Assembly: GCA_018897195.1 (NCBI GenBank) | Contig: JAHILH010000001.1 | Coordinates: 28,565-92,564, forward strand | Direction of reading: 5' to 3' | Source: Patescibacteria group bacterium | Lineage (GTDB): Bacteria > Patescibacteriota > Patescibacteriia > Patescibacteriales > UBA12075 | Length of the DNA stretch: 64,000 nt | Shown: piece by piece, positions 1 through 64,000 of the stretch | How the letters are laid out: every line of letters starts with the position of its first letter | How positions within the stretch are numbered: the stretch's first letter is position 1 | Program-made: the position numbers and the translations under genes | The notes under the pieces: generated by a model | Databases searched by the model: none | What the model was told of the DNA's origin: nothing | Seen by the model: the letters and a program-made list of their open reading frames with translations, nothing else

Positions 1-279
1 GAATTGGATATGAATAGTGATCGCATCAAGCACCTGGCCGACGACTTCGACATTGAACGCAGTTTGGACAGTAATTTTTTGAAAATCAAAATCCAAACGG
101 CTTTGGGGCAACTAGACTTGAAATATCGTGACATATTGATTTTGAAATATCTCGAAGAAAAAGATTATCAAGAAATTTCCGATATTATCAAGAAACCAAT
201 CGGCACCGTCGCCTCGCGAATCAATAAGGCAAAGCAGGAGTTAAAAAAAGTTTTAAAAAAATCCGCGTCATTCCCATGA
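1..279 (+). CDS. ECF-type sigma-70 family sigma factor, C-terminal part (5' end outside window)
   Basis: Frame open to window edge; region-4 HTH LKYRDILILKYLEEKDYQEISDIIKKPIGTVASRINKAKQELKK; last codons and stop lie inside repeat C1. Confidence 0.8.
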   Translation, partial: ELDMNSDRIKHLADDFDIERSLDSNFLKIKIQTALGQLDLKYRDILILKYLEEKDYQEISDIIKKPIGTVASRINKAKQELKKVLKKSASFP

Positions 280-435
280 AAATGGGAATCCAGGCGCCAC
301 AGACAATGGATACATAATTATAGAGACTAATCTTAATAAAAACATTGATAATAATAAATACTTCGTAAATTTTAATTCTACCTATATTAAAAACAATCTA
401 CGAGGTACCTGGATCCCCGCGTTCGCGAGGATGAC
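267..435. mobile_element. family C repeat (C1)
   Basis: GTCATTCCCATGAAAATGGGAATCCAGGCGCCACAG ... AT-rich core ... CCTGGATCCCCGCGTTCGCGAGGATGAC. Confidence 0.9.
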
Positions 436-455
436 AAAGGAATAATATTAATTAC

Positions 456-1232
456 ATGACAAACGATAACAAATTTGATCAAGAATTACTTGATAAAATC
501 AAAAGCGATAAACTGGCACCGACACCGAAGTGGCACTTCTTGTTGAAGGATTATTTAGTGTGGGCAGTCGGCGTTTTGTCTTTGTTGATTGGCGGCTTGG
601 CTTTTTCGGTGATTATATATATGTTGCGTTTTAGCGACTGGAATGTCTATAAACAAATCGGGGAAAGTTTTTTGAGTTTTATCTTAATTTCTTTGCCTTA
701 TTTTTGGCTCGCCTTGCTCGCTTTTTTTATATTTTTAGTTTATTACAATATTGAGCATACAAAGAACGGTTATCGCTATTCGGTACCCATTGTCTTGTTA
801 GCCAATGTGGTGATCAGTTTGTTTTTGGGCTTATTATTTTTTAAGGCAGGCGTTGGTCAAGAATTTGATCGAATTTTGGGCGAAAGTATGCCTTTTTATC
901 CCAATCTAATGAATCAGAATATTAATTTTTGGATGCAGCCTGATGCTGGGCGCTTGACTGGGATTGTAATATCAAAAGACGTTGAGAATAATTTTATTTT
1001 GTTGGATTTTAATCAGAATCAGTGGAATGTTGACGTGAGCAATGTTGAACTTGGTCCGATGGAGATGTTTATGCTTGGTGGTCCTATTCGCGTTTTTGGC
1101 GTGAAGGCGAGTAGTAGTGGAAATTTTGTGGCGCAAATGATTTTGCCAGTGCCCCCCCCTGGAGGCGGTTTATATAAAAGGCACAGAGATATACATTTTG
1201 AAGCTAATGATAGAGTTTTTTTAATGAAATGA
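456..1232 (+). CDS. multi-pass membrane protein after sigma gene (possible anti-sigma/sensor), function unknown
   Basis: 258-aa ORF with hydrophobic spans (LVWAVGVLSLLIGGLAFSVIIYML; LPYFWLALLAFFIFLVYY; VLLANVVISLFLGLLFF); sits directly downstream of sigma factor. Confidence 0.55.
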   Translation: MTNDNKFDQELLDKIKSDKLAPTPKWHFLLKDYLVWAVGVLSLLIGGLAFSVIIYMLRFSDWNVYKQIGESFLSFILISLPYFWLALLAFFIFLVYYNIEHTKNGYRYSVPIVLLANVVISLFLGLLFFKAGVGQEFDRILGESMPFYPNLMNQNINFWMQPDAGRLTGIVISKDVENNFILLDFNQNQWNVDVSNVELGPMEMFMLGGPIRVFGVKASSSGNFVAQMILPVPPPGGGLYKRHRDIHFEANDRVFLMK

Positions 1233-1409
1233 ATTTGCCATGGCGGACACTGTATTAGTTAAATGAAGAAAATGAATTTTCAATACGTAGTAATTATCAG
1301 GAGCTCCTAAACCTAGGTATGTAAAATTTATTAATAACGATTCTATCATCCAGGAGCGGAGTCTTGATGGGCTTAAGCTTCGCTCCAAAATGATAGATTA
1401 ATTAAAAAA

Positions 1410-1880
1410 ATGAAAAAATCAAATATTATTATGAGTGGTTCCGTGGCAGTAGTCGTTTTAATGGCGGCAACTGGCATGGCGATGACGACGCTGGCTGCTG
1501 AAGACGTTGCTTCTAGTGCAACAAGCACCACTGTTCAAAGACATAGACCGATGTTCGGGTTTGGTAAAAATCTAACTGACGCTCAACGTCAAGAAATGCA
1601 AGTCAAGCGAGACGCTCGAAAAACTGAGCGTGAAACGAGCAGGTTGGCTATTCAGGCCGCTTTAGACTTGGGCGATTATGATGCATGGGTAAAAGTCGTG
1701 CCAAAAGATTCACCAATCTTGACCAAGGTCAATAAGGATAATTTTCCAAAACTGGTTGAAGCTCATAAGCTTATGAAACAATCAGGCGACATTATGAAAG
1801 AATTGGGAATTGAAAGAGGTGATATGACGGGTGGAAAATTGCAAATGCACAAGGGTGATTTTAACAGAGGAAATAATTAA
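1410..1880 (+). CDS. secreted protein, unknown function
   Basis: Signal-like N-terminus MKKSNIIMSGSVAVVVLMAATGMAMTTLAAE; strong hairpin terminator follows. Confidence 0.6.
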   Translation: MKKSNIIMSGSVAVVVLMAATGMAMTTLAAEDVASSATSTTVQRHRPMFGFGKNLTDAQRQEMQVKRDARKTERETSRLAIQAALDLGDYDAWVKVVPKDSPILTKVNKDNFPKLVEAHKLMKQSGDIMKELGIERGDMTGGKLQMHKGDFNRGNN

Positions 1881-1888
1881 AATAAATT

Positions 1889-1930
1889 GAGGTCCAATTT
1901 CGTGGGGAAGAAATTGGACCTCTTTCTTTG
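1889..1930 (+). terminator. rho-independent terminator
   Basis: 13-bp stem GAGGTCCAATTTC/GAAATTGGACCTC then TTTCTTT. Confidence 0.85.
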
Positions 1931-2040
1931 TGGTAAAAAAGCATTTTATACGTTCTAAGCGTCTCTTTATAAGATGTCGAAAGAAAATATTTTTGATTGC
2001 GTATAGAGATTGAAAATGATATTTGGCGAATAGTGATTAC

Positions 2041-2069
2041 TAGACATTTTATTAATATTTTTATATAAT
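2041..2069 (+). promoter_or_regulatory. sigma-70-type promoter for lipoprotein/ABC efflux cluster
   Basis: TAGACA-17 nt-TATAAT. Confidence 0.6.
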
Positions 2070-2098
2070 ATTAGAGTAATTTTAAAAAATTCAAATCT

Positions 2099-2722
2099 AT
2101 GAAAAAGACATTTATATTTTTAAGCTTGATAATAGCGGTTGTTTTTTTGACTACGGCTTGCTCAAAGAATACCGGTAATTCTCAGGATAACGTAAATAGT
2201 GTTGGTGATAAAAATACCACAACGAGCAGTGCTGGTCGACGTCCGGATGGCGTGCGAATGCCTGATTTTGGTCAGCCAGACCGAGCGCCTGACACGATGG
2301 GTATTGTCAAATCAATCGTTGGCAATGAGATAACTATTTTAAAAATAGAAAGACCGAATGGTGGACAAGGGTCAGCTACCAGCACAGAACAGAAGCGGTC
2401 CCTGAATTTGAGTGGAGCAACTGGTGTTCCTGGTAGTGGCGCCGGATTGTCTGGTGGCATGCGAGGCGCGTCTGGCGGAACAGTTGATCGAGCACAGATG
2501 TTAGAAAATATGAAAAAACAAAGCACGGGCGAAATGAAAATTATCATTCCGGTTGGAATCAAGATGTTAATAACAGATGCTGCTGCTACTGCAAATGCGG
2601 GCACGCCTCCAAAAATGAACGAGGCAACCTTGGCTGATGTAAAACAAGACAAAATGCTTAATATTTGGCTAAATCAAGATGTGAAAGATCAAAGTGTGGC
2701 TGAGTTTGTGTTTGTTCGATAG
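2099..2722 (+). CDS. lipoprotein, Gly/Ser-rich, unknown function
   Basis: Signal peptide with lipobox LTTAC; consensus-like promoter upstream; first gene of the ABC-efflux cluster. Confidence 0.7.
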   Translation: MKKTFIFLSLIIAVVFLTTACSKNTGNSQDNVNSVGDKNTTTSSAGRRPDGVRMPDFGQPDRAPDTMGIVKSIVGNEITILKIERPNGGQGSATSTEQKRSLNLSGATGVPGSGAGLSGGMRGASGGTVDRAQMLENMKKQSTGEMKIIIPVGIKMLITDAAATANAGTPPKMNEATLADVKQDKMLNIWLNQDVKDQSVAEFVFVR

Positions 2723-2730
2723 ACTTTATT

Positions 2731-2767
2731 CTCCCTCGCCCCGGCGGGAGAGGGTTGGGGTGAGGGG
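2731..2767. mobile_element. family A repeat, solo left hairpin end (A1)
   Basis: CTCCCTCGCCCCGGCGGGAGAGGGTTGGGGTGAGGGG, 9 nt after stop of 2099..2722. Confidence 0.85.
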
Positions 2768-2807
2768 AAGTTGTGAAGTAATAATTTAAATATATAAATA
2801 TATAAAT

Positions 2808-4700
2808 ATGAGCTCAATTTTAGAAGAAAGTCGTAAAGCGCGCGGCATCAATGGTGTTTTTCAAGGAGGGAAGAAAAAAATAATTTCCGTTATTTTAATC
2901 TTGGCAATTGCCGGTGGTGCCTACTATTATTACGTTAATAAGAAAAAAGACAATACTGTGGCTGAAGTGGTCAAGAAAGATTGGATAGTCAAGAAGGATA
3001 ATTTAAAAATTGCGATTCAAAGCGATGGCAAGGTGGTAGCCGAGGACGGTGTTGATTTGTCTTTTTCTGTGCCAGGCGACACCTTGGAGGTAGAAGATGT
3101 ATTTGTTAAAGAAGGGCAAAAAGTAAAAAAGGGTGACAAGGTCGCGTCGGTCAAATCTAATGATTTAGAGTTTAGTTTGCGTAGCGCCTATGTGTCATAT
3201 CAATCTGCTCTGTCCGGTCTTGAATTGAAACAAGTTGGTCCGACTGATGATGAAATTGCTAAGGCAAAAATATCGATTGAGCAAGCTAAGGTAAGCCTAG
3301 ACCAGTCAAAAATAAGTCTAGATCAACTTAAAATGACAGTAGCGCAAAAAATTGAAACCGCACAAAATAGCATCACCACTGCGCAGAATAGTTTGAATTT
3401 AAATCAAAATGTAGACAATAGTCTGATAATCAAGAATACTTATGATGATTTGGTGAATACCCTAAAAGGAACTGTTATCAAGATAGGCAATGTTTTAAAG
3501 GATTCAGATGATATTTTGGGTGTTGACAATACTTATGTTAATGATGATTTTGAAAATCTTTTGGGGGTTAAGGATTCTAATACTTTGATTAGTGCTAAGA
3601 ACAGTTATTATCAGGTAAGTAATTTAAAAAATGATTTAGAACCAGTTGTCTTAGTCTTGAATTCGGCTAGCAACCAAGCATCAATCGATTCTGTCGTGTC
3701 TAAAACTAAAACTACCTTGAACGAGATGGAAAAGCATCTTTATTCGATGCAAAAAATGTTGGATGCGACTATTACGTCTTCAAGTTTCACGCAATCAGAG
3801 TTGGATAGCTTCAAAAGCACGATTAGCTCTAATCGTTCGACGGCCGTGAGTGAATTGTCGAGCATTACCAATAGCATGCAATCGATTACTACTTCGAAGA
3901 ATAGTTTTGATTCTGCGGAAAATACTTTGAAAAATTACCAGATGGCTTATGATAAAGCCGTAGCTGACCTTGATAATACAAAGAAGCAAGCTGAAAAGGA
4001 TATTGCGAGCGCAGAAGCCGGTATCAAATCAAGAGAAACTTCTTTGCAACAAGCACAAATCAGTTACAATGAATTGATTACACCGGTGCGTGATATTGAC
4101 CTTGCTTCGGCGCGCTCACAGGTGACCTCGGCGGCAATCAGTGTTGACAAGGCTAAATATGCCATGGAGCAGGCGATATTGATTTCACCGATTGACGGCG
4201 AAGTGTCGCTTTTGAATTATAAAAAAGGTGATTTTATTATCAAGAGTGATAATAAGCCAGTAGCTTCAATTATTAATAATGATACACTATTTGTTGAGGT
4301 TAAGATTGAACAGGCGGATATCAATAAAATTAAAAATGGTCAAAAAGCCTATGCGACCTTTGAAGCGCTTGATAGCTTACGTCTAGAGGGTGAAGTTGCT
4401 TTTGTTTCTTTGACTTCAGCGACTGACAATAATGGAATTGTTACCTATGTGGTGCGAGTAGTGGTGAATAATAATGGTGAAACCAAGATTAGAGAAGGTA
4501 TGACTGCGCAAGTTGATTTTGTCACCGCTGAAAAGAATGACATTCTTATTGTGCCCGTAACCGCCGTTCGCAACGTTAACAACAAGCCCTCAGTCGAACT
4601 TCCAGATGGTACTTGGGCACCAGTGGTAACTGGTTTTACCGATGGAATTAATGTAGAAATTATTTCCGGCCTAAAAGCGGGAGACAAATTAGTTTATTAG
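2808..4700 (+). CDS. HlyD/MacA-type periplasmic adaptor (membrane fusion protein)
   Basis: N-terminal TM (IISVILILAIAGGAYYYYV), lipoyl-like motif VFVKEGQKVKKGDKVASV, very long coiled-coil, C-terminal beta-barrel ISPIDGEVSLLNYKKGDFI; precedes ABC ATPase and permease. Confidence 0.8.
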   Translation: MSSILEESRKARGINGVFQGGKKKIISVILILAIAGGAYYYYVNKKKDNTVAEVVKKDWIVKKDNLKIAIQSDGKVVAEDGVDLSFSVPGDTLEVEDVFVKEGQKVKKGDKVASVKSNDLEFSLRSAYVSYQSALSGLELKQVGPTDDEIAKAKISIEQAKVSLDQSKISLDQLKMTVAQKIETAQNSITTAQNSLNLNQNVDNSLIIKNTYDDLVNTLKGTVIKIGNVLKDSDDILGVDNTYVNDDFENLLGVKDSNTLISAKNSYYQVSNLKNDLEPVVLVLNSASNQASIDSVVSKTKTTLNEMEKHLYSMQKMLDATITSSSFTQSELDSFKSTISSNRSTAVSELSSITNSMQSITTSKNSFDSAENTLKNYQMAYDKAVADLDNTKKQAEKDIASAEAGIKSRETSLQQAQISYNELITPVRDIDLASARSQVTSAAISVDKAKYAMEQAILISPIDGEVSLLNYKKGDFIIKSDNKPVASIINNDTLFVEVKIEQADINKIKNGQKAYATFEALDSLRLEGEVAFVSLTSATDNNGIVTYVVRVVVNNNGETKIREGMTAQVDFVTAEKNDILIVPVTAVRNVNNKPSVELPDGTWAPVVTGFTDGINVEIISGLKAGDKLVY

Positions 4701-4728
4701 GAATATTATAAGTGACGAGGTGTTTAAG

Positions 4729-4783
4729 CTCCCTCGCCCCGAAAACTACCTCACCCTAACCCTCTCCTGGCAAGGAGAGGGAA
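4729..4783. mobile_element. family A repeat, short internally deleted form (A2)
   Basis: CTCCCTCGCCCCGAAAACTACCTCACCCTAACCCTCTCCTGGCAAGGAGAGGGAA; near-identical to A10; ends 7 nt before ATG 4790. Confidence 0.85.
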
Positions 4784-4789
4784 TAATAA

Positions 4790-5512
4790 ATGAGTAAAAT
4801 AATAATGAATAACTCTGCAATAAAATTAAAAGACGCTAAAAAATCCTATTATTTAGCCAATGGTGAAGAAATTCCTGTTTTAAAGGGGGTTGATTTGGAT
4901 ATTGAACAAGGTGAATTTGTGGCCATCATGGGCGAGTCCGGTGGTGGCAAGACCACGCTCTTGAATATTTTGGGCTGTTTACATCCCTTGTCGAGCGGTG
5001 AATATTCGCTTGAAGGTGAAGATATTGGCGTTGTTCGTGATGATTTTACCTTAGCTTTTATTCGCAACAAGAAAATGGGTTTTATTTTTCAGCAGTTTAA
5101 TCTCTTATCAAGACTGACGGCCTTGAAAAATATTTCCTTGCCAGCTTTGTATTCCGGTATGGACAAGCGTGACAGAGAAGAGCGAGCCTTGGAGTTGATG
5201 AAAAGTGTTGGCATTGATGACCGCGCTGGTCATAAGCCTAGTGAATTGTCTGGTGGTCAACAACAACGTGTCTCTATTTGTCGTGCCTTAATAAATGAGC
5301 CTGATATTATTCTCGCTGATGAACCAACCGGCGCCCTTGATTCCAAATCTGGCTTGGAGATTATGAAAATTTTTACCGACTTAAAAGCCAAAGGCAAAAC
5401 AATTATTATGGTGACGCATACTTCTGAGGTGGCTAAATTCGCGGATAGAATAATCTACATGCGCGACGGTATGGTTGTAGATAATAATTACAAATTACAA
5501 TCAAAATATTAA
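4790..5512 (+). CDS. ABC transporter ATP-binding protein (MacB/LolD/FtsE-like)
   Basis: Walker A GESGGGKTT, signature LSGGQQQRV, Walker B IILADEPTGALD. Confidence 0.9.
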   Translation: MSKIIMNNSAIKLKDAKKSYYLANGEEIPVLKGVDLDIEQGEFVAIMGESGGGKTTLLNILGCLHPLSSGEYSLEGEDIGVVRDDFTLAFIRNKKMGFIFQQFNLLSRLTALKNISLPALYSGMDKRDREERALELMKSVGIDDRAGHKPSELSGGQQQRVSICRALINEPDIILADEPTGALDSKSGLEIMKIFTDLKAKGKTIIMVTHTSEVAKFADRIIYMRDGMVVDNNYKLQSKY

Positions 5513-5520
5513 TAATTTAT

Positions 5521-5558
5521 TCTCCCTCTCCCCGCCGGGAGAGGGTTGGGGTGAGGGA
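5521..5558. mobile_element. family A repeat, solo left end (A3)
   Basis: TCTCCCTCTCCCCGCCGGGAGAGGGTTGGGGTGAGGGA, 9 nt after stop of ABC ATPase gene. Confidence 0.85.
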
Positions 5559-5589
5559 GTGGTCGTGAGCAATTACTAAAAATTAAAAT

Positions 5590-6789
5590 ATGAACCTAGA
5601 AATAATCAAAATGGCCTTCGAGTCATTATTATCTAATAAAACAAGAACGGTGTTGTCGATGCTGGGTATTATTATTGGTGTATCTACGGTTATTGCCGTT
5701 TTTGGGGTGGGCAAGGGCGTGGAGGCAACGGTGAATAAACAGTTTCAGGGTTTGAGTGCCAATTCATTATTGATTATGTCGAGCCAGCAACGAGGAGCGG
5801 CCGCTAGCTCAAAATTTACCGCGTCTGACGGTCCGATTATCAAGGATAAGGCTGAACATATTAGCAATGTGACCGTTTTGGTGCGCAGTAATGCCACTGT
5901 TTCTATCGGCAAGGAGACAGGTAATTTTTCTGTCATGGGCATAGATCAGAACTATTTTGATGTTTCTAAATATAAAATTGCCTCTGGTCGTTTTTTTGAT
6001 GACGCCGAAGTGACTAGTCGGGCCAAGGTTGTTGTTTTGGGAGATGCTAGTATTGCCACCCTTTTTCCAGAGGGCGGTAATCCAGTTGGACAGAGCGTGA
6101 CAATTAAAGGCAAGAGCTATGAAGTCATTGGTGTGTTGGCAAAAATTGGCTCTAGCATTGGTCCGGTAAGTCCCGATGAATCGATTTTTACCCCTTATAC
6201 TACGGCTGAATCTAGTATCGTGGGTGATCGCGCTCAGATTATGATGAACGCAACCGTTGACGATGTGGCTAATGTTGCGGCGGCAACAGAGAGTGTGACG
6301 GCTGTTTTGCGCGAGGAACACAAATTGAAAGCTGGTGTCCCTGATGATTTTAGCGTTCGTGATGCTGGTAGTATGGTGGCCACTGCCCAAGAGTCAGCCA
6401 AGTTGATGACTACTTTTTTAATGGTGATTGCTGCCATTACTTTGTTGGTATCCGGGATTGGGATTATGAACGTGATGTTTGTGACTGTGGCCGAACGGAC
6501 TAAAGAAATTGGCATTGCTAAAGCCATTGGGGGTAAACAATCTGATATCTTAAGTCAATTTCTTTTAGAGTCGGTAGTCTTGTCAATGATTGGTGGCCTG
6601 CTCGGCATCATTCTCGGCACCGGCGCACTCTATTTAATTAATCGCTCTGGCTTAATTACGATTGCTTACACACTGCAGGGCCCGCTTATTGGTTTCTCCT
6701 TTTCCGTTTTCGTTGGTGTCTTCTTCGGCTTCGTTCCTGCCTTCAAGGCCAGTCGCCTTGATCCAGTTGATGCTTTGCGTAGTGAGTAA
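5590..6789 (+). CDS. ABC transporter permease, MacB/FtsX family
   Basis: N-terminal TM, large extracytoplasmic domain, C-terminal FtsX-type TM bundle; typical tail FKASRLDPVDALRSE. Confidence 0.9.
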   Translation: MNLEIIKMAFESLLSNKTRTVLSMLGIIIGVSTVIAVFGVGKGVEATVNKQFQGLSANSLLIMSSQQRGAAASSKFTASDGPIIKDKAEHISNVTVLVRSNATVSIGKETGNFSVMGIDQNYFDVSKYKIASGRFFDDAEVTSRAKVVVLGDASIATLFPEGGNPVGQSVTIKGKSYEVIGVLAKIGSSIGPVSPDESIFTPYTTAESSIVGDRAQIMMNATVDDVANVAAATESVTAVLREEHKLKAGVPDDFSVRDAGSMVATAQESAKLMTTFLMVIAAITLLVSGIGIMNVMFVTVAERTKEIGIAKAIGGKQSDILSQFLLESVVLSMIGGLLGIILGTGALYLINRSGLITIAYTLQGPLIGFSFSVFVGVFFGFVPAFKASRLDPVDALRSE

Positions 6790-6814
6790 AAATAAGCACC
6801 ATATGAGAATGTTT

Positions 6815-6850
6815 AGCCGACCTGATTAATGGGTCGGTTTTATTTTTTTG
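6815..6850 (+). terminator. rho-independent terminator after ABC permease
   Basis: CCGACC/GGTCGG stem then TTTTATTTTTTT. Confidence 0.7.
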
Positions 6851-6945
6851 TAAAATTGTGCTATAATATTTTTATAGTAAATCAATCTCAAAAAATAATT
6901 AATTCAATCAGTTTCGTTTTTACTTTTCTGGTTGATAAAAAATCT

Positions 6946-8499
6946 ATGAATAAAAAAAATACAATCACAATCATGATTTTATTTGCCATGCTCTTATCTC
7001 CTTTTGCAGGGTTAAAAGCAGCAGACGAGCTAATAATAACAACGGGCGATAATTATATAAAAACCGATCGTACAGCATCAATTTCTTGGTATACAAATGT
7101 TGAAAATAATTGTTTTATTGATTATGGTATCAAGTTTGATCTGAGGGATGGTATTAAGGCTACTACTACTGCGGTTGAATTAACAAAAGAAAATATTACA
7201 ACAAAGTATCAATATATTGTAAATTTAAAAGATTTAAAAGAGTCCACGGATTATTATTATAGGGTGAGTTGCAGTCCCTTGGACGGTGGAGATGTTATTC
7301 AAAATGCTATACAGAGGATTGGTTATGATGTTCGAGATATGGATTTAATAATTAATGATATTTATTTTTATCCAAATAATCCAGTAAAAGGACAAAAATT
7401 TACAGGAGAAATTCGGGTGATAATTGGTAATACTGGCACTAAGGAAGTGGAGGTTGTGCCTCAAACCTGTTTGTATACCAATATATTGCAGATTGTATCA
7501 GCTACCACTATTATAGATTCACAGGGTAACGATCTTACAGCTAAAGTATTTTCAGTTTGCGGACCAACGGTGTCGGGTAATGAATCCGAGGCAGTGTATT
7601 ATGAGATAAAAGACGCTGTTTTCAATTCAGACATTGTTTTTAATTCTATGGTTGACGATGGTGAAGCGATCAGAGAAGCCAATGACGCCAATAATGTATT
7701 TAGTAAGGAGATAAAAATAACTGCTACAAGTATTGTGACGGGAGATAATACAGTCATTGACATGGATGCAGTATTGAATAATGGCGACAATGTCGCTATT
7801 GGCAATCTTACTGATAAATTTCTTGCAGAAACTAAACAAGTACGTAATTTGGTTAAGGAGCAGAATGTTAAAACAAAATATTTGGATAAACTAATAGACA
7901 GGGAACAAAAAACATTAAACAAGATGGAGATGGCGATAAATGACTTTATTGCTTATGGAGTAGATCTTAATACTCAAAAACTGGGCGAAGGTGAAAGGGC
8001 GGCAGTAGTTAGTTCATATAAGAGCGCCTTTGTTAGATTGCCAGAAGTTGACGATGAATTAACTGATCTTATTAAGATTGCTAATGGCCGCTGGCCAAGT
8101 TTCAAAAACAGCAATGCGGAAAAAAGGGCTAGAGGGCAATTTATAAAAATTTATAAAAGAATTGCCAATATGGGTAATGCTAATGATAATGCAGCGGTTA
8201 CGGTGATGGCCTATGGTCTTCGACAAAAGGCAGAAAATCGAAATATGAATAGCGAAAAGAACGGCATTAAGACTTTTAAAAGTATTTTTGGTAAAAATCC
8301 AACAACTACTGATGAGTGGAATACAATGCAGGCTATTACATATTCCGGAGCTAGTCGTGGTAAAGATAGTGATGGTGATCTTTTGACTGATGATCGAGAA
8401 AAGATTTTGGGCACGGATGTTAATAACAAAGATAGTGATGGAGATGGTTATATTGATGGAATTGAGGTTGACAATGGTTACAACCCCTTAAAGAAGTAA
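6946..8499 (+). CDS. secreted multi-domain protein (Fn3-like, CARDB-like, C-terminal thrombospondin-type-3 Ca-binding repeats)
   Basis: Start moved to ATG 6946 (MNKKNTITIMILFAMLLSPFAGLKA signal); track start 6829 overlaps upstream terminator; C-terminus DSDGDLLTDDRE...NKDSDGDGYIDGIEVDNGYNP. Confidence 0.65.
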   Translation: MNKKNTITIMILFAMLLSPFAGLKAADELIITTGDNYIKTDRTASISWYTNVENNCFIDYGIKFDLRDGIKATTTAVELTKENITTKYQYIVNLKDLKESTDYYYRVSCSPLDGGDVIQNAIQRIGYDVRDMDLIINDIYFYPNNPVKGQKFTGEIRVIIGNTGTKEVEVVPQTCLYTNILQIVSATTIIDSQGNDLTAKVFSVCGPTVSGNESEAVYYEIKDAVFNSDIVFNSMVDDGEAIREANDANNVFSKEIKITATSIVTGDNTVIDMDAVLNNGDNVAIGNLTDKFLAETKQVRNLVKEQNVKTKYLDKLIDREQKTLNKMEMAINDFIAYGVDLNTQKLGEGERAAVVSSYKSAFVRLPEVDDELTDLIKIANGRWPSFKNSNAEKRARGQFIKIYKRIANMGNANDNAAVTVMAYGLRQKAENRNMNSEKNGIKTFKSIFGKNPTTTDEWNTMQAITYSGASRGKDSDGDLLTDDREKILGTDVNNKDSDGDGYIDGIEVDNGYNPLKK

Positions 8500-8559
8500 G
8501 TGTATAAAAACCTCTTGATTTTATTCTAAAATCTGTTACAATCTTAAAATGACCAAATG

Positions 8560-8590
8560 AAAAACAGGCCAAGTTGCCTGTTTTTCTGCT
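8560..8590 (+). terminator. hairpin plus T-tract
   Basis: ACAGGC/GCCTGT stem flanked by A-run and TTTTTCT. Confidence 0.6.
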
Positions 8591-8617
8591 TTATTTAGTA
8601 AAAAATAATATAATTTT

Positions 8618-10033
8618 ATGCAAAAAAAACAAACAAAAATCGTGGCTACAATCTCAGATATGAGATGTGATGTGGATTTTATTCAAGAGTTATATGACGA
8701 AGGGGTGAATGTTTTTCGTCTAAATACCGCTCATCAGAATATTGATGATACGGTGCGTGTGATCAAAAATATCCGTAAGGTTTCAGACCGGATTGCAATT
8801 ATGATTGATTTAAAAGGGCCGGAATTGCGAACAAGTTTTGCGGCCGCTGCGATTGAAATTGAAAATGGGGCTGAGGTGGCCTTGAAGGGTGGTAAGCGGG
8901 AAGATGTTTCGACAAAAGATTTGTTGTATGTTAATTATCCAGATTTTGTGAAAAAAGTCAGTGTGGGCACTAGTGTTTTGATTGACGATGGTGAATTGGA
9001 ATTAGTAGTAGTAAAGAAAACTAAAGACAAGGCAATTTGTAAGGCTTTAAATCGAGGCATTATCAAGTCATATAAAACAGTTAACGTGCCAAGTGTAAAA
9101 TTTAATTTGCCATCTTTGAACGTAAAAGACCGTGACTACTTAGATTTTGTCGTAAAAAATGATATTGATTTTGTGGCGCATTCTTTTGTTCGTAGCAAAC
9201 AAGACGTTTTGGACGTGCAGGCAGTTTTGGACAAGTCCAAGAGTCGAGCGAAGATAATTTCCAAGATTGAAAATGCAGAAGGGGTTGATAATTTGGATGA
9301 AATTCTTGAAGTTTCTCATGGGATTATGGTGGCACGTGGCGACTTGGGTATTGAGATGCCGGCTGAAGAATTACCCTTGATTCAAAAGAAAATTATTAAA
9401 CAATGTATTTTAGCAAGAAAACCGGTAATCGTGGCAACACAGGTAATGCACTCAATGATCAAGAGTCCACGTCCAACCCGTGCTGAGGTGAGCGATGTGG
9501 CGAATGCGGTTTTAGATGGTACGGATGCCGTGATGCTTTCCGGTGAAACAGCCTTTGGTGAATTTCCGATTGAGACTGTCAAGATTATGAGTAAAATCAT
9601 TAAAAAAACTGAAGCTTTTGCTGATCAATACTCTGTTTTACCTTTAACTAATATTAAAAAGACAGTTACATGTCACTTGGTGAAGGCCGCTGTTGAGACG
9701 GCGAGACAATTGGATATTAAGGAAATCATTATCGGCGACGAGACTGGTTTTTCATCTGAATTAATTTCATCATTACGTTCTCGTATTCCGGTATTTGTCA
9801 AAACCTCTGATCGACGCATCGTGCGCGAGATGTCCTTGTCTTACGGCCTGAATGCGCATTACGCGCCCAAAGATAGAAATCATGAGGAGTATATTAGAGC
9901 TTTGTTGAAAAAATTAGTAGCCAAGGGTAAGTTAAAGAAAAATGATTTGATTATTTACTTAGCTGGCGATCCTGATAAGAAAATTGCGGCTAATTTTATG
10001 GAAATCTGCGAAGTGGATAAATATTCAAAGTAA
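8618..10033 (+). CDS. pyk: pyruvate kinase
   Basis: KIVATISD...VNVFRLNTAHQ, MVARGDLGIEMP, AVMLSGETA motifs; 471 aa. Confidence 0.9.
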   Translation: MQKKQTKIVATISDMRCDVDFIQELYDEGVNVFRLNTAHQNIDDTVRVIKNIRKVSDRIAIMIDLKGPELRTSFAAAAIEIENGAEVALKGGKREDVSTKDLLYVNYPDFVKKVSVGTSVLIDDGELELVVVKKTKDKAICKALNRGIIKSYKTVNVPSVKFNLPSLNVKDRDYLDFVVKNDIDFVAHSFVRSKQDVLDVQAVLDKSKSRAKIISKIENAEGVDNLDEILEVSHGIMVARGDLGIEMPAEELPLIQKKIIKQCILARKPVIVATQVMHSMIKSPRPTRAEVSDVANAVLDGTDAVMLSGETAFGEFPIETVKIMSKIIKKTEAFADQYSVLPLTNIKKTVTCHLVKAAVETARQLDIKEIIIGDETGFSSELISSLRSRIPVFVKTSDRRIVREMSLSYGLNAHYAPKDRNHEEYIRALLKKLVAKGKLKKNDLIIYLAGDPDKKIAANFMEICEVDKYSK

Positions 10034-10075
10034 ATAAAGTTTAATCTAGTTTTAATCTTTTTTATATATATTTTT

Positions 10076-10108
10076 AAATAGAGTCACAATGACTCTATTT
10101 ATTTTTTT
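10076..10108 (+). terminator. rho-independent terminator after pyk
   Basis: AAATAGAGTC/GACTCTATTT stem then ATTTTTTT. Confidence 0.8.
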
Positions 10109-10132
10109 GCCAAATAAGTATAAAATATAAAT

Positions 10133-11614
10133 ATGAAAATCAAAATTATATTTCTCTCATTAATTATTCTTCTTTTGCCAACTCTGCGAGTCCATGCTGG
10201 CGACCTGGGAACTAGGTTGTCTGGACGTATTTTGATTCAGACTGAGCGTAGTGGTGAGGCCTGGTATGTTGATCCTGTTTTGAAAAAAAGATTTTATATG
10301 GGGCAGCCGGCAGATGCGTTTGCGATTATGCGCAACTTTGGCCTGGGGGTGAAAAATACTGACTTGAATCGAATTGCCAAAAGTGATGCCAGTAGCGGTG
10401 ATACGAACCTTGCCAAGCGTCTAGCGGGACGAATTTTATTGCAAGTTGAGAGTCGGGGTGAGGCCTGGTATGTGAATCCGCTAGATAATAAGCGGTATTT
10501 TTTAGGCTCGCCGACTGATTCTTATAAATTAATGCAAAAACTTGGCCTAGGTGTTACTGATGCTAATATTGATTTGATTGAGGTTGGCAACTTAGCCTAT
10601 ATCATTGCAGGTTTGCAGAACGGTACTGATATTTCGCGCGGGTTCAATGTTGACGCTCGTTTGAGCGAAGGTGATTTTCAGGATTTGGCTAAAACGGGTG
10701 CGAACTTGGTCAGAATAAATTTTGCCTTTGCGCCTTTGATCTCTAAGCAAGCACCGTATAATTATAATGAGGAAAGCTTTCAATATTTAGATGAGGTTGT
10801 TTTTTGGGGTGAAAAATATGGCTTAAAAATAATTATTGATCCGCATACTTATCCGGGCACTGCCAATGATACGCACATGCGCCATGATGATTCTTTTTGG
10901 CAGGATTATAAATATCAAGACTTGTTAGTTGGCTTGTGGAAAAAAATCGCCCTCAGGTATCATGGCAAGGGCGAGGCGATTGCCGGCTATAGCCTACTAA
11001 ATGAGCCATTTTTGCCAAATAATGGCGCCGTAGGCACGCCCGCAGACTATAATGGTCTACTTAGGCGTCTTATTAAAGAAATTAGAAGCGTTGACCAAAA
11101 ACACGCCATTATTATCTCTTCTCCAGAAATAATGCCCAAGGGTGAAACTAATGAGGAAAAACGCATTCGTCGAATTGATGGCATCAGCTACCTGGAAAAA
11201 CCAGTTGATAATAATTTGCTTTACGATGTTCATATGTATGAGCCATTTTTCTTTACTCATCAAATAGGGGATAAGCCTACGATGTATCCAGGGCTGATTG
11301 AGGGAGAGGTTTGGGATGAGATCAGGATGGAAAAATATTTAGCACCGATTATGAATTTTTCTAATAAGTACAAGGTCAGGATAATGATGGGTGAATTTTC
11401 CACTGTCCGCTCCCTGGGAGATAGTGGTAATAATTATATTCATGACGTTATTGAATTGTGCGAGAAGTATAAATGGAGTTGGGCCTATCATGTCTTTCGT
11501 TCTTCGCCAATGTGGGACGCGGAAATGTCTAATTATGACGCTAATCAATATGAAAGAAATGATAATACACCACGCATGGAGCTGTTAAGAACTTATTTTA
11601 AAAGGAATAAATAG
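10133..11614 (+). CDS. secreted glycoside hydrolase family 5 (cellulase-like) with two N-terminal ~50-aa repeat modules
   Basis: Signal peptide; tandem GRILxQxExxGEAWYVxP modules; GH5-like LLNEPF and MGEFS catalytic-region motifs. Confidence 0.8.
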   Translation: MKIKIIFLSLIILLLPTLRVHAGDLGTRLSGRILIQTERSGEAWYVDPVLKKRFYMGQPADAFAIMRNFGLGVKNTDLNRIAKSDASSGDTNLAKRLAGRILLQVESRGEAWYVNPLDNKRYFLGSPTDSYKLMQKLGLGVTDANIDLIEVGNLAYIIAGLQNGTDISRGFNVDARLSEGDFQDLAKTGANLVRINFAFAPLISKQAPYNYNEESFQYLDEVVFWGEKYGLKIIIDPHTYPGTANDTHMRHDDSFWQDYKYQDLLVGLWKKIALRYHGKGEAIAGYSLLNEPFLPNNGAVGTPADYNGLLRRLIKEIRSVDQKHAIIISSPEIMPKGETNEEKRIRRIDGISYLEKPVDNNLLYDVHMYEPFFFTHQIGDKPTMYPGLIEGEVWDEIRMEKYLAPIMNFSNKYKVRIMMGEFSTVRSLGDSGNNYIHDVIELCEKYKWSWAYHVFRSSPMWDAEMSNYDANQYERNDNTPRMELLRTYFKRNK

Positions 11615-11626
11615 GGTTGATATTTT

Positions 11627-11661
11627 CCCTCGCCCCGGCGGGAGAGGGTCGGGGTGAGGGG
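11627..11661. mobile_element. family A repeat, solo left end (A4)
   Basis: CCCTCGCCCCGGCGGGAGAGGGTCGGGGTGAGGGGG, 13 nt after GH5 stop. Confidence 0.85.
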
Positions 11662-11732
11662 GAGTTGTTGATGCTAATATTAAACAAAATCAACCGTAAA
11701 AAATATTAAACTTTCAAAATCCCTTGATTTTA

Positions 11733-11761
11733 TTGGCATTATTTTAAAAAAGGTGTATAAT
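11733..11761 (+). promoter_or_regulatory. sigma-70-type promoter for hup
   Basis: TTGGCA-17 nt-TATAAT. Confidence 0.65.
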
Positions 11762-11835
11762 AATAATGAAATTAATTAATTTATCCCCAACTATTAATTT
11801 TTATTATTTTTAGGGGAGCTAAAATTAAAAAAAGT

Positions 11836-12117
11836 ATGGCAAAAATGACAAAGTCACAAATGCTAGCAGCCTTAGTTGAAACTACAGGTTTAGCAAAAAA
11901 AGATGTAACTAGCTTGGTTGAAAACTTGACCGAATTGGCTTACAAAGAAGTTAAGAAAAACGGTGAATTCTCAATTCATGGCATCGGCAAATTGGTAAAA
12001 ATGAAACGCGCTGCTAGAATGGGACGAAACCCTGCTACAGGCGAAACAATCAAAATCCCTGCAAAGACTGTTGTTAAATTCAGAGTTGCAAAAGCAGCTA
12101 AAGACGCAGTACTTTAG
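11836..12117 (+). CDS. hup: HU family DNA-binding protein
   Basis: 93 aa; GIGKLVKMKRAARMGRNPATGETIKIPAKTVVKFRVAKAAKDAV; TTGGCA-17-TATAAT promoter and strong terminator. Confidence 0.9.
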   Translation: MAKMTKSQMLAALVETTGLAKKDVTSLVENLTELAYKEVKKNGEFSIHGIGKLVKMKRAARMGRNPATGETIKIPAKTVVKFRVAKAAKDAVL

Positions 12118-12133
12118 GACTCAATATAATATC

Positions 12134-12170
12134 AAAAAAAATTCCACCGTAATGGTGGAATTTTTTTGTT
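12134..12170. terminator. terminator after hup (A-run/T-run flanked)
   Basis: ATTCCACC/GGTGGAAT stem, AAAAAAAA upstream, TTTTTTTGTTGTTTTTT downstream. Confidence 0.8.
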
Positions 12171-12217
12171 GTTTTTTGATATAGCCTTGATTAATATAAA
12201 TAAGTTTGCCATTGCAT

Positions 12218-12334
12218 TCTCCCTCTCCCCGCCGGGAGAGGGCTGGGGTGAGGGAACATTGTTAAAATACCACATATCTAATATTCTTCGTCCGTTCTAC
12301 CTCACCCCGACCCTCTCCTGCAAAGGAGAGGGAG
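12218..12334. mobile_element. family A repeat, full two-ended copy (A5)
   Basis: Left TTCTCCCTCTCCCCGCCGGGAGAGGGCTGGGGTGAGGGA ... right CTACCTCACCCCGACCCTCTCCTGCAAAGGAGAGGGAG. Confidence 0.85.
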
Positions 12335-12377
12335 TTAATGCCAATCATGTATTGTGCATGAGTCTCTTTTTGTTATT

Positions 12378-12947
12378 CTATATCCATCGATCAATATATT
12401 GTCCAACGCCAAAACTAAGAAACTTATTTCTCAATTTCGTATTGGAATACAAATATTTGACCATGGACGAAAATTCGATAAGATAACGATCATTGATGAT
12501 TTTAAATTTTACTTTTTCAGATTGGATGGCACGACGGATGGTTTTTTGCTCGACACCGCCGATCTTGGCTGCCTCGGAAACGGAGAGCCAGAGAGGTTCT
12601 GAAGGGAGTGATATTTCGACACTGGTTTCATCTTCGCGTTTTCTTTTTTTGCTGACTTTTTCTTCCGTCAAAGTGCGTGTCTTTTCGGTTTGCGTTGGTT
12701 TATGTTTTTTGTAAATTTTTCCAATTCGATTGCTCTTGATAGGTGGGGCTACCACGACTGGAGCAGTTTGCTCGAGTGTTGATAACTCTTCAGTTTTTGG
12801 CAAAGTAAAATCTACCTTCGGAGTTTTTATTTCTTCGACGTTTTCTTTTTTTATTTCCGGTTCAACTTTTTTGTCTATGACAAAACTAGTTTTTTTAACT
12901 GGTTCATCGTCGCTTAAAATTGTATCAAGAATGTTTTTTGTCATCAA
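12378..12947 (-). CDS. DNA-binding protein with C-terminal helix-turn-helix (excisionase/MerR-like HTH), Lys/Glu-rich N-terminal half
   Basis: C-terminal LSVSEAAKIGGVEQKTIRRAIQSEKVKFKIINDRYLI; three palindromic repeats lie just upstream. Confidence 0.6.
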   Translation of the reverse strand: MMTKNILDTILSDDEPVKKTSFVIDKKVEPEIKKENVEEIKTPKVDFTLPKTEELSTLEQTAPVVVAPPIKSNRIGKIYKKHKPTQTEKTRTLTEEKVSKKRKREDETSVEISLPSEPLWLSVSEAAKIGGVEQKTIRRAIQSEKVKFKIINDRYLIEFSSMVKYLYSNTKLRNKFLSFGVGQYIDRWI

Positions 12948-12953
12948 ATTAGC

Positions 12954-12987
12954 GACTTAAGTCCAGAGTTCTCTAGACTTAAGTCTG
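12954..12987. repeat. 34-bp near-palindrome, copy 1 (candidate operator)
   Basis: GACTTAAGTCCAGAGTTCTCTAGACTTAAGTCTG; two ACTTAAGT palindromes flanking AGAGTTCTCT; 7 nt upstream of start of 12378..12947. Confidence 0.85.
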
Positions 12988-13036
12988 TGAAATTGTCAAA
13001 TTTTAACGTTTTGACGCTATAATTTAGCTTTTTTGT

Positions 13037-13070
13037 GACTTAAGTCCAGAGTTCTCTAGACTTAAGTCTG
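13037..13070. repeat. 34-bp near-palindrome, copy 2
   Basis: 34/34 identical to copy 1. Confidence 0.9.
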
Positions 13071-13136
13071 ATATTTACACTTGTAATTTGCAAAAAATAC
13101 TGTCTTTCTGATAGCCGCACTTTGTCATTTTTTTGG

Positions 13137-13170
13137 GAGTAAAGTCTACGGTTTCCTGGACTTAAGTATG
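13137..13170. repeat. 34-bp near-palindrome, degenerate copy 3
   Basis: GAGTAAAGTCTACGGTTTCCTGGACTTAAGTATG, 25/34 matches; shares downstream ATATTT with copy 2. Confidence 0.65.
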
Positions 13171-13396
13171 ATATTTTTAATATGTTTGCATATAGTTATG
13201 AAAAAATCAAGACGATAAGTCAACTTTGTCCTTAATTAAGGATTATATGCTAAAAATTTAGAATAATGACAACTATTAATCATTATTTTTCAACGATTTT
13301 TAATGATGAATGTAACTTGCTTGCGAATTTGAAATATGATATTATAAGAGGTGTTAATGGAGTTTTGAAAAGGCTCTTTTTTGTTTAGGGGATAAC

Positions 13397-13422
13397 TGTA
13401 ACACTTTTGATTTTAATTCGTA
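13397..13422 (+). promoter_or_regulatory. ECF-type promoter upstream of ECF sigma gene (autoregulation candidate)
   Basis: TGTAAC-16 nt-CGTA, resembles Bacillus SigW/X/M-type AAC-N16/17-CGT promoters; 42 nt upstream of ATG. Confidence 0.55.
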
Positions 13423-13463
13423 TTATAAGTATGCGCAATAAAAAACGCATCTTTATTTAGAAA

Positions 13464-14015
13464 ATGAATTCAGGCATTAAGGACAAAATTTTATTTCGCA
13501 AACTCGAAAAGAAAGACAAGGATGCCTTTGTGAAAGCATATGATTACTATTTCGATGATATTTATCGGTTTGTATATTTCAAAGTTGGCGAAAAAGAAAC
13601 TGCCGAAGACTTAACTTCCTCTGTTTTTTTAAAGACTTGGGATTTTATTTTAAATAACAGTATTTCTGATTACAAGACTTTGAGGGCGCTATTCTATAAA
13701 ATAGCCAGAACGACCATAATTGATTATTACCGCAAGAAGAGCACGCAGATGGAGGAGGCAGTCGATACTTTCGATTATCTTGATATAAAAGACGAAGGTC
13801 AAGATCTGGAAAGCAAGATTGATACCAAGATGGATTATGCACAAGTGATAGAAAAGATCGGTGAGTTAAAAGACGAATATCGCGAAATTTTAATTCTTCG
13901 ATTTGTAAATGAATTATCTGTTTCTGAGATTGCTGATATTTTGGAAAAAGAAGCTGGTAATGTTAGGGTGACGATACATCGTGCCTTAAACGCTTTAAAA
14001 GATTTAATGAAGTAA
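13464..14015 (+). CDS. ECF-type RNA polymerase sigma factor
   Basis: Region 2 YRFVYFKVGEKETAEDLTSSVFLKTW and region 4 EYREILILRFVNELSVSEIADILEKEAGNVRVTIHRALNALK; TGTAAC-N16-CGTA upstream. Confidence 0.85.
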   Translation: MNSGIKDKILFRKLEKKDKDAFVKAYDYYFDDIYRFVYFKVGEKETAEDLTSSVFLKTWDFILNNSISDYKTLRALFYKIARTTIIDYYRKKSTQMEEAVDTFDYLDIKDEGQDLESKIDTKMDYAQVIEKIGELKDEYREILILRFVNELSVSEIADILEKEAGNVRVTIHRALNALKDLMK

Positions 14016-14024
14016 TCCCCATTA

Positions 14025-14891
14025 ATGAAAAATTTAAACACACAACTAAATAATCTTAAAAATATCAAACCAGGCAACGATTACAAAAATAAGAATCGTG
14101 AGCTTCTACTTACCCAAATTTATAATACAGCCGAAGCTAAACCGGCTGATTTTTCGTTTGGGTTTTCAGCTTATTTTCAACAATTTTCTAGTGATTTTGT
14201 AGATCTTATCGCTCAACCGGCAATGGTGGTTGGGCTTGTTTTGGTTTCTATACTCGGCGGTGGCTTGTTTGGTGCAACAGCATCCAAGGGCACCAAGCCT
14301 GGTGATTCTTTGTATGTGGCCAAGAGAATTAGTGAAAAAACCCAATTGGCGCTAACTTTTGGCGAAAAGGAAAAAGTTCAATTACGCATTGGTTTTGCTG
14401 GTAATAGGGTTGAGGAAATTGAGCAAGTTTTGGCTGATAATAAGCAAAATGAGGCTGAAACTAAAAAAACAGTTGATGATTTGGTAAATAATGTTAAGAG
14501 TGAGGTGGGCGCTGCTAAAACTGGCTTGCAAAAAATAAGTAAAAATGCTAATATTAATGCAAAAGTAACAGAAAAGAACATAGAAACTGTTGAACAGGCT
14601 AGTACTACAAAAACAGCTCAAACCAAAAACGAGGAAGATGAGGTTTTTAGTGCTAATCTTGGCAAAGAAAATGCAGGTATTTCTACCAAGGAAAGAGAAG
14701 TTGTTGTTGTTAAAAAAGAAGAAGACTCTAAGGCTTTATTGACACAGGCTAAAGAATCTTTAAAAAGTGACGATGTGGCTCAGACTTTGTCAGCCCTAGA
14801 AAAGGTTGATGAGGCTATCGACAAAACGGTGGATAGCGGGGAAGTAAAAGGCGTTGAAGAGACTGCAACAACTACTGAGTTGAAAAAATAG
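14025..14891 (+). CDS. single-pass membrane protein after ECF sigma (candidate anti-sigma factor)
   Basis: Starts 9 nt after sigma stop; one TM (AMVVGLVLVSILGGGLFGA); Lys/Glu-rich extracytoplasmic part. Confidence 0.5.
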   Translation: MKNLNTQLNNLKNIKPGNDYKNKNRELLLTQIYNTAEAKPADFSFGFSAYFQQFSSDFVDLIAQPAMVVGLVLVSILGGGLFGATASKGTKPGDSLYVAKRISEKTQLALTFGEKEKVQLRIGFAGNRVEEIEQVLADNKQNEAETKKTVDDLVNNVKSEVGAAKTGLQKISKNANINAKVTEKNIETVEQASTTKTAQTKNEEDEVFSANLGKENAGISTKEREVVVVKKEEDSKALLTQAKESLKSDDVAQTLSALEKVDEAIDKTVDSGEVKGVEETATTTELKK

Positions 14892-14899
14892 TCTTCTTT

Positions 14900-15009
14900 G
14901 TCATTTCGCAGTGAAACGGAGAAATCGCTTCGACTTGGTATGAAAATAATAACTGTGTATGAAATATAATAGCTAAATCGAAGCGATGTCTCACTTCGTT
15001 CGACATGAC
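14900..15009. mobile_element. family B' repeat (B1)
   Basis: GTCATTTCGCAGTGAAACGGAGAAATCGCTTCGAC ... GTCGAAGCGATGTCTCACTTCGTTCGACATGAC inverted arms; 9 nt after stop of 14025..14891. Confidence 0.85.
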
Positions 15010-15471
15010 AAAATGGAAGAATAGTATTGATCAATTTTTCAATTATCACCCGATAGTTAAAAAGATGATCCGTACTATTACGGCTCCAGGAGTTACTAAA
15101 GGTCGTAACCGATTTTAATCGGCGATTCCTGCATACTAAGACAAAATAAAAGTTCTTCGAAAATTAATCGAGTATTGTTAAGAATTGAATTGGGGTTAAT
15201 AAATGAAAATGGGCCCAAGTTTTTTCTTTCCCGCACCTTTGTTTAGCAAAGACGCGGGGTGAATGTGAATTTCCTCATGCTGTCAACATTGGCTCTTGCA
15301 CTTTTGTAATTAAAGGTGCGGGACTGAAAATGGGATTCCAGCCTGTTTTTGTGAAAAAATTCCAAAGAGATTTAAGACAAGACAAGAGAGATTAGAAGAG
15401 AATGAAAATTTTATTCGACTTATTTAAATAGTTTGTGGCAATTGCGCTTGCAAACATTTGATAAGTCATTA

Positions 15472-18400
15472 ATGCAATTTATGCAAAAATTACGTAAAGC
15501 TTTGGCTATCAGCGTAATGTCAGTTACTGTGCTTTCAACAAGCATGTTCTCAGTATCCTTCGCGGGTGCTGCAACATCTGTTGCTGCTGGTGATTTGATT
15601 AAGACAAACAGTTCATCTGCTGTCTACTACGTTGGTGCTGATATGAAGAAAAATGTGTTCCCTGATTCTACAACATATTTTTCATGGTATTCTGATTTTT
15701 CATCAGTAACAGTTGTATCACAAGATGAGTTCAATGCTTTATCTTGGGGTGGTAACGTTGTGATGAGACCAGGTACAAAATTAGTTAAAATTCAATCTGA
15801 TCCAAGAGTTTACGCTGTTGAACCAGGTGGAAAAATGAAGCACATTCCTAGCGAAGCAGTTGCTATCTCTATCTATGGTGCTAACTGGGCAAAAAGAGTT
15901 GTTGATATTTCAGACACAGTGTTTGTATCAGCATACGACAAGAACCCAACTGAACTTACAACTGCATTCCCAGCTGGTACTTTGGTAAAAGGTACAGGCG
16001 CTGATGTATTTTACTTCGACGGTTCAGCTTACAGAAAGGTAGCTAACGAAGCTGCTTTCACAGCTAACAGATTCAGCTTTGCAAACGTTGTAACAACAAC
16101 TAACGCTGTTACTGCATCTGGTGCTGATGTTACATCTGCTGAGTTCGCTAGCGTTGTTGCTGGTGGTGTTGCTGATGTAGTTGTTGGCGGAACTGGATTG
16201 ACTGTTGCTTTGTCTTCAAACACTCCAGAAGCTGGCAATGCTCCTATTGGCGCATCTGTTGATTTCTTTGCATTTAACCTTACTGCTTCAAATGATGGCG
16301 CTGTAAACGTTAATAGCATCAAATTATCTGCTTTCAACTTAGGTAATGCTGATGATATCACTAATGTTTCTTTCTATGATAACGGAGCAAAGATTGGTAC
16401 ATCAAAGACTTTGAGCGCTTCTGATAGAAACGCAGTATTCAATTTCGCAACACCTATTAATGTTGCTGCAGGTACAACAAAAACAATTACTGTAAAAGCT
16501 ACTTTGGCTACAGGTGCAAACAGCAACTATGCTGTAGGTATTACTGCTGCTGCTGACATTATGACAGGCGGCGCGGCTGTATCAGGTTCTTTCCCAGTTG
16601 TTGGTAGTACAAAGTCAGGCGTTAGCGCAAGTTTGGGATCATACGTTATTTCAACTACAAGTTTGGAAACTATTGATACATCAAATAAGTTTGGCGAAGA
16701 CAATGTTCTTTTAGCTGCATTTGATATTAATGCTGCTGCCGAAGAAGATCTTTTGGTAAATACCTTAAGACTTCGTAATGGTGGAACAAATTCAGATAGC
16801 ATTGTTTCTAACATGAGATTGGTAATCGACGGTGAAGATGTTCAAACAGGCGTAAGCATGGTTGATAGATATGCATCATTCAACGCTGGTAGCTATAAAA
16901 TCGACAAAGGTCAATCAGTTTCAGTTGAAATTTACGGTGACCTAGGTATGGGTAGCGCTGGTGATACTGTTAGTCTTTACCTAAAAGAAGCAACTGATAT
17001 GTCTGTTGTTGGTAAAACTTTCGGTTATGACTTAGTTGTATCTAATGGTGGCGACTTGACAGCCCTTATGACTGCTAATGGTGGTGTTGTGGTTACTTTG
17101 ACTGCTGGCGATTTCACAATCGACATGGACAAATTAGCAACTCCTGCTAAGGACGTTAGAAAGGATTCAATAAATGTTGTTCTTGCTACAATCAAGATGA
17201 CATCAAATTCTGAAAACGCAACTTTGGCTGGTATTGGTACAGGTTTAACTGTTACTGGTACAAATGTTGACGCCGATGATCTTAACGCCTTTGAATTGGT
17301 TGATTTAAGCACAGGTTCTATCTATGACTTAACATCTACTGTTACAGGCGGTAACACATACAACTTGACAACATCTGATGAAGTTAGCTTTGTGAAGGGT
17401 GTAACTAAGACATTTGCTCTTAGAGCTGATGTCACATCATCAGCTGATCTTAATGATGTTTACGCGGTTTCATTATTAGGAACTGCCTTGTCTTTGACAG
17501 GCGACGTTTCTGATTCTGCAATCACAAACATTACTCCAAGTTCAGTTTCTGGTGCAAACCAAACTGTTAAGGATGCTACATTGTCTTGGACAACTTCAAC
17601 TTTGACAGACAAGACAGTTGTAACTGGTGCTGCCGGTGTTACTATCTACAACGCTAGCGTTAAAGCTGGTGACGTATCACCAATCACTATTTCATCCATT
17701 AAATTGAATGTTGTAGCTGATGATGCTACCGACCTTGGTACTGGATCATTTACTGATAGCAATATCACAAAACTTGATCTATATATCAACAATGTTCTTG
17801 TAAAGACTATTTCTAATAGTATTACAGAAGCAGTAGCTGATGGTGGATATGTTACATTCTCATCATTGGATGCTGCTAAGAGAGTTGTTGCTAAAGGCAC
17901 AACTGTTCCAGTTGAAGTAAAAGCTACTTTTGCTTCTAGCTTCGCTACATCTTCTAAATGGAGTGTTGGCGTTATTGCTGCTAGTTCAATCACTGCTAAA
18001 GATGATTTGAACAACACTATTACTGCTACTGTTCCAGTTCTAACTGGTTCAAGAGACGTTACATTAGCTACTATTGGTTCATTGAAGACTGAATTGTTAA
18101 CAGTTGATTCAAAGGCAAACAATGATGTTTACCTATTGGCTGGTTCAACAAAGACTTCTGGTGATGCTTATGTTGCTGAAGTTAAATTCACTGCTGCTAA
18201 CGAACCTATTAAAGTTAAAACTTTGGTTTTGGCTCAAACTGGTACAGCTACAAGCGGTGACATCAAAGCTGTTAATCTTTATAACAGTGCTGGTGCAATT
18301 ATTGCAACAACAGGCGTAACTGCTACTGGTCATGCAGTATTCACTAACTTGACATTAACAATTCCAGCTGATTCATCAGTTTCATACTTTGTTGGTGTTC

Positions 18401-19143
18401 AAGCTAAGTCAATCGCTGCAGAAAACGATGCTGAAGGTACAGCAACTCATGGTACCACAGTTATCTTCGCGCTAGCTAGTAATGCTATCTTGACTTCACC
18501 TGAAATTGACATGACAAAAGCTGTAGAGGCTGATGGCGCTGATTCAGGTCAAGCTCTTACTTTGGTAGAAAATACTGATGCAACTGTTGATGCTAATGAA
18601 TACACAGCTTCAACTGTTGATTCAAAGATGGCTGTAATCTCTGGCGCTATCTTGACATCTATCGTTAACACAATGACAGATGGTACATTAACAGGTGGTG
18701 TTAGTAAGACAATTGGTAAATACAAGATGGTATTTGACAATGGTGCAAATAGAATTAATAATGATGACCTAAGAGCGCAGTTAGAACAGTTGAAACTAAC
18801 CGTTTCTGCTGGCACAGCTGCTGTATCTTTGGTTCAAGCATATATTGACGGCGCTTCAACTAACAAGACTACTGCGGTAGCTGTTGATGGTGTTACTCAT
18901 ATAGCTACTATTAATCTTGCAGAAGCTGGTAAGTTATCAGATAATGCACAAGTTGACGGTGAAATTACTTTAGTTATTATTGGTACCATCACTGGTGTTG
19001 TACCTAGTGACTATGTGCAAACTTCAATCGCTAATTTGACAACTGACTTCACATATGATGGTGATGGTGATGGTACTGCAGCTGGTTCTGCTAACTCATT
19101 ATTGCCTATCTCTGAGGTTATTGGCGCAACTTTGTCTAACTAA
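15472..19143 (+). CDS. very large secreted surface protein (S-layer-like), repeated beta-sandwich-like modules
   Basis: Start at ATG 15472 or 15481 (signal KALAISVMSVTVLSTSMFSVSFAGA); about 1220 aa rich in T/A/V/S/G/N, no Cys; C-ending codon preference (tac, ttc, aac); 13-bp GC-rich terminator. Confidence 0.75.
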   Translation: MQFMQKLRKALAISVMSVTVLSTSMFSVSFAGAATSVAAGDLIKTNSSSAVYYVGADMKKNVFPDSTTYFSWYSDFSSVTVVSQDEFNALSWGGNVVMRPGTKLVKIQSDPRVYAVEPGGKMKHIPSEAVAISIYGANWAKRVVDISDTVFVSAYDKNPTELTTAFPAGTLVKGTGADVFYFDGSAYRKVANEAAFTANRFSFANVVTTTNAVTASGADVTSAEFASVVAGGVADVVVGGTGLTVALSSNTPEAGNAPIGASVDFFAFNLTASNDGAVNVNSIKLSAFNLGNADDITNVSFYDNGAKIGTSKTLSASDRNAVFNFATPINVAAGTTKTITVKATLATGANSNYAVGITAAADIMTGGAAVSGSFPVVGSTKSGVSASLGSYVISTTSLETIDTSNKFGEDNVLLAAFDINAAAEEDLLVNTLRLRNGGTNSDSIVSNMRLVIDGEDVQTGVSMVDRYASFNAGSYKIDKGQSVSVEIYGDLGMGSAGDTVSLYLKEATDMSVVGKTFGYDLVVSNGGDLTALMTANGGVVVTLTAGDFTIDMDKLATPAKDVRKDSINVVLATIKMTSNSENATLAGIGTGLTVTGTNVDADDLNAFELVDLSTGSIYDLTSTVTGGNTYNLTTSDEVSFVKGVTKTFALRADVTSSADLNDVYAVSLLGTALSLTGDVSDSAITNITPSSVSGANQTVKDATLSWTTSTLTDKTVVTGAAGVTIYNASVKAGDVSPITISSIKLNVVADDATDLGTGSFTDSNITKLDLYINNVLVKTISNSITEAVADGGYVTFSSLDAAKRVVAKGTTVPVEVKATFASSFATSSKWSVGVIAASSITAKDDLNNTITATVPVLTGSRDVTLATIGSLKTELLTVDSKANNDVYLLAGSTKTSGDAYVAEVKFTAANEPIKVKTLVLAQTGTATSGDIKAVNLYNSAGAIIATTGVTATGHAVFTNLTLTIPADSSVSYFVGVQAKSIAAENDAEGTATHGTTVIFALASNAILTSPEIDMTKAVEADGADSGQALTLVENTDATVDANEYTASTVDSKMAVISGAILTSIVNTMTDGTLTGGVSKTIGKYKMVFDNGANRINNDDLRAQLEQLKLTVSAGTAAVSLVQAYIDGASTNKTTAVAVDGVTHIATINLAEAGKLSDNAQVDGEITLVIIGTITGVVPSDYVQTSIANLTTDFTYDGDGDGTAAGSANSLLPISEVIGATLSN

Positions 19144-19180
19144 TTCTAACCTCACGGTTTAAATTAGAGAAGCTGAGTTT

Positions 19181-19225
19181 AAAAAACTCCTCCCGGGTTC
19201 GCCCGGGGGGAGTTTTGATTTTTAT
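19181..19225 (+). terminator. strong terminator after surface protein gene
   Basis: AACTCCTCCCGGG/CCCGGGGGGAGTT stem, TTCG loop, TTTGATTTTT. Confidence 0.9.
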
Positions 19226-19230
19226 ATATC

Positions 19231-19361
19231 GTCATTCTGGAAGGAGCCGGGGCGACTGATAGAATCTTCCGATGTTTAAACGACGAAGTAAATTATAATA
19301 ACAAATTTTTTTAAAACAATTGAAGATTCTATCTCTGCGCTACGCTTCGTTCCAGAATGAC
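19231..19361. mobile_element. family B repeat, ORF-less copy (B2)
   Basis: GTCATTCTGGAAGGAGCCGGGGCGACTGATAGAATCTTCCGATGTTTAAA + 32-bp AT centre + AAAACAATTGAAGATTCTATC...CGCTTCGTTCCAGAATGAC. Confidence 0.9.
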
Positions 19362-19371
19362 ATATTTAATT

Positions 19372-19398
19372 TTGTATTAACCAATTTTATGCTATAAT
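19372..19398 (+). promoter_or_regulatory. extended -10 promoter for PA14 protein gene
   Basis: TTGTAT-15 nt-TGcTATAAT, immediately after repeat B2. Confidence 0.5.
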
Positions 19399-19429
19399 TA
19401 AGCTATATTTAATAATTTAATTATATTTT

Positions 19430-20389
19430 ATGAAAAAGTATTTAATTTTTGCAATTTTACTTTTATTGCCGGTGTTTTTCGTTAAAGCTGATATTGCCAC
19501 TCAGTTGAAGGGGAGGATCTTGTTACAGGTAGAATCTCACGGAGAAGCTTGGTATATTAACCCACAAACAGATAGCCGTTTTTATCTTGGTCGCCCAGCT
19601 GATGCTTTTGCAATTATGAGAAACCAAGGCTTGGGAATATCCAATAAGGACTTTGACGCCTTTAAGGGTGTAGCCCCAGTCGGCTTGTCTGGCAGATTTT
19701 TATTAAAAGTAGAAGATCTTGGCAAGGCTTATTATGTTAATCCACTTGATTTTAAAATGTATTATCTTGGGCGCCCAAGCGACGCCTTTGAGTTAATGAG
19801 AAAATTTGGCTTGGGGATTAGTAATGCAAATTTAAACCAAGTTATAGTTGATAGAAAATCAGCCGAGATGATTAAGGCAGAGGAGGTCTTAAAGCCGGTG
19901 GAACAACCAGTGGTTACCCTGCCAGAGGTGATAGCCACAAGTACTGATAATATCGCCACAAGTAGTGATGAGGTGGCAACCACAACTGAACCAATCGCAA
20001 CCTCAACCGCTTGTCAATTCCTAGTTGAATATTTCGACAACAAAACTCTCTTCGGCGCTCCTTTTTCAACAACAACAGCAAGTACAATCAATAAAGATTG
20101 GAGCACCCTAGCACCGGACGGAATGATAAAAACCGACAGATTCTCAGTTAGATATACAGGCAGGTGTTATTTTACCGGCGGAGACTACACCTTTAAGACA
20201 TCATTTGACGACGCCATAAAAGTATATCTTGACGAAGAAAACTTTATCCAGTCCTGGCTCGATAATGCGCGAGTAAGAACGATTTATCGCGATAGACCGA
20301 TAGCAGAAGGATATCATGACATTAAAGTAGAGTATTATGATAATACTGGCAATGCTGAGGTGAGTGTTGATTGGAGTTTGATTCAATAA
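19430..20389 (+). CDS. secreted protein: two N-terminal ~50-aa modules, Thr/Ser linker, C-terminal PA14 domain
   Basis: Signal peptide; GRILLQVESHGEAWYINP and GRFLLKVEDLGKAYYVNP modules; PA14-like FLVEYFDNKTLFG...DRFSVRYTG...DDAIKVYLD. Confidence 0.75.
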   Translation: MKKYLIFAILLLLPVFFVKADIATQLKGRILLQVESHGEAWYINPQTDSRFYLGRPADAFAIMRNQGLGISNKDFDAFKGVAPVGLSGRFLLKVEDLGKAYYVNPLDFKMYYLGRPSDAFELMRKFGLGISNANLNQVIVDRKSAEMIKAEEVLKPVEQPVVTLPEVIATSTDNIATSSDEVATTTEPIATSTACQFLVEYFDNKTLFGAPFSTTTASTINKDWSTLAPDGMIKTDRFSVRYTGRCYFTGGDYTFKTSFDDAIKVYLDEENFIQSWLDNARVRTIYRDRPIAEGYHDIKVEYYDNTGNAEVSVDWSLIQ

Positions 20390-20401
20390 AAAAACAATAA
20401 A

Positions 20402-20430
20402 ACAGTCCCGAGTACTCGGGACTGTTTTGA
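20402..20430 (+). terminator. terminator after PA14 gene
   Basis: perfect palindrome ACAGTCCCGAGTACTCGGGACTGT then TTTTG. Confidence 0.8.
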
Positions 20431-20451
20431 AATATATTACTAACATTTCTT

Positions 20452-20479
20452 TTGACACTGATTTTACGCATGATATAAT
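20452..20479 (+). promoter_or_regulatory. near-consensus promoter
   Basis: TTGACA-16 nt-(TGa)TATAAT. Confidence 0.7.
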
Positions 20480-20505
20480 ATGTGTATAAGTCTTAAATTA
20501 AGCCT

Positions 20506-20997
20506 ATGTTAAAACTAAATATGAAAAAAATTGCCAAAATTTTTGGCTATGTTGTGTTAGCAGTAGTAGTACTGCTTTTTTTATTACTAATCTGGACCAA
20601 GCGGAAGATTGATAATGGGGAGATGGTGAAGTGGAACGGGAAGTGGATGACCCAAGAAGACTTCCACAAAATCGTCCCACCGCAGGTTTATAAGGTGGAG
20701 TCAAAGAACAAACCAGAAGAAGTCTACACAGCCTTTCGCCAGGCATTATTGGATGATGATGTAGAGAAGGCTTTGGGGTTGGTGAGAGTGGAGAAGAGGG
20801 CGAAATTTGCGGAGGTGTTTAAGGATAAAAAGATGTTGGAGAATTATAAGACATTGCCTGTGGTTGAGAAAATTATTAAGTCAGAAAAGGATAGTTATGA
20901 AAATATTTCATCATTTTATTACAGGGAAAATGAAAAGGTTTATTCTGTTGAATTTATAAAAAATAAAGACGGCTACTGGGAAATAGACCAGATATAA
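20506..20997 (+). CDS. membrane-anchored protein, unknown function
   Basis: N-terminal TM IFGYVVLAVVVLLFLLLIW (alternative start ATG 20521); near-consensus promoter at 20452-20479. Confidence 0.55.
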   Translation: MLKLNMKKIAKIFGYVVLAVVVLLFLLLIWTKRKIDNGEMVKWNGKWMTQEDFHKIVPPQVYKVESKNKPEEVYTAFRQALLDDDVEKALGLVRVEKRAKFAEVFKDKKMLENYKTLPVVEKIIKSEKDSYENISSFYYRENEKVYSVEFIKNKDGYWEIDQI

Positions 20998-21002
20998 ATT
21001 AT

Positions 21003-21407
21003 GTCATTCTGGAAGGAGCGGATGCGACTGATAGAATCTTCCGATGTTTAAAATATGCGCGAAAGAAAATATTACGTATATATTTCAACCAATAAAAACA
21101 ATGAAGTTTTGTATGTAGGAGTAAGCAATAGCATGATTAGAAGATCTTGGGAGCACAAGAGCAAGGTTTATGATAATAGTTTCACGGAAAAATATAACAT
21201 AAACAAGATGGTGTATTATGAAATTTGGGGCGATGTTAAACAGGCGATATTTAGAGAAAAACAGATTAAAAATTTACTTCGAAAAAAGAAAATAGACTTA
21301 ATAAACAAAGTTAATCCATCATGGGTTGATGTGATGGATATGATTGAATAAAAAATTTAAACAATTGAAGATTCTATCACTACGCTTACGCTTCGTTCCA
21401 GAATGAC
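21003..21407 (+). mobile_element. family B repeat carrying GIY-YIG ORF between its arms (B3) - candidate autonomous element
   Basis: Arms ~90% identical to B2; ORF 21055-21351 begins 1 nt after left arm and stops ~7 nt before right arm. Confidence 0.8.
21055..21351 (+). CDS. small stand-alone GIY-YIG nuclease (COG2827/UPF0213-like), nested inside family-B repeat
   Basis: 98 aa; YYVYI...LYVGVS...RRSWEH...YYEIW...REKQIK matches GIY-YIG core; ORF fills the space between the two arms of element B3. Confidence 0.85.
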   Translation: MRERKYYVYISTNKNNEVLYVGVSNSMIRRSWEHKSKVYDNSFTEKYNINKMVYYEIWGDVKQAIFREKQIKNLLRKKKIDLINKVNPSWVDVMDMIE

Positions 21408-21422
21408 AAAAAAATAATTCTT

Positions 21423-21470
21423 GTCATTCTGGAAGGAGTCGGGGCGACTGATAGAATCTTCCGATGTTTA
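21423..21470. mobile_element. family B solo left arm (B4)
   Basis: GTCATTCTGGAAGGAGTCGGGGCGACTGATAGAATCTTCCGATGTTTAA, 15 bp after B3 and 10 nt before ATG 21481. Confidence 0.85.
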
Positions 21471-21480
21471 ATTTAAATTT

Positions 21481-24400
21481 ATGTTAAAAGGAGTAGCGAT
21501 ATTTTTTATAACAATATTCGTCTTCGGAGTTGGTGTTGTTTTTTCCTATGACAACATCAATACCCATCCCCAATTAAGTCGTGCCGCTGAGAATGTATAC
21601 AACAATAGCACCAATCCTAACAAGATAAGCGTCGAACAAATGAAGTGGATTGAATATGGTGCAGCCATGGAGGACACTGACCCGCGCTATTTGAACCATT
21701 TTTATAACCCTAAGACCAGCCAAGGTCTAAAAGATGGTTTTTGGTCTGGAATGCCCGCCAAGGAGTGGGCGCAAAAACAAACCAGCGCGACCGGTGATTA
21801 TGGTTATCAAGCAATCCTTAATAATTACAAGCTAGGCAACAAAGACAGGGCTTGGCAAGGCGTGGGGCATATTTTACACTTGATTCAGGATATGAGCGTG
21901 CCCGCCCATGTGCGCAATGATGGACACGGAGAAGGCGATGTTTATGAGGCTTGGGCACAGCAATTTGGCAAAATTAGCACAAATAATGTCTCTAAAATTA
22001 GTGCCAGTGATTTGAATCAAGTTTTTGATAATTTGGCGACCTATACTTATGATAATTTTTATAGTAAGGATACTATAATTAGTGGCGACAAAAAAATTAT
22101 TGGAGGTGTGATAAAGTCTGAAAAGGATATTAATAACAAGGATGCTGATTATGTTTATTTTAATGGTTATAAGATTGTGAAGGTGAAGTCCTATAAATCC
22201 GGTAATGAATATTCCATAGATTACAGCGTAAACCAATCCTACTGGTCCATCCTCTCCCCAAAAGCCATCGGCTACAGCGCTGGCGTTATCGAACTTTTCG
22301 CCAATGAATTCAAAAAAATAGACGACCAAAAAGCAGCGGAGTTAGCCAATATGAGTCTGTTGCAGAAATTGAGTTATGGCTTGAAAAAAGTAACCGAGCC
22401 GGCGGTTACGTTCACTGACGCAGCGTATACTTGGGGAGATATCTATATGGTGGTGCGACCAACCGTGGTTGGCGAATTCAACGCCATCTTAGCTGCGGCT
22501 AATTTGACCGGCAAAACTATCGGGGCTGGCAACGAACTAATAGTCGACACCAGCAAAACAGTAGGCGACAAATTGGCAGTAGCTGCCGGCGAAGTGAAAG
22601 GTGTTTTTGTTTCAGCGGCAAAAGAAGAAAAGCCAGCTCAGATTATCAGCACAACAGTTCAGGATTTGAATAAAGCAGTTCAGTCAAAAGATAGCAACGT
22701 CAACGAAGTTAAAGTCGCGCGCGTGATTGATGGCGACACCATTGAGCTCGTGACTGGTGAAAAAGTTCGCTACATCGGCGTTGATACTCCCGAATTAAAT
22801 GGCGTTGGCTCAGCTGACGATGAGTGCCTGGCTTGGGCGGCCAAGGTGCGTAATGAGCAGTTGATTCAGTCGGGGCAAGTGCGATTGGTGGGCGATGTTG
22901 GTGCTGACAAGGACACCTATGGACGTTTGTTGCGCTATGCATACGCCGGCAATACCTTTGTGAACGGTCAATTAGCCAATGAAGGCTTTGCGAAAGCATT
23001 TTTTTGCCAAGCTGGTTGGATCAACTGTCCAGTTACGACAGACGCCACGCGCAAAAAGATAATTCAGGACGCGGCCAATGCGGCGATAGCTAATAAGCGC
23101 GGACTTTATTCAGGTGTTTGTGCTAAAGAAGTTGAAATTGTCAAAGATCCGGTTTTGATATTAGTTGAAGAAAATAAAACAGAACCAAAAATTCAAGAAC
23201 TTGCCAAGGGTGTGCAAGTTTTTTTTAGTAATGGGGTGCCAGACAATCCAGTCGTAGTCGAGGACGTAGTGATTATTTTAGATGACGGCATTAACAATAA
23301 TGATGAGGAGGCGACGACTAGCGAAGAAGATGCTACCAGTACCGATGAGATTGCAACTAGTACCGACGAGTTGGAAACTAGCACGCCTGATGTAGCAACA
23401 ACAAGTGATGAGGTGGCAGTAGCTACTGATCCAGAAATTGATATTAACAATGTTGTGCTAACGCTTTTTGGACTGGATACTGGTAGTGAGGATTTTACCG
23501 GAAGCACGACGGTCGGCATAAGAATTGACGGCATTTCTAGTCGAGCGGAATATTATTTATCAGAATATGATGATGGTTTAACTGAAGAGTCGGCGTGGTT
23601 AACCGAAGAGCCGGAAAATTTTACAATCAGTGATAATGATTTTGAACAAGTAAATGTTTATTTATGGATTAAACAAAATGATAACATCTTGCCAGGATAT
23701 GTCCTTGGGAGTATTATATTAGATAGGGAAGGACCAGAAATAAATTTTAATCAAGCTCCGGCGACAAGCACAATTGCGACTGAGGCTAGTTTTAATGTAA
23801 ATTGCGTAGATGATTCACAAGATTATGTGAATGAAAAATATTCAGGCGAAAAAGCAGTTACTTGGAATTACAAATTAGATAATAGAGATTTGACACTTGG
23901 TTATGATGGTGAGGATATTGATTTTTCAGGCTTGGCTGAGGGTGAGCATGTCTTAAGTGTTGAGGCAGTTGATAGGGCTTTAAATATTGCTAGTTCGAGT
24001 TATGTCTGGACAGTAAACGCGCCGGCATCGCTGCCTGCAATTAATGCTCGCGCGAACTATATTGTTATAAGTGAAATTCAAGTTGCTTCACAGTCTTCCA
24101 GCACAGAAGAATTCATTGAATTGCATAATCCAAATGTGTATGATGTTGATATTAGTAATTACCGTCTAACAAGAAAAACTAAAAGTGGTGCGGAGTATAA
24201 TTTGTTATCGTCTTTTTCCGGTAGTGCGAATTACAGAATTCCAAAACGAGGTTTTTTCTTGATTTCGAATAAGATGACAATAACCCGAGATGGCGCAATC
24301 GTGCGAAATGCTGACGCAGTTTATACGGTTAGCGATGAATCAATCGCGGCTAATAATACGATTATTCTTTATAGTGATGCGGGGCAAACTGTTGTTGATA

Positions 24401-24645
24401 AAGTTGGTTTTGGCACAGCCTCTGATTATGAGGGTCAGCCTTTGGTCAATATTCCGGCTGGCAGCTCTGCTGAAAGAAAAGCCTTATGGAACTCCACTTA
24501 TGCATCTATGAATAGTGGAGTTGATCGTTATTCTGGCAATGCCTTTGATAGTAATAATAATTTTAACGATTTCATAATCAGAACCAATCCGGAGCCCCAG
24601 AATCGAACCTTTGAGCAAGAGCCCTGGATTCCGCGTCTTTGGTAG
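21481..24645 (+). CDS. secreted multi-domain nuclease: Zn-dependent phospholipase C-like domain + thermonuclease (SNase) + lamin-tail domain
   Basis: N-terminal TM/signal; HLIQDMSVPAHVRND (PLC/S1-P1 fold); VIDGDTIELVTGEKVRYIGVDTPE...YGRLLRYAY (SNase); VISEIQV...EFIELHNPNVYDVDISNYRL (LTD); acidic Thr/Ser linker. Confidence 0.8.
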   Translation: MLKGVAIFFITIFVFGVGVVFSYDNINTHPQLSRAAENVYNNSTNPNKISVEQMKWIEYGAAMEDTDPRYLNHFYNPKTSQGLKDGFWSGMPAKEWAQKQTSATGDYGYQAILNNYKLGNKDRAWQGVGHILHLIQDMSVPAHVRNDGHGEGDVYEAWAQQFGKISTNNVSKISASDLNQVFDNLATYTYDNFYSKDTIISGDKKIIGGVIKSEKDINNKDADYVYFNGYKIVKVKSYKSGNEYSIDYSVNQSYWSILSPKAIGYSAGVIELFANEFKKIDDQKAAELANMSLLQKLSYGLKKVTEPAVTFTDAAYTWGDIYMVVRPTVVGEFNAILAAANLTGKTIGAGNELIVDTSKTVGDKLAVAAGEVKGVFVSAAKEEKPAQIISTTVQDLNKAVQSKDSNVNEVKVARVIDGDTIELVTGEKVRYIGVDTPELNGVGSADDECLAWAAKVRNEQLIQSGQVRLVGDVGADKDTYGRLLRYAYAGNTFVNGQLANEGFAKAFFCQAGWINCPVTTDATRKKIIQDAANAAIANKRGLYSGVCAKEVEIVKDPVLILVEENKTEPKIQELAKGVQVFFSNGVPDNPVVVEDVVIILDDGINNNDEEATTSEEDATSTDEIATSTDELETSTPDVATTSDEVAVATDPEIDINNVVLTLFGLDTGSEDFTGSTTVGIRIDGISSRAEYYLSEYDDGLTEESAWLTEEPENFTISDNDFEQVNVYLWIKQNDNILPGYVLGSIILDREGPEINFNQAPATSTIATEASFNVNCVDDSQDYVNEKYSGEKAVTWNYKLDNRDLTLGYDGEDIDFSGLAEGEHVLSVEAVDRALNIASSSYVWTVNAPASLPAINARANYIVISEIQVASQSSSTEEFIELHNPNVYDVDISNYRLTRKTKSGAEYNLLSSFSGSANYRIPKRGFFLISNKMTITRDGAIVRNADAVYTVSDESIAANNTIILYSDAGQTVVDKVGFGTASDYEGQPLVNIPAGSSAERKALWNSTYASMNSGVDRYSGNAFDSNNNFNDFIIRTNPEPQNRTFEQEPWIPRLW

Positions 24646-24653
24646 TTTAATAT

Positions 24654-25727
24654 ATGACAAACAAAAATAAACTCTACATTTTAATATCAATAGTTATTGC
24701 GTCAGTCTTAACTGCTGGCTGGTTTTTTTTCGGCAAAAAAGTCGATGAGGTCGAAGCACCAGTGGAGGAGGTGAAATCTTTGTTGGTGTCGAATATCCCG
24801 GAGGCGGAAAGTGTCGAACAGCCGAAAGAAAATCTAATCCGTCGCAACATCGACGGCGTTTACGTTGCCGAGGGTGAGGATAATCATTATCCCGTCGCCG
24901 TGATGATTGACAATCACAAAGACGCGCGCCCAGCATCAGGCATTGCGAAAGCAAACCTGGTTATCGAGGCGGAAGCGGAAGGGGGAGTGACGCGTTATTT
25001 TGTTGTCTTTGCAAGCGGTGAAAAGATTGACGAGATCGGACCGATTCGTAGCGCGCGACCATACTTTGTCGATTGGGCTGAGGGCTTATCGGCGCTTTAT
25101 GTTCATGTTGGTGGCAGTCCAGATGCGCTGACGAAAATAATCAATGACGGCGTTTATGACATGAACGAGTTTTACAAGGGCAAATATTTTTGGCGCGACA
25201 CCACGCGCAAGAAGCCGCACAATGTTTATATTTCAAGCAATAGCTTGAACGAATATTTAGAAACGAAAAAATTGAGTGTCGGCGATTTCACACCTTGGCA
25301 ATTTAAAGATGATGAATTGAAAGAAAATCGTCCGGCGACTTCGAGCACGATTAAGATTAATTATCGCATCAAGGATTTTATCGTGGAATGGAAATATGAT
25401 CCGGAAAATAATAACTATGTCCGCTCACTCGGCGGTGAAATCTATAAAGACAAAGACGGCACTGTGGTCACGGCGAAGAACGTGGCGGTGCAATATACGC
25501 GCGCTGATGTAGTTGATGACAAGAGCCGTCTCGACATGACCGTTGTCGGCACCGGCAAGGCACTTGTTTGTCAGGATGGAAAGTGTGACTCGGGAACCTG
25601 GAAAAAGCCAACAAAAAAAGACCGCACGCGGTTCTTTGTGAATGATAATGAAGTGGCTTTTAATGCCGGTTTGACTTGGGTGAATGTGGTGCGGACTTAT
25701 TATAAGGTTGAGCAGATTTTGAATTAG
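24654..25727 (+). CDS. DUF3048 (YerB-like) domain protein, membrane-anchored
   Basis: N-terminal TM; PVAVMIDNHKDARPASGIAKANLVIEAEAEGGVTRYFVVF resembles DUF3048 core (from memory). Confidence 0.7.
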   Translation: MTNKNKLYILISIVIASVLTAGWFFFGKKVDEVEAPVEEVKSLLVSNIPEAESVEQPKENLIRRNIDGVYVAEGEDNHYPVAVMIDNHKDARPASGIAKANLVIEAEAEGGVTRYFVVFASGEKIDEIGPIRSARPYFVDWAEGLSALYVHVGGSPDALTKIINDGVYDMNEFYKGKYFWRDTTRKKPHNVYISSNSLNEYLETKKLSVGDFTPWQFKDDELKENRPATSSTIKINYRIKDFIVEWKYDPENNNYVRSLGGEIYKDKDGTVVTAKNVAVQYTRADVVDDKSRLDMTVVGTGKALVCQDGKCDSGTWKKPTKKDRTRFFVNDNEVAFNAGLTWVNVVRTYYKVEQILN

Positions 25728-25915
25728 TATTTATTTTTTATTGTCTTAAGCTACGCGCTCTCGCTTGTGTTACTTTTGGAAGCAAAAGTAACCAAAACTT
25801 TTGGGGGTGTTCAATGCACTATCACAAGCAAGGGTTTTGTTATTTTAATGTGGGCGTTTAGTTCACACCCCCAAACCCCCTTGGTTATTTTGATATAATT
25901 TGGCACTCGTATTTT

Positions 25916-26794
25916 TTACTTACTTTGAATGATTACTAATCTATCCAATCCCGCTAAATCTTTTTTGATCTCAATCTTAACATCACCTAATTTCTCTTTG
26001 ATTAATTTCGTAATACCCTCACTCTGACTAGCATCAATCTCGCATAAAATCACATACTCAACACCAGTCTTTATTGACCCTATTTGCTCGAACAGCTCAC
26101 GATAATATTGTAAGCCGTCATTGCCCGCTACCAGTGCCAAAACCGGTTCTTGCCGTATTGTAGGCGAATTTTCGACCTGTTCGGGGGTAAGATAGGGGAG
26201 ATTAGCGGTAATTATGTATTTTTTCCTATTTTCTTGGTTAAAAATGGGCAAAACCGGTTCCAAAAGATTACCTTCAAAGAATTTAATTTTGTGGTCCAAC
26301 TTGTATAAGTTGGCATTTTTTTTGGCAATAAATAATGCTTTTTTTGAGATGTCGATGGCGAAGATTTGAATAGTGTCCGTAAGCTTGTCATTCTTTTTTA
26401 GTTCATTAGCAATCGTAATCGGAATGCAACCGGAGCCAGTACCGACATCAATCAAGGTGATGTTGTTATTTGTTGTGTTTTGTAAAGCCTCCTCAATCAT
26501 CATCTCCGTCTCTGGTCGTGGTACTAAGACATTTTCATTTACACAAAAATCATAGCCATAAAATTCTTTATGTCCGACAATGTGCGCAATGGGCACGCCC
26601 TTGATTCTGAGTTTAATCGCTTTGTTGAGTCGTCCGCTCTGCGAGAGATTCAATTTTGTCTTCGGATAAGTGAAAAGGAATTCTTTTTCTTTGTCTAAAA
26701 CAAAACAAAGCAACGCTTCGGTGTCGAGTCGAGGCGTTGCAGAAAAAGCTTTTAGTTTTTCAGTGTTGAATTTTAGGGATTCTAAAATGGTCAT
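25916..26794 (-). CDS. prmC: release-factor glutamine N5-methyltransferase
   Basis: SAM motif IDVGTGSGCI, catalytic NLPY (NPPY variant); directly downstream of prfA. Confidence 0.85.
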   Translation of the reverse strand: MTILESLKFNTEKLKAFSATPRLDTEALLCFVLDKEKEFLFTYPKTKLNLSQSGRLNKAIKLRIKGVPIAHIVGHKEFYGYDFCVNENVLVPRPETEMMIEEALQNTTNNNITLIDVGTGSGCIPITIANELKKNDKLTDTIQIFAIDISKKALFIAKKNANLYKLDHKIKFFEGNLLEPVLPIFNQENRKKYIITANLPYLTPEQVENSPTIRQEPVLALVAGNDGLQYYRELFEQIGSIKTGVEYVILCEIDASQSEGITKLIKEKLGDVKIEIKKDLAGLDRLVIIQSK

Positions 26795-26803
26795 ATATTT
26801 TCT

Positions 26804-26970
26804 GTCGTCCCCGCGAAGGCGGGGATCCAGGTGCCACAGAGAGTGTGATAATAATTATAGAAACTAATCTAGATATAAATATTGATAATAAAAATACTCT
26901 GTGATTTAAATTCTCCTTAGTCTGAAAGCGTTATGCGAGGGACCTGGATTCCCGCCTTCGCGGGAATGAC
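26804..26970. mobile_element. family C repeat (C2) wedged between prfA and prmC
   Basis: GTCGTCCCCGCGAAGGCGGGGATCCAGG ... CCTGGATTCCCGCCTTCGCGGGAATGAC; 9 nt from prmC start and 8 nt from prfA stop. Confidence 0.9.
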
Positions 26971-26978
26971 GAATGTGA

Positions 26979-28013
26979 TTACACAGCCTTCTGAATTGCC
27001 GCAAAAATATCATCCAATTTTCCCTCCATGATAATATTGATATTATGCCAAGACTCGTTGATGCGGTGATCAGTGATGCGGTCTTGTGGGAAGTTATAGG
27101 TGCGGATTTTTTCACTGCGGTCGCCGGAGCCAATCATCGAGGTGCGTTCGGCGTTTTCTTTGTCGCGTTTTTCGTCGGCGTATTTCGCCAAAATGCGAGA
27201 GCGCAAAATTTGCATCGCCTTGTCTTTATTTTGATGTTGTGATTTTTCGTCTTGGCAGGAAACAACCAGATTAGTGGGAAGGTGAGTGATACGCACAGCG
27301 GAGTCAGTGGTGTTTACGCATTGTCCGCCTGGTCCAGATGAGGAGAAGGTATCGATGCGCAAGTCGTTGGCATTGATAACCAAATCAATCTCTTCCGCCT
27401 CGGGTAAAACAGCCACGGTGACGGTTGAAGTGTGCACACGGCCTTGTTTTTCGGTCTCGGGAACGCGTTGGACGCGGTGAGTGCCACCCTCGTATTTGTA
27501 GGTAGCATAAGCATTAGCGCCTGTGATTTCTAGGATAACTTCTTTGAAGCCACCGATATCGTTTTGACTTGAGCTGATTATTTTCATTTTTAGTTTGTGG
27601 GTCTCGGCGTAGCGGGAATACATTTTGAAAAGTTGCGCCGCAAAGAGGGCAGACTCATCACCACCAGTGCCGGCGCGGATTTCCATGATGGCGTTCTTCT
27701 TGTCATTTGGATCTTTCGGTTTCAATTCGATTTTGATTGCTTCTTGCAATTCGGCCAAAGTGCTTTCCAATTCTTCCATTTCCATCTTCGCCATTTCCAA
27801 AAGCTCCGGATCAGTGCTTGAATCGGACAACATTTCCTTGTTCTGAATGATAGCATCCTCAGTTCGGTGCAATTTCTTCACCATCTCCGCCAACTCGCGC
27901 ATTTCCGAGTGCGCCATCGAAACTTCCTTCAATTTTTTGCCATCATTAACAATCTCTGGGTCAGAGAGTTCTTTTTCAAGGTTATTAAATTTTTCAATTA
28001 TTTCTTCGTACAT
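26979..28013 (-). CDS. prfA: peptide chain release factor 1
   Basis: GGQ motif [22 protein letters not shown]; RF1-type [14 protein letters not shown]. Confidence 0.95.
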
Positions 28014-28021
28014 ACTATATT

Positions 28022-28079
28022 TCTCCCTCGCCCCGCCGGCCTGTCCGCCTTTGGAGGAGAGAGGGGTGGGGCGAGGGAG
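28022..28079. mobile_element. family A-related palindromic variant (A6)
   Basis: CTCCCTCGCCCCGCC...GGGTGGGGCGAGGGAG self-complementary ends; 9 nt upstream of prfA start on - strand. Confidence 0.7.
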
Positions 28080-28092
28080 TGATATTATAATC

Positions 28093-28121
28093 TTGACTTA
28101 TTTTTTAAATATGCTTAAATA
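28093..28121 (+). promoter_or_regulatory. promoter-like site for RNA candidate
   Basis: TTGACT-16 nt-TTAAAT (or 17 nt-TAAATA). Confidence 0.45.
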
Positions 28122-28127
28122 TCTTCA

Positions 28128-28405
28128 AAGCTTGTAAACTGCCGTGGTTCACCGCCAAAGAGGTGTTTTTTTATAACGCTCAAGGTGGCGGGGTGGGTTC
28201 GATTCCCTCAGGCGGGCTTCGAGATAGGAACATAGTGTGCAGAAATAGTCGGGAGACTGTGAAGTTCTGGCGCTAGTTAGAATGGAGTCGCCGTTGAGAT
28301 ACCGACCCTATGTTCCGAAGAGGAAATTTGCACAAAGTGCAGTTTTCACTGCAAGAGGTATCAAGCTTTATGGGAGTTCTCAAAACAACGAGACTCCCTT
28401 TTTTC
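28128..28405 (+). ncRNA. unassigned structured RNA candidate (~280 nt)
   Basis: Bounded by TTGACT-16/17-TTAAAT(A) promoter-like site and + strand-specific terminator; nested helices (28226-34/28308-16, 28248-52/28301-05, 28269-72/28290-93); T-loop-like GGGTTCGATTCCC at 28196; no credible ORF. Confidence 0.4.
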
Positions 28406-28410
28406 TTTCC
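28372..28410 (+). terminator. terminator of RNA candidate
   Basis: GGGAGT(T)CTC/GAGACTCCC stem then TTTTTTCTTTCC; no T-run on the - strand side. Confidence 0.75.
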
Positions 28411-28492
28411 TAAATCTAATAAAAAACGGCTATTTTCCGTCCCAATAAATCTATACAATTTACCACGACAAAAAATAACCGTTTCAAATAAG

Positions 28493-28834
28493 CTATTTCT
28501 CTGTTTCGATTTTCAATTTAGGCTCTTTCTTTGCAGTCTCTTTCTTAACTTTTACAGTTGTTTCTTTAGCTGCTTTAACCTCAGCTTTCTTTGCTCTTTT
28601 TGCAGTTTTACCAGTTTTGATGGTAATTGCATCAGAAGCCTTCAATTTGTCGCCAAATTTCTCAACTCTTCTTGCGGTATCAACTAATTTTTGTTTACCG
28701 GTAAAGAATGGATGACAAGCAGAACACAAATCTGTCTTAATTTCGTTTACAGTTGAGCCAATTTCAAAAGTGTTACCACAAGCGCAGATAACTTTTGCTG
28801 ATTCATTATACTTAGGGTGAATATCCTTTTTCAT
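28493..28834 (-). CDS. rpmE: 50S ribosomal protein L31 with Lys-rich C-terminal extension
   Basis: MKKDIHPKY...CACGNTF...[13 protein letters not shown] core, then ~45 extra K/A/E/T-rich residues. Confidence 0.9.
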
Positions 28835-29019
28835 GAGATTTCTTAATTTTATAAAAAAATAGCTAAAATTAAATCAATTTAGCCAATATTTTTATCAATT
28901 GCTCTTATTTTTAATTCAATAGAATTATATTAACACAATAGTAAAAATTAATCAATAGTAACCTGCTATTATAAAATATTGCTATATTAATGTCTAAAAT
29001 TAAATCAAGAGTAGTCTGC

Positions 29020-29048
29020 TTGACATAATGTAAATAATGTGATATAGT
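29020..29048 (+). promoter_or_regulatory. near-consensus extended -10 promoter
   Basis: TTGACA-17 nt-(TGa)TATAGT. Confidence 0.7.
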
Positions 29049-29096
29049 ATCCACATCAACCTGAGTTTTTATTAATCAAAGCAAGGGAGGAATAAA

Positions 29097-29417
29097 TTGA
29101 GCACATTGCAAGATCAATTACAATCATTGGGATTTCAACCGAAAAAGTCCAAAAAAAAGGAGGTGCCACCGAAAAACCCATATGCAAATTATGGGGTTCC
29201 GGAGAAGATGGACACTGGTAATTTTAAGGGAGCAGCCAGAAAGCGCTTGCTTGAATGTAGCAACGCTGTAAAAGAGTTGAAGCTTTTAATAAATCAAGCT
29301 TATGAAATTTTCGAAAGAAAACAGGCCAAAAAACTTGTTCGTGAGCTCCATAGCTTAAAAGACGAACTCTTCGAAAAGGACGGTATTACCAGGAAAGATA
29401 TAAAAAACCTCTGGTAA
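29097..29417 (+). CDS. small basic protein, unknown function (TTG start)
   Basis: GGGAGG 7 nt upstream of TTG; TTGACA-17-(TGa)TATAGT promoter at 29020-29048; terminator at 29524-29557. Confidence 0.55.
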   Translation: MSTLQDQLQSLGFQPKKSKKKEVPPKNPYANYGVPEKMDTGNFKGAARKRLLECSNAVKELKLLINQAYEIFERKQAKKLVRELHSLKDELFEKDGITRKDIKNLW

Positions 29418-29523
29418 CCCCGACTAAAACCCAAAATAATTGAGGCAAACAATGCAATGGAAAATCAAAGAAGCTTTGCAGGCTTCCGCGACAAATGTCA
29501 CGGAATTCCGTTAGTTATTTAAT

Positions 29524-29557
29524 AAAGGCATGTCTACGGCATGCCTTATTTTTTTTG
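29524..29557 (+). terminator. rho-independent terminator
   Basis: AAGGCATG/CATGCCTT stem then ATTTTTTTTG. Confidence 0.75.
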
Positions 29558-29613
29558 TTGTAGAAAACGGTTTAATTGCGGGTGTTAAAATTGGGTGCTC
29601 TTGTTTTTTCCAC

Positions 29614-29642
29614 TTGACAATATGCCGTCACTAATAGATAAT
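29614..29642 (+). promoter_or_regulatory. atp operon promoter
   Basis: TTGACA-17 nt-GATAAT. Confidence 0.6.
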
Positions 29643-29702
29643 ATGAATATAATCTTGAAAAAGAACAAGACTTCTTGTCCTTTTTTGTTTTATTTGCAAA
29701 AT

Positions 29703-29945
29703 ATGGCCATTGAAAAAAGGAAGGATGACAAAAATTGGTGGCAGCCGGCTTTGACTTTATTTCTGAGATGGTCGGCCTGGATAACAGCTCCAATATTATT
29801 GGGAGCTTTTTTGGGCAAAAAATTAGATGGTCATTACGGTACGGAGCCGATTTTGTTTTTGGTGAGCACGGGAATTGCGTTTGTATTTTCTATTAGTTAT
29901 TTAGTATATAATGTATCGAAGGAATATAAAAAGTTGGACAAATAG
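29703..29945 (+). CDS. AtpZ/AtpI-like small membrane protein
   Basis: Start at ATG 29703 (track start 29595 overlaps promoter); two TM WSAWITAPILLGAFLGKKLD...ILFLVSTGIAFVFSISYLVY; first gene of atp operon. Confidence 0.65.
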   Translation: MAIEKRKDDKNWWQPALTLFLRWSAWITAPILLGAFLGKKLDGHYGTEPILFLVSTGIAFVFSISYLVYNVSKEYKKLDK

Positions 29946-29958
29946 AATTTAATATTTT

Positions 29959-30065
29959 GTCATATCGAACGAAGTGAGATATCGCTTCGACTACACTATT
30001 TCATAAAAAGAGAATGATTTTAGTAGTTGAGTATAAGCGATTTCTTCGTTTCACTACGAAATGAC
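29959..30065. mobile_element. family B' repeat (B5), inverted relative to B1, between atpZ-like gene and atpB
   Basis: GTCATATCGAACGAAGTGAGATATCGCTTCGAC ... AAGCGATTTCTTCGTTTCACTACGAAATGAC. Confidence 0.85.
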
Positions 30066-30094
30066 AAAAAATAATGATTGAAAATAATTAAAAT

Positions 30095-30982
30095 ATGTCA
30101 AATCAAGTCGAACAACATAATGAAGTCCAGGAAATGCCTGAAGCAACAGAGGTGGCAGGGACACATGAGACACAAACAAAATCTGAACATGGACACACTC
30201 TTTATGCTGAAGAAGTTGCCAATGTTGGTGGTTTTCCAATTACTAATTCTATGATTAATACTTGGATGGTGGTGGCGGTTGTGTTGATTTTTGGCTTATT
30301 TATCAGAAAAAGAATAAAGGAAGTGCCAACTGGCTTGCAAAATGTGATGGAAATGGTGGTTGAGGGGTTTTTGGGGATTTTTGACTCGGTGACTAGTTCT
30401 CGAGAGAAGTCTTTGCAGTTTTTTCCGTTTGTATTTAGTTTTTTTATTTTAATATTATTGAACAACTGGATGGGCTTGTTGCCTGGCATTGGTTCAATCG
30501 GTAAAATGGTTACCGAAAATGGGCACGAAGTATTCGCGCCTTTTTTTAGAGGTGGCACTGCTGACTTGAATACAACTTTAGCTTTAGCGATTATTGGTGT
30601 GGTGGCGAGTCACATTTTTGGTGTGGTGGCCTTGGGTTGGTGGCGTTATTTGAATAAGTTTGTTAATATTAAAGCGATTTTGGATATTCCAAAGAAAGTT
30701 ATGAAAGATCCGACCGTGTTGATTGTAAATCCGATTCATGTATTTGTTGGCTTGATTGAAATTGTGGGCGAAATTGCCAAAGTAGCTAGTCTTTCTTTCC
30801 GTTTATTTGGAAATGTTTTTGCTGGTGAAGTTTTATTGGCGTCGATGGCAGCAATCCTGGCTTTTGGTTTACCGATTCCGTTTATGTTTATGGAGGTAAT
30901 TGTTGGTGTAATTCAGGCGTTAATTTTTGCTATGTTGATTTTGGCATATTTGACTATGAGCACAACATCAGAAGATCATTAA
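30095..30982 (+). CDS. atpB: F0F1 ATP synthase subunit a
   Basis: LSFRLFGNVFAGEVLL signature with essential Arg; multi-TM. Confidence 0.9.
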   Translation: MSNQVEQHNEVQEMPEATEVAGTHETQTKSEHGHTLYAEEVANVGGFPITNSMINTWMVVAVVLIFGLFIRKRIKEVPTGLQNVMEMVVEGFLGIFDSVTSSREKSLQFFPFVFSFFILILLNNWMGLLPGIGSIGKMVTENGHEVFAPFFRGGTADLNTTLALAIIGVVASHIFGVVALGWWRYLNKFVNIKAILDIPKKVMKDPTVLIVNPIHVFVGLIEIVGEIAKVASLSFRLFGNVFAGEVLLASMAAILAFGLPIPFMFMEVIVGVIQALIFAMLILAYLTMSTTSEDH

Positions 30983-30989
30983 TTTTCTT

Positions 30990-31084
30990 GTCATTCTGGA
31001 GCGAAGCGATAGAATCTTCGACTACGTAAAAAACGTACAAAGTGAAAGGTTCTATCACTGCACTTCGTTTCGTTCCAGAATGAC
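30990..31084. mobile_element. family B repeat (B6), between atpB and atpE
   Basis: GTCATTCTGGAGCGAAGCGATAGAATCTTCGACTACG ... GGTTCTATCACTGCACTTCGTTTCGTTCCAGAATGAC; starts 8 nt after atpB stop. Confidence 0.9.
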
Positions 31085-31153
31085 AATAAATTATTAATAT
31101 ATAATATAAACTAAAATTTCAAAATTACTTTGACACTAGTCAAAATAATCTGA

Positions 31154-31381
<228 letters not shown>

Positions 31382-31441
31382 TTAGTGATCTGACGAACTC
31401 CGACTCTAGGTCGGAGAGGCTAGATTATTAACTATTATTTT

Positions 31442-31930
31442 ATGGAAAGTTTAATTTCAACATTTCACATCGACGTCAGAATCTTAATCGCCCAAGCGGT
31501 AAATTTTGGTATCGTTTTTAGTATTTTATATTTCTTTGCTTTGAAGCCTTTGATAGCAACTATGAAAGACCGAACAGAAAAGATTGAGAAGAGTATTAAC
31601 GATGCTAAGCATATTGATATTAAATTGGCTGAGACAAAGGAGAATTACCAAAAGACAATCATGGAGGCCAGAAAAGAGGCTGGTGAATTATTGGAAAAGG
31701 CGCGTCAAGAATCTGAGATTCGCAAGCAAGAAATGGTTAATAAGGCTAAAGAAGAGATTGGTGTGATTATTAATCAAGAAAAAGAAACAGTTCGTGAAGA
31801 AAAGACACGCGTGATTAAGGAAATTAAAAAAGAAATTGCAGATTTGGTAGCCTTGTCGATTGAGAAGATTTTGGAAGAGAAGATGGATATCGCGAAGGAC
31901 AAGGAAGTTATTAAGAAAATCATTAGTTAA
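31442..31930 (+). CDS. atpF: F0F1 ATP synthase subunit b
   Basis: N-terminal TM then long charged helix; operon position. Confidence 0.85.
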   Translation: MESLISTFHIDVRILIAQAVNFGIVFSILYFFALKPLIATMKDRTEKIEKSINDAKHIDIKLAETKENYQKTIMEARKEAGELLEKARQESEIRKQEMVNKAKEEIGVIINQEKETVREEKTRVIKEIKKEIADLVALSIEKILEEKMDIAKDKEVIKKIIS

Positions 31931-31952
31931 GATAACAAACAGTGTTGGCAGA

Positions 31953-32139
31953 CTCCCTCGCCCCGGCGGGAGAGGGTCGGGGTGAGGGGTGGTCGGATGA
32001 GAATAGTAAGTAAAAAGTTTATTAAAATAAAATCAGTGGTGAATCGCTTGTATAGCGCACGGAAAACTACCTCACCCTGTCCCCTTTATTATTGTTCGGA
32101 CGAGGATTACGTTAACCCTCTCCTGGCAAGGAGAGGGAA
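31953..32139. mobile_element. family A repeat, full copy with extra ~40-bp insertion in right end (A7), between atpF and atpH
   Basis: Left CTCCCTCGCCCCGGCGGGAGAGGGTCGGGGTGAGGGG ... CACGGAAAACTACCTCACCCT[insert]AACCCTCTCCTGGCAAGGAGAGGGAA. Confidence 0.85.
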
Positions 32140-32150
32140 CTTAAATTGTT

Positions 32151-32552
32151 ATGAAAATTTCCCTAAAAAAATACGCGCAGGCGTTATATGAAGCGACGGC
32201 GGACAAGAGCGAAGCGGAGGTGAAGCTTTATGTTAAAAATTTCGTGAAAATCTTGGCGGAGAACAAGGATTTAAAAAGAGGAGAATTGATTGGTAAGTAT
32301 TTTTCTAAAGCTTGGAATCGCGAGAATGGCATAACTGTTGTTGATGTGACGACAGCGCAAGAGACGGATAAGGAAACCAAGAAGGCTTTAAGCGAATATG
32401 CAATTAAGTTATTAAATGCTGACAAGGTAGTGATTCGTGAGAAGGTTGATAAGGATATTTTAGGTGGCGTCATCATTAAGAATGGTGATATGGTTTATGA
32501 TGGTAGTTTGCGAACAAGAATTCATAATTTAAAAGAGCAAATGGTTAAATAA
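32151..32552 (+). CDS. atpH: F0F1 ATP synthase subunit delta (short form, 133 aa)
   Basis: [12 protein letters not shown]-terminus and [27 protein letters not shown]-terminus typical of OSCP/delta; operon position. Confidence 0.8.
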
Positions 32553-32584
32553 AATTACATTTTAAAATTTTAAATATAAAGTTT

Positions 32585-34111
32585 ATGTCTATAACAAAAG
32601 ATTTCATTGTTGAACAATTGAAAAATCAAATAACCGAGTTTAAGTCGGGAGTAAAAGAGCAGACTATTGGCCGTGTGGTTGAAGTCGGAGATGGTATCGT
32701 GCGCGTTACCGGTATCTCAGATGTAATGATGTCGGAGATGATTGAGTTTAAAACCAAAGATGGTTCTGTTTTTGGTGTAGCCTTGAATTTGGAAGAAGAC
32801 AGTGTAGGTGTAATTATTTTGGGCGACTCTTTGATGATTAAGGAAGGTGATGCGGCGGCGACAACGAAGCGTATTTTGGAAGTGCCAGTAGGTGAGTCTT
32901 TGGTTGGGCGCGTAGTTGATCCTTTGGGACAAGCCTTGGATGGTAAGGGTGAGATTGTTGGTGAAAAACATTATCCAGTAGAAAAAATCGCACCAGGTGT
33001 GATTACTCGTCAATCAGTAAGTCAGCCAGTGCAAACCGGTATCAAGGCGATTGATTCGATGATTCCGATTGGACGTGGACAACGTGAATTAATTATTGGT
33101 GATAGACAGATTGGTAAGACTGCGATTGCGATTGATACTATTATTAATCAAAAAGGGCAGAATATGAAATGTATTTATGTGGCGATTGGACAAAAGGAAT
33201 CCAAGATTGCTAATATTGTTGGTAAATTACAAGAAGGTGGCGCAATGGATTATACAACTATCGTATTGGCGGGTGCTTCTGACCCAGCGTCATTATCATA
33301 TATCGCTCCTTACGCTGGAACAGCGATGGCAGAATATTTCTTGGACAAGGGTGAAGATGTGTTAATTGTTTATGATGATTTGAGTAAGCACGCTGTGGCT
33401 TATCGTGAAATTTCTTTGCTTTTGAAACGACCACCAGGACGTGAAGCGTACCCTGGTGATGTGTTTTATCTTCATTCTCGTTTATTGGAAAGATCTTGCC
33501 GTTTGAACAAAGATTTTGGTGGTGGTTCAATCACAGCTTTACCGATTATTGAAACGCAAGCTGGTGACGTGTCTGCTTATATTCCAACTAACGTAATTTC
33601 AATTACTGATGGACAGATTTATTTGGAACCGGATTTATTTTATCAAGGTAAGCGACCAGCGGTGAATGCCGGTTTGTCCGTATCTCGTGTGGGCTCTGCC
33701 GCGCAAACAAAGGCGATGAAGAAAGTGGCAGGCAAGATTCGTTTGCAAGCCGCGCAATATCGTGAGTTAGCTGCTTTTGCTCAGTTCGGATCTGATTTGG
33801 ATGAGGAAACTAAAATGAAATTGAATCGTGGTGAAAGGTTGATTGAAGTCTTTAAACAAGATCAGTATAATCCGATTCCACACGCACATCAAGTGATTAT
33901 TTTTTATGCTTTGATTAATGGTTATATGGATAACGTGCCCGTGAATAAGATTATGCAATTTGAAAAAGGCATGTTGACCTATATTGATGATATGGATGCT
34001 AGTGTTTGTAAAATGATTGATGAGAAAGGTGAGTTGTTCGCTGATGTTGAAGAGAAAATGAAAAAATTAATTGAAGATTATAAAGGGACTTTAGATTATA
34101 TCGTTAAATAG
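32585..34111 (+). CDS. atpA: F0F1 ATP synthase subunit alpha
   Basis: P-loop GDRQIGKT; [20 protein letters not shown]. Confidence 0.97.
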
Positions 34112-34115
34112 TAAT

Positions 34116-36499
<2,384 letters not shown>

Positions 36500-36532
36500 T
36501 AAAGACGAAGAGCATTGATAAGCTCCCTCGCC

Positions 36533-36645
36533 CCGGCGGGAGAGGGTCGGGGTGAGGGGTTGTCGGAAGAGAATCCCCAATAAAAATCCTGATCATTTCA
36601 CAGAAAACTACCTCACCCTAACCCTCTCCTGACAAGGAGAGGGAA
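36533..36645. mobile_element. family A repeat, full copy (A8), between atpD and atpC
   Basis: Left end identical to A7/A9 through GGGGTTGTCGGAAGAG; right end CTACCTCACCCTAACCCTCTCCTGACAAGGAGAGGGAA. Confidence 0.9.
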
Positions 36646-36670
36646 CTTAAGAGGAGAATTTAAAAAAAAT

Positions 36671-37090
36671 ATGTCAAATACAATACAATTCGAAATCGTA
36701 ACTCCAGAACGAACAGTGATGAAGGATGTGATTACGCAAGTAACGGTTCCAACTAAAGAGGGAGAAATCACCGTTTTGCCAAAGCATATACCCTTGGTCT
36801 CTATTTTGGCGCCTGGAGTTATTGAATTAAAGAATGAAGCTGGTGAGACAAAGATTATGTCTGTGTCTGGTGGCTTTGTGGAAGTCCTGCACAACAAGGT
36901 GGTGATTTTGGCAGACAGTGCGGAACGTGCGGAAGAGATTAATGAAGAGAGAGCTGAAGAGGCACGTCGACGTGCAGAAGAAGCGAGAAAGAATCCTAAA
37001 TTTGAAGATAAGTATGCCAATGTCTCTGCGGCGATTGCGAAGGAGTTGGCGAGAACCAAGGCATCACGTCGTTGGAAGGCAATGAAATAA
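36671..37090 (+). CDS. atpC: F0F1 ATP synthase subunit epsilon
   Basis: FEIVTPERTV...GEITVLPKHIPLVSIL...SGGFVEV typical epsilon; last gene of operon with 12-bp-stem terminator. Confidence 0.9.
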   Translation: MSNTIQFEIVTPERTVMKDVITQVTVPTKEGEITVLPKHIPLVSILAPGVIELKNEAGETKIMSVSGGFVEVLHNKVVILADSAERAEEINEERAEEARRRAEEARKNPKFEDKYANVSAAIAKELARTKASRRWKAMK

Positions 37091-37110
37091 TCACAAGATA
37101 TTATATAACA

Positions 37111-37141
37111 CAAAAGACACTCAATCGAGTGTCTTTTGTTA
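37111..37141 (+). terminator. atp operon terminator
   Basis: 12-bp stem CAAAAGACACTC/GAGTGTCTTTTG then TT. Confidence 0.8.
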
Positions 37142-37599
37142 TATGTAAATTTTTTGAAAATATATTTATCGTCGTATAGGAAAAAGCAGGACACGTTTTT
37201 ATTTTTGTGTTCTGCCTTTATGTTTGTTTTTTTTCATATCACACCGCATTGTAATTGCAGCGATGATAATCTTGAATACAATCCCATTTTTGAGATCGTG
37301 TCATTCTTGAGTAGAAGCGACTTACTCTGAGTACTCGAACTATGCTTAATAGAAGTCTGCCACTTATAGTTGTCATGATAATCCCTCCTGCTGGTTGAAT
37401 GATAATGAAAGAACAACTTTTATATAAATCTATTATACCATATTTACGGAAAAAGTCAAGTATTTTTGGCGATTTTTTACCTAATATTAGTAAGCAGGGC
37501 TAATATTAAATCTTAATTAGGTCTTAATGTTGATAACCTGTGGGTTAAATGTGGGGAAAGTTGGGGATAACTTTTGAGAAATTTATTTAAAAAAAATGC

Positions 37600-37627
37600 T
37601 TGACAGCGGCTTTAAAAATGGTAAAAT
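37600..37627 (+). promoter_or_regulatory. groESL promoter
   Basis: TTGACA-16 nt-(TGg)TAAAAT. Confidence 0.7.
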
Positions 37628-37637
37628 GGAGAGAGAT

Positions 37638-37664
37638 TTAGCACTCTTAAGGTTAAAGTGCTAA
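37638..37664 (+). promoter_or_regulatory. CIRCE element (HrcA operator)
   Basis: TTAGCACTC-N9-AAGTGCTAA, one mismatch to consensus TTAGCACTC-N9-GAGTGCTAA; 11 nt after -10. Confidence 0.85.
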
Positions 37665-37697
37665 TGAAAAAATCAAATTTTAATTATGAATATATTT

Positions 37698-37792
37698 GTC
37701 ATCCTGGAGCGAAGCGATAGGATCTTCGACTACGTATAAAACGTACAAAGCGGAAGATTCTATCACTGCACTTCGTTACGTTCCAGAATGAC
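37698..37792. mobile_element. family B repeat (B7) in groES 5' leader
   Basis: GTCATCCTGGAGCGAAGCGATAGGATCTTCGACTACG ... GAAGATTCTATCACTGCACTTCGTTACGTTCCAGAATGAC; near-identical to B6. Confidence 0.9.
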
Positions 37793-37807
37793 AGAACAAA
37801 AAAATCT

Positions 37808-38098
37808 ATGAACATAAAACCATTACATGATCACGTGGTTGTTAAACCAGTAGTTGAAAATGAAATGACGGCTTCTGGAATTGTCTTGCCCGGAACCATC
37901 GACAAGGAAAGACCGGAGCGAGGAGAGGTGATAGCAATCGGCGAAGGTAGGTTTTCGAAGACTGGTGAGCGCATTCCAATGTGTGTTAAGGTTGGCGATG
38001 TGGTTGTTTTTAAAAATTATCCCGTTACTGAGATTAAGATTGATGGACAGGATTTGCTTGTTGTTAAGGAGGAAGATATCATGGCGGTAATAAATTAA
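37808..38098 (+). CDS. groES: co-chaperonin GroES
   Basis: IKPLHDHVVVKP...TASGIVLP...GEVIAIGEG; upstream sigma-70 promoter and CIRCE. Confidence 0.95.
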   Translation: MNIKPLHDHVVVKPVVENEMTASGIVLPGTIDKERPERGEVIAIGEGRFSKTGERIPMCVKVGDVVVFKNYPVTEIKIDGQDLLVVKEEDIMAVIN

Positions 38099-38117
38099 TT
38101 AAAAGAGGATATACAAT

Positions 38118-38240
38118 CTCCCTCGCCCCGGCGGGAGAGGGTCGGGGTGAGGGGTTGTCGGAAGAGTGTTGTGCTTAAAAAGAATATTTTGTGCACGGAA
38201 AACCACCTCACCCTAACCCTCTCCTGGCCAGGCGAGGGAA
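38118..38240. mobile_element. family A repeat, full copy (A9), between groES and groEL
   Basis: CTCCCTCGCCCCGGCGGGAGAGGGTCGGGGTGAGGGGTTGTCGGAAGAG ... CACGGAAAACCACCTCACCCTAACCCTCTCCTGGCCAGGCGAGGGAA. Confidence 0.9.
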
Positions 38241-38276
38241 TAATAAATGAATATTAAATAATTAAAATATAAATAT

Positions 38277-39923
38277 ATGAGCAAACAAATAATCTATAAC
38301 GATGAAGCGCGCGCAGCTTTGAAGCGTGGCGTTGATAAATTGGCTAATGCGGTCAAGGTGACTATGGGTCCGAAGGGACGGAATGTGGTGATTGATAAGG
38401 GCTTTGGTGGTCCGACGATTACCAAGGATGGCGTGTCGGTGGCTCGTGAAATTACTTTGGAAGATAAATTTGAAAATCTAGGTGCGGAAATGATCAAGGA
38501 AGTCGCGTCAAAGACTAATGACATTGCTGGTGATGGTACTACAACGGCAACTGTTTTGGCGCAAGCGATGATTACGGAGGGAATTAAATTGGTAACGGCG
38601 GGCGTGGATCCGATTGAGCTTCGCACTGAGATGGAAAAGAAAGTGAAGTCAATTGTGGCGGAATTAAAGAAGATGAGTAAGTTGATTACGACTAAGGATG
38701 AGATTGCGCAAGTGGCTTCGATTTCTGCAAATGACAAAGAGATTGGTAATATTATTGCTGAGGCAATGGAATCAGTGGGCAAGGACGGCGTGATTACGAT
38801 TGAAGAGGGTCAATCTTTTGGCGTTGAAAAAGTGGTTGTGGAAGGTATGCAATTCGATAAGGGTTATGTGTCGCCATATATGGTGACCAATCCTGAGACA
38901 ATGAAGGCGGAGTATGCGAATGCGTATTTGCTTTTGACTGATAAGAAAATTTCGACAATTGGTGAGATTTTACCGTTGTTAGAAAAAATGGCGCAGAGCG
39001 GTCGCAAAGAGTTGGTGATTATCGCCGACGCTATCGAAGGTGAAGCGTTGTCAACTTTGGTGGTGAATAAATTGCGTGGCTCATTTAACGTCTTGGGCAT
39101 TAAAGCTCCTGGCTTCGGTGATCGTCGCAAGGCGATGTTAGGGGACTTGGCAGTCTTGACTGGTGGTAAAATGATTTCCGAAGAGGTTGGTTTGAAATTA
39201 GAAGATGTTGAAATTGCCGATTTAGGCCAGGCAGATAAAGTGATTTCAGGCAAAGATAATACGACAATTATTGGAGGACGTGGTGATGAAAAAGAAATTA
39301 AAAATCGTGCTGATCACATAAGGAGAGAACTTGCCAATTCGAATAAAGAGTATGACATTGAAGGTTTACAAGAGCGCTTGGCAAAAATTGCCGGCGGTGT
39401 GGCGATCATCAAGGTGGGCGCAGCAACAGAGAGTGAAATGAAAGAAAAGAAAGACCGTATTGAAGATGCCTTGAACGCGACGCGTGCAGCCGTAGCTGAA
39501 GGCGTGGTGCCAGGCGGCGGACTTGCGCTTGCGCTTGCGGGAAATGCCTTCGAAGAAATTGCTGAAAAGAAAAATATCAATCCAGGTGCGCGCATCATCG
39601 ACCAAGCAATCTTGGAGCCGATCAAACAAATCGCACAAAACGCTGGCAAGGATGGTTCATTGATTCTTTATAACATCATTCGTGAGAATATGAGTGGCAA
39701 CAAAAATATCGGTTACAACGCTGCCGAAGATCGTTTTGAAGATTTGATCAAAGCTGGCATCATTGACCCGACCAAGGTTGTGCGTTCAGCTCTTGAACAC
39801 GCGTCATCAGCAGCAATTATGTTTTTGACGACCGAGGCAGTGATTGTTGATAATCCGGAACCGAAAGATAATGGCGCTGCCGGAATGGGTGGCGGTATGC
39901 CTGGAATGGGGGGAATGTACTAG
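38277..39923 (+). CDS. groEL: chaperonin GroEL
   Basis: [25 protein letters not shown]-like [12 protein letters not shown]-terminal [10 protein letters not shown]. Confidence 0.97.
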
Positions 39924-39945
39924 GGTGATAATTTTGTCCCGAGTA

Positions 39946-39970
39946 CTCGGGATTGAATTTTGAATTAAGG
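39946..39970 (+). terminator. hairpin after groEL
   Basis: GTCCCGAGTACTCGGGAT then TGAATTTT; same core as terminator at 20402. Confidence 0.55.
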
Positions 39971-40055
39971 ATGATTGAAAAAATATATAAAAGACGGGAA
40001 GTTTTAAGACTTTCTGTCTTTTTTTGGCTAATTATGTGATAATTTAGACCTGGCA

Positions 40056-40084
40056 TTGACAAATGTATGAATATGTGCTATGTT
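40056..40084 (+). promoter_or_regulatory. promoter for orphan two-gene cassette
   Basis: TTGACA-17 nt-TATGTT. Confidence 0.55.
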
Positions 40085-40163
40085 GATACAATTGTTCTTT
40101 TTATTATTTATAGTGCAAACAACGGTTTTTATCGCCAAAAAATATCAACTCACGAGAGGAGAC

Positions 40164-40841
40164 ATGGTTATGGCTAGCATGGCAAAGTGTATTGCTGCTA
40201 ATTGTCGGAGAAATTTCAGTAAGGCAAATCGTCAACTCGGCAAACGAGTGATCGTTGATGGAGTTTCGGAGATGTTGACCGGTGACACCGAGGTCTATGC
40301 CGATGTTCACGATGTTTTTGCTTCACGTCGTTACGATGAGGCGCGAGGTGAGCACGTTGTTGGCTATAAGCACGGCAACATGATCGGCGACGGTGTAATT
40401 GACGATTTTGACAATCATGGATACTTGAATGATGACATGATGATGAGAGATTACGACGACTGGTATAATGAAATCATGAAACAGTCGTTTCTTCCTGAGA
40501 ATAAATGGAAGGGTGAAGCGCCGTATGATCCCAACGATCACGGCGTGGGCCTTATTCGCTGGATGATGGAAAGTGTCAAGCCGGCTGATGTGCACTTGAA
40601 AGATCTTAAATGGGTCGCCGAGAAGTATACGATTTTATCTGCTGCATTAGCGGGTGGATTATTGCCAGATGTGAGCTGTAATGATGATACGGCACAGCTC
40701 TATTCCAGATGCACAATGGCTATCGAGGATGTGCTTCAGAAGCACGGTGTGGAGTACGAACCATTTGGCGGATTGACTGACCGGGGCTGGGAAACATTTC
40801 GTGAGCATCAGAGTGCTGTTGGCGAGTCTATGTCCGCCTAA
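40164..40841 (+). CDS. cytoplasmic protein of unknown function (Asp/Met-rich)
   Basis: Start at ATG 40164 preceded by GAGAGGAG; TTGACA-17-TATGTT promoter at 40056; own terminator; no motif I recognise. Confidence 0.55.
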   Translation: MVMASMAKCIAANCRRNFSKANRQLGKRVIVDGVSEMLTGDTEVYADVHDVFASRRYDEARGEHVVGYKHGNMIGDGVIDDFDNHGYLNDDMMMRDYDDWYNEIMKQSFLPENKWKGEAPYDPNDHGVGLIRWMMESVKPADVHLKDLKWVAEKYTILSAALAGGLLPDVSCNDDTAQLYSRCTMAIEDVLQKHGVEYEPFGGLTDRGWETFREHQSAVGESMSA

Positions 40842-40859
40842 AAAGTCGAGTACCAGTTT

Positions 40860-40896
40860 GGCTGCACGGTTTACAAAACGTGCAGCCATTTTTTTA
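40860..40896 (+). terminator. rho-independent terminator
   Basis: GGCTGCACG/CGTGCAGCC stem then ATTTTTTT. Confidence 0.8.
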
Positions 40897-40943
40897 TCAT
40901 TTGCCTAATTGGCAATGTTAATCATTTTAAAGAGGATGATGCG

Positions 40944-41285
40944 ATGAAAAAAATGTGCGCGGTACTACTTGTTGCGTTGTTGTCTGCCTTTTCGTCCGGT
41001 GTTGCAAGTGCCAATACGGTCTTCGAAGTTAAGAAAGTCGTCTTTGATAAAAAGACAGGGGCGTTTGATTTGTGGGTGAATCGCGATGGCGTAAGTTTTT
41101 ATCGCCTTTCCCCCGGCTTCAAATTGGTAATCTTGAAAAAGAATTATGCCAAAAACAAGTCCCTGGTGACGATTGATTTCGGTTGTAAGACCAAGCCATT
41201 GGACGGAAACGCATTTATCTTGTCGGCGCCCGACTTGAAGCGCATTGACATGAGGATGTTGGTGGTTAACGAGGAAAAGCGATAG
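40944..41285 (+). CDS. small secreted protein, unknown function
   Basis: Signal peptide MKKMCAVLLVALLSAFSSGVASA; AGAGGA upstream; terminator follows. Confidence 0.55.
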   Translation: MKKMCAVLLVALLSAFSSGVASANTVFEVKKVVFDKKTGAFDLWVNRDGVSFYRLSPGFKLVILKKNYAKNKSLVTIDFGCKTKPLDGNAFILSAPDLKRIDMRMLVVNEEKR

Positions 41286-41309
41286 TTAGTCCTGGTTGAA
41301 AATTATTAT

Positions 41310-41346
41310 GAGTCATTGACAATTTTGTTGATGACTCTTTTTTTTG
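41310..41346 (+). terminator. rho-independent terminator
   Basis: GAGTCAT/ATGACTC stem then TTTTTTTTT. Confidence 0.7.
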
Positions 41347-41383
41347 TGATATTGACATATTTCTAGCCTAAAAAAAATAAAAA

Positions 41384-41392
41384 TGTTATAAT
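41384..41392 (+). promoter_or_regulatory. extended -10 element very close to GT2 start codon (possible near-leaderless transcript)
   Basis: TGtTATAAT ending 9 nt before ATG 41402. Confidence 0.4.
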
Positions 41393-41401
41393 ATTTAAAC
41401 T

Positions 41402-42466
41402 ATGGAAAATAAAAAAGTAGCGATTATTTTAATAAATTATAAGGAATATGCCAAGCGGTTTTTGGTGGATTGTATTGCCGGAGTGCGAGCGCAGGACTAT
41501 TCTGGCGAAATTAAGACCTTTATCGTAGACAATGAGACGAGTGCGGAGAGCTTCGGTTATTTGGCGCAGACTGTCCCGGAGGCGGAGTTGATTCTGAATA
41601 AAAATAATGATGGTTTTTCTAAGGGGAATAATGATGCGATAAAGATTGCCTTGGCGCAGGGCTTTGATTTTATATTTTGCTTGAATATGGATACGATTGC
41701 GGATAAATCAGTTATCAGCACGATTGTAAATATTTTTGAGAATGATAAAAAGGCCGGGGCGGTGCAAGCGCGTTTGATGTTGCATCCGGAAACGAATAAG
41801 ATCAATAGTCTTGGCAACGCAACGCACTTTTTGGGTTTTGGTTATTCGGTTGGTTATAATGACAATGTCAAAACTGCAAAGGTTGGTGAAATAAAAACAG
41901 CGCCAATTTGCTATCCTTCAGGGGCGGCAGTAATGTTTAGTCGTGAAGTCTTGAATACGATTGGTTTTTATGATGAGGAATTTTGGATGTATAATGAGGA
42001 TCAGGATTTGGGCTGGCGTGTCTGGTTGGCGGGCTATTCCTGTTTGTTGGCAAATGAGGCGGTTGTGTATCATAAATATGAATTCAGCCGTTCGATTGCT
42101 AAATATTATTGGATGGACCGCAATCGCATTGTGGCGATTTTAAAAAACTATCATATCTTAACCTTAATTCTAATTTTCCCAGCCTTTTTGGTGATGGAAA
42201 TTGGCTTGATTTTATTTTCCTTGAAGTCTGGTTGGTGGAAAGAGAAAAGAAAAGTCTGGAAGTATTTTTTGACACCGCGAACGTGGGTTTATTTGTATAA
42301 AGCGAGACGCGAGTCACAAAAAATACGCCAAGTTAGGGATGCTGATATTATTGGGATATTTACGGGGCGGATTTGGTATCAAGAAATCGATGATTGGAAA
42401 TTGCGAATTATGAATCCGGTATTTGATTTTTATTGGAAGGTGGTTAAATTTATTATTTTTTGGTAG
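41402..42466 (+). CDS. family 2 glycosyltransferase with C-terminal TM segments
   Basis: VAIILINYKEY...VDNETS...NDGFSKGNN...NMDT...MYNEDQDLGWR (GT-A DxD/ED motifs). Confidence 0.8.
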   Translation: MENKKVAIILINYKEYAKRFLVDCIAGVRAQDYSGEIKTFIVDNETSAESFGYLAQTVPEAELILNKNNDGFSKGNNDAIKIALAQGFDFIFCLNMDTIADKSVISTIVNIFENDKKAGAVQARLMLHPETNKINSLGNATHFLGFGYSVGYNDNVKTAKVGEIKTAPICYPSGAAVMFSREVLNTIGFYDEEFWMYNEDQDLGWRVWLAGYSCLLANEAVVYHKYEFSRSIAKYYWMDRNRIVAILKNYHILTLILIFPAFLVMEIGLILFSLKSGWWKEKRKVWKYFLTPRTWVYLYKARRESQKIRQVRDADIIGIFTGRIWYQEIDDWKLRIMNPVFDFYWKVVKFIIFW

Positions 42467-42480
42467 AGAGAGGTGTTATT

Positions 42481-42533
42481 CTCCCTCGCCCGAAAACTAC
42501 CTCACCCTAACCCTCTCCTGGCTAGGAGAGGGA
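42481..42533. mobile_element. family A repeat, short internally deleted form (A10), between two GT2 genes
   Basis: CTCCCTCGCCCGAAAACTACCTCACCCTAACCCTCTCCTGGCTAGGAGAGGGAA. Confidence 0.85.
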
Positions 42534-42547
42534 ATAAATTATTGTAT

Positions 42548-43345
42548 ATGACAAATATAAGTATCGTAATATTAAACTACAAACAAAAAGGTTTTGTGAT
42601 GAGTTGTTTGAAGTCAATTAGTGAGGCTGATTGGAGTGGATTGACTCACGAGGTGATTGTGACTGATAATAACTCCGACGATGCCTTGGGGGAGATTTTG
42701 GCGTGGCAGAATCCAGAGGTCAAATTTATCCAGAATGGCGCTAATTTGGGTATGGGAGCAGGTAATAATGCTGGTATTAAACAAGCAGTGGGTGATTATG
42801 TAGTGATAATGAATCCAGACACCTTGGCACAGTATGATACTTTTCAAAAACTTTATGCCTATATGGAGGCAAATAAAGAGGTTGGAGTGGTGGGACCAAT
42901 GCAGTTGAATCCAGATCAATCGATTCAGGACTCTTGTTATCGTTGGCATTCTTTTTTGACTCCGCTTTATCGGCGCACACCTTTGGGCAAATTACCTTGG
43001 GCGCAAAAGGATGTTGATAATTTTTTGATGAAAGATTTTAATCATCAGACGATTCGAGAGGTTGATTGGTTGTTGGGATCATTTTTATTTTGTCGCAAGA
43101 GCGCCTTGGATGAGATTGGTTATTTTGATGATTTGTTTTTTCTGTATTTTGAAGATACGGATTTGTGTCGGCGCTTCTGGCAAAAAGACTATAAGGTTGT
43201 TTATAATCCGGAGGTAAAAATAATTCATAATCATGCGCGCCAAAGCGCGCAGACGGCTTGGTATAAGTTTTTTACAAACAGAACCACGCGTTGGCATATT
43301 GCTTCGTGGTTGAAATACACTTGGAAGTGGGGATTTAAAAATTAA
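42548..43345 (+). CDS. family 2 glycosyltransferase
   Basis: Start at ATG 42548 (track N-terminal extension is translation of repeat A10); ISIVILNYKQKG...VTDNNSDD...NLGMGAGNN...MNPD...YFEDTDLCRR. Confidence 0.8.
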   Translation: MTNISIVILNYKQKGFVMSCLKSISEADWSGLTHEVIVTDNNSDDALGEILAWQNPEVKFIQNGANLGMGAGNNAGIKQAVGDYVVIMNPDTLAQYDTFQKLYAYMEANKEVGVVGPMQLNPDQSIQDSCYRWHSFLTPLYRRTPLGKLPWAQKDVDNFLMKDFNHQTIREVDWLLGSFLFCRKSALDEIGYFDDLFFLYFEDTDLCRRFWQKDYKVVYNPEVKIIHNHARQSAQTAWYKFFTNRTTRWHIASWLKYTWKWGFKN

Positions 43346-43357
43346 TTATATTCCTAC

Positions 43358-43526
43358 GTCATTCCCGCGAAGGCGGGAATCCAGGCGCTACAGACCTTGA
43401 GTACATAATTATAGAGACTAATCTTAATATAAATATTGATAATAAATAATACTTCGTAAATTTTAATTCTCCTTATCCTGAAAACAATCTGCGAGGTACC
43501 TGGATCCCCGCCTTCGCGGGGATGAC
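43358..43526. mobile_element. family C repeat (C3) between GT2 and galU
   Basis: GTCATTCCCGCGAAGGCGGGAATCCAGGCGCTACAG ... CCTGGATCCCCGCCTTCGCGGGGATGAC. Confidence 0.9.
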
Positions 43527-43539
43527 GGATGAAAAATAT

Positions 43540-44418
43540 ATGATGAAAATAAAAAAAGCAATTTTCCCGGTAGCGGGATTCGGAACCAGATTTTTGCCAG
43601 CCACAAAGGCGCAACCAAAAGAGATGTTGTCGGTAGTTGATAAGCCGGTAATTCAATATTTAGTCGAGCAAGTGGTGGCGGCAGGTATCGAAGAGATAAT
43701 CTTTGTCACTGGTCGTGGCAAACGTTCGATTGAGGATCACTTTGATCATTCTTTCGAATTGGAACATACTTTGGTGGAGAAAAATAAACATGATTTATTG
43801 CAAAAAGTGCGCGAGATTAGTGACATGGCGAAGTTTTCTTATGTGCGTCAACCGATGCCCCTTGGCGATGGTCATGCTTTGAGTTGTGCGGCGCACTTGG
43901 TGAATAATGAACCAGTCTTAGTAATGTTTGGTGACACCTTGTATGACTATGATCTAAAATCACCAGCCCAGCAGGTTATCGAGACTTATGAAAAATACGG
44001 TGGCTCCGTGGTTGGTCTTTCTGAGGTAGAGAATGCGAAGATAGGGAAGTTTGGCGTGATTGATGGAGTTGATGTTGGTGACGATGTTTATGAGATTAAG
44101 AAATTTGTGGAAAAACCAAAACCAGAAGAAGCACCTTCGAATTTAGCTGCAGTGGGAATCTATGTGATCACACCAGAGGTGTTTGATGTTTTGGGCACAA
44201 TGCAAGCCGGCAAATCAGGCGAGATTCGCTTGGCCGATGCTTTTGATATTATGTTGGAAAACAAACAACCGTTGTACGGAAAAAAATTGGAGGGTGAGTG
44301 GTTGGATACAGGTGATAAGTTTAATTTTATTAAGGCAACGATTACCTTGGGCATGAAGAATGAGGAGATTGGAGCGGATTTGCGGGAGTATATCAAGAAG
44401 GTTGGGGAAAGTTTATAG
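43540..44418 (+). CDS. galU: UTP--glucose-1-phosphate uridylyltransferase
   Basis: KAIFPVAGFGTRFLPATKAQPKEMLSVVDKPVIQY; track start 43522 lies in repeat C3, ATG 43540/43543 preferred. Confidence 0.9.
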   Translation: MMKIKKAIFPVAGFGTRFLPATKAQPKEMLSVVDKPVIQYLVEQVVAAGIEEIIFVTGRGKRSIEDHFDHSFELEHTLVEKNKHDLLQKVREISDMAKFSYVRQPMPLGDGHALSCAAHLVNNEPVLVMFGDTLYDYDLKSPAQQVIETYEKYGGSVVGLSEVENAKIGKFGVIDGVDVGDDVYEIKKFVEKPKPEEAPSNLAAVGIYVITPEVFDVLGTMQAGKSGEIRLADAFDIMLENKQPLYGKKLEGEWLDTGDKFNFIKATITLGMKNEEIGADLREYIKKVGESL

Positions 44419-44566
44419 GATTGACTTTTTGTATAATTTAATGTAGGTTTTATGTAATTAACTAAATATGAGTAATATCATGTTTAGTTAATTTTTTTAT
44501 TGTTCATTTATAATTTTTTATATTTTACAGAAAATAAACCAATAATTTTCCGAGGAGGAGAAAGCC

Positions 44567-45346
44567 ATGGTAAAAAAGAGATTGAGAATTGGTGTTTTGA
44601 TTTCCGGTGGAGGTTCAAATTTGCAGGCAATAATTGACGCTTGTGAGAGTGGCCAAATTGACGGTGAAGTCGTTTTTGTTGGTTCTGATAAGCCAGATGT
44701 TTATGGTCTTGAAAGGGCGACAAAACACGGCATTCCGTCTTTCGTGGTTGATTATCGTGAATTTAAGAATGAACGACCCAGTACTTTGTTTGGGTACTCT
44801 GTTCTGAATGACACCATTTCTAAAAGTTGTGGGATAATCCCGTCGTCTAGAATATCCAATAGTGAGCGTCAATCATGGATGTTAAATAGAATTATGGCAG
44901 AAGAGGTGTTGTTAGACAATATTAAGAAGTATGAATTTGATCTTTTGGTTTTGGCTGGATACATGCGGAACATGTCGTCATTTATCATTGACGAGATAAA
45001 CAAGGATTCAGAAAAACCGCGAATTATGAATATTCATCCAGCTCTTTTGCCAGCATTTCCCGGCACAGACGGCTATGGCGATACTTTTCGTTATGGCTGT
45101 AAAGTCGGTGGGTGCACGGTTCATTTCGTCGATTATGGCGAAGACACCGGTCCGATAATCGGTCAACAGACAGTGAGCATTCATCCTGGTGACACTCTTG
45201 AAATGTTTAAGGAAAGAGGTCTTAAGGCAGAGTGGGCGCTTTATCGGAAATGTGTACAGTTGTATGCAGAGAACAGACTGAAAGTAGTTGATATTGGCAC
45301 AAGAAAAGTAGTTCAAATACTGCCCTGGAAAAAAAATATTGACTAA
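44567..45346 (+). CDS. PurN-like formyltransferase (phosphoribosylglycinamide formyltransferase family) with internal insertion
   Basis: RIGVLISGGGSNLQAIID...LLVLAGYMR...NIHPALLPAFPG...GCTVHFVD core; ~45 extra residues between first strand block and LAGYM. Confidence 0.7.
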   Translation: MVKKRLRIGVLISGGGSNLQAIIDACESGQIDGEVVFVGSDKPDVYGLERATKHGIPSFVVDYREFKNERPSTLFGYSVLNDTISKSCGIIPSSRISNSERQSWMLNRIMAEEVLLDNIKKYEFDLLVLAGYMRNMSSFIIDEINKDSEKPRIMNIHPALLPAFPGTDGYGDTFRYGCKVGGCTVHFVDYGEDTGPIIGQQTVSIHPGDTLEMFKERGLKAEWALYRKCVQLYAENRLKVVDIGTRKVVQILPWKKNID

Positions 45347-45351
45347 GGTAA

Positions 45352-45390
45352 AAATAAAGCCTCGGCGTAAAACCGAGGCTTTTCTTTTTG
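45352..45390. terminator. bidirectional terminator between convergent genes
   Basis: AAAGCCTCGG/CCGAGGCTTT stem with A-run and T-run flanks. Confidence 0.8.
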
Positions 45391-45406
45391 GGAAGCTGAT
45401 TGGTAT

Positions 45407-46753
45407 TTAGTTGATTGACAATTTGTAAACGCCTTTTTCGTCATTAAGGTCGGCGTAGAAAAATAGTGTATCACCAGTTTTGTTCAAGGCTGGATTTTTT
45501 ATTTGGTTTGCCTCAAGGAGTTTGGTGATGTTGTATTTCTCGCGATCGTCGAGTTCGATAACGTTGATATTGTTGTTGGTGGAGAATAAGATGTGTCCAT
45601 TGGTTGGCAACCAAGCGATGTCGGTAATCTTCTTGCTTATTCTGGTAATTAATTTTTTTCGGGATGAATCGAGGTCATACATCCATATTTCAAAGTCGTT
45701 GGCGTAGATTAGCTGTGTGTCGCTAATCCACTGATTTTTTGGGGAGATATTGCTTAACGAATCTTTTAGTTGTTTAATTGAAGAATTGACGTCAATAAGA
45801 TAGAGGATGTTGTATTTATTATCCAGTATGTTTAGTAATTTTTGCTCTCGGTTAATGAAGGAATAGTTTGAAAGTGGTAGGTTTATCTTGCCAGTGATTT
45901 TATTTTTTTGAGTGTCAAAAATATTAAGGATGGTTGATTCTTTTTCATTGATTAAGAAGTAGATAGTATCCTTTTGGGCGAAATAGTTACTAATAGCTGC
46001 GCTGCTGATGATTTTGGTGGTGGTTTTATCATCGGTTTGATATCTATTTAGGCCTGCGCTATTAATGTAATAAACATAGCGGTCAGAATAATTATCCCAT
46101 TGAAAATTTTTAGCTTGTTTGTCGGTTTTGGTTCTTAGGTCGCTGATTTGATTATTTTCATCAATTAAAAAATTGTCCAAAAGTGCCTTATTCGAACTTG
46201 GGGACCAAATCACATTTTTATTCTCTGGCAATGTTGATGTAGCGATATCAATCTTCTTTATTTCATTGGTTATTGGATTTATCAAGGTAGCTTCTTTTTT
46301 ATTCCAAGCCAGGATATTGCTTTTGTTATTATTGATGGAAATGTTTTGTTCACCGCTCAATAATGATACTGGTGCATCTTTTTTAAAGAGCTTCACGTCT
46401 TCGGCAAAGGTGGATTGACCTGGCCAAATGGCAAGTTTCTTTTCCCAAGGCCAGTAACCGTCGAGTTCTAACTTAATATTATATTCGCCGGGAATTAGAT
46501 TTTTTATTTTTTGTGGTGTAGTTTTGTAGTCATCTTTTTTGTAAAGCTTCTTTATGAAATCTTGCTGTAATTCGCCGTTCAAATAAATCTTGGCATATTT
46601 TGGTTCGGAGGCGATGACCAAGATGCCTGTTTTTTGTAGCTTAAAACCATTACTAAATGAATAGCCCATGGCATACATGAATAATAGGGGTGTGATGATA
46701 AAAAATATTATCAAGAATGTGGTGTAAAATAAACGACGGCGTAAAGATATCAT
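45407..46753 (-). CDS. membrane-anchored PEGA-domain protein with beta-propeller-like C-terminal region
   Basis: N-terminal TM; PEGA-like ILVIASEPKYAKIYLNGE...IPGEYNIKLELDGYWPWEKKL. Confidence 0.65.
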   Translation of the reverse strand: MISLRRRLFYTTFLIIFFIITPLLFMYAMGYSFSNGFKLQKTGILVIASEPKYAKIYLNGELQQDFIKKLYKKDDYKTTPQKIKNLIPGEYNIKLELDGYWPWEKKLAIWPGQSTFAEDVKLFKKDAPVSLLSGEQNISINNNKSNILAWNKKEATLINPITNEIKKIDIATSTLPENKNVIWSPSSNKALLDNFLIDENNQISDLRTKTDKQAKNFQWDNYSDRYVYYINSAGLNRYQTDDKTTTKIISSAAISNYFAQKDTIYFLINEKESTILNIFDTQKNKITGKINLPLSNYSFINREQKLLNILDNKYNILYLIDVNSSIKQLKDSLSNISPKNQWISDTQLIYANDFEIWMYDLDSSRKKLITRISKKITDIAWLPTNGHILFSTNNNINVIELDDREKYNITKLLEANQIKNPALNKTGDTLFFYADLNDEKGVYKLSIN

Positions 46754-46767
46754 ATTGATTTATTTCC

Positions 46768-46979
46768 GTCATCCTCGGGCTTGTGTCATGGAGCATAAAC
46801 TCCTGACTATACAAAAAGTCTTTGACTTTTATAACCCGGGGATCCAGGAGTTAATAAAATTAAAGGTAAAAAATTATTTCGAAAGAGTGTGAGTTAAATT
46901 CAAAATATAATTATAAATAAGTCTCTATATCTAAATTCATTATTCGTGGCACCTGGATTCCCGCTTTCGCGGGAATGAC
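46768..46979. mobile_element. family C repeat (C4) with ~55-bp insertion in left hairpin loop, between murA and PEGA gene
   Basis: GTCATCCTCGGG[insert]CCCGGGGATCCAGG ... CCTGGATTCCCGCTTTCGCGGGAATGAC. Confidence 0.8.
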
Positions 46980-46986
46980 GAGGTAT

Positions 46987-48246
46987 TTAGTCTACGCGCT
47001 CAATTTTGGCGCCTAACGCTCTTAAGCGAGCGTCTATATTTTCATAACCGCGATCAATTTGATAAATATTATCAATCTCGGTTTTGCCTTTTGCAATAAG
47101 ACCTGCGATAACTAGGGTGATGCCGGCACGAAGGTCAGGGCTGGTCATTTTTTTGCCATAAAGTTGGGTTGGGCCGTTGACTACGACTCGATGTGGATCA
47201 CACATGATAATGTTGGCGCCCATCTGGGAAAGTAAATCAACAAAGAGAAGGCGACGGTCGTAGATAGTTTCATGAACCATGGATGAGCCTTGAGCCTGCG
47301 TCATTAATAATGTGAAAGGGGACTGTAAGTCGGTTGGGAAGCCAGGATATTCGTGAGTTTTTATATTGTAAGGTTTGAAATTTTTACTTGGCAACATTTT
47401 GATGTAGTCAGTGCCAACTTCGAAGTTGATACCGATTTTTTTGAAAATGTTTAAAAGTATTTCAACATGTTCTGGATTACATTTATTAATAGTAAGTTCA
47501 GAATTAGTTACAGCGGCCATGACGGCGAAGGAGCCGGTTTCAATACGATCAGGAATAACGGTGAAAGTGCCAGCGCCGATTTTTTCAACGCCAGTGATGG
47601 TCATGTTTGGTGTGCCTGCGCCTTCAATCTTGGCGCCGCATTCATTGAGATAATCAGCTAAGGCCTTGATTTCCGGTTCCATGGCGCAATTTTTCAAAAC
47701 AGTCACGCCGTCAGCAAGGACAGCGGTCATCATAATCTCCTCGGTGCCGGTTACACTGACAACGTTGAAAAAATATTCACAACCCTTTAAGCCTTTGGTT
47801 TTTAATTCGTAATAATTTTCCGTTTCGTCGATTTCAACGCCAAGCGCCTTGAAGCCGTCAACAAAAATATCAATTGGTCGTCCGCCAGCACCAATAACGC
47901 AGCCACCTGGGTGTGGAAATTTTACCTCGTTGAAGCGTGCCAACAAGGGACCGACAAACATAATCGAAGCGCGGAACTTATTAGCAAAAAGGGGATTGAG
48001 CTCAAATTTATTGATATCTTTGGTCTCAATTTCAACAACATCACCATTTCGAGTAATTTTCGCCCCCAAATCCTCCAAAAGACTCAAAGACATCTTTATA
48101 TCCTCAATATCGGGTAAATTTTTGATGGTTATTTTCTCACTAGATAAAATGGTAGCTGGAATAATCTTTAAAGCCGCATTTTTGGCCCCTTTAACATCAA
48201 TACTGCCACTCAACTTGTGACCGCCTTGGATTATGAATTTTGACAT
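46987..48246 (-). CDS. murA: UDP-N-acetylglucosamine 1-carboxyvinyltransferase
   Basis: KFIIQGGHKLSGSIDVKGAKNAALKI; active-site PGGCVIGAGGRPID; 419 aa. Confidence 0.95.
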   Translation of the reverse strand: MSKFIIQGGHKLSGSIDVKGAKNAALKIIPATILSSEKITIKNLPDIEDIKMSLSLLEDLGAKITRNGDVVEIETKDINKFELNPLFANKFRASIMFVGPLLARFNEVKFPHPGGCVIGAGGRPIDIFVDGFKALGVEIDETENYYELKTKGLKGCEYFFNVVSVTGTEEIMMTAVLADGVTVLKNCAMEPEIKALADYLNECGAKIEGAGTPNMTITGVEKIGAGTFTVIPDRIETGSFAVMAAVTNSELTINKCNPEHVEILLNIFKKIGINFEVGTDYIKMLPSKNFKPYNIKTHEYPGFPTDLQSPFTLLMTQAQGSSMVHETIYDRRLLFVDLLSQMGANIIMCDPHRVVVNGPTQLYGKKMTSPDLRAGITLVIAGLIAKGKTEIDNIYQIDRGYENIDARLRALGAKIERVD

Positions 48247-48447
48247 AATATACTTATTTATTTTAATTATTTCTTCGCCAGACGTAACTTTAGCGAAGGA
48301 GGGTTTATTTGTATAATTAGTATAGCTTATTGGTATTATTTTTCAAGTTTTAGGGTAACTTGTCATAGTTGTTCTCTTTGTGCTAAAATAAACACATCTA
48401 ATTTACATAATTCTGTTAGCTTGAAAAATGGCTAATTTTTTAATAAA

Positions 48448-49815
48448 ATGACTGAAGAAAAAGACTTGAAAAGGCATGATAGGTTTATTTTTGCGATCAA
48501 ATTTATCGGTTCAATAGTATTATTGTTAATTACTTTTGAATTGGGGGTTTATTTTGCTGGCAAAAAGGAGTTGATGGGTGATTTTGCTAAGATTCAGGCT
48601 GTTTATGCTGGGAAATTACTAGGTCAATATAGTGAGCCAACGACCGGTGTTTTGACGCAGGATGTTGATTTTAAGCTATTTTGGGAGGTGTGGGATTCTT
48701 TGCACGTAAATTATGTTGACCAGGACAAGATTACTGATAAGACTTTGTTTTATGGCGCTTTAAAGGGAATGGTTGCAGCCGTGGGTGATCCTTACACTGT
48801 GTTTATGGATCCAAAAGTTTCTAAGGAATTTAGTGATGACTTAGCTGGAACTTTTGAAGGAATTGGCGCTGAGATTGGCATTAAAGATGATATTTTAACA
48901 GTGGTTGCACCTTTGCCGGATATGCCAGCAGAGAAAGCGGGCTTGAAGGCTGGGGACAAGATTTTGTTTATTAACAAGGAGTCAACGGCGGGGATGTCTA
49001 TTGATATGGCGGTGAGCAAGATTCGTGGAGCCAAGGATACGGAAGTAACATTAACAATCGGTCGGATTGGTCAAGCGGGTGTGAAGGATTATGTGATTAA
49101 ACGTGGCAAGATTGTGGTCAAGAGCGTGCGCACAGAAATGCGTAAGGATGGTATTTATGTAATAAAGGTTAGTAGCTTTAATAATGATACTGATGATTTG
49201 TTCAACAAAGCAGTTGCCGACGTTATTCAAAAAAATCCAAGAGGTATTATTTTGGATTTACGTAATAACCCAGGCGGTTATTTGGAGACAGCGATTGATA
49301 TGGCGAGCAAGTGGGTAGATAAGGGTGTGATTGTGTCGGAGAAGTTTTCTGATTCCAAAAAGAATGATCACATGTCTCGTGGACGAGCGCTTTTGAAGGG
49401 TTACAAGACAGTTGTTTTGGTGAACGAGGGTAGTGCTTCTGCGTCAGAGATTGTGTCTGGGGCATTGCAAGATTATGGCAAGGCAACACTTTTGGGCGCT
49501 AAGACGTTTGGTAAGGGATCGGTGCAGACCTTGAATGAGCTAAAAGACGGTTCGTCAATTAAGATTACGATTGCAAAGTGGTTAACGCCAAAAGGACGCA
49601 GTATTAATGAGCTTGGTATCGAACCTGATCGAAATATTAATTTTACGGTTGAAGATTTTAATGAGGGTAAGGATCCGCAACTTGATCGTGCTTTGGATAT
49701 TTTGAACGGAGTAGAATTTAAGGATGATGCGACCTCGACACCAGCCGTGCTTACGCCAGCACAAGCAACAACCACGCCGAAGGCAGCACCAGTAAAGGCA
49801 CCAGTTAAGAAATAA
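48448..49815 (+). CDS. S41 family C-terminal processing peptidase with PDZ domain
   Basis: N-terminal TM; PDZ PAEKAGLKAGDKILFIN; catalytic GSASASEI and TFGKGSVQ. Confidence 0.85.
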   Translation: MTEEKDLKRHDRFIFAIKFIGSIVLLLITFELGVYFAGKKELMGDFAKIQAVYAGKLLGQYSEPTTGVLTQDVDFKLFWEVWDSLHVNYVDQDKITDKTLFYGALKGMVAAVGDPYTVFMDPKVSKEFSDDLAGTFEGIGAEIGIKDDILTVVAPLPDMPAEKAGLKAGDKILFINKESTAGMSIDMAVSKIRGAKDTEVTLTIGRIGQAGVKDYVIKRGKIVVKSVRTEMRKDGIYVIKVSSFNNDTDDLFNKAVADVIQKNPRGIILDLRNNPGGYLETAIDMASKWVDKGVIVSEKFSDSKKNDHMSRGRALLKGYKTVVLVNEGSASASEIVSGALQDYGKATLLGAKTFGKGSVQTLNELKDGSSIKITIAKWLTPKGRSINELGIEPDRNINFTVEDFNEGKDPQLDRALDILNGVEFKDDATSTPAVLTPAQATTTPKAAPVKAPVKK

Positions 49816-49872
49816 TAATTTAATTAATAAATACCCGCCGTCACTAAGGCTATGGCGTGGCAAGTAAAAACT

Positions 49873-50091
49873 ATGAAAGTAATATTCGTAAAAGAATTGC
49901 AAAAAGTTGCAAAAAAAGGAGAAATTAAAGAAATGGCTGATGGTTATGCTGTGAATTTTTTGATTCCACAAGGCTTTGCCAAGATTTATAACAAGCAAAC
50001 TATCAATGAGATGAGCTCGAAGGTTGAGGCAAAAAAGAAAGCGCCAGTTGCTAAGAAAAAAAGAGAAAGCAAAAGCAAGAAAAAGAAATAA
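49873..50091 (+). CDS. rplI: 50S ribosomal protein L9, N-terminal domain only plus Lys-rich tail
   Basis: [36 protein letters not shown] matches L9 N-domain; ends after 72 aa with [19 protein letters not shown]. Confidence 0.7.
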
Positions 50092-50101
50092 GATTTCTTT
50101 C

Positions 50102-50287
50102 GTCATTCCCGTCCCCAGTCAAGCTGAGGATAAACCTCCGGCGGGAATCCAGGCTCCACCACGAGGGCGTGTTTAATTATAGAAATCTATATAAAAGAAG
50201 ATTAAATTTAATATTTTATTAAAAATTTTTTAATATATCTAAAATCGTTATTCGAGGTACCTGGATCCCCGCCTTCGCGGGGATGAC
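50102..50287. mobile_element. family C repeat (C5) with 28-nt insertion in left hairpin loop, between rplI and pyrG
   Basis: GTCATTCCCG[TCCCCAGTCAAGCTGAGGATAAACCTCC]GGCGGGAATCCAGG ... CCTGGATCCCCGCCTTCGCGGGGATGAC. Confidence 0.9.
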
Positions 50288-50309
50288 GTGCAATTTCGAT
50301 ATTTTTTTT

Positions 50310-51980
50310 ATGCCAAACAAAAAACAAGCCAAAAAACAAGTTAAGAAAAACACAAAATATATTTTTGTGGTCGGTGGTGTAATGAGCGGTGTTGGCAAGG
50401 GGGTTACCACGGCTTCAATTGGTGCAATTTTGCAATCCCGCGGTTATAAGGTGAGCGCTATCAAGGCTGATCCTTATATCAATGTTGATGCGGGAACAAT
50501 GAACCCGATTGAACATGGCGAAGTTTTTGTGACCGAGGATGGTGATGAAACCGACCAAGATATTGGAAATTACGAAAGATTTTTAAATACAAATATTTAC
50601 CGAGAAAATTACATGACCACTGGTCGTGTCTACCAGACGGTTATTCAGAAAGAAAGAAATTTAGAATATAAAGGCAAGTGCGTGCAAGTCGTGCCACACG
50701 TGCCAATGGAAATTAGAGATCGTATTCGCAAGGCTGTCGATAAGACTGGTGCGGATATTATGGTGATTGAGATTGGTGGCACAGTGGGCGAGTATGAAAA
50801 TTTATTATTCCTTGAAGCGGCGCGTTTTATGCACTTTGAGGAGCCGGAAAATGTCCAGTTTGTGATTGTGTCTTATTTGCCTATCCCGGCGAAAGTGGGC
50901 GAGATGAAGACAAAGCCAACACAACACGCAGTGCGTAGTTTGAACGCGGCTGGTATTCAACCGGATTTTATCGTGGCGCGTTCACGCGTACATATCGATG
51001 AGCCACGTCGCAAGAAAATTGCGATTCATTGCAATGTACAGCCAAAGAATGTTATTTCAGCGCCAGATGTTGAGTCAATTTACGATGTGCCAGTGAATTT
51101 TGAAAATGATGGCTTGGGTGATATGATTTTGAAGAATTTTAATTTGAAATCAAAGAAAAAAGATTTGAAAAAATGGGCTGAAATGGTGAAGAAAAGCAAG
51201 GCGGCGAAGAAAGAAGTATATATCGGCATTGTGGGTAAATATTTCGCGACGGGCGACTTCTCTTTGTCTGATTCATACATTTCTGTAATCGAAGCTATTA
51301 AGCATGCTTGTACGGCTAATAACGTGAAACCAAAATTGGATTGGATTAGTGCGGAAGATATTGAAAAACAAGGCACTAAGAGTTTGAAAAAATACGACGG
51401 CATTATCGTTCCGCAAGGTTGGGGCGGTCGTGGCAGTGAAGGCAAAATGAAGGCGATTGAGTTCTGTCGTGTGAACAAAAAGCCATACTTCGGACTTTGT
51501 TACGGCATGCAAATGGCGGTAATCGAATTCGCCCGCAATGCTTGCAAAATGAAAGACGCGAACACCGAAGAGGCAAATCCAAAAACACCATATCCAGTAA
51601 TTCACATCATGCCAGAACAAAAAGAATTATTAGCCAAGAAACAATACGGTGGCACTATCCGCCTTGGCGGTTGGCCATGTAAGATTACACCGGGCACTCA
51701 CTTGGCTAAGGCTTATGCCAAGAAATTTGGCAAAACCAATATCATTAGCGAACGTCATCGTCATCGTTATGAATTCAATAACGAATACCGCGAAACTCTA
51801 GAAAAGAACGGCCTAACCATCGCCGGCACTTCGCCAGATGGCAAGATTGTCGAAGCCATCGAAATCACCAATCACCCATTCTTTATTGGCACTCAATTCC
51901 ATCCAGAATATATTTCCAGACCACTAGATCCACACCCTTTGTTTGTGGAGTTTGTGAGAGTTTGTCGGGATAAGAAATAA
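50310..51980 (+). CDS. pyrG: CTP synthase
   Basis: KYIFVVGGVMSGVGKG; GLCYGMQ glutaminase Cys; FIGTQFHPE; track start 50283 lies inside repeat C5. Confidence 0.95.
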   Translation: MPNKKQAKKQVKKNTKYIFVVGGVMSGVGKGVTTASIGAILQSRGYKVSAIKADPYINVDAGTMNPIEHGEVFVTEDGDETDQDIGNYERFLNTNIYRENYMTTGRVYQTVIQKERNLEYKGKCVQVVPHVPMEIRDRIRKAVDKTGADIMVIEIGGTVGEYENLLFLEAARFMHFEEPENVQFVIVSYLPIPAKVGEMKTKPTQHAVRSLNAAGIQPDFIVARSRVHIDEPRRKKIAIHCNVQPKNVISAPDVESIYDVPVNFENDGLGDMILKNFNLKSKKKDLKKWAEMVKKSKAAKKEVYIGIVGKYFATGDFSLSDSYISVIEAIKHACTANNVKPKLDWISAEDIEKQGTKSLKKYDGIIVPQGWGGRGSEGKMKAIEFCRVNKKPYFGLCYGMQMAVIEFARNACKMKDANTEEANPKTPYPVIHIMPEQKELLAKKQYGGTIRLGGWPCKITPGTHLAKAYAKKFGKTNIISERHRHRYEFNNEYRETLEKNGLTIAGTSPDGKIVEAIEITNHPFFIGTQFHPEYISRPLDPHPLFVEFVRVCRDKK

Positions 51981-51998
51981 ATAATGAGTAATAGTAAT

Positions 51999-52052
51999 CT
52001 CCCTCGCCCCGGCGGGAGAGGGTCGGGGTGAGGGGGCGTCGAAGAGTGTTTT
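51999..52052. mobile_element. family A repeat, left end plus adjacent conserved segment (A11)
   Basis: CTCCCTCGCCCCGGCGGGAGAGGGTCGGGGTGAGGGGGCGTCGAAGAGTGTTTTG, 19 nt after pyrG stop. Confidence 0.85.
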
Positions 52053-52215
52053 GAAATAAAATAATATACTCGGCACTAAACTCGTCAGAGTCCTCACGGA
52101 GAGACTCTGACGGAACCAAAAGATCAAATAACAATTAATTTATTAATAGCTATTTTCAGTTTTATATTGGGCAAATACTTGAAATAAAATTATTAACACA
52201 AAAGATGGGTGTCGG

Positions 52216-52488
52216 CCTCCCTCTCCTCTGTAGGAGAGGGTCGGGGTGAGGTAGAGCGTGCGAAGATAATTTTATGGAAAAATTATATAATTAACCACAA
52301 CAAAAAAATATTCGTAAAATTTTAAGACGGCAACCAAATACTTGCGAACTAATATTGTGGGAAAGAATTAGGGATAGACAATTGGATAATTTTAAATTTA
52401 AAAGACAATGCAGTATCGGTAAATATGAGGAGGCGAAATTAAGTAATGCTCCCTCACCCCGACCCTCTCCCGGCGGGGCGAGGGAGAG
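52216..52488. mobile_element. family A long copy with inverted ends (A12/A13) enclosing DUF559 gene remnant
   Basis: Left CCTCCCTCTCCTCTGTAGGAGAGGGTCGGGGTGAGG; right CCTCACCCCGACCCTCTCCCGGCGGGGCGAGGGAG (reverse complement of the left-end type). Confidence 0.75.
52295..52426 (+). pseudogene. remnant of DUF559 (Vsr-like endonuclease domain) gene, N-terminal ~44 codons only
   Basis: In-frame IRKILRRQPNTCELILWERIRDRQLDNFKFKRQCSIGKY resembles DUF559 N-terminal region (xRxLRxxxTxxExxLWxxLRxRQxxxxKFRRQxxIGxY); similarity ends 22 bp before repeat end A13. Confidence 0.6.
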
Positions 52489-52574
52489 TGCATTGGCAAA
52501 CTTCTTATTATATTTATTCAAAACCGTATATTATACACATGAACCGAATATAGCATAATAGATGTAAAAAATAT

Positions 52575-52742
52575 ATGAACGTACAGCTGATTAAGACTAA
52601 AAAGGATTATCACGATACCCTATGTAGAATTGAGGGATTATGGAGTGCCAAACTAGGAACTAATAAGGGCGATGAATTGGACGTGTTGACCACTTTGGTT
52701 GAAAAATATGAAGAAGATAATTTAAAAATTTTAGTGAATTAA
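52575..52742 (+). pseudogene. HigA/XRE-antitoxin-like N-terminal fragment (55 codons, no HTH part)
   Basis: MNVQLIKTKKDYHDTLCRIEGLWSAKLGTNKGDELDVLTTLVEKYEED resembles the N-terminal helical region of HigA-type antitoxins; stop comes before where the HTH should start. Confidence 0.4.
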
Positions 52743-52764
52743 ATAAATTTTACGAGATATAACA

Positions 52765-52800
52765 AAAGAGCTCCGCGCAAACCGCAGAGCTCTTTTTATT
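52765..52800. terminator. bidirectional terminator
   Basis: AGAGCTCCGCG/CGCAGAGCTCT stem, AAAA upstream, TTTTTATTTTT downstream. Confidence 0.75.
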
Positions 52801-52814
52801 TTTGATATTTATAT

Positions 52815-53504
52815 TTATTTCACTAATAAAGTAAAATTATAATTCGACACCCCCAATCCAAATTTCTTAATCAAATTGCTCATATCATCCTGCGTATTCA
52901 CCCAATATTTCTTCTCATCGACTGGATTCATATACCAGGCTTCGCCGTCGCGGTCGACTTGGAGGAAGATGCGACCTTTTAGATTTGCTGGCATCGTTAA
53001 TTTTTTACCATTGCCAACGGTTGGATCGTAGTTATTATCGATTTCGGTTTTGTCGCTGTAACGGTCGCCGTCGGTGTTGAAAGTGCCGGGGTTGGTACCG
53101 ATGAGAGATTCGAAATTGTCTGGTAGACCGTCGCGGTCAGTATCGTAGCCGGTAAGTTTACCGTAGCCAGTGGAAACTTTTTGGAGGGTGGCGCTGTTAG
53201 TGCCAGTACCTAGACCTTGCATTACGCGCAGGGCTTGAGAATTGTCGCCGAGGTAATAAACTTTTTTCTCAGTGGCGGAAACGTAATAAGCTTCGCCGTG
53301 GCCTTGGGGGGTGACGATGATACGACCCTTGAGGCGGTTGTAGAAATTGTTATTCTTTATTGGTAAATAACTGCCAGCAACGTCATTACTGTATCCACTT
53401 GTTGGACAGAAACAACTACAGTCACCAACTGGATAGCTGTAAGCACTGACGGGGAAGGCAAAGAGGCTGGCAAAGAGCAAGCCGAGGATTTTGATCTTTT
53501 TCAT
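52815..53504 (-). CDS. secreted protein: two ~50-aa modules flanking thrombospondin-type-3-like Ca-binding repeats
   Basis: Start at ATG 53504 (MKKIKILGLLFASLFAFPVSA); GRIIVTPQGHGEAYYV and GRIFLQVDRDGEAWYMNP modules; DTDRDGLPDNFE...NTDGDRYSDKTE. Confidence 0.65.
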   Translation of the reverse strand: MKKIKILGLLFASLFAFPVSAYSYPVGDCSCFCPTSGYSNDVAGSYLPIKNNNFYNRLKGRIIVTPQGHGEAYYVSATEKKVYYLGDNSQALRVMQGLGTGTNSATLQKVSTGYGKLTGYDTDRDGLPDNFESLIGTNPGTFNTDGDRYSDKTEIDNNYDPTVGNGKKLTMPANLKGRIFLQVDRDGEAWYMNPVDEKKYWVNTQDDMSNLIKKFGLGVSNYNFTLLVK

Positions 53505-53550
53505 ACTTTTTAAGGTTAATGAATTAAGTACTCGCACTTTACGCTCAAAT

Positions 53551-54912
53551 TTATTGTTTGTCAATTATTTTTTCAATTCTATTTTTGGTATTTTTAAAGT
53601 GATTCATGCCCATTAGGCCACCAATGAGTGACCAAAGTGTCCATTGTAGAGCGGTGTTGCGGATAATGTTGTCGGCAAAGCTCATTGTTATTAATGCAAA
53701 GAACAAGGCGAACACAGTCAGATTCACTGTTTTTAGTTTTAGCTGTTCAGTTTTGAAATAGTCTTTGATTAAATAGAATAAAGTAGAAATGATTAAAATG
53801 AGATAGCTAGCTAATCCCAACAGACCATTTTCGATTGAGATTTTTAGATAGTCATTATGCGGATCAGATGAGCCCATTCGTTCGCCTCTTTTCTCTAGGA
53901 TAATTTTATTAGCTGTGCCTACGCCGTAGCCAATGACAGGTTTGTCTTTGATGTAGCTTAGCGCATCGCGCCAAAGAGTTTGCCGCCATTCAATAGAGTT
54001 GCCTTTTTTGGCATTGTGTAGGTCATTGATTCTAGAATGTATCGGTGGAATGAATAGATATGATAGGAAGAAAATGATGAAAGCGGTTAAAAGTAAAATC
54101 CGATATTGTATGATGCCGATAATAAGAACAATTATTATGAAGGCGAGCCAAGCGCCACGGGTAAATGTTAGTCCTAGAAGTAGGATGAAGAAAAGGGACA
54201 AAGATAAGATTAAAATATTAACAATCTTTTCTTTTTTGCCGATTAGGAATATTAAAATAGATAAAGTAATCGGGATGATTAGGTAATAAGCGAATAGATT
54301 GGGATGCGAGAATGTGCCATAGATGCGATTATATATATTTTCCAAAGGAACGCTAAGGCCGGTGTTGGTAAAATATTGATAGATGGCTAAAGAGCCAGGG
54401 ATAACGGCAGAAAATATAATAATCTTTACTAATAGGACAAAGTCTTTGTTTTTTTTGATGAGATAAAAAGAACTAAGGTAAATAAGGAAAATACTAAGCA
54501 GTCTGGCAAGTTCTTTTAAGCTGATAATTTTATCAAAAGAAAAAATCAGTGACACGAGACTGATTCCCAAAAAAAGAAGCCAAACAGTAAAAAGTGGCGG
54601 TCTTTGGGCTTTATTTTTGTATATCAAAATTATAGCTAATATTATGCTAATAGAGCCGATAACCGAGGTTATGTTGAGGGGTATTTTGGTGAAAGAAATG
54701 ACCTGTTCGCTAGTAAAAATGTCCAAACAGGGCCTAAAGAGGATTATTAGGAATAAGCCGATTTTTTGGTTAATGAAGGTGAAAATTAGAATATAGTAGA
54801 CTAGAATCAAGGACAGCAAAAAAACCGCCTCCATTTGTATGAAATTAATGGCTAATATTAAAAATAAATTAGCAATAAGGAATATTTTTAGTTGCGTAGT
54901 TCGATTTGACAT
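53551..54912 (-). CDS. O-antigen ligase/polymerase-like (Wzy_C) integral membrane protein
   Basis: ~12 TM; loop TRGAWLAFIIIV...; periplasmic loop with SDPHNDYLKISIENG typical of O-antigen ligase family. Confidence 0.75.
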   Translation of the reverse strand: MSNRTTQLKIFLIANLFLILAINFIQMEAVFLLSLILVYYILIFTFINQKIGLFLIILFRPCLDIFTSEQVISFTKIPLNITSVIGSISIILAIILIYKNKAQRPPLFTVWLLFLGISLVSLIFSFDKIISLKELARLLSIFLIYLSSFYLIKKNKDFVLLVKIIIFSAVIPGSLAIYQYFTNTGLSVPLENIYNRIYGTFSHPNLFAYYLIIPITLSILIFLIGKKEKIVNILILSLSLFFILLLGLTFTRGAWLAFIIIVLIIGIIQYRILLLTAFIIFFLSYLFIPPIHSRINDLHNAKKGNSIEWRQTLWRDALSYIKDKPVIGYGVGTANKIILEKRGERMGSSDPHNDYLKISIENGLLGLASYLILIISTLFYLIKDYFKTEQLKLKTVNLTVFALFFALITMSFADNIIRNTALQWTLWSLIGGLMGMNHFKNTKNRIEKIIDKQ

Positions 54913-54966
54913 CTTTGATTATTTATGCTAGATTGTAAGGTTAATAAAATAGCTTAGTATAAATGT

Positions 54967-55959
54967 ATGAAAAAGTCAATATTAAAGCCAGTTGATGCGG
55001 TTATCGCGATTACTTACCAATGTAATTCGCAGTGCATTATGTGCGGTATTTGGAAAAAGAAAGAAATGCCCGCAATGCAAGCGGAGGATTTTTTGGCATT
55101 GCCGAAAAGTCTGGTTGATTTGAATATTTCTGGTGGAGAGCCATTTTTGCGTGCCGATTTGCCGGATTTTGTGAGCAAAGCGAAGGAGTGTTGTTCTGAT
55201 GTGAATATTATTATTTCGACCAATGGTTTTGCGACTGCTTTAATTGTGACGCAAATGGAAAAGATCTTAAAGATTGATCCGGAGATTGGTGTAGCGGTTT
55301 CCATTGATGGACTGGAGGAGGTACATAATCAAGTGCGCCGAATTGAAAATGGTTTTAATAAGTCAATGGCGACGATTGCAGAATTGAAAAAAATGGGTGT
55401 AAAGAAAATTAAAATCGGTTTTACGATCGCAGATTACAACTATCAAGAATTACGGAAGGTTTATGAGTTGTCGCGCGAGCTGGGTGTCGAGTTGAGTTTG
55501 TCTTTGGTGCATTCGTCGGAGAATTTTTTTAGTCAGGAAAATAAGGTTGATAAGAAGAATGAAATAATCGAACAACTCGAATGGTTGATAGGTGAGGAGC
55601 TAAAAACCTGGAATCCGAAGAAATGGGCACGTGCTTATTATACTTATGGCATGATTCAATATATAAAGACAGGCAAAAGAATCTTGCCTGATTATTCTGG
55701 TCAGTCGAGTATTTTTATTGATCCGAATTGTGATGTTTATCCGAGCGATATTTCTAGTAATAAAATTGGGACAATCAAAAATAAATTCATCATCAGTGCG
55801 CCAGCAACGGTAACGGAGGGGTGGATGATTTGTACGGCGCGTCCAGCGATTAAAAAACATTGGGCAAGGGCGATTTTTTGGATATTGAGAAATAAATTTT
55901 ATTCATTCGTCATTCCCGCGAAGGCGGGAATCCAGGCGCCACAGATGATGGATGTATAA
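54967..55959 (+). CDS. radical SAM enzyme
   Basis: CNSQCIMC (CxxxCxxC) cluster motif, GGEPFL; last 16 codons and the stop codon lie inside repeat C6 (tail residues VIPAKAGIQAPQMMDV). Confidence 0.8.
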   Translation: MKKSILKPVDAVIAITYQCNSQCIMCGIWKKKEMPAMQAEDFLALPKSLVDLNISGGEPFLRADLPDFVSKAKECCSDVNIIISTNGFATALIVTQMEKILKIDPEIGVAVSIDGLEEVHNQVRRIENGFNKSMATIAELKKMGVKKIKIGFTIADYNYQELRKVYELSRELGVELSLSLVHSSENFFSQENKVDKKNEIIEQLEWLIGEELKTWNPKKWARAYYTYGMIQYIKTGKRILPDYSGQSSIFIDPNCDVYPSDISSNKIGTIKNKFIISAPATVTEGWMICTARPAIKKHWARAIFWILRNKFYSFVIPAKAGIQAPQMMDV

Positions 55960-56100
55960 TTATAGAGACAAATTTAATAAAAATATTAATCATAAATAAC
56001 ACTTCGTAAATTTTAATTCTCCTTATATTGAAAACAATCTACGAGGTACCTGGATCCCCGCCGGAGGTTTATCCTCAGCTTGACTGGGGACGGGGATGAC
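55909..56100. mobile_element. family C repeat (C6) with the same 28-nt insertion, reverse-complemented, in right hairpin loop
   Basis: GTCATTCCCGCGAAGGCGGGAATCCAGG ... CCTGGATCCCCGCC[GGAGGTTTATCCTCAGCTTGACTGGGGA]CGGGGATGAC. Confidence 0.9.
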
Positions 56101-56110
56101 GGAAAAAGAT

Positions 56111-57316
56111 ATGAAAATCTTACAAATCAACAAATTTTTTTACTTAAAGGGTGGCAGTGAACGGCATTTTTTTGCGGTCTCGGATTTGTTGCGTCAAAAC
56201 GGACACGAAGTGGTGGAGTTTTCTATGAATGACAGACGTAATCGGCCGAGTGTTTATGCAGATTTTTTTATTGGAGAAATTAATTATTCTAAAAGTTTTT
56301 TGAGCAATATATTTAAATTTTTATATAACTTTGATGCGAATCGTAAATTGGCAAAATTGATCAAGCAAGAAAAGCCGGAGGTGGCGCATTTGCATAATAT
56401 TTATCACCAGTTATCGCCCTCGATAATTCACACCTTGAAAAAACACAAGATTCCGATGGTGTTGACTTTGCATGATTACAAAGTGATTTGTCCGAATTAT
56501 CAACTATTTAACAAGGGTGAGATTTGTGAGAAGTGTAAGGGCGGGAAGTATTATAATTGTTTTTCGGGAAGTTGTATTAAGAATTCCCACGAAAAAAGTT
56601 TGCTAGGCGCGCTGGAAGCGTATTTACATCGCGATGTTTTGCAGTCCTATGAAAAGATTGATAAGTTTATTGCACCTAGTTATTTTATCAAAAATAAATT
56701 CATTGAATTTGGAGTTGATGGTGCGCGAATTGAAGTGATTGAAAATTTTACCGAGATGATGTCTGATAGTTCAGCCGAAGCGACAGGGGATTATCTGTTG
56801 TATTTTGGGCGCTTGTCCAAGGAGAAGGGCGTGAATGTTCTATTGGATGCAATGCATGATGTTGATGATGTGAAATTAAAAATTGCTGGTGATGGTCCGG
56901 AAAAAGAGGATTTTCAATTGGCGATTAAGAATTTTAAATTAGGCACTCGGGTGGAATTTGTTGGTGAAAAAAGTGGCGATGAATTGAATAATTTAATTAG
57001 AAAGGCAAAGGCGATTGTGGTGCCGTCAGTATGGTATGAAAATATGCCGATGAATATTTTGGAAGCCGTGGCCATGGGCAAGGTGATTATTGCTTCACGC
57101 GTGGGTGGGATTCCGGAGATAATCGAAGACAAGGAGAACGGTTTTTTGTTTCGAATGAATGATACCGATGATTTAGCGTTAAAAATTGATGATTTACAAA
57201 ATAATGATTTAACAATGATTGGCCATCAAGCCTGGCTTGATTCGAAGCGGTTTAGTGCTGATATTTATTTTGGGAAGTATATGGAGTTAATCAAAAAGAT
57301 AATTATAAAAGAATAG
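56111..57316 (+). CDS. GT4 (group 1) glycosyltransferase
   Basis: MKILQINKFFYLKGGSERH; C-terminal EGIPMNILEAVAMGKVIIASRVGGIPEII-type E-x7-E region; track start 56096 is inside repeat C6. Confidence 0.85.
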   Translation: MKILQINKFFYLKGGSERHFFAVSDLLRQNGHEVVEFSMNDRRNRPSVYADFFIGEINYSKSFLSNIFKFLYNFDANRKLAKLIKQEKPEVAHLHNIYHQLSPSIIHTLKKHKIPMVLTLHDYKVICPNYQLFNKGEICEKCKGGKYYNCFSGSCIKNSHEKSLLGALEAYLHRDVLQSYEKIDKFIAPSYFIKNKFIEFGVDGARIEVIENFTEMMSDSSAEATGDYLLYFGRLSKEKGVNVLLDAMHDVDDVKLKIAGDGPEKEDFQLAIKNFKLGTRVEFVGEKSGDELNNLIRKAKAIVVPSVWYENMPMNILEAVAMGKVIIASRVGGIPEIIEDKENGFLFRMNDTDDLALKIDDLQNNDLTMIGHQAWLDSKRFSADIYFGKYMELIKKIIIKE

Positions 57317-57327
57317 TATATAATTCT

Positions 57328-57421
57328 GTCATCCTGGAGCGGAGCGATAGGATCTTCAAATGTTTAAAAATATTTAAACAGCGGAAGATTCTATCAATCG
57401 CTTCGCTTCTTCCAGAATGAC
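57328..57421. mobile_element. family B repeat (B8), between GT4 and flippase genes
   Basis: GTCATCCTGGAGCGGAGCGATAGGATCTTC ... GAAGATTCTATCAATCGCTTCGCTTCTTCCAGAATGAC. Confidence 0.9.
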
Positions 57422-57433
57422 AATATAAAATTA

Positions 57434-58684
57434 ATGATTAAGCGAGTGCTCAGAGATGAGTTTGTAAAAAATAATATTGTCCTATTTGTTGGCTCTGTAA
57501 TGGTAGCCTTTTTGAACTATTTGTATCATCCGGTCTTAGGACGGATGATGAATGTGGCAGACTTTGGTGAAGTGCAGGTAATTATTTCTTTGTTTATGTT
57601 GACCGGTGTTTTGGGTGGTGTAATCAAGAATGTAATTGTGAATATTACCGCCAATAAAGAAGAGGGTGATAATCAAGAAGAGGTGGTTTTGATGCTTGGG
57701 AAGTTATCTTTATACGCGGTATTATTATTCTCGTTTTTAATGATTGTATTTAGCGGGCATTTGCGACGAGAATTAAATTTCCACTCGGATTGGCCTTTTA
57801 TCGCTTTAGCCGTTATCGTGTCCTGGTCTATGGCCTTTAATGTTCGCCTGGCAGTCTTGCAGGGTTTGAATAAATTTTTGGAAATCTCTGTTTCGGGAGC
57901 GATTGTATCCTTGGGGCGCTTAATCTTTGCTGTAATTTTTGTTTACATAGGTTGGTCGTCGTTTGGTGCGATATTTGGTTTGTTGTTGGCGCAGGTTTTA
58001 GCATTTTATTATGTTTTTTTGAAAACGCGACAACAATTAAAATTGAATGCTGGTAAACACATTCAAATTGATGGTCGGATTAAAAAAGAATTATGGTATG
58101 GCTTATCAATCTTGATAAGCTCTTTTGCGGTCACTTTTTTATACACCTTTGACGTCGTATTGGTAAAATATTTTTTTAGCGCCAATGAGGCAGGTTTGTA
58201 TAGTGGCATTGCCACTGTTGGGCGAATTATTTTCTTTTTAACGGCGTCTATTTCTATGGTGCTTTTGTCGGCAGTAAAAATTGATAAAAGCAAGAAGGAC
58301 AATTTGAAAACATTATCCAAGGGTTTATTATTAACCATCGGGTTAGGCGGAGCAACTTTATTGACATTTTACCTGTTTTATGATATGGTCGTGGGATTAC
58401 TTATTGGCAGCAAGTATCTTTTATTTAGCAAATATTTGTTTAAATTAGGAATTTTATCCTTTTTAGCGTCAATCGTTAATCTGATATTTGTATATTTCTT
58501 CGCTTTGAGAAATAAGCAAATAATATTCCCATCTCTTCTCGCGCCGTTGTTTGTGTTAATTTTGACATTATTTAATCACGACACGATCATGAGTGTTATA
58601 AATAATTTTATTTTCGGAGGAGTTTTCGTTTTAACTGCGCTTTTGTCTCTGCTCTACGTCGAGATTCGCAAAGAAGAAAAATAA
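57434..58684 (+). CDS. polysaccharide flippase (Wzx/MOP superfamily)
   Basis: 416 aa, ~12 TM, position inside glycan locus. Confidence 0.7.
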   Translation: MIKRVLRDEFVKNNIVLFVGSVMVAFLNYLYHPVLGRMMNVADFGEVQVIISLFMLTGVLGGVIKNVIVNITANKEEGDNQEEVVLMLGKLSLYAVLLFSFLMIVFSGHLRRELNFHSDWPFIALAVIVSWSMAFNVRLAVLQGLNKFLEISVSGAIVSLGRLIFAVIFVYIGWSSFGAIFGLLLAQVLAFYYVFLKTRQQLKLNAGKHIQIDGRIKKELWYGLSILISSFAVTFLYTFDVVLVKYFFSANEAGLYSGIATVGRIIFFLTASISMVLLSAVKIDKSKKDNLKTLSKGLLLTIGLGGATLLTFYLFYDMVVGLLIGSKYLLFSKYLFKLGILSFLASIVNLIFVYFFALRNKQIIFPSLLAPLFVLILTLFNHDTIMSVINNFIFGGVFVLTALLSLLYVEIRKEEK

Positions 58685-58685
58685 T

Positions 58686-59627
58686 ATGGCTAAACTGATT
58701 TCCATCATCATCCCGGTTTATAACGAAGCACAGAATGTGCCGATTATTTATCGTGAAATCAAATATATTTTCAAGGGCAGTAAATATCGCTGTGAGATTA
58801 TTTTTGTGAATGATGGTAGTCGTGATAATACGCAGGCCGAGATTGATATTTTAGTCGCGAAGGATAAGGCAGTTAAGTTTATTGATTTCTCGAGAAACTT
58901 CGGCAAGGAGATGGCGACCTCGGCTGGGATTCACAGCGCCAAGGGTGCGGCGGCGATTATGATTGATGCTGACTTGCAACATCCAGTGGAATTGATTCCG
59001 GAATTTTTACAAAAATGGGAAGCGGGGGCGGAAACGGTGATTGGAATTCGCAAGAAAAATAATGGCGAAGGTTTCGTTAAGAAAATCGGTTCGATTGTGT
59101 TTAATAAGTTTATGAATCTGATTGGTGAAACGAAAATGATTCGCAATTCGACTGACTTTCGTCTAATCGACCGTAAAATTATTAATGAATTTAATAAATT
59201 TAGCGAACACAATCGAATTACTCGCGGTCTTTTGGATTGGCTGGGTTTTAAAACTGATTTTATTTATTTCGAGGCTAATGAAAGAACTAATGGTGAAGCT
59301 TCTTATAATTTTGTAAAACTATTTAAATTATCCACTTCGACTTTTGTAACCCACAGTTTGTTTCCCTTACGATTTGCCGGTTATTTAGGAATTGCCATTA
59401 TTTTAACCTCAGGTCCTTTGGGGCTTTTTGTGTTTTTGAATAAATATGTTTTGAGCGATCCTCTGGGCTTTCATTTTTCCGGCACGGCTATTTTGGCGTT
59501 GATTATTTTGTTTTTGGTTGGCATCATCCTGGCTTGTCTTGGATTGATTGCTTTGTATATTGGTAATATTCAAAGCGAGGTGATGGGGCGACCGATGTAT
59601 GTAGTTAGAAATAATAATTTTAAATAA
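58686..59627 (+). CDS. GT2 polyprenyl-phosphate glycosyltransferase (Dpm1/GtrB/ArnC-like)
   Basis: ISIIIPVYNEAQNV...VNDGSRDNT...IDADLQHP, two C-terminal TM. Confidence 0.85.
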   Translation: MAKLISIIIPVYNEAQNVPIIYREIKYIFKGSKYRCEIIFVNDGSRDNTQAEIDILVAKDKAVKFIDFSRNFGKEMATSAGIHSAKGAAAIMIDADLQHPVELIPEFLQKWEAGAETVIGIRKKNNGEGFVKKIGSIVFNKFMNLIGETKMIRNSTDFRLIDRKIINEFNKFSEHNRITRGLLDWLGFKTDFIYFEANERTNGEASYNFVKLFKLSTSTFVTHSLFPLRFAGYLGIAIILTSGPLGLFVFLNKYVLSDPLGFHFSGTAILALIILFLVGIILACLGLIALYIGNIQSEVMGRPMYVVRNNNFK

Positions 59628-59628
59628 G

Positions 59629-60735
59629 ATGAAGATACTGTGGTTTACTTGGAAAGACAAAAAAAATCCTTTGGCTGGCGGGGCTGAGATTGTTAATGAC
59701 GAATTGGCAAAGCGCTTGGCTGGTGATGGACATGAGGTGATTTTTTTAGTAGCCGGTTTTGATAAGTGTTTGCCAGAGGAAATTATTGACGGTTATAAAA
59801 TTGTTAGGCTAGGGAATAGATGGACAGTCTATTTCGCAGCGTGGCGATATTATCGCCGAAATTTCCAAGGCTGGGCAGATGTAGTAATTGATGAGGTGAA
59901 TACGATTCCGTTTATGGCGAAATTCTATGTCCGCGAGCGAAATATCTTGTTCGTGCATCAACTGTGCCGCCAAATCTGGTTCTATGAAATGTTTTTTCCA
60001 TTAAGCTTGATTGGTTATTTACTGGAACCGATTTATTTATGGCTATTGCGTGACCGGCGAGTGATTACCGTTTCCGAAAGCACAAAGAATGATTTATTAC
60101 GATTTGGTTTTAAAAAAGAAAACATTGAGATTATTAGTGAGGGCATAGAAATTAAACCGATAGAAAATCTGGATAGTATCGTGAAATTTCCCAAGCCAAC
60201 CATACTTGCCTTTGGAGCGTTGCGTTCCATGAAGCGAACTTTGGACATTGTTAAAGCCTTTGAGATTGCTAAACAAAAAATTTCTGATTTGGAATTAGTA
60301 ATTGCCGGTTCGGCTGATAATAAATATGGGCAAAAAGTTTTAAACAAGATCACAACTAGTCCTCATCGCGATTCGATTAAATATTTAGGAAAGGTGAGTT
60401 TGGAAAAAAAGATTGAATTGATGCAAAAATCACACGTTATTTGTGTGACCTCGGTGAAAGAGGGTTGGGGACTGATTGTGACTGAGGCGAATAGTCAAGG
60501 TATACCTGCGGTAGTCTATGACGTCGATGGTTTGCGGGATTGTGTGAAGTATGATGAGACAGGGATGATTTGTGATGAGAATAATTCGGTTGATATGGCG
60601 GCAAGCGTTGTTGAGATATTAAGTGATAAAATTAAATATCAGCAACTGCGGTTGAATGGTTTGAAGTGGAGCAAGGAGATAAATTTTGAGAAAAGTTATC
60701 GGGATTTCATTGAGTATATTAATTTAATAAAATAA
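59629..60735 (+). CDS. GT4 (group 1) glycosyltransferase
   Basis: MKILWFTWKDKKNPLAGGAE; C-terminal VKEGWGLIVTEANSQGIPAVVYDVDGLRD. Confidence 0.8.
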   Translation: MKILWFTWKDKKNPLAGGAEIVNDELAKRLAGDGHEVIFLVAGFDKCLPEEIIDGYKIVRLGNRWTVYFAAWRYYRRNFQGWADVVIDEVNTIPFMAKFYVRERNILFVHQLCRQIWFYEMFFPLSLIGYLLEPIYLWLLRDRRVITVSESTKNDLLRFGFKKENIEIISEGIEIKPIENLDSIVKFPKPTILAFGALRSMKRTLDIVKAFEIAKQKISDLELVIAGSADNKYGQKVLNKITTSPHRDSIKYLGKVSLEKKIELMQKSHVICVTSVKEGWGLIVTEANSQGIPAVVYDVDGLRDCVKYDETGMICDENNSVDMAASVVEILSDKIKYQQLRLNGLKWSKEINFEKSYRDFIEYINLIK

Positions 60736-60742
60736 TTTTATA

Positions 60743-61540
60743 ATGAAAACAATAAAAATAACATTCAAAAAAAGGACACTTTTAATTACTGTGATGATTT
60801 TTGCGCTGGCTATAGGCGTAGCCACCGGTGGTTATTTTTGGCGAAAGGCCAAAATAGAGTCATCTAAAAAGGCAATTGTAACAATTGTTTTTGATGACGA
60901 TGATGTTTCTATTTATAACGAAGCTTTTAAGAGAATGAAGGCCCTTGGACTAAAAGGCACTAATTATAACATCGGTGGTTTTATTGGGCAGCCTGGGAAA
61001 ATGACAAAAGAGCAATTGCAGGAAATGTATGATAGTGGTTGGAGTATCTCAAATCACACAAAGTTGCACTGGAATTTGACTGGAAGATCAGATGTAGAAG
61101 TTGTTAATCTGGTAAAAGGTGAGAGGTTGTTGCTTATTTCTAACGGGTGGACTAAAGGCGCTGACGAGTTTTGTCCGCCACAAAATTCTATCAACGATCG
61201 TGAGCTTGATTTGATAAGGCCATATATTCATTCCAGTACTGATAGTCAAAAAGGTATCAATAACATTCCTTTTGATAGATATCATATTTCTAGAAGCGGG
61301 GCTTTTGCTAACAAGCCAGAAGCGATTATTGGTTGGGTTGATAAGGCTATTGAAGATAAACAATATGTTCATTTGAATTTTCATAAGATTGGCAGCGGAA
61401 CCGTTTTGGACTATTCTCCCGAAAACTTTCAGCGCGTGATTGAGTATGTTGCCCAGAAAAGAAACGAGGGTAAAATAGAGGTTAAGACTATGTATGAATT
61501 AATTGAAAATTGCGAGCGACTAAATCAGTGCATCGACTAG
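60743..61540 (+). CDS. polysaccharide deacetylase (CE4-like), membrane-anchored
   Basis: N-terminal TM; VTIVFDDDDVSIYNEAF...GTNYNIGGFIG...MTKEQLQEMYDSGWSISNHT. Confidence 0.75.
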   Translation: MKTIKITFKKRTLLITVMIFALAIGVATGGYFWRKAKIESSKKAIVTIVFDDDDVSIYNEAFKRMKALGLKGTNYNIGGFIGQPGKMTKEQLQEMYDSGWSISNHTKLHWNLTGRSDVEVVNLVKGERLLLISNGWTKGADEFCPPQNSINDRELDLIRPYIHSSTDSQKGINNIPFDRYHISRSGAFANKPEAIIGWVDKAIEDKQYVHLNFHKIGSGTVLDYSPENFQRVIEYVAQKRNEGKIEVKTMYELIENCERLNQCID

Positions 61541-61561
61541 ACATTTATTGATAATTTTAAA

Positions 61562-62602
61562 ATGAAAATTGAAGAATTCTTAAAAAATACAAATTTGGAC
61601 AATTCGCTGCTGATTGGTTATTATGGCGGTGGTAATTTTGGCGATGAATTGCTGTTAGAGGTTCTTTTGCATTTCTTGAAAAAAGGTAATTTTAAAGATG
61701 TGAAGGTTATGTATTTGTCGTATGTGTCTTTTGATAATTACCATAAAAGAGTCGAAGGAATTAAAGTGGTCGACATTCGGTCTAAATTGAATTTTATTTA
61801 TGAGTTTGTAAAATCGAGAAACATTGTTATTGGTGGGGGCGGAATTTGGGGCCTGGACTTTAATCGAAATGTTTTTGTCTTGAGTTTATTGATTTTTTTT
61901 GCTCGATCTATTTTTCTGAAAAAGGTGTACTTGGTTGGTATTGGATACTATAAATCAACAACGCGGATTGGTAATTTGGCAGCTTTTCTGGTTGGAAAGT
62001 CTAGTAATTTAATTATTGCAAGGGACGCAGAGACGTTTAACAATTTTAAGAACATTTGTCGAGAGACATATCTCGATCAAGATATCGCTTTCTTATTACC
62101 AGGTCTTAGCAGGGATGATTATACTGATGATTTATTGAAATTGGAAAATAAATTTAATATAAACAGCAAGACAGTATTTATAACAATCAGAAGATTTCAA
62201 AAAAAACATCAAAATAAATATCAGAAACTAATTAAAGAGTTGATTAAAAAAAATAATGGTCTGTATTTTGTTTTGATGTTGTTGGAGGCTGGTAGTGTTT
62301 ATGAGGACGGAATTGTTGCGATGAATGAAATAAGAAACGAGTGCCATAATGTTTTTATTGCTGATTATGAATACAACCCTGTGGCTTTATATTATTTTTT
62401 TAAGAAACACAGAGATGATTTGCTGATCATTTCCCCGCAGTTTCATGGGCAACTTGTGGCACACTTGGCTGGTGTAAAATTCTTGCCAGTTGGCTATGAT
62501 AATAAAAATTTTGAGCTTTTTAAGATTTTGAATGTTAAAAAATACTACAACATTAACCAACTAACCCTTCAAGATTTGCAAAGTTTTGTTGATAATTATT
62601 AA
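61562..62602 (+). CDS. polysaccharide pyruvyl transferase (CsaB-like)
   Basis: LLIGYYGGGNFGDELLLEVLL N-terminal motif; GGGGIWG. Confidence 0.75.
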   Translation: MKIEEFLKNTNLDNSLLIGYYGGGNFGDELLLEVLLHFLKKGNFKDVKVMYLSYVSFDNYHKRVEGIKVVDIRSKLNFIYEFVKSRNIVIGGGGIWGLDFNRNVFVLSLLIFFARSIFLKKVYLVGIGYYKSTTRIGNLAAFLVGKSSNLIIARDAETFNNFKNICRETYLDQDIAFLLPGLSRDDYTDDLLKLENKFNINSKTVFITIRRFQKKHQNKYQKLIKELIKKNNGLYFVLMLLEAGSVYEDGIVAMNEIRNECHNVFIADYEYNPVALYYFFKKHRDDLLIISPQFHGQLVAHLAGVKFLPVGYDNKNFELFKILNVKKYYNINQLTLQDLQSFVDNY

Positions 62603-62603
62603 T

Positions 62604-64000
62604 ATGAACTATAATAGTTTTTTATCCAATGGCGACTTCGTTTTTCCATTTGAGTTTGTTGATTATTTCAATGAGCATTTTTTTCTGTGGTCTTTTAACA
62701 AGAGTGCTTTAAATTTGGATAGTATTATTAGGCTGCTCATTAGAATACCTAATTTACTAGTTTTCTATTCGTCTAACAATATTGTTGTTTCCTATTTTTA
62801 TATTATTTTTTGTTTGGTCGTTGGCTTCTTTTCGTTTTATTATTTTTTAAGCTCTTTTTTGGATATTAAAAGAAAGTCGGTGATTGTTATATCTTCGTTA
62901 TTCTTTGTGTTTAATCCAATTTTTTTGGGCAATAGCGCCAAGATGGGGCTCGTGCTTGCGGCGTCTTTGTTGCCATTGATATTAACATTAATTAGAAATT
63001 TTTACGCGAAAAAAGATTTTAGATTCTTATTGCTTTCTTTTTTTGTCCTCAATGCCTCTTTTATACATCCGTTCACATTTATCGTTAATATTCTCGTTGG
63101 TGGCGTTTATTTTATTTTTCTACTAATGAGAAATGTGGATTTTTTGTTTAAAAATATAAAAAAGTTTTTTCTTTTCGTTTTTGTCGGAATTTGCCTGAAT
63201 TTTTATTTTCTTATCCCGCTAATATCAGTTGGCACGATTGACAAAGGGGCGATTTTGAATGTTGTTAGCGGCGAGGAGATTAATTATTTCGAGTTGGTTG
63301 ATATTGCCAATGCTGACAATATCCTAACTTCTCTTTCATTGACAAAAAATGTATTTAAAGACTTTGATTTTTTTAGTCAGCACACTGCTGGTTTGTATTT
63401 TTTTTCAATCTTTTTTTTGTATATCGTGATTTTTTCTCCATTTTTGTTGGCGAATAAAAAAAGCAATCAGCAACATCGGGTAGTATTTGTAATGTCACTT
63501 CTATTTTTTTTATTGCTAGTTCTTTTATCAACTGGAACATTCTTACATATTGATTGGATTATTAAAAAAATTATATCTTTGCCCGGCGGATGGTCGTTTC
63601 GGTCACCATTGAAGTGGCAATTATACGAGCCGATGCTAATTTCGTCGATGTTGGCAATTGCATCCAGTTTTATATACAGCCAGAGCAAGAAGTTTTACAG
63701 GGGGTACGTCATCATAATTATCGTATTGATGGTTTTTATTAACTTCTATGTATGCTTTGACGTGACCAGAAAGTTATTAATACCAAGACATGTTGAAAAT
63801 TTCAGCAGACTTTTAAGTGACGAGTTTTATAAAAAAAGTTTCTTAGTTATTGAGGGTGAAAGATATCAGAGTTTTTCAAAAAATAACAAAGATGCTTATT
63901 TAGAGCTGAAACAAATATTAAGCTCGGATAATGTCCAGGTTAAGTCAGTTTCATCAAGTAATGTCAGTAAGGTGGCGTTAAGGAATTTTGATTATTTGTT
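62604..64000 (+). CDS. large polytopic membrane protein (GT-C-like glycan polymerase/transferase candidate), 3' end outside window
   Basis: ATG 62604 overlaps previous stop region; I translated the frame to 64000 without a stop; many hydrophobic spans; absent from ORF track because it has no stop. Confidence 0.6.
   Translation, partial: MNYNSFLSNGDFVFPFEFVDYFNEHFFLWSFNKSALNLDSIIRLLIRIPNLLVFYSSNNIVVSYFYIIFCLVVGFFSFYYFLSSFLDIKRKSVIVISSLFFVFNPIFLGNSAKMGLVLAASLLPLILTLIRNFYAKKDFRFLLLSFFVLNASFIHPFTFIVNILVGGVYFIFLLMRNVDFLFKNIKKFFLFVFVGICLNFYFLIPLISVGTIDKGAILNVVSGEEINYFELVDIANADNILTSLSLTKNVFKDFDFFSQHTAGLYFFSIFFLYIVIFSPFLLANKKSNQQHRVVFVMSLLFFLLLVLLSTGTFLHIDWIIKKIISLPGGWSFRSPLKWQLYEPMLISSMLAIASSFIYSQSKKFYRGYVIIIIVLMVFINFYVCFDVTRKLLIPRHVENFSRLLSDEFYKKSFLVIEGERYQSFSKNNKDAYLELKQILSSDNVQVKSVSSSNVSKVALRNFDYL

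Follow-up and report, generated by a model that had tools for sequence, protein, structure and literature searches.

The first characterisation of the Ssn family of single-domain GIY-YIG endonucleases, proteins of ~94 aa that correspond to CDD cd10448 (GIY-YIG_unchar_3), dates from 2025 (Chenal et al., Nat Commun 16:2388, PMC11893778). SsnA of N. meningitidis binds the hairpin repeat NTS (CGTCATTCCCGCGMAVGCGGGAATCYRG) as single-stranded DNA only, and cuts it a few nucleotides upstream in a strand-specific manner, with the 3 nt just ahead of the palindrome (5') being the most important for cleavage and the C that follows it for binding (PMC11893778). A motif of this kind, called SRM, is found nearby in 71% of the Ssn homologs and on both sides of the gene in 42%, and the authors pointed out that the NTS-ssnA-NTS arrangement resembles an insertion sequence, likening it to IS200/IS605 and to REP/RAYT, an IS-like idea put forward without a demonstration of mobility (PMC11893778). 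The other system relevant here is REPIN-RAYT, in which REP doublets occur together with a single-copy Y1 transposase (bioRxiv 10.1101/2021.07.10.451892, 10.1101/2022.05.22.493013).

Here we describe a locus that, taken as a whole, is likely to be a Parcubacteria member of the Ssn/SRM system, with a resident nuclease and dispersed cognate hairpin doublets. The first-pass annotation of this DNA had proposed that the design might be undescribed, which no longer holds, since the Ssn/SRM system, including both the repeat-gene-repeat architecture and the IS-like idea, had already been published (PMC11893778). The structure is biologically meaningful and of a kind already known, here with a Parcubacteria host and a motif variant that falls outside the published pattern.

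The ssn gene is located at 21055-21351 (+ strand) of the window, by which we mean the whole 64-kb stretch of DNA analysed. Its 98-aa translation contains the motifs YYVYI, LYVGVS, RRSWEH and REKQIK, and residues 5-80 match the Pfam GIY-YIG profile PF01541 (E 3.5e-11; 43.7 bits, with the cut-off at 22.6) with no further domains, in line with the GIY-YIG core noticed in the first-pass annotation. A six-frame profile search of the 64-kb window found no second GIY-YIG ORF, leaving a single copy. A PDB sequence search with the protein found no solved relative, and an NCBIfam search found no model specific for it (TIGR01453 reached 14 bits against a cut-off of 56). Homologs number in the hundreds, with 590 or more genome hits and 50-60% identity, and come from nearly every bacterial phylum. 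In a set of 50 of these, Y9 and Y20 show no variation, and the conservation of E68 is 90% or higher.

As a reference for SsnA we used the N. gonorrhoeae ortholog (locus L092), as a proxy for N. meningitidis CAX49033.1. In that record the ORF is unannotated, has 94 aa with an ATT start and is surrounded by canonical NTS doublets; the positions that Chenal et al. (2025) mutated are present in it as Y6, Y17 and E64. The window protein detects one of two N. gonorrhoeae chromosomes that are filed in the plasmid collection, in tblastn with an E-value of 6e-11 (7.3 Gb searched), and in a pairwise BLASTP it aligns to the ortholog with 37% identity over 86 aa (E 8e-20), its catalytic Y9/Y20/E68 falling on Y6/Y17/E64; a profile built from the 50 homologs aligns to the same protein over its full length (hhalign probability 99.7%). 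Given this homology and the alignment of the catalytic Y/Y/E, the protein lies within the family definition as regards both homology and catalytic residues: it passes the blastp thresholds (E < 1e-10, at least 75% query cover) against the N. gonorrhoeae proxy, and, as a single GIY-YIG domain of 98 aa, it is inside the expected size range of roughly 90-150 aa. Judged by its sequence, the 98-aa protein is thus a predicted Ssn-family GIY-YIG endonuclease.

The gene is nested between two inverted arms of 50 nt each. The left arm (21003-21052, + strand) comprises an SRM core at 21003-21038 (GTC-ATTCT...AGAAT-C) and 14 nt that extend it inward, TTCCGATGTTTAAA. Inverted relative to it, the right arm (21358-21407, - strand) comprises a core at 21370-21407 (GTCATTCTGGAACGAAGCG...GATAGAATC) and its own inner extension. 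The ORF starts 2 nt past the left arm and stops 6 nt ahead of the right arm. A solo SRM of the left-arm type, with 92% identity, follows at 21423-21470/71 (+ strand), separated by 15 bp from the unit and by 10 bp from the start codon side of the gene that comes next. The same motif family, which we call family B, forms four inverted pairs with no ORF between them: a 131-bp element with an AT-rich centre at 19231-19361 (hairpin z -7.7), a 95-bp pair at 30990-31084 between atpB and atpE, another 95-bp pair at 37698-37792 upstream of a 96-aa ORF that begins at 37808, and a 94-bp pair at 57328-57421. Each arm around ssn matches its counterpart in the 19231-19361 element at 94% identity (19231-19280 in the case of the left arm). 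The nesting of the ORF, the solo arm and the further ORF-less copies are therefore as the first-pass annotation had described them, and its estimate of roughly 90% for the arm identity was slightly low.

The repetition of this sequence is far above expectation, since the 17-mer GTCATTCTGGAAGGAGC occurs seven times in the window with up to three mismatches, against 0.08 expected. All the family B arms read GTC-AT(T/C)CT...AG(A/G)AT-C, that is, stems of ATTCT or ATCCT paired with AGAAT or AGGAT, and they follow an SRM grammar of GTC, a stem of 5-9 nt, a loop, the complementary stem and a C. All copies are intergenic, and their flanks are rich in T at the 5' end and in A at the 3' end. The ORF-less copies all fold as long hairpins (z -5.9 to -9.5), and folding is strong as RNA too. 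With nearest-neighbour DNA parameters, lone family B motifs have z-scores of about 0 and no stable fold is predicted for them. In the doublets, pairing between the two arms would be in competition with the fold of the single motif, the form reported to be bound by Ssn.

No direct repeat that could represent a target-site duplication was seen at any copy, where the filled and empty pairs are too diverged for base-exact junctions, and the search for near-identical strains that would give such junctions recovered only identical sequence (L082, L090 and L091). The centres of the ORF-less copies resemble the interior of ssn no more than chance would have it (342 and 168 of 500 shuffled sequences do equally well), so no remnant of the ORF is detected in them. 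Rfam, at gathering thresholds, gave no match in the entire window. A literature search with the repeat sequences returned unrelated primer matches only, and one that combined GIY-YIG with MITE returned only papers on eukaryotic transposons.

A scan of the window with the grammar of the arms revealed three SRM families. Family A carries the motif CGTCATTCCCGCGAAGGCGGGAATCCAG, the NTS consensus of Neisseria itself, either singly or as the inverted ends of ~171-bp elements. One such element, of 171 bp and with canonical NTS-type ends that match the published pattern exactly, lies at 43357-43527, and repeat mapping places further copies at 266-436, 26804-26971 and 55908-56062, and partial ones at 46900-46980 and 50253-50288. 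A single NTS as single-stranded DNA has a stable predicted fold (-8.9 kcal/mol, z -3.7). Family C, identified with the grammar scan, is represented by an inverted pair at 29959-30065 (GTCATATCGAACGAAGTGAGATATC ... GTCATTTCGTAGTGAAACGAAGAAATC) and a second copy at 14900-15009.

The published SRM pattern, HGTCWYN(0-2)YYVSBRHN(0-5)WNVSBRGN(0-2)RNCYNB, which is sought on both flanks of the gene up to 500 bp away, has seven exact matches in the window, all of them in family A. It demands a GC-rich stem of 6 nt, and there is no match to it within 500 bp of ssn, as the family B arms do not fit; among the 80 closest homolog loci, only one has a match within that distance. However, the functionally critical GTC on the 5' side and C on the 3' side of the palindrome are present in all family B arms. 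Because the GTC, the C and the stem-loop grammar are all there, we attribute the mismatch of family B, on sequence grounds, to the pattern being too narrow, and do not count it against membership in the Ssn system.

Compared with Ssn/NTS of Neisseria, the locus has in common a single-domain GIY-YIG protein of ~95 aa with full-length homology and conserved Y/Y/E, a gene flanked by hairpins with a 5' GTC and a 3' C, and repeats that are scattered intergenically, often as inverted doublets, with the canonical NTS itself present in the window. In contrast, the arms of the window have a 5-bp AT-rich stem and long loops, outside the published pattern, and the host of this member is a Parcubacteria bacterium with a reduced genome. 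The orientation differs as well: the motifs closest to ssnA point inward at the N. gonorrhoeae locus L092, and those around the gene of the window point outward.

We scanned the best 80 genome loci of homologs with our own scripts; 74 of them, from most bacterial phyla, have complete flanks. An SRM-grammar motif is present within 250 bp of the gene in 67 of these 74 loci, and on both sides in 44; the arrangement of the window, with the gene nested and GTCAT pointing outward, is found in 38 of the 74. Motif density is 4.3/kb beside the gene and 0.35/kb more than 600 bp away, a 12-fold difference. The stems vary among taxa while their complementarity is kept (ATTGC/GCAAT, ATTCT/AGAAT, ATCCT/AGGAT, ATGCT/AGCAT, ATTTC/GAAAT and others), giving about a dozen recurrent stem types, and in 40 of 47 loci one stem type is common to both sides of the gene. 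Perfect stems other than ATTGC are likewise enriched near the gene (1.8/kb, against 0.23/kb far from it, or 8-fold). These association counts, together with the complementary variation of the stems, indicate that the nesting of an Ssn-type gene between inverted hairpin arms is systematic across bacteria, and that the motif stem is under selection.

Syntenic relatives were retrieved through the neighbouring proteins (three of them, L082, L090 and L091, have the same sequence as the window), and the interval that separates the 163-aa ORF from the SNase-LTD gene was compared. The L081 relative, with a DNA identity to the window of 84-91% in housekeeping genes and 72-85% in the immediate neighbours, has the left arm, ssn, the right arm and the solo arm at the same place. 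In L083, the arms and the ORF are both absent and the flanking genes are 14 bp apart, and the more distant L088 and L089 also have clean short spacers, of 25 and 29 bp. The L087 relative has a solo arm at the same position, preceded by an ORF-less doublet that is flipped with respect to the unit of the window. The empty sites in L083, L088 and L089 imply that the block was gained or lost as a unit, and by this comparison the 468-bp block 21003-21470 appears as a discrete unit of gain and loss, with the very limits that the first-pass annotation had given. In a rough tree from one fast-evolving protein segment, the window groups with L087, and L081 with L083; if this weak tree is right, the block was gained ancestrally and later lost cleanly in L083.

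The doublets also come and go. The family C pair at 29959-30065, upstream of atpB, is absent in L086, where the spacer has 17 bp, and in L083 the spacer differs; at the position of the family B doublet that follows atpB (30990-31084), L083 and L086 have a 68-aa ORF and a hairpin instead. The 131-bp element at 19231-19361 is apparently absent in L081, whose contig starts just 53 nt upstream. Between prmC and prfA, the window has a family A element where L083 has a family B doublet, with an identical left boundary, and a 7-nt remnant of the family A end, GAATGAC, remains in the L083 spacer. The block gain or loss, the turnover of doublets and the exchange of families at an identical left boundary are all compatible with elements mobilised by Ssn, though they are not proof of it.

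Between the window and L081, ssn has a dS of 0.70 and a dN of 0.015, corresponding to a dN/dS of about 0.02. In the same comparison, dS is 0.42-2.0 for nine neighbouring genes and 0.42-1.2 for prfA, rpmE, atpB, atpA and atpG, and release factor 1 has a dN of 0.012, so that ssn is constrained to a similar degree. Since the dS of ssn is at the housekeeping level, it points to vertical inheritance with no recent movement, and the gene, on these substitution rates, is long-resident, vertically inherited and strongly constrained. The motifs are conserved as well: in the left arm the stems and the GTC/C flanks are identical to those of L081 and the differences are confined to the loop, and the solo SRM at 21423-21470 is identical at 48 of 48 positions, whereas the adjoining 15-nt spacer has diverged. 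Both protein and motifs have thus, from sequence divergence, been under strong purifying selection since the split from the L081 lineage. Because the block is 93% identical to that of L081, against about 79% for the immediate neighbours, we asked whether it had recently passed horizontally between the lineages of the window and L081, and rejected this, as the dS of ssn equals that of the housekeeping genes. A promoter-like consensus site with 12 of 12 hexamer matches lies at 20452-20479 (+ strand), upstream of the 163-aa ORF, and a promoter and terminator scan found no such site between that ORF, ssn and the next gene; the block is therefore probably placed inside an operon spacer.

By homology with N. 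meningitidis SsnA, the Ssn protein of the window would bind its SRM in single-stranded DNA only and cut the motif strand a few nucleotides 5' of the GTC. The 98-aa protein presumably recognises the family B arms, and, with the motifs inverted and GTCAT facing outward, it would cut just outside the block, once on each strand. Such cuts may seed the copying or the removal of blocks bounded by motifs, in which case the 468-bp block could have entered, or could leave, the operon spacer of roughly 14 bp as one unit. The ORF-less copies are inverted SRM doublets that resemble REPINs, rather than deletion products of the copy with the gene.

A small nuclease that recognises single-stranded DNA hairpins at the ends of an element is also the basis of the comparison with IS200/IS605 made by the Ssn authors. 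Those elements, however, use a Y1 TnpA and lack terminal inverted repeats, their subterminal hairpins point the same way, and they are cut twice on one strand, whereas the window unit has a GIY-YIG enzyme, inverted arms and predicted cuts on opposite strands. Because cuts on opposite strands excise neither strand, the "peel and paste" mechanism of IS200/IS605 is not directly transferable. The locus resembles REPIN-RAYT in several ways: the nuclease gene is single-copy and lies between palindromic repeats of its own, inverted doublets that fold into long hairpins are dispersed in the DNA, inheritance is vertical and under purifying selection, and relatives differ in which doublets they have. 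The nuclease there has the HUH/Y1 fold and chemistry and here it is a GIY-YIG enzyme, so the likeness is functional and organisational only; within this limit, REPIN-RAYT is the closest organisational analogue of the window system.

The first-pass annotation had gone further, taking the ORF-bearing copy as a currently active autonomous transposon with the GIY-YIG protein as its transposase, and the short copies as its internal-deletion MITEs. We consider this unlikely. As in a classical MITE/IS pair, the ORF-bearing and the ORF-less copies have the same type of arm as terminal inverted repeats (94% identity), but the short copies retain no internal homology to the ORF-bearing one and no ORF remnant, and the flipped doublet at the same locus in L087 is not what a simple deletion in situ would leave, so that the derivation by internal deletion is not upheld. 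The clean empty sites for block and doublets in relatives, and the different doublet families that occupy one spacer with the same left boundary in the window and in L083, do speak for mobility, and yet ssn is present as a single copy in 64 kb, its background-level dS relative to the syntenic ortholog and its dN/dS of about 0.02 indicate no recent movement, at odds with an autonomous active form, and no target-site duplication is seen among relatives that are too diverged for exact junctions. The IS-like architecture was remarked on by the Ssn authors themselves, but the published enzyme cuts one strand of single-stranded DNA 5' of each motif, a reaction that would not, on its own, release either strand of an element with inverted repeats.

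Still less probable is a homing-type invasion, in which the doublets came first, a free-standing GIY-YIG homing gene inserted in the centre of one of them, and the ORF-less doublets are homing sites. GIY-YIG homing endonucleases are an established class, those of the I-TevI type share the catalytic domain with the window protein, and a selfish-element context is plausible here as well; however, the window protein is a single 98-aa domain with neither the linker nor the DNA-binding module of these enzymes, and its gene lies in a chromosomal operon spacer with no intron or phage context. The ORF is exactly at the centre of a doublet, and in L087 the locus is occupied by a doublet that lacks the ORF, but the characterised Ssn relatives act on single-stranded DNA only and cut outside the motif instead of at the doublet centre, four other family B doublets in the window are uninvaded, and the empty sites lack the arms and the ORF together. 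We strongly disfavour, as very improbable, the idea that the hairpins serve to terminate transcription or to stabilise mRNA, with a nuclease gene nearby by coincidence: all copies are intergenic and have strong RNA folds, but no T-run follows the hairpins, the arms gave no hit in a terminator scan, both the association with the gene and the GTC/C flanks are seen again in other phyla, and the characterised Ssn is inactive on RNA.

Returning to a resident Ssn nuclease with its cognate doublets, nuclease-driven mobilisation or turnover of the doublets is a plausible hypothesis. In its most general form, Ssn nucleases would be, or would have been, the mobilising enzymes of pan-bacterial hairpin-ended elements, with SRM-ssn-SRM as the gene-bearing form and the inverted SRM doublets, in this window those of families A, B and C, as non-autonomous, REPIN-like ones, a proposal that we regard as possible and hold tentatively. 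The locus offers a compact test case, with one ssn in 64 kb and three SRM families, one of which is identical to the Neisseria NTS consensus, and with sister genomes in which filled, empty and ORF-less states of one site can be compared. The published pattern misses the motif type GTCATTGCGAG...GAAGCAATC and its relatives, which flank the 80 closest homologs, and the system is thus likely broader than reported. If the general proposal is true, a GIY-YIG enzyme would be a transposase-like replicator in bacteria, and if Ssn drives the turnover of doublets, it would constitute a GIY-YIG-based analogue of REPIN-RAYT in bacterial mobile DNA.

The Ssn-related motif (SRM) repeats of family A, the canonical type, match identically the NTS consensus of Neisseria, CGTCATTCCCGCGAAGGCGGGAATCCAG, in this Parcubacteria genome. 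In the window, family A elements lie at 266-436, 26804-26971, 43357-43527 and 55908-56062, with partial copies at 46900-46980 and 50253-50288, and most of the NTS sequences stand in inverted orientation at the two ends of a roughly 171-bp element, the interior of which is AT-rich and non-palindromic. No cognate ssn gene adjoining the family A repeats was found within the window. At the N. gonorrhoeae locus that carries an ssnA ortholog (L092, NZ_CP119142.1 1880219-1883473), the nearest NTS motifs point inward, an arrangement that differs from that of the window. This ortholog is unannotated in the N. gonorrhoeae record and has ATT, instead of ATG, as its start codon. We also noted that two N. 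gonorrhoeae chromosomes are catalogued as plasmids in the plasmid collection.

Among the 80 closest homolog loci (L001-L080), the published SRM search pattern has a match within 500 bp of the gene (≤500 bp) in only one. The dominant motif at these loci is GTCATTGCGAG...GAAGCAATC, the loop of which often contains GCGAAGC; d(GCGAAGC) forms a DNA mini-hairpin of very high stability.

Downstream of the ssn block, the window encodes a 1054-aa protein (21481-24645), for which precomputed Pfam hits indicate SNase and lamin-tail (LTD) domains. This protein is fast-evolving, sharing 68% amino-acid identity with its counterpart in the syntenic relative L081, compared with 97% for Ssn. In one public gene call ssn is cut to 72 aa (P0003), and in another the 1054-aa gene is shortened to 1001 aa. 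In this lineage, contigs assembled from short reads tend to end inside or beside SRM repeats, as at the starts of L081 and L087 and at both ends of L091, which has the same sequence as the window.

Several intergenic repeats differ between the window and its syntenic relatives. In the window, the third SRM family, family C, occurs as inverted doublets some 107 bp long (14900-15009 and 29959-30065), and L086 lacks the one that the window carries upstream of atpB. Between atpB and atpE, L083 (10889-11206) and L086 (3043-3364) each carry an ORF of 68 aa together with a GC-rich hairpin, in place of which the window (30983-31090) has a 95-bp family B doublet. In L083 (7834-7956), the prfA-rpmE spacer contains yet another type of doublet, in which GTCATCCTGAATG...GAAGGATC is paired with GTCATTCTGAACG...GAAGAATC; it has no counterpart at the prfA-rpmE site of the window. 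Between prmC and prfA, the window (26785-26990) carries a family A element and L083 (6575-6760) a family B doublet. The left boundary of the repeat is common to both, and just downstream of the L083 doublet lies the 7-nt GAATGAC, a remnant of a family A end. The shared boundary and this remnant suggest that exchange or targeting took place at motifs already present in this spacer.

Follow-up and report, generated by a model that had tools for sequence, protein, structure and literature searches.

Organization of the 52195–52505 segment

The window analyzed here is a 64,000-nucleotide stretch of AT-rich (38.7% GC), Patescibacteria-like host DNA, and at 52195–52505 it contains a fragment of a DUF559 gene bracketed by two inverted repeats of about 34 nucleotides. 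The repeats lie at 52219–52252 (+) and 52451–52484 (-), 198 bp apart, and each is built as an intrastrand triplex motif (TM): a pyrimidine (Y) arm and a purine (R) arm with a loop between them, then a short second loop and a G-rich third segment, a mirror copy of the R arm. Part by part, the upstream TM reads CCCTCTCCT-ctgt-AGGAGAGGG-tcg-GGGTGAGGT, with a predicted hairpin energy of -10.3 kcal/mol (z -2.1). The downstream TM appears on the + strand as CCCTCACCC-cga-CCCTCTCCC-ggcg-GGGCGAGGG; read on the - strand it is of the 'mm' type, CCCTCGCCC cgcc GGGAGAGGG tcg GGGTGAGGG, with -16 kcal/mol (z -3.2). Both energies were calculated with ViennaRNA and refer to the hairpin only. The ends of the element are AAGTTTGCCAATGCAC-type. 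The initial annotation recognized the left end correctly but began it at 52216; the first three bases are surplus and the repeat begins at 52219. Outside the repeats lie two flanks, one at 52195–52218 (+, …AGATGGGTGTCGGCCT) on the 5' side and the other at 52485–52505 (AAGTTTGCCAATGCACTC as read on the - strand).

The third strand of the upstream TM is followed by a leader, AGAGCGTGCGAAGATAATTTT (52253–52273, +), that runs to the start codon of a pseudogene of the Vsr-like PD-(D/E)XK family DUF559 (52274–52426, +), identified by profile matches, translation and alignment. The frame first noted, 52295–52426, translates to PQQKNIRKILRRQPNTCELILWERIRDRQLDNFKFKRQCSIGKY, and its similarity to DUF559 stands, but the ORF starts further upstream at the ATG at 52274 (MEKLYN*PQQKN...), with an in-frame TAA at 52292–52294 in between; two relatives (L086 and L095) have Leu at the same place. 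The similarity is significant, since the remnant matches Pfam PF04480 (DUF559) with E=1.9e-8 and 34.5 bits against a cut-off of 20.6, over profile positions 4–44 of 109; the matches to NCBIfam PRK09767 and to a custom HMM have E=9e-5 and E=1.4e-18, respectively. Homology runs out at IGKY, just ahead of VDF, and stops at 52426, 24 bp short of the right repeat. The ORF is not intact and is devoid of the catalytic core VDF…ExDG…H. The nonsense codon and the missing core bear out the earlier view that the gene is decayed and internally deleted, the nonsense codon and the internal deletion being the lesions that took the core out of this copy. The 52274–52426 copy is, to judge from these lesions, a pseudogene fragment and no functional member of DUF559, and the window feature by itself is a functionally inert pseudogene. 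In the 24-bp junction that follows (GAGGAGGCGAAATTAAGTAATGCT, 52427–52450, +) the frame stays open into the repeat, and alignment suggests that the junction may preserve part of the ORF's 3' end, left when an internal deletion removed what lay before it without changing the frame. The NCBI annotation of the locus is an 82-aa 'DUF559 domain-containing protein' whose product runs through the right repeat, and a word-indexed protein search with the remnant returned this product of the same genome as its sole match. Weak DUF559 HMM matches at 12005–12181, inside an HU-like gene, and at 56147–56320 were rejected as noise.

It is well supported that in segment 52195–52505 a compact cassette, a DUF559 nuclease gene between two inverted TMs, survives as a dead copy. 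As a statement of anatomy alone, its description as a decayed TM-DUF559 cassette is in our judgment very probably correct.

TM doublets and solo TMs in the window

With up to 3 mismatches allowed, the window has 16 occurrences of the 19-nt core GGAGAGGGTCGGGGTGAGG, compared with none in 100 shuffles. A TM finder called 15 TMs, every one with the same 9-triad Y/R/mirror-third architecture; the third segment mirrors the R arm through G·G, A·A or T·A triads at 9/9 triads, with 0–1 mismatch, in 15/15 copies. Doublets and solo TMs are found mostly 10–25 nt past gene stop codons. Solo copies lie at 2733–2766 (+) and 5523–5557 (+), each 10 nt past a stop codon, at 11627–11660 (+), 12 nt past a stop codon, and at 52001–52034 (+), where a type 1, mm copy is located 20 nt past the stop codon of pyrG. 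A separate PyrG search returned a contig in which PyrG and the gene spacing are the same.

Type 1 TMs (TCG/TTG loop, +) pair with type 2 TMs (TTA loop, -) in two doublets, one at 36525–36643 (+; TMs at 36525 and 36610), 25 nt past a gene stop codon, and one called by the TM finder at 38120–38238 (+; TMs at 38120 and 38205). The long copy at 31955–32144 (+) comprises a type 1 TM, about 80 bp, and a type 2 TM split by an insertion of about 32 bp; a DUF559 remnant was sought in all frames of this copy and was absent. At 4725–4781 (-) a type 2 TM runs directly into CTCCCTCGCCCC, the outermost 12 nt of a type 1 TM, and the copy is therefore a doublet with an internal deletion. The copy at 42476–42532 (-) is built in the same way, its type 2 TM being joined to what is left of a type 1 Y arm.

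The doublet most informative for the DUF559 element spans 12202–12358 (+) with its outer flanks and has TMs at 12220–12254 (+) and 12299–12332 (-). Alignments show that it has both ends, the outer flanks (about 18 nt on the left, 25 nt on the right) and the 5' leader in common with the DUF559 element: 52195–52218 corresponds to 12333–12358, 52485–52505 is near-identical to 12202–12219, and the leader is kept at 12299 as TAGAACGGACGAAGAATATT and continues on the - strand into ATGTGGTATTTTAAC (MWYFN, cf. MEKLYN). Because of these common parts, the doublet at 12220–12332 is identified as a nested-deletion derivative of the DUF559 element, with a larger internal deletion. The earlier proposal that the short copies are nested deletions of a master copy therefore holds for at least this one. 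That the scattered doublets and solo TMs are further-reduced relatives of the cassette is well supported, and demonstrable for 12220–12332.

The doublets could also be read in the opposite direction. The TMs would then be an independent repeat population, maintained by the host or spread in some other way, and DUF559 a selfish gene of the homing type whose target is the stretch between two inverted TMs, so that doublets would be empty sites and not deletion derivatives. Doublets and cassette share the inward-facing geometry that this requires, DUF559 is related to a homing endonuclease, and TMs far outnumber DUF559 genes (15 TMs to one remnant in the window, 23 TMs to one gene in E. coli K-12). 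An empty site would, however, not be expected to keep the leader, start codon and MWYFN-like N-terminus of DUF559, as the doublet at 12220–12332 does, and intact cassettes described below bear on the same point.

Identity of the repeats

Repeats called BoxC, PIT or TMECO have been known from E. coli since the 1990s and mark unstable loci; we know of no established origin, partner protein or function for them. The initial annotation grouped the window repeats as a 'family A' and did not recognize them as known. Their near-identity in sequence indicates that they are not new and correspond, nearly base for base, to the BoxC/PIT/TMECO intrastrand triplex motif of E. coli. The E. coli motif reads CCCTCGCCCC-TTT-GGGGAGAGGG-TTA-GGGTGAGGGG (Holder et al. 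2015, PMC4666352), and window copies such as CCCTCGCCC-CGGC-GGGAGAGGG-TCG-GGGTGAGGG and CCCTCTCCT-TGCC-AGGAGAGGG-TTA-GGGTGAGGT are almost identical to it. The consensus CCCTCNCCC-N3-6-GGGNGAGGG-N3-GGGNGAGGG (Holder et al. 2015, PMC4666352) is fitted by both ends of the element and by most of the other 13 window copies; the exceptions are the copies at 5523 and 12220, which were called with a 1-nt second loop. In type 2 window copies the ninth triad ends in T/A/T and not in C/G/G. E. coli and the window alike have two loop-2 types, an 'mm' variant and an intergenic location, and in both the inverted doublets pair one type with the other (A+B in E. coli, type 1 with type 2 in the window). Unlike the published repeats, one pair in the window brackets a DUF559 remnant, and the host is Patescibacteria-like. 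A search of the window against Rfam at gathering thresholds gave no match.

Published work on these repeats describes no associated gene, and the main survey says that mobility functions did not turn up near TMs (PMC4666352). Triple helix formation has been shown in vitro with E. coli oligonucleotides only (PMC4666352). The E. coli triplex motifs were the subject of Hoyne et al. 2000, as cited in PMC4666352. In vivo work by Maher and co-workers, summarized in PMC4666352, detected no influence of PIT elements on promoter activity, termination or conjugation.

Linkage of DUF559 genes to TMs across bacteria

DUF559 has very many members and counts as a family of 'unknown function'; to our knowledge no transposase activity is known for it. 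One search for DUF559 loci used the 44-aa fragment lengthened by 6 consensus residues. Full-length genes in CPR/Patescibacteria and many other phyla have inverted ends of the same kind, as the initial annotation had anticipated. Among 155 DUF559 loci from many phyla, a TM lies within about 200 bp in 76% and on both sides in 51%, compared with 9/224 (4%) and 0/224, respectively, for control ORFs at the same loci. The two sets that make up this sample agree. In the genome set a TM is found within about 200 bp in 63/83 loci and on both sides in 40/83, with 3.9 TMs per kb near the DUF559 gene versus 0.116 per kb far off; in an independent metagenome set the corresponding values are 55/72, 39/72, 3.4 and 0.108. 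The linkage is oriented, with the upstream TM in '+' orientation in 39 loci versus 15 (genome set) and 40 versus 4 (metagenome set), and the downstream TM in '-' orientation in 37 versus 12 and 37 versus 13; a minority of cassettes in both sets have the opposite TM orientation. In about a quarter of the DUF559 loci the finder detected no TM, in some of them because the second loop is too long for it.

The third segment of asymmetric purine arms is a mirror copy of the arm and not a direct copy: with 37 distinct asymmetric arms, 52 third segments scored as mirror and 16 as direct (14 of which also scored as mirror), and 5 scored with shuffled arms. In viral contigs DUF559 is rare, and TMs flank 2/18 strong matches and 0/53 weaker relatives; viral contigs were considered as a vector of the cassette and rejected, and they serve as a negative control that reveals no transfer route.

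Solo TMs are common in the window, and two of them could in principle have inserted independently around an unrelated, decaying DUF559 gene. This reading is extremely improbable and effectively refuted by the 0/224 control ORFs with TMs on both sides, set against 51% of 155 DUF559 loci; moreover, both ends recur together with their outer flanks at 12202–12358. The link between DUF559 and TMs appears to be unreported: our literature search retrieved no paper tying DUF559 to these repeats, within a coverage that excludes most subscription journals, so that a prior description is possible. Repeats flanking DUF559 across many phyla may give the orphan BoxC/PIT repeats a candidate partner enzyme, and because the linkage is reproducible, oriented and cross-phylum, the question of a partner becomes directly testable.

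Intact cassettes

A 444-bp unit consisting of a TM, an ORF (ATG…118 aa…TAA) and a second TM is 77–87% identical among three loci (L088, L107 and L144) whose flanks are unrelated. Homology extends 2 bp beyond the upstream TM on one side and about 12 bp beyond the downstream TM on the other. In register-matched cassettes the TM arms are 97–100% identical and the coding cores 70–85%, whereas the loops vary, and the downstream TM is as strongly conserved as the upstream TM. The catalytic-core residues D38, E49, D51 and H55 are near-invariant in DUF559 alignment A1, most members of which come without flank data. Genes into which a whole cassette has been inserted in frame are hsdS, hsdM, type III mod, type ISP, Eco57I-like genes and murD; an MmeI-like gene has one at its C-terminal end. 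The linkage explains the DUF559 'domains' within restriction-modification genes, the presence of a whole in-frame nuclease cassette in the essential gene murD, and the low-complexity PSPxGEGxGE peptides with which many annotated DUF559 proteins begin or end; the PLSPxGRGxGEG-like peptides mentioned in the initial annotation are genuine read-through translations of TM repeats. For the reading of doublets as empty homing sites, it matters that the homology among L088, L107 and L144 takes in both TMs and that the TMs in hsdS, mod and murD belong to the insert and not to the uninterrupted gene family. Together with the leader kept at 12220–12332, these observations make that reading unlikely.

The features expected of a transposon are found in part. 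TMs plus about 18–25 nt of flank form terminal inverted repeats shared by 52195–52505 and 12202–12358, and portability is evident from the 444-bp unit at unrelated loci and from the in-frame insertions. Target-site duplications were sought at the L088, L107 and L144 boundaries, where no direct repeat was seen, and around the window TM copies, where none was recognized. To speak of an 'autonomous' element with 'MITE' derivatives, as was done initially, goes beyond these data, since both words imply that DUF559 is the enzyme that mobilizes the repeats.

The E. coli member of the family, ycjD, ends in a BoxC-like hairpin and has TMECO no. 9 about 165 bp downstream. It is present in 3378/5426 E. 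coli genomes and absent from 38%. A pair of empty and filled sites was sought at this locus and not found: in O157:H7, the one ycjD-less genome inspected, the eef efflux locus is in place with no TM there, and since the locus is taken by eef it offers no clean empty site.

The only in vivo datum on a DUF559 protein concerns Caulobacter VsrA, which causes an SOS response in the absence of a cytosine methyltransferase; this was read as m5C-linked mismatch repair and not in terms of repeats (PMC12907096). DUF559 might accordingly be a domesticated repair nuclease, active in Vsr-type T:G repair or in processing hairpin or triplex obstacles, that lies near TMs through an action on them beneficial to the cell, with the methyltransferase fusions reflecting a Vsr-Dcm-like link. 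Besides the VsrA result, the many in-frame fusions to restriction-modification methylase genes, the single-copy state of ycjD in E. coli and the capacity of 'mm' TMs to fold, by prediction, as a hairpin holding a G·T wobble would agree with such a role. The fused methylases are, however, of N6-adenine or N4/N6 types, for which T:G repair has no relevance; one and the same cassette is found in unrelated surroundings and inside murD; and neither the loss of ycjD from over a third of E. coli genomes nor decayed copies such as 52274–52426 would be expected of a maintained host gene. We regard a host function as very unlikely to be the explanation.

A possible mechanism

The association invites a mechanism in which DUF559 would mobilize the repeats. 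In intact cassettes the purine-rich third strand of the upstream TM would occupy the Shine-Dalgarno position, the median distance from its end to the start codon being 8 nt. The cassette would usually lie directly downstream of a co-oriented host gene (such an ORF ends 0–80 nt ahead of it in 47/84 loci), so that the nuclease could be expressed via read-through transcription. This idea fits poorly with the main subfamily of the window, where, by the polarity inferred from the remnant, the lost gene and the upstream host gene would lie on opposite strands. DUF559 would then recognize TMs, either as sequence or as a hairpin or triplex extruded on single-stranded or supercoiled DNA, and nick or cut there. 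Through subsequent break repair, or through strand transfer from one TM copy to another, cassettes and gene-less derivatives alike would spread and become homogenized. Such a scheme would be akin to REPIN-RAYT or to a homing endonuclease, with a PD-(D/E)XK nuclease and triplex-forming ends. Also counting against the mechanism are the negative in vivo results on PIT elements, the reading of the VsrA result as mismatch repair, the DUF559 loci without a detected TM, the minority of cassettes with the opposite TM orientation, and the searches for target-site duplications and for a pair of filled and empty sites, which found none.

Several of the same observations would suit TMs that are simply cis signals of the DUF559 gene, the upstream copy for ribosome binding or translation control and the downstream copy as a structured 3' end. 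The cassette would then move by an unrelated route, and dispersed TMs would be inert scars of gene deletion, not mobilized in trans. The Shine-Dalgarno distance of the third strand, the nested deletion series in the window and the failure to find target-site duplications are all in keeping with this. Yet the window has six type 1 TMs that agree in every base across about 36 nt and differ in their flanks, which suggests recent copying, conversion or selection in preference to old scars; the mirror-repeat covariation of the third segment seen with the 37 arm types would be needless for a ribosome-binding site; and the downstream TM is conserved to the same degree as the upstream one. We therefore consider cis signals and scars an improbable account of the whole.

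That DUF559 acts on TMs and propagates them is, in our view, a realistic possibility that falls somewhat short of probable. Extended to bacteria at large, the same proposal would make DUF559 nucleases the partner enzymes of BoxC/PIT triplex repeats and a previously unrecognized class of selfish element that recognizes triplex or hairpin ends and copies itself and its doublets; we advance this tentatively, on comparative sequence evidence. Taken as one whole statement, a dead TM-DUF559 cassette plus the proposed mechanism seems to us slightly on the probable side. A partnership of DUF559 with TMs, if true, would account for the origin of the repeats, for their sequence conservation across phyla and for the 'genomic instability' associated with them.

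Comparison with known systems

RPEs, the Rickettsia palindromic elements, are in-frame selfish insertions in protein genes. The TM-DUF559 cassettes are similar in that repeat-derived peptides (PSPxGEGxGE…) lie in frame in hsdS, hsdM, mod and murD and leave the ORF unbroken. They differ in having repeats of the triplex type and an insert that may include an entire nuclease domain.

When the DUF559 profile was compared with known structures it matched 3hrl, itself a DUF559 protein (6.6e-37), and the homing endonuclease I-Bth0305I (3r3p, E=3e-4). I-Bth0305I (PDB 3r3p; PMC3239194) and DUF559 belong to one nuclease superfamily, and both are encoded by small, selfish-looking genes that are at times inserted within conserved genes. 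In contrast to I-Bth0305I, the DUF559 gene is bracketed by structured repeats and not by a self-splicing element.

Another parallel is with REPIN-RAYT. REPIN-RAYT systems have GC-rich hairpin repeats scattered between genes and forming inverted doublets, and a flanked nuclease gene that is often single-copy; they are not known to make target-site duplications. TM-DUF559 likewise has short, GC-rich intergenic hairpin repeats with recurrent inverted doublets, a nuclease gene between inverted repeat copies, and no target-site duplication seen. The enzyme of REPIN-RAYT is an HUH/Y1 transposase of the IS200 type, whereas that of TM-DUF559 is a Vsr-like PD-(D/E)XK nuclease, so that the gene defining REPIN-RAYT membership is replaced here by DUF559. 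Also unlike REPIN-RAYT, the TM has a third, mirror-repeat segment with triplex potential, and cassettes occur in frame inside genes as well. The resemblance is one of logic only, and what is at stake is a second REPIN-RAYT-like partnership in bacteria, with another nuclease fold and a non-B DNA structure.

The repeat and the DUF559 remnant

Each copy of the repeat that the initial annotation called family A consists, in order, of a pyrimidine arm, a 4-nt loop, a complementary purine arm, a second loop and a G-rich segment that mirrors the purine arm, with A corresponding to A or T. In the window the second loop measures 1–3 nt, with 13 of the 15 copies having 3 nt, and all 15 conform to a 9-triad version of the scheme. 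Judged by sequence, family A is the BoxC/PIT/TMECO intrastrand triplex motif (TM), so that the repeat itself is already known; the window copies are nearly identical to the E. coli TMECO, with the consensus CCCTCNCCC-N3-6-GGGNGAGGG-N3-GGGNGAGGG (Holder et al. 2015, PMC4666352), and share its features. In E. coli the second loop distinguishes two types, TTA and CCG, the ‘mm’ variant CCCTCGCCCC is frequent, and the five inverted doublets (two inverted TMs without a gene) each combine type A with type B without exception (PMC4666352). The window likewise contains two loop types, type 1 (TCG/TTG) and type 2 (TTA), as well as the ‘mm’ variant. Inverted type 1 plus type 2 doublets are located at 36525/36610 and 38120/38205, and in the inverted doublet at 12220/12299 the second member carries TCG instead of TTA. 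Most TMs in the window lie 10–25 nt downstream of stop codons of plus-strand genes, and the 19-nt TM core occurs 16 times with up to three mismatches in this AT-rich, Patescibacteria/CPR-like sequence (38.7% GC), versus 0 in 100 shuffles.

The DUF559 element (52195–52505) is bounded by an upstream TM at 52219–52252 on the plus strand (CCCTCTCCT-ctgt-AGGAGAGGG-tcg-GGGTGAGGT) and a downstream TM at 52451–52484 on the minus strand (reverse complement of CCCTCGCCC-cgcc-GGGAGAGGG-tcg-GGGTGAGGG). The reading frame from 52295 between them translates to PQQKNIRKILRRQPNTCELILWERIRDRQLDNFKFKRQCSIGKY, which matches positions 4–44 of the 109-position Pfam DUF559 profile at 34.5 bits (E=1.9e-8), above the curated threshold of 20.6 bits. 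The proposed DUF559 gene remnant between inverted family-A ends is thus upheld, with both ends located, and its 44-codon similarity is significant in the search with PF04480. Alignment with full-length relatives places the original start at ATG 52274 (MEKLYN…) and reveals a TAA at 52292 in place of a Leu present in the relatives L086 and L095 (L-numbers denote loci retrieved from other genomes and metagenomes); similarity ends at IGKY, which directly precedes the VDF…ExDG…H catalytic core. The internal TAA and the loss of similarity before the core indicate that the copy at 52274 is a pseudogene fragment, a dead copy; NCBI annotates an 82-aa DUF559 protein here that runs through the right repeat. 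A separate perfect hairpin (GTCAGAGTC…GACTCTGAC) is present at 52078–52112, between the single TM following pyrG and the DUF559 element.

Deletion derivatives and other repeats in the window

The doublet at 12220–12332 can be aligned to the DUF559 element at both ends. On one side the two have in common AAGTTTGCCA(A/T)TGCA(C/T)TC followed by the TM, and on the other the TM, the leader TAGA(G/A)CG..CGAAGA and an outer flank of about 25 nt; the leader of the doublet is followed by an ATG with an MWYFN-like start, comparable to the MEKLYN of the DUF559 element. Because ends, leader and outer flanks are shared, the doublet is this element after a more extensive internal deletion, and for this copy the idea of nested deletion of a DUF559-bearing repeat was borne out. 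Two further doublets, at 4725–4781 and 42476–42532, have lost most of the type 1 TM. At 31955–32144, a type 1 TM is followed after about 80 bp by a type 2 TM with an insertion of about 32 bp between hairpin and third strand.

Two other repeat families were observed. One is GC-rich and MITE-like, with units of about 200 bp and inverted CGTCATTCCCGCGAAGGCGGGAATCCAGG-type ends that encode ‘IPAKAGIQ’-like peptides in spurious ORFs (units 237–448, 26774–26971, 43328–43539 and 55879–56062; partial copies 46930–46980 and 50140–50288). This family has no relationship to the TMs and probably corresponds to the other nuclease-and-hairpin case of the initial annotation. The second is intergenic (GTCATTCTGGAAGGAGC…GATAGAATCTTC…) and occurs at 19222–19279, 20994–21051, 21414–21471, 30982–31032, 37690–37740 and 57320–57370.

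Linkage of TMs and DUF559 across bacteria

A tblastn search of plasmids with the fragment identified DUF559 genes in Synechocystis, Sinorhizobium and Sphingomonas, bracketed by TMs in 3/3. In the Sphingomonas parapaucimobilis plasmid (L003, 1400–1880), the TM-flanked gene separates sufB from sufC in the Fe-S cluster operon. From named genomes representing many phyla we retrieved 80 DUF559 loci, in which TMs were called with a purpose-written finder. A TM was located within about 200 bp of the DUF559 domain in 63/83 loci, and on both sides in 40/83; the independent metagenome set (72 usable loci) gave 55/72 and 39/72. TM density near the DUF559 gene was 3.9 per kb versus 0.116 per kb farther off in the genome set, and 3.4 versus 0.108 per kb in the metagenome set. 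Among control ORFs from the DUF559 loci, 9/224 had a TM nearby and 0/224 had TMs on both sides, which excludes chance adjacency. Distant DUF559-like genes on viral contigs had TMs at 2/18 strong and 0/53 weak matches, so the finder does not fire trivially. The upstream TM was oriented with its third strand adjoining the gene in 39 versus 15 loci of the genome set and 40 versus 4 of the metagenome set, and the downstream TM was inverted in 37 versus 12 and 37 versus 13, respectively. The link between TMs and DUF559 is general; it includes 11/12 CPR loci of the genome set, and close relatives of the fragment, for example L095, L098, L148 and L042, have the same TM arm sequence as the window.

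The cassette as a portable unit

A 444-bp segment is common to three loci (L088, L107 and L144), at 77–87% identity, and is embedded in unrelated DNA on both sides. Homology extends from 2 bp before the upstream TM to about 12 bp past the downstream TM, the sequence being ATCCTCCTCCCCT-GCAA-AGGGGAGGAG-TTA-GAGGAGGGGT-ATG…(118 aa)…TAA-ACCACCCCTC-GG-TCCCCTCCT-TGGC-AGGAGGGGA-GGAT, and the unit begins 2–6 nt past the stop codon of a co-oriented upstream gene. No target-site duplication is visible at these three loci. Such boundaries characterize the TM-DUF559-TM cassette as a discrete, portable unit. Across DUF559 loci, the median distance from the end of the third strand to the first in-frame start codon is 8 nt, and a co-oriented ORF ends 0–80 nt upstream of the cassette in 47/84; both features fit expression by read-through, in which the purine-rich third strand would serve as ribosome-binding site.

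Whole cassettes also occur in frame within host genes, with repeat-coded peptides (PSPxGEGxGE…) as linkers. The host genes are hsdS, where the cassette lies between both specificity domains (L083, L017), type III mod (L047, L031), hsdM (L025), genes for a type ISP enzyme (L012) and an Eco57I-like enzyme (L036), and the essential gene murD, which is interrupted (L065); in an MmeI-like enzyme (L043) the cassette is at the C-terminal end and not inside. In mod, the insertion point is identical between Bacteroidales (L047) and Gastranaerophilales (L031).

In E. coli, the DUF559 gene is ycjD; its 3′ end is a BoxC-like hairpin, followed at a distance of about 165 bp by TMECO no. 9. Between the ycjD stop and TMECO no. 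9 (K-12 NC_000913.3, 1351204–1351420; L084 7204–7420) we observed a truncated second copy of the ycjD 3′ end (…ETVLENIRQGLNR…) and then a decayed TM, both being tandem remnants of DUF559 cassettes. Among complete E. coli genomes, 3378/5426 have the gene. One genome lacking ycjD, O157:H7 (L166), was inspected against K-12; its sapF-fabI interval is occupied by a TetR/RND efflux (eef) locus and contains no TM.

Conservation and folding of the three-part motif

TM arm sequences vary among lineages, and the third segment tracks the purine arm as its mirror image. Where hairpins had clearly asymmetric purine arms, the third segment was a mirror in 52, covering 37 distinct arm sequences, a direct copy in 16 (14 of them counting as mirror too), and a match to the shuffled arm in 5. 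In register-matched comparisons, TM arms are 97–100% identical between cassettes whose coding cores are 70–85% identical, and the loops differ. On this sequence evidence, mirror third segment and conserved arms fit the requirements of an intramolecular purine-motif triplex (G·G:C, A·A:T, T·A:T), a kind formed by DNA and not RNA (literature summarised in PMC4666352). ViennaRNA, which models hairpins and not triplexes, gives –10 to –16 kcal/mol (z –2.1 to –3.2) for the hairpin part alone. It also predicts, for mirror-symmetric BoxC-type arms only, as in the ‘mm’ TMs at 52001–52034, 52451–52484 and others, an alternative pairing of the pyrimidine arm CCCTCGCCCC with the third segment GGGGTGAGGG into a 13-bp stem with a single G·T wobble. 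G·T is the mismatch recognised by Vsr.

Possible mechanism and comparison with known systems

Linkage, orientation bias, portability, three-part conservation and the deletion series are established observations. By the mechanism that we propose, DUF559 would recognise TMs and cut at them, and the cassette and its derivatives would then be spread through repair or strand transfer among copies of the TM. This mechanism is favoured by the membership of DUF559 in the Vsr nuclease superfamily, one member of which is a homing endonuclease (PMC3424549); the DUF559 profile matches 3hrl at 6.6e-37 and 3r3p at 3e-4. Also in favour are the nearly invariant catalytic-core positions of the DUF559 alignment, the DNA damage caused in vivo by a Caulobacter DUF559 protein (PMC12907096) and the instability of TM loci in E. 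coli, where triplex formation in vitro has been reported as well (PMC4666352). Counting against it, TMs are oriented the other way round in some cassettes, roughly one in four DUF559 loci gave no TM call, and no pair of empty and filled sites was found for the cassette; landing-pad, footprint and host-repair models are the rivals to spreading of TMs by DUF559.

Repeat and protein family are each known separately, and their partnership appears to be undescribed: full-text search, covering few subscription journals, found no paper linking them. The principal TM paper states explicitly that no associated gene, whether for a transposase, an integrase or another mobility function, was ever found near TMs (PMC4666352). 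The TM-DUF559 cassette follows a logic similar to that of REPIN-RAYT systems or of homing endonucleases, in a form where the enzyme has another fold and the ends are of the triplex type.
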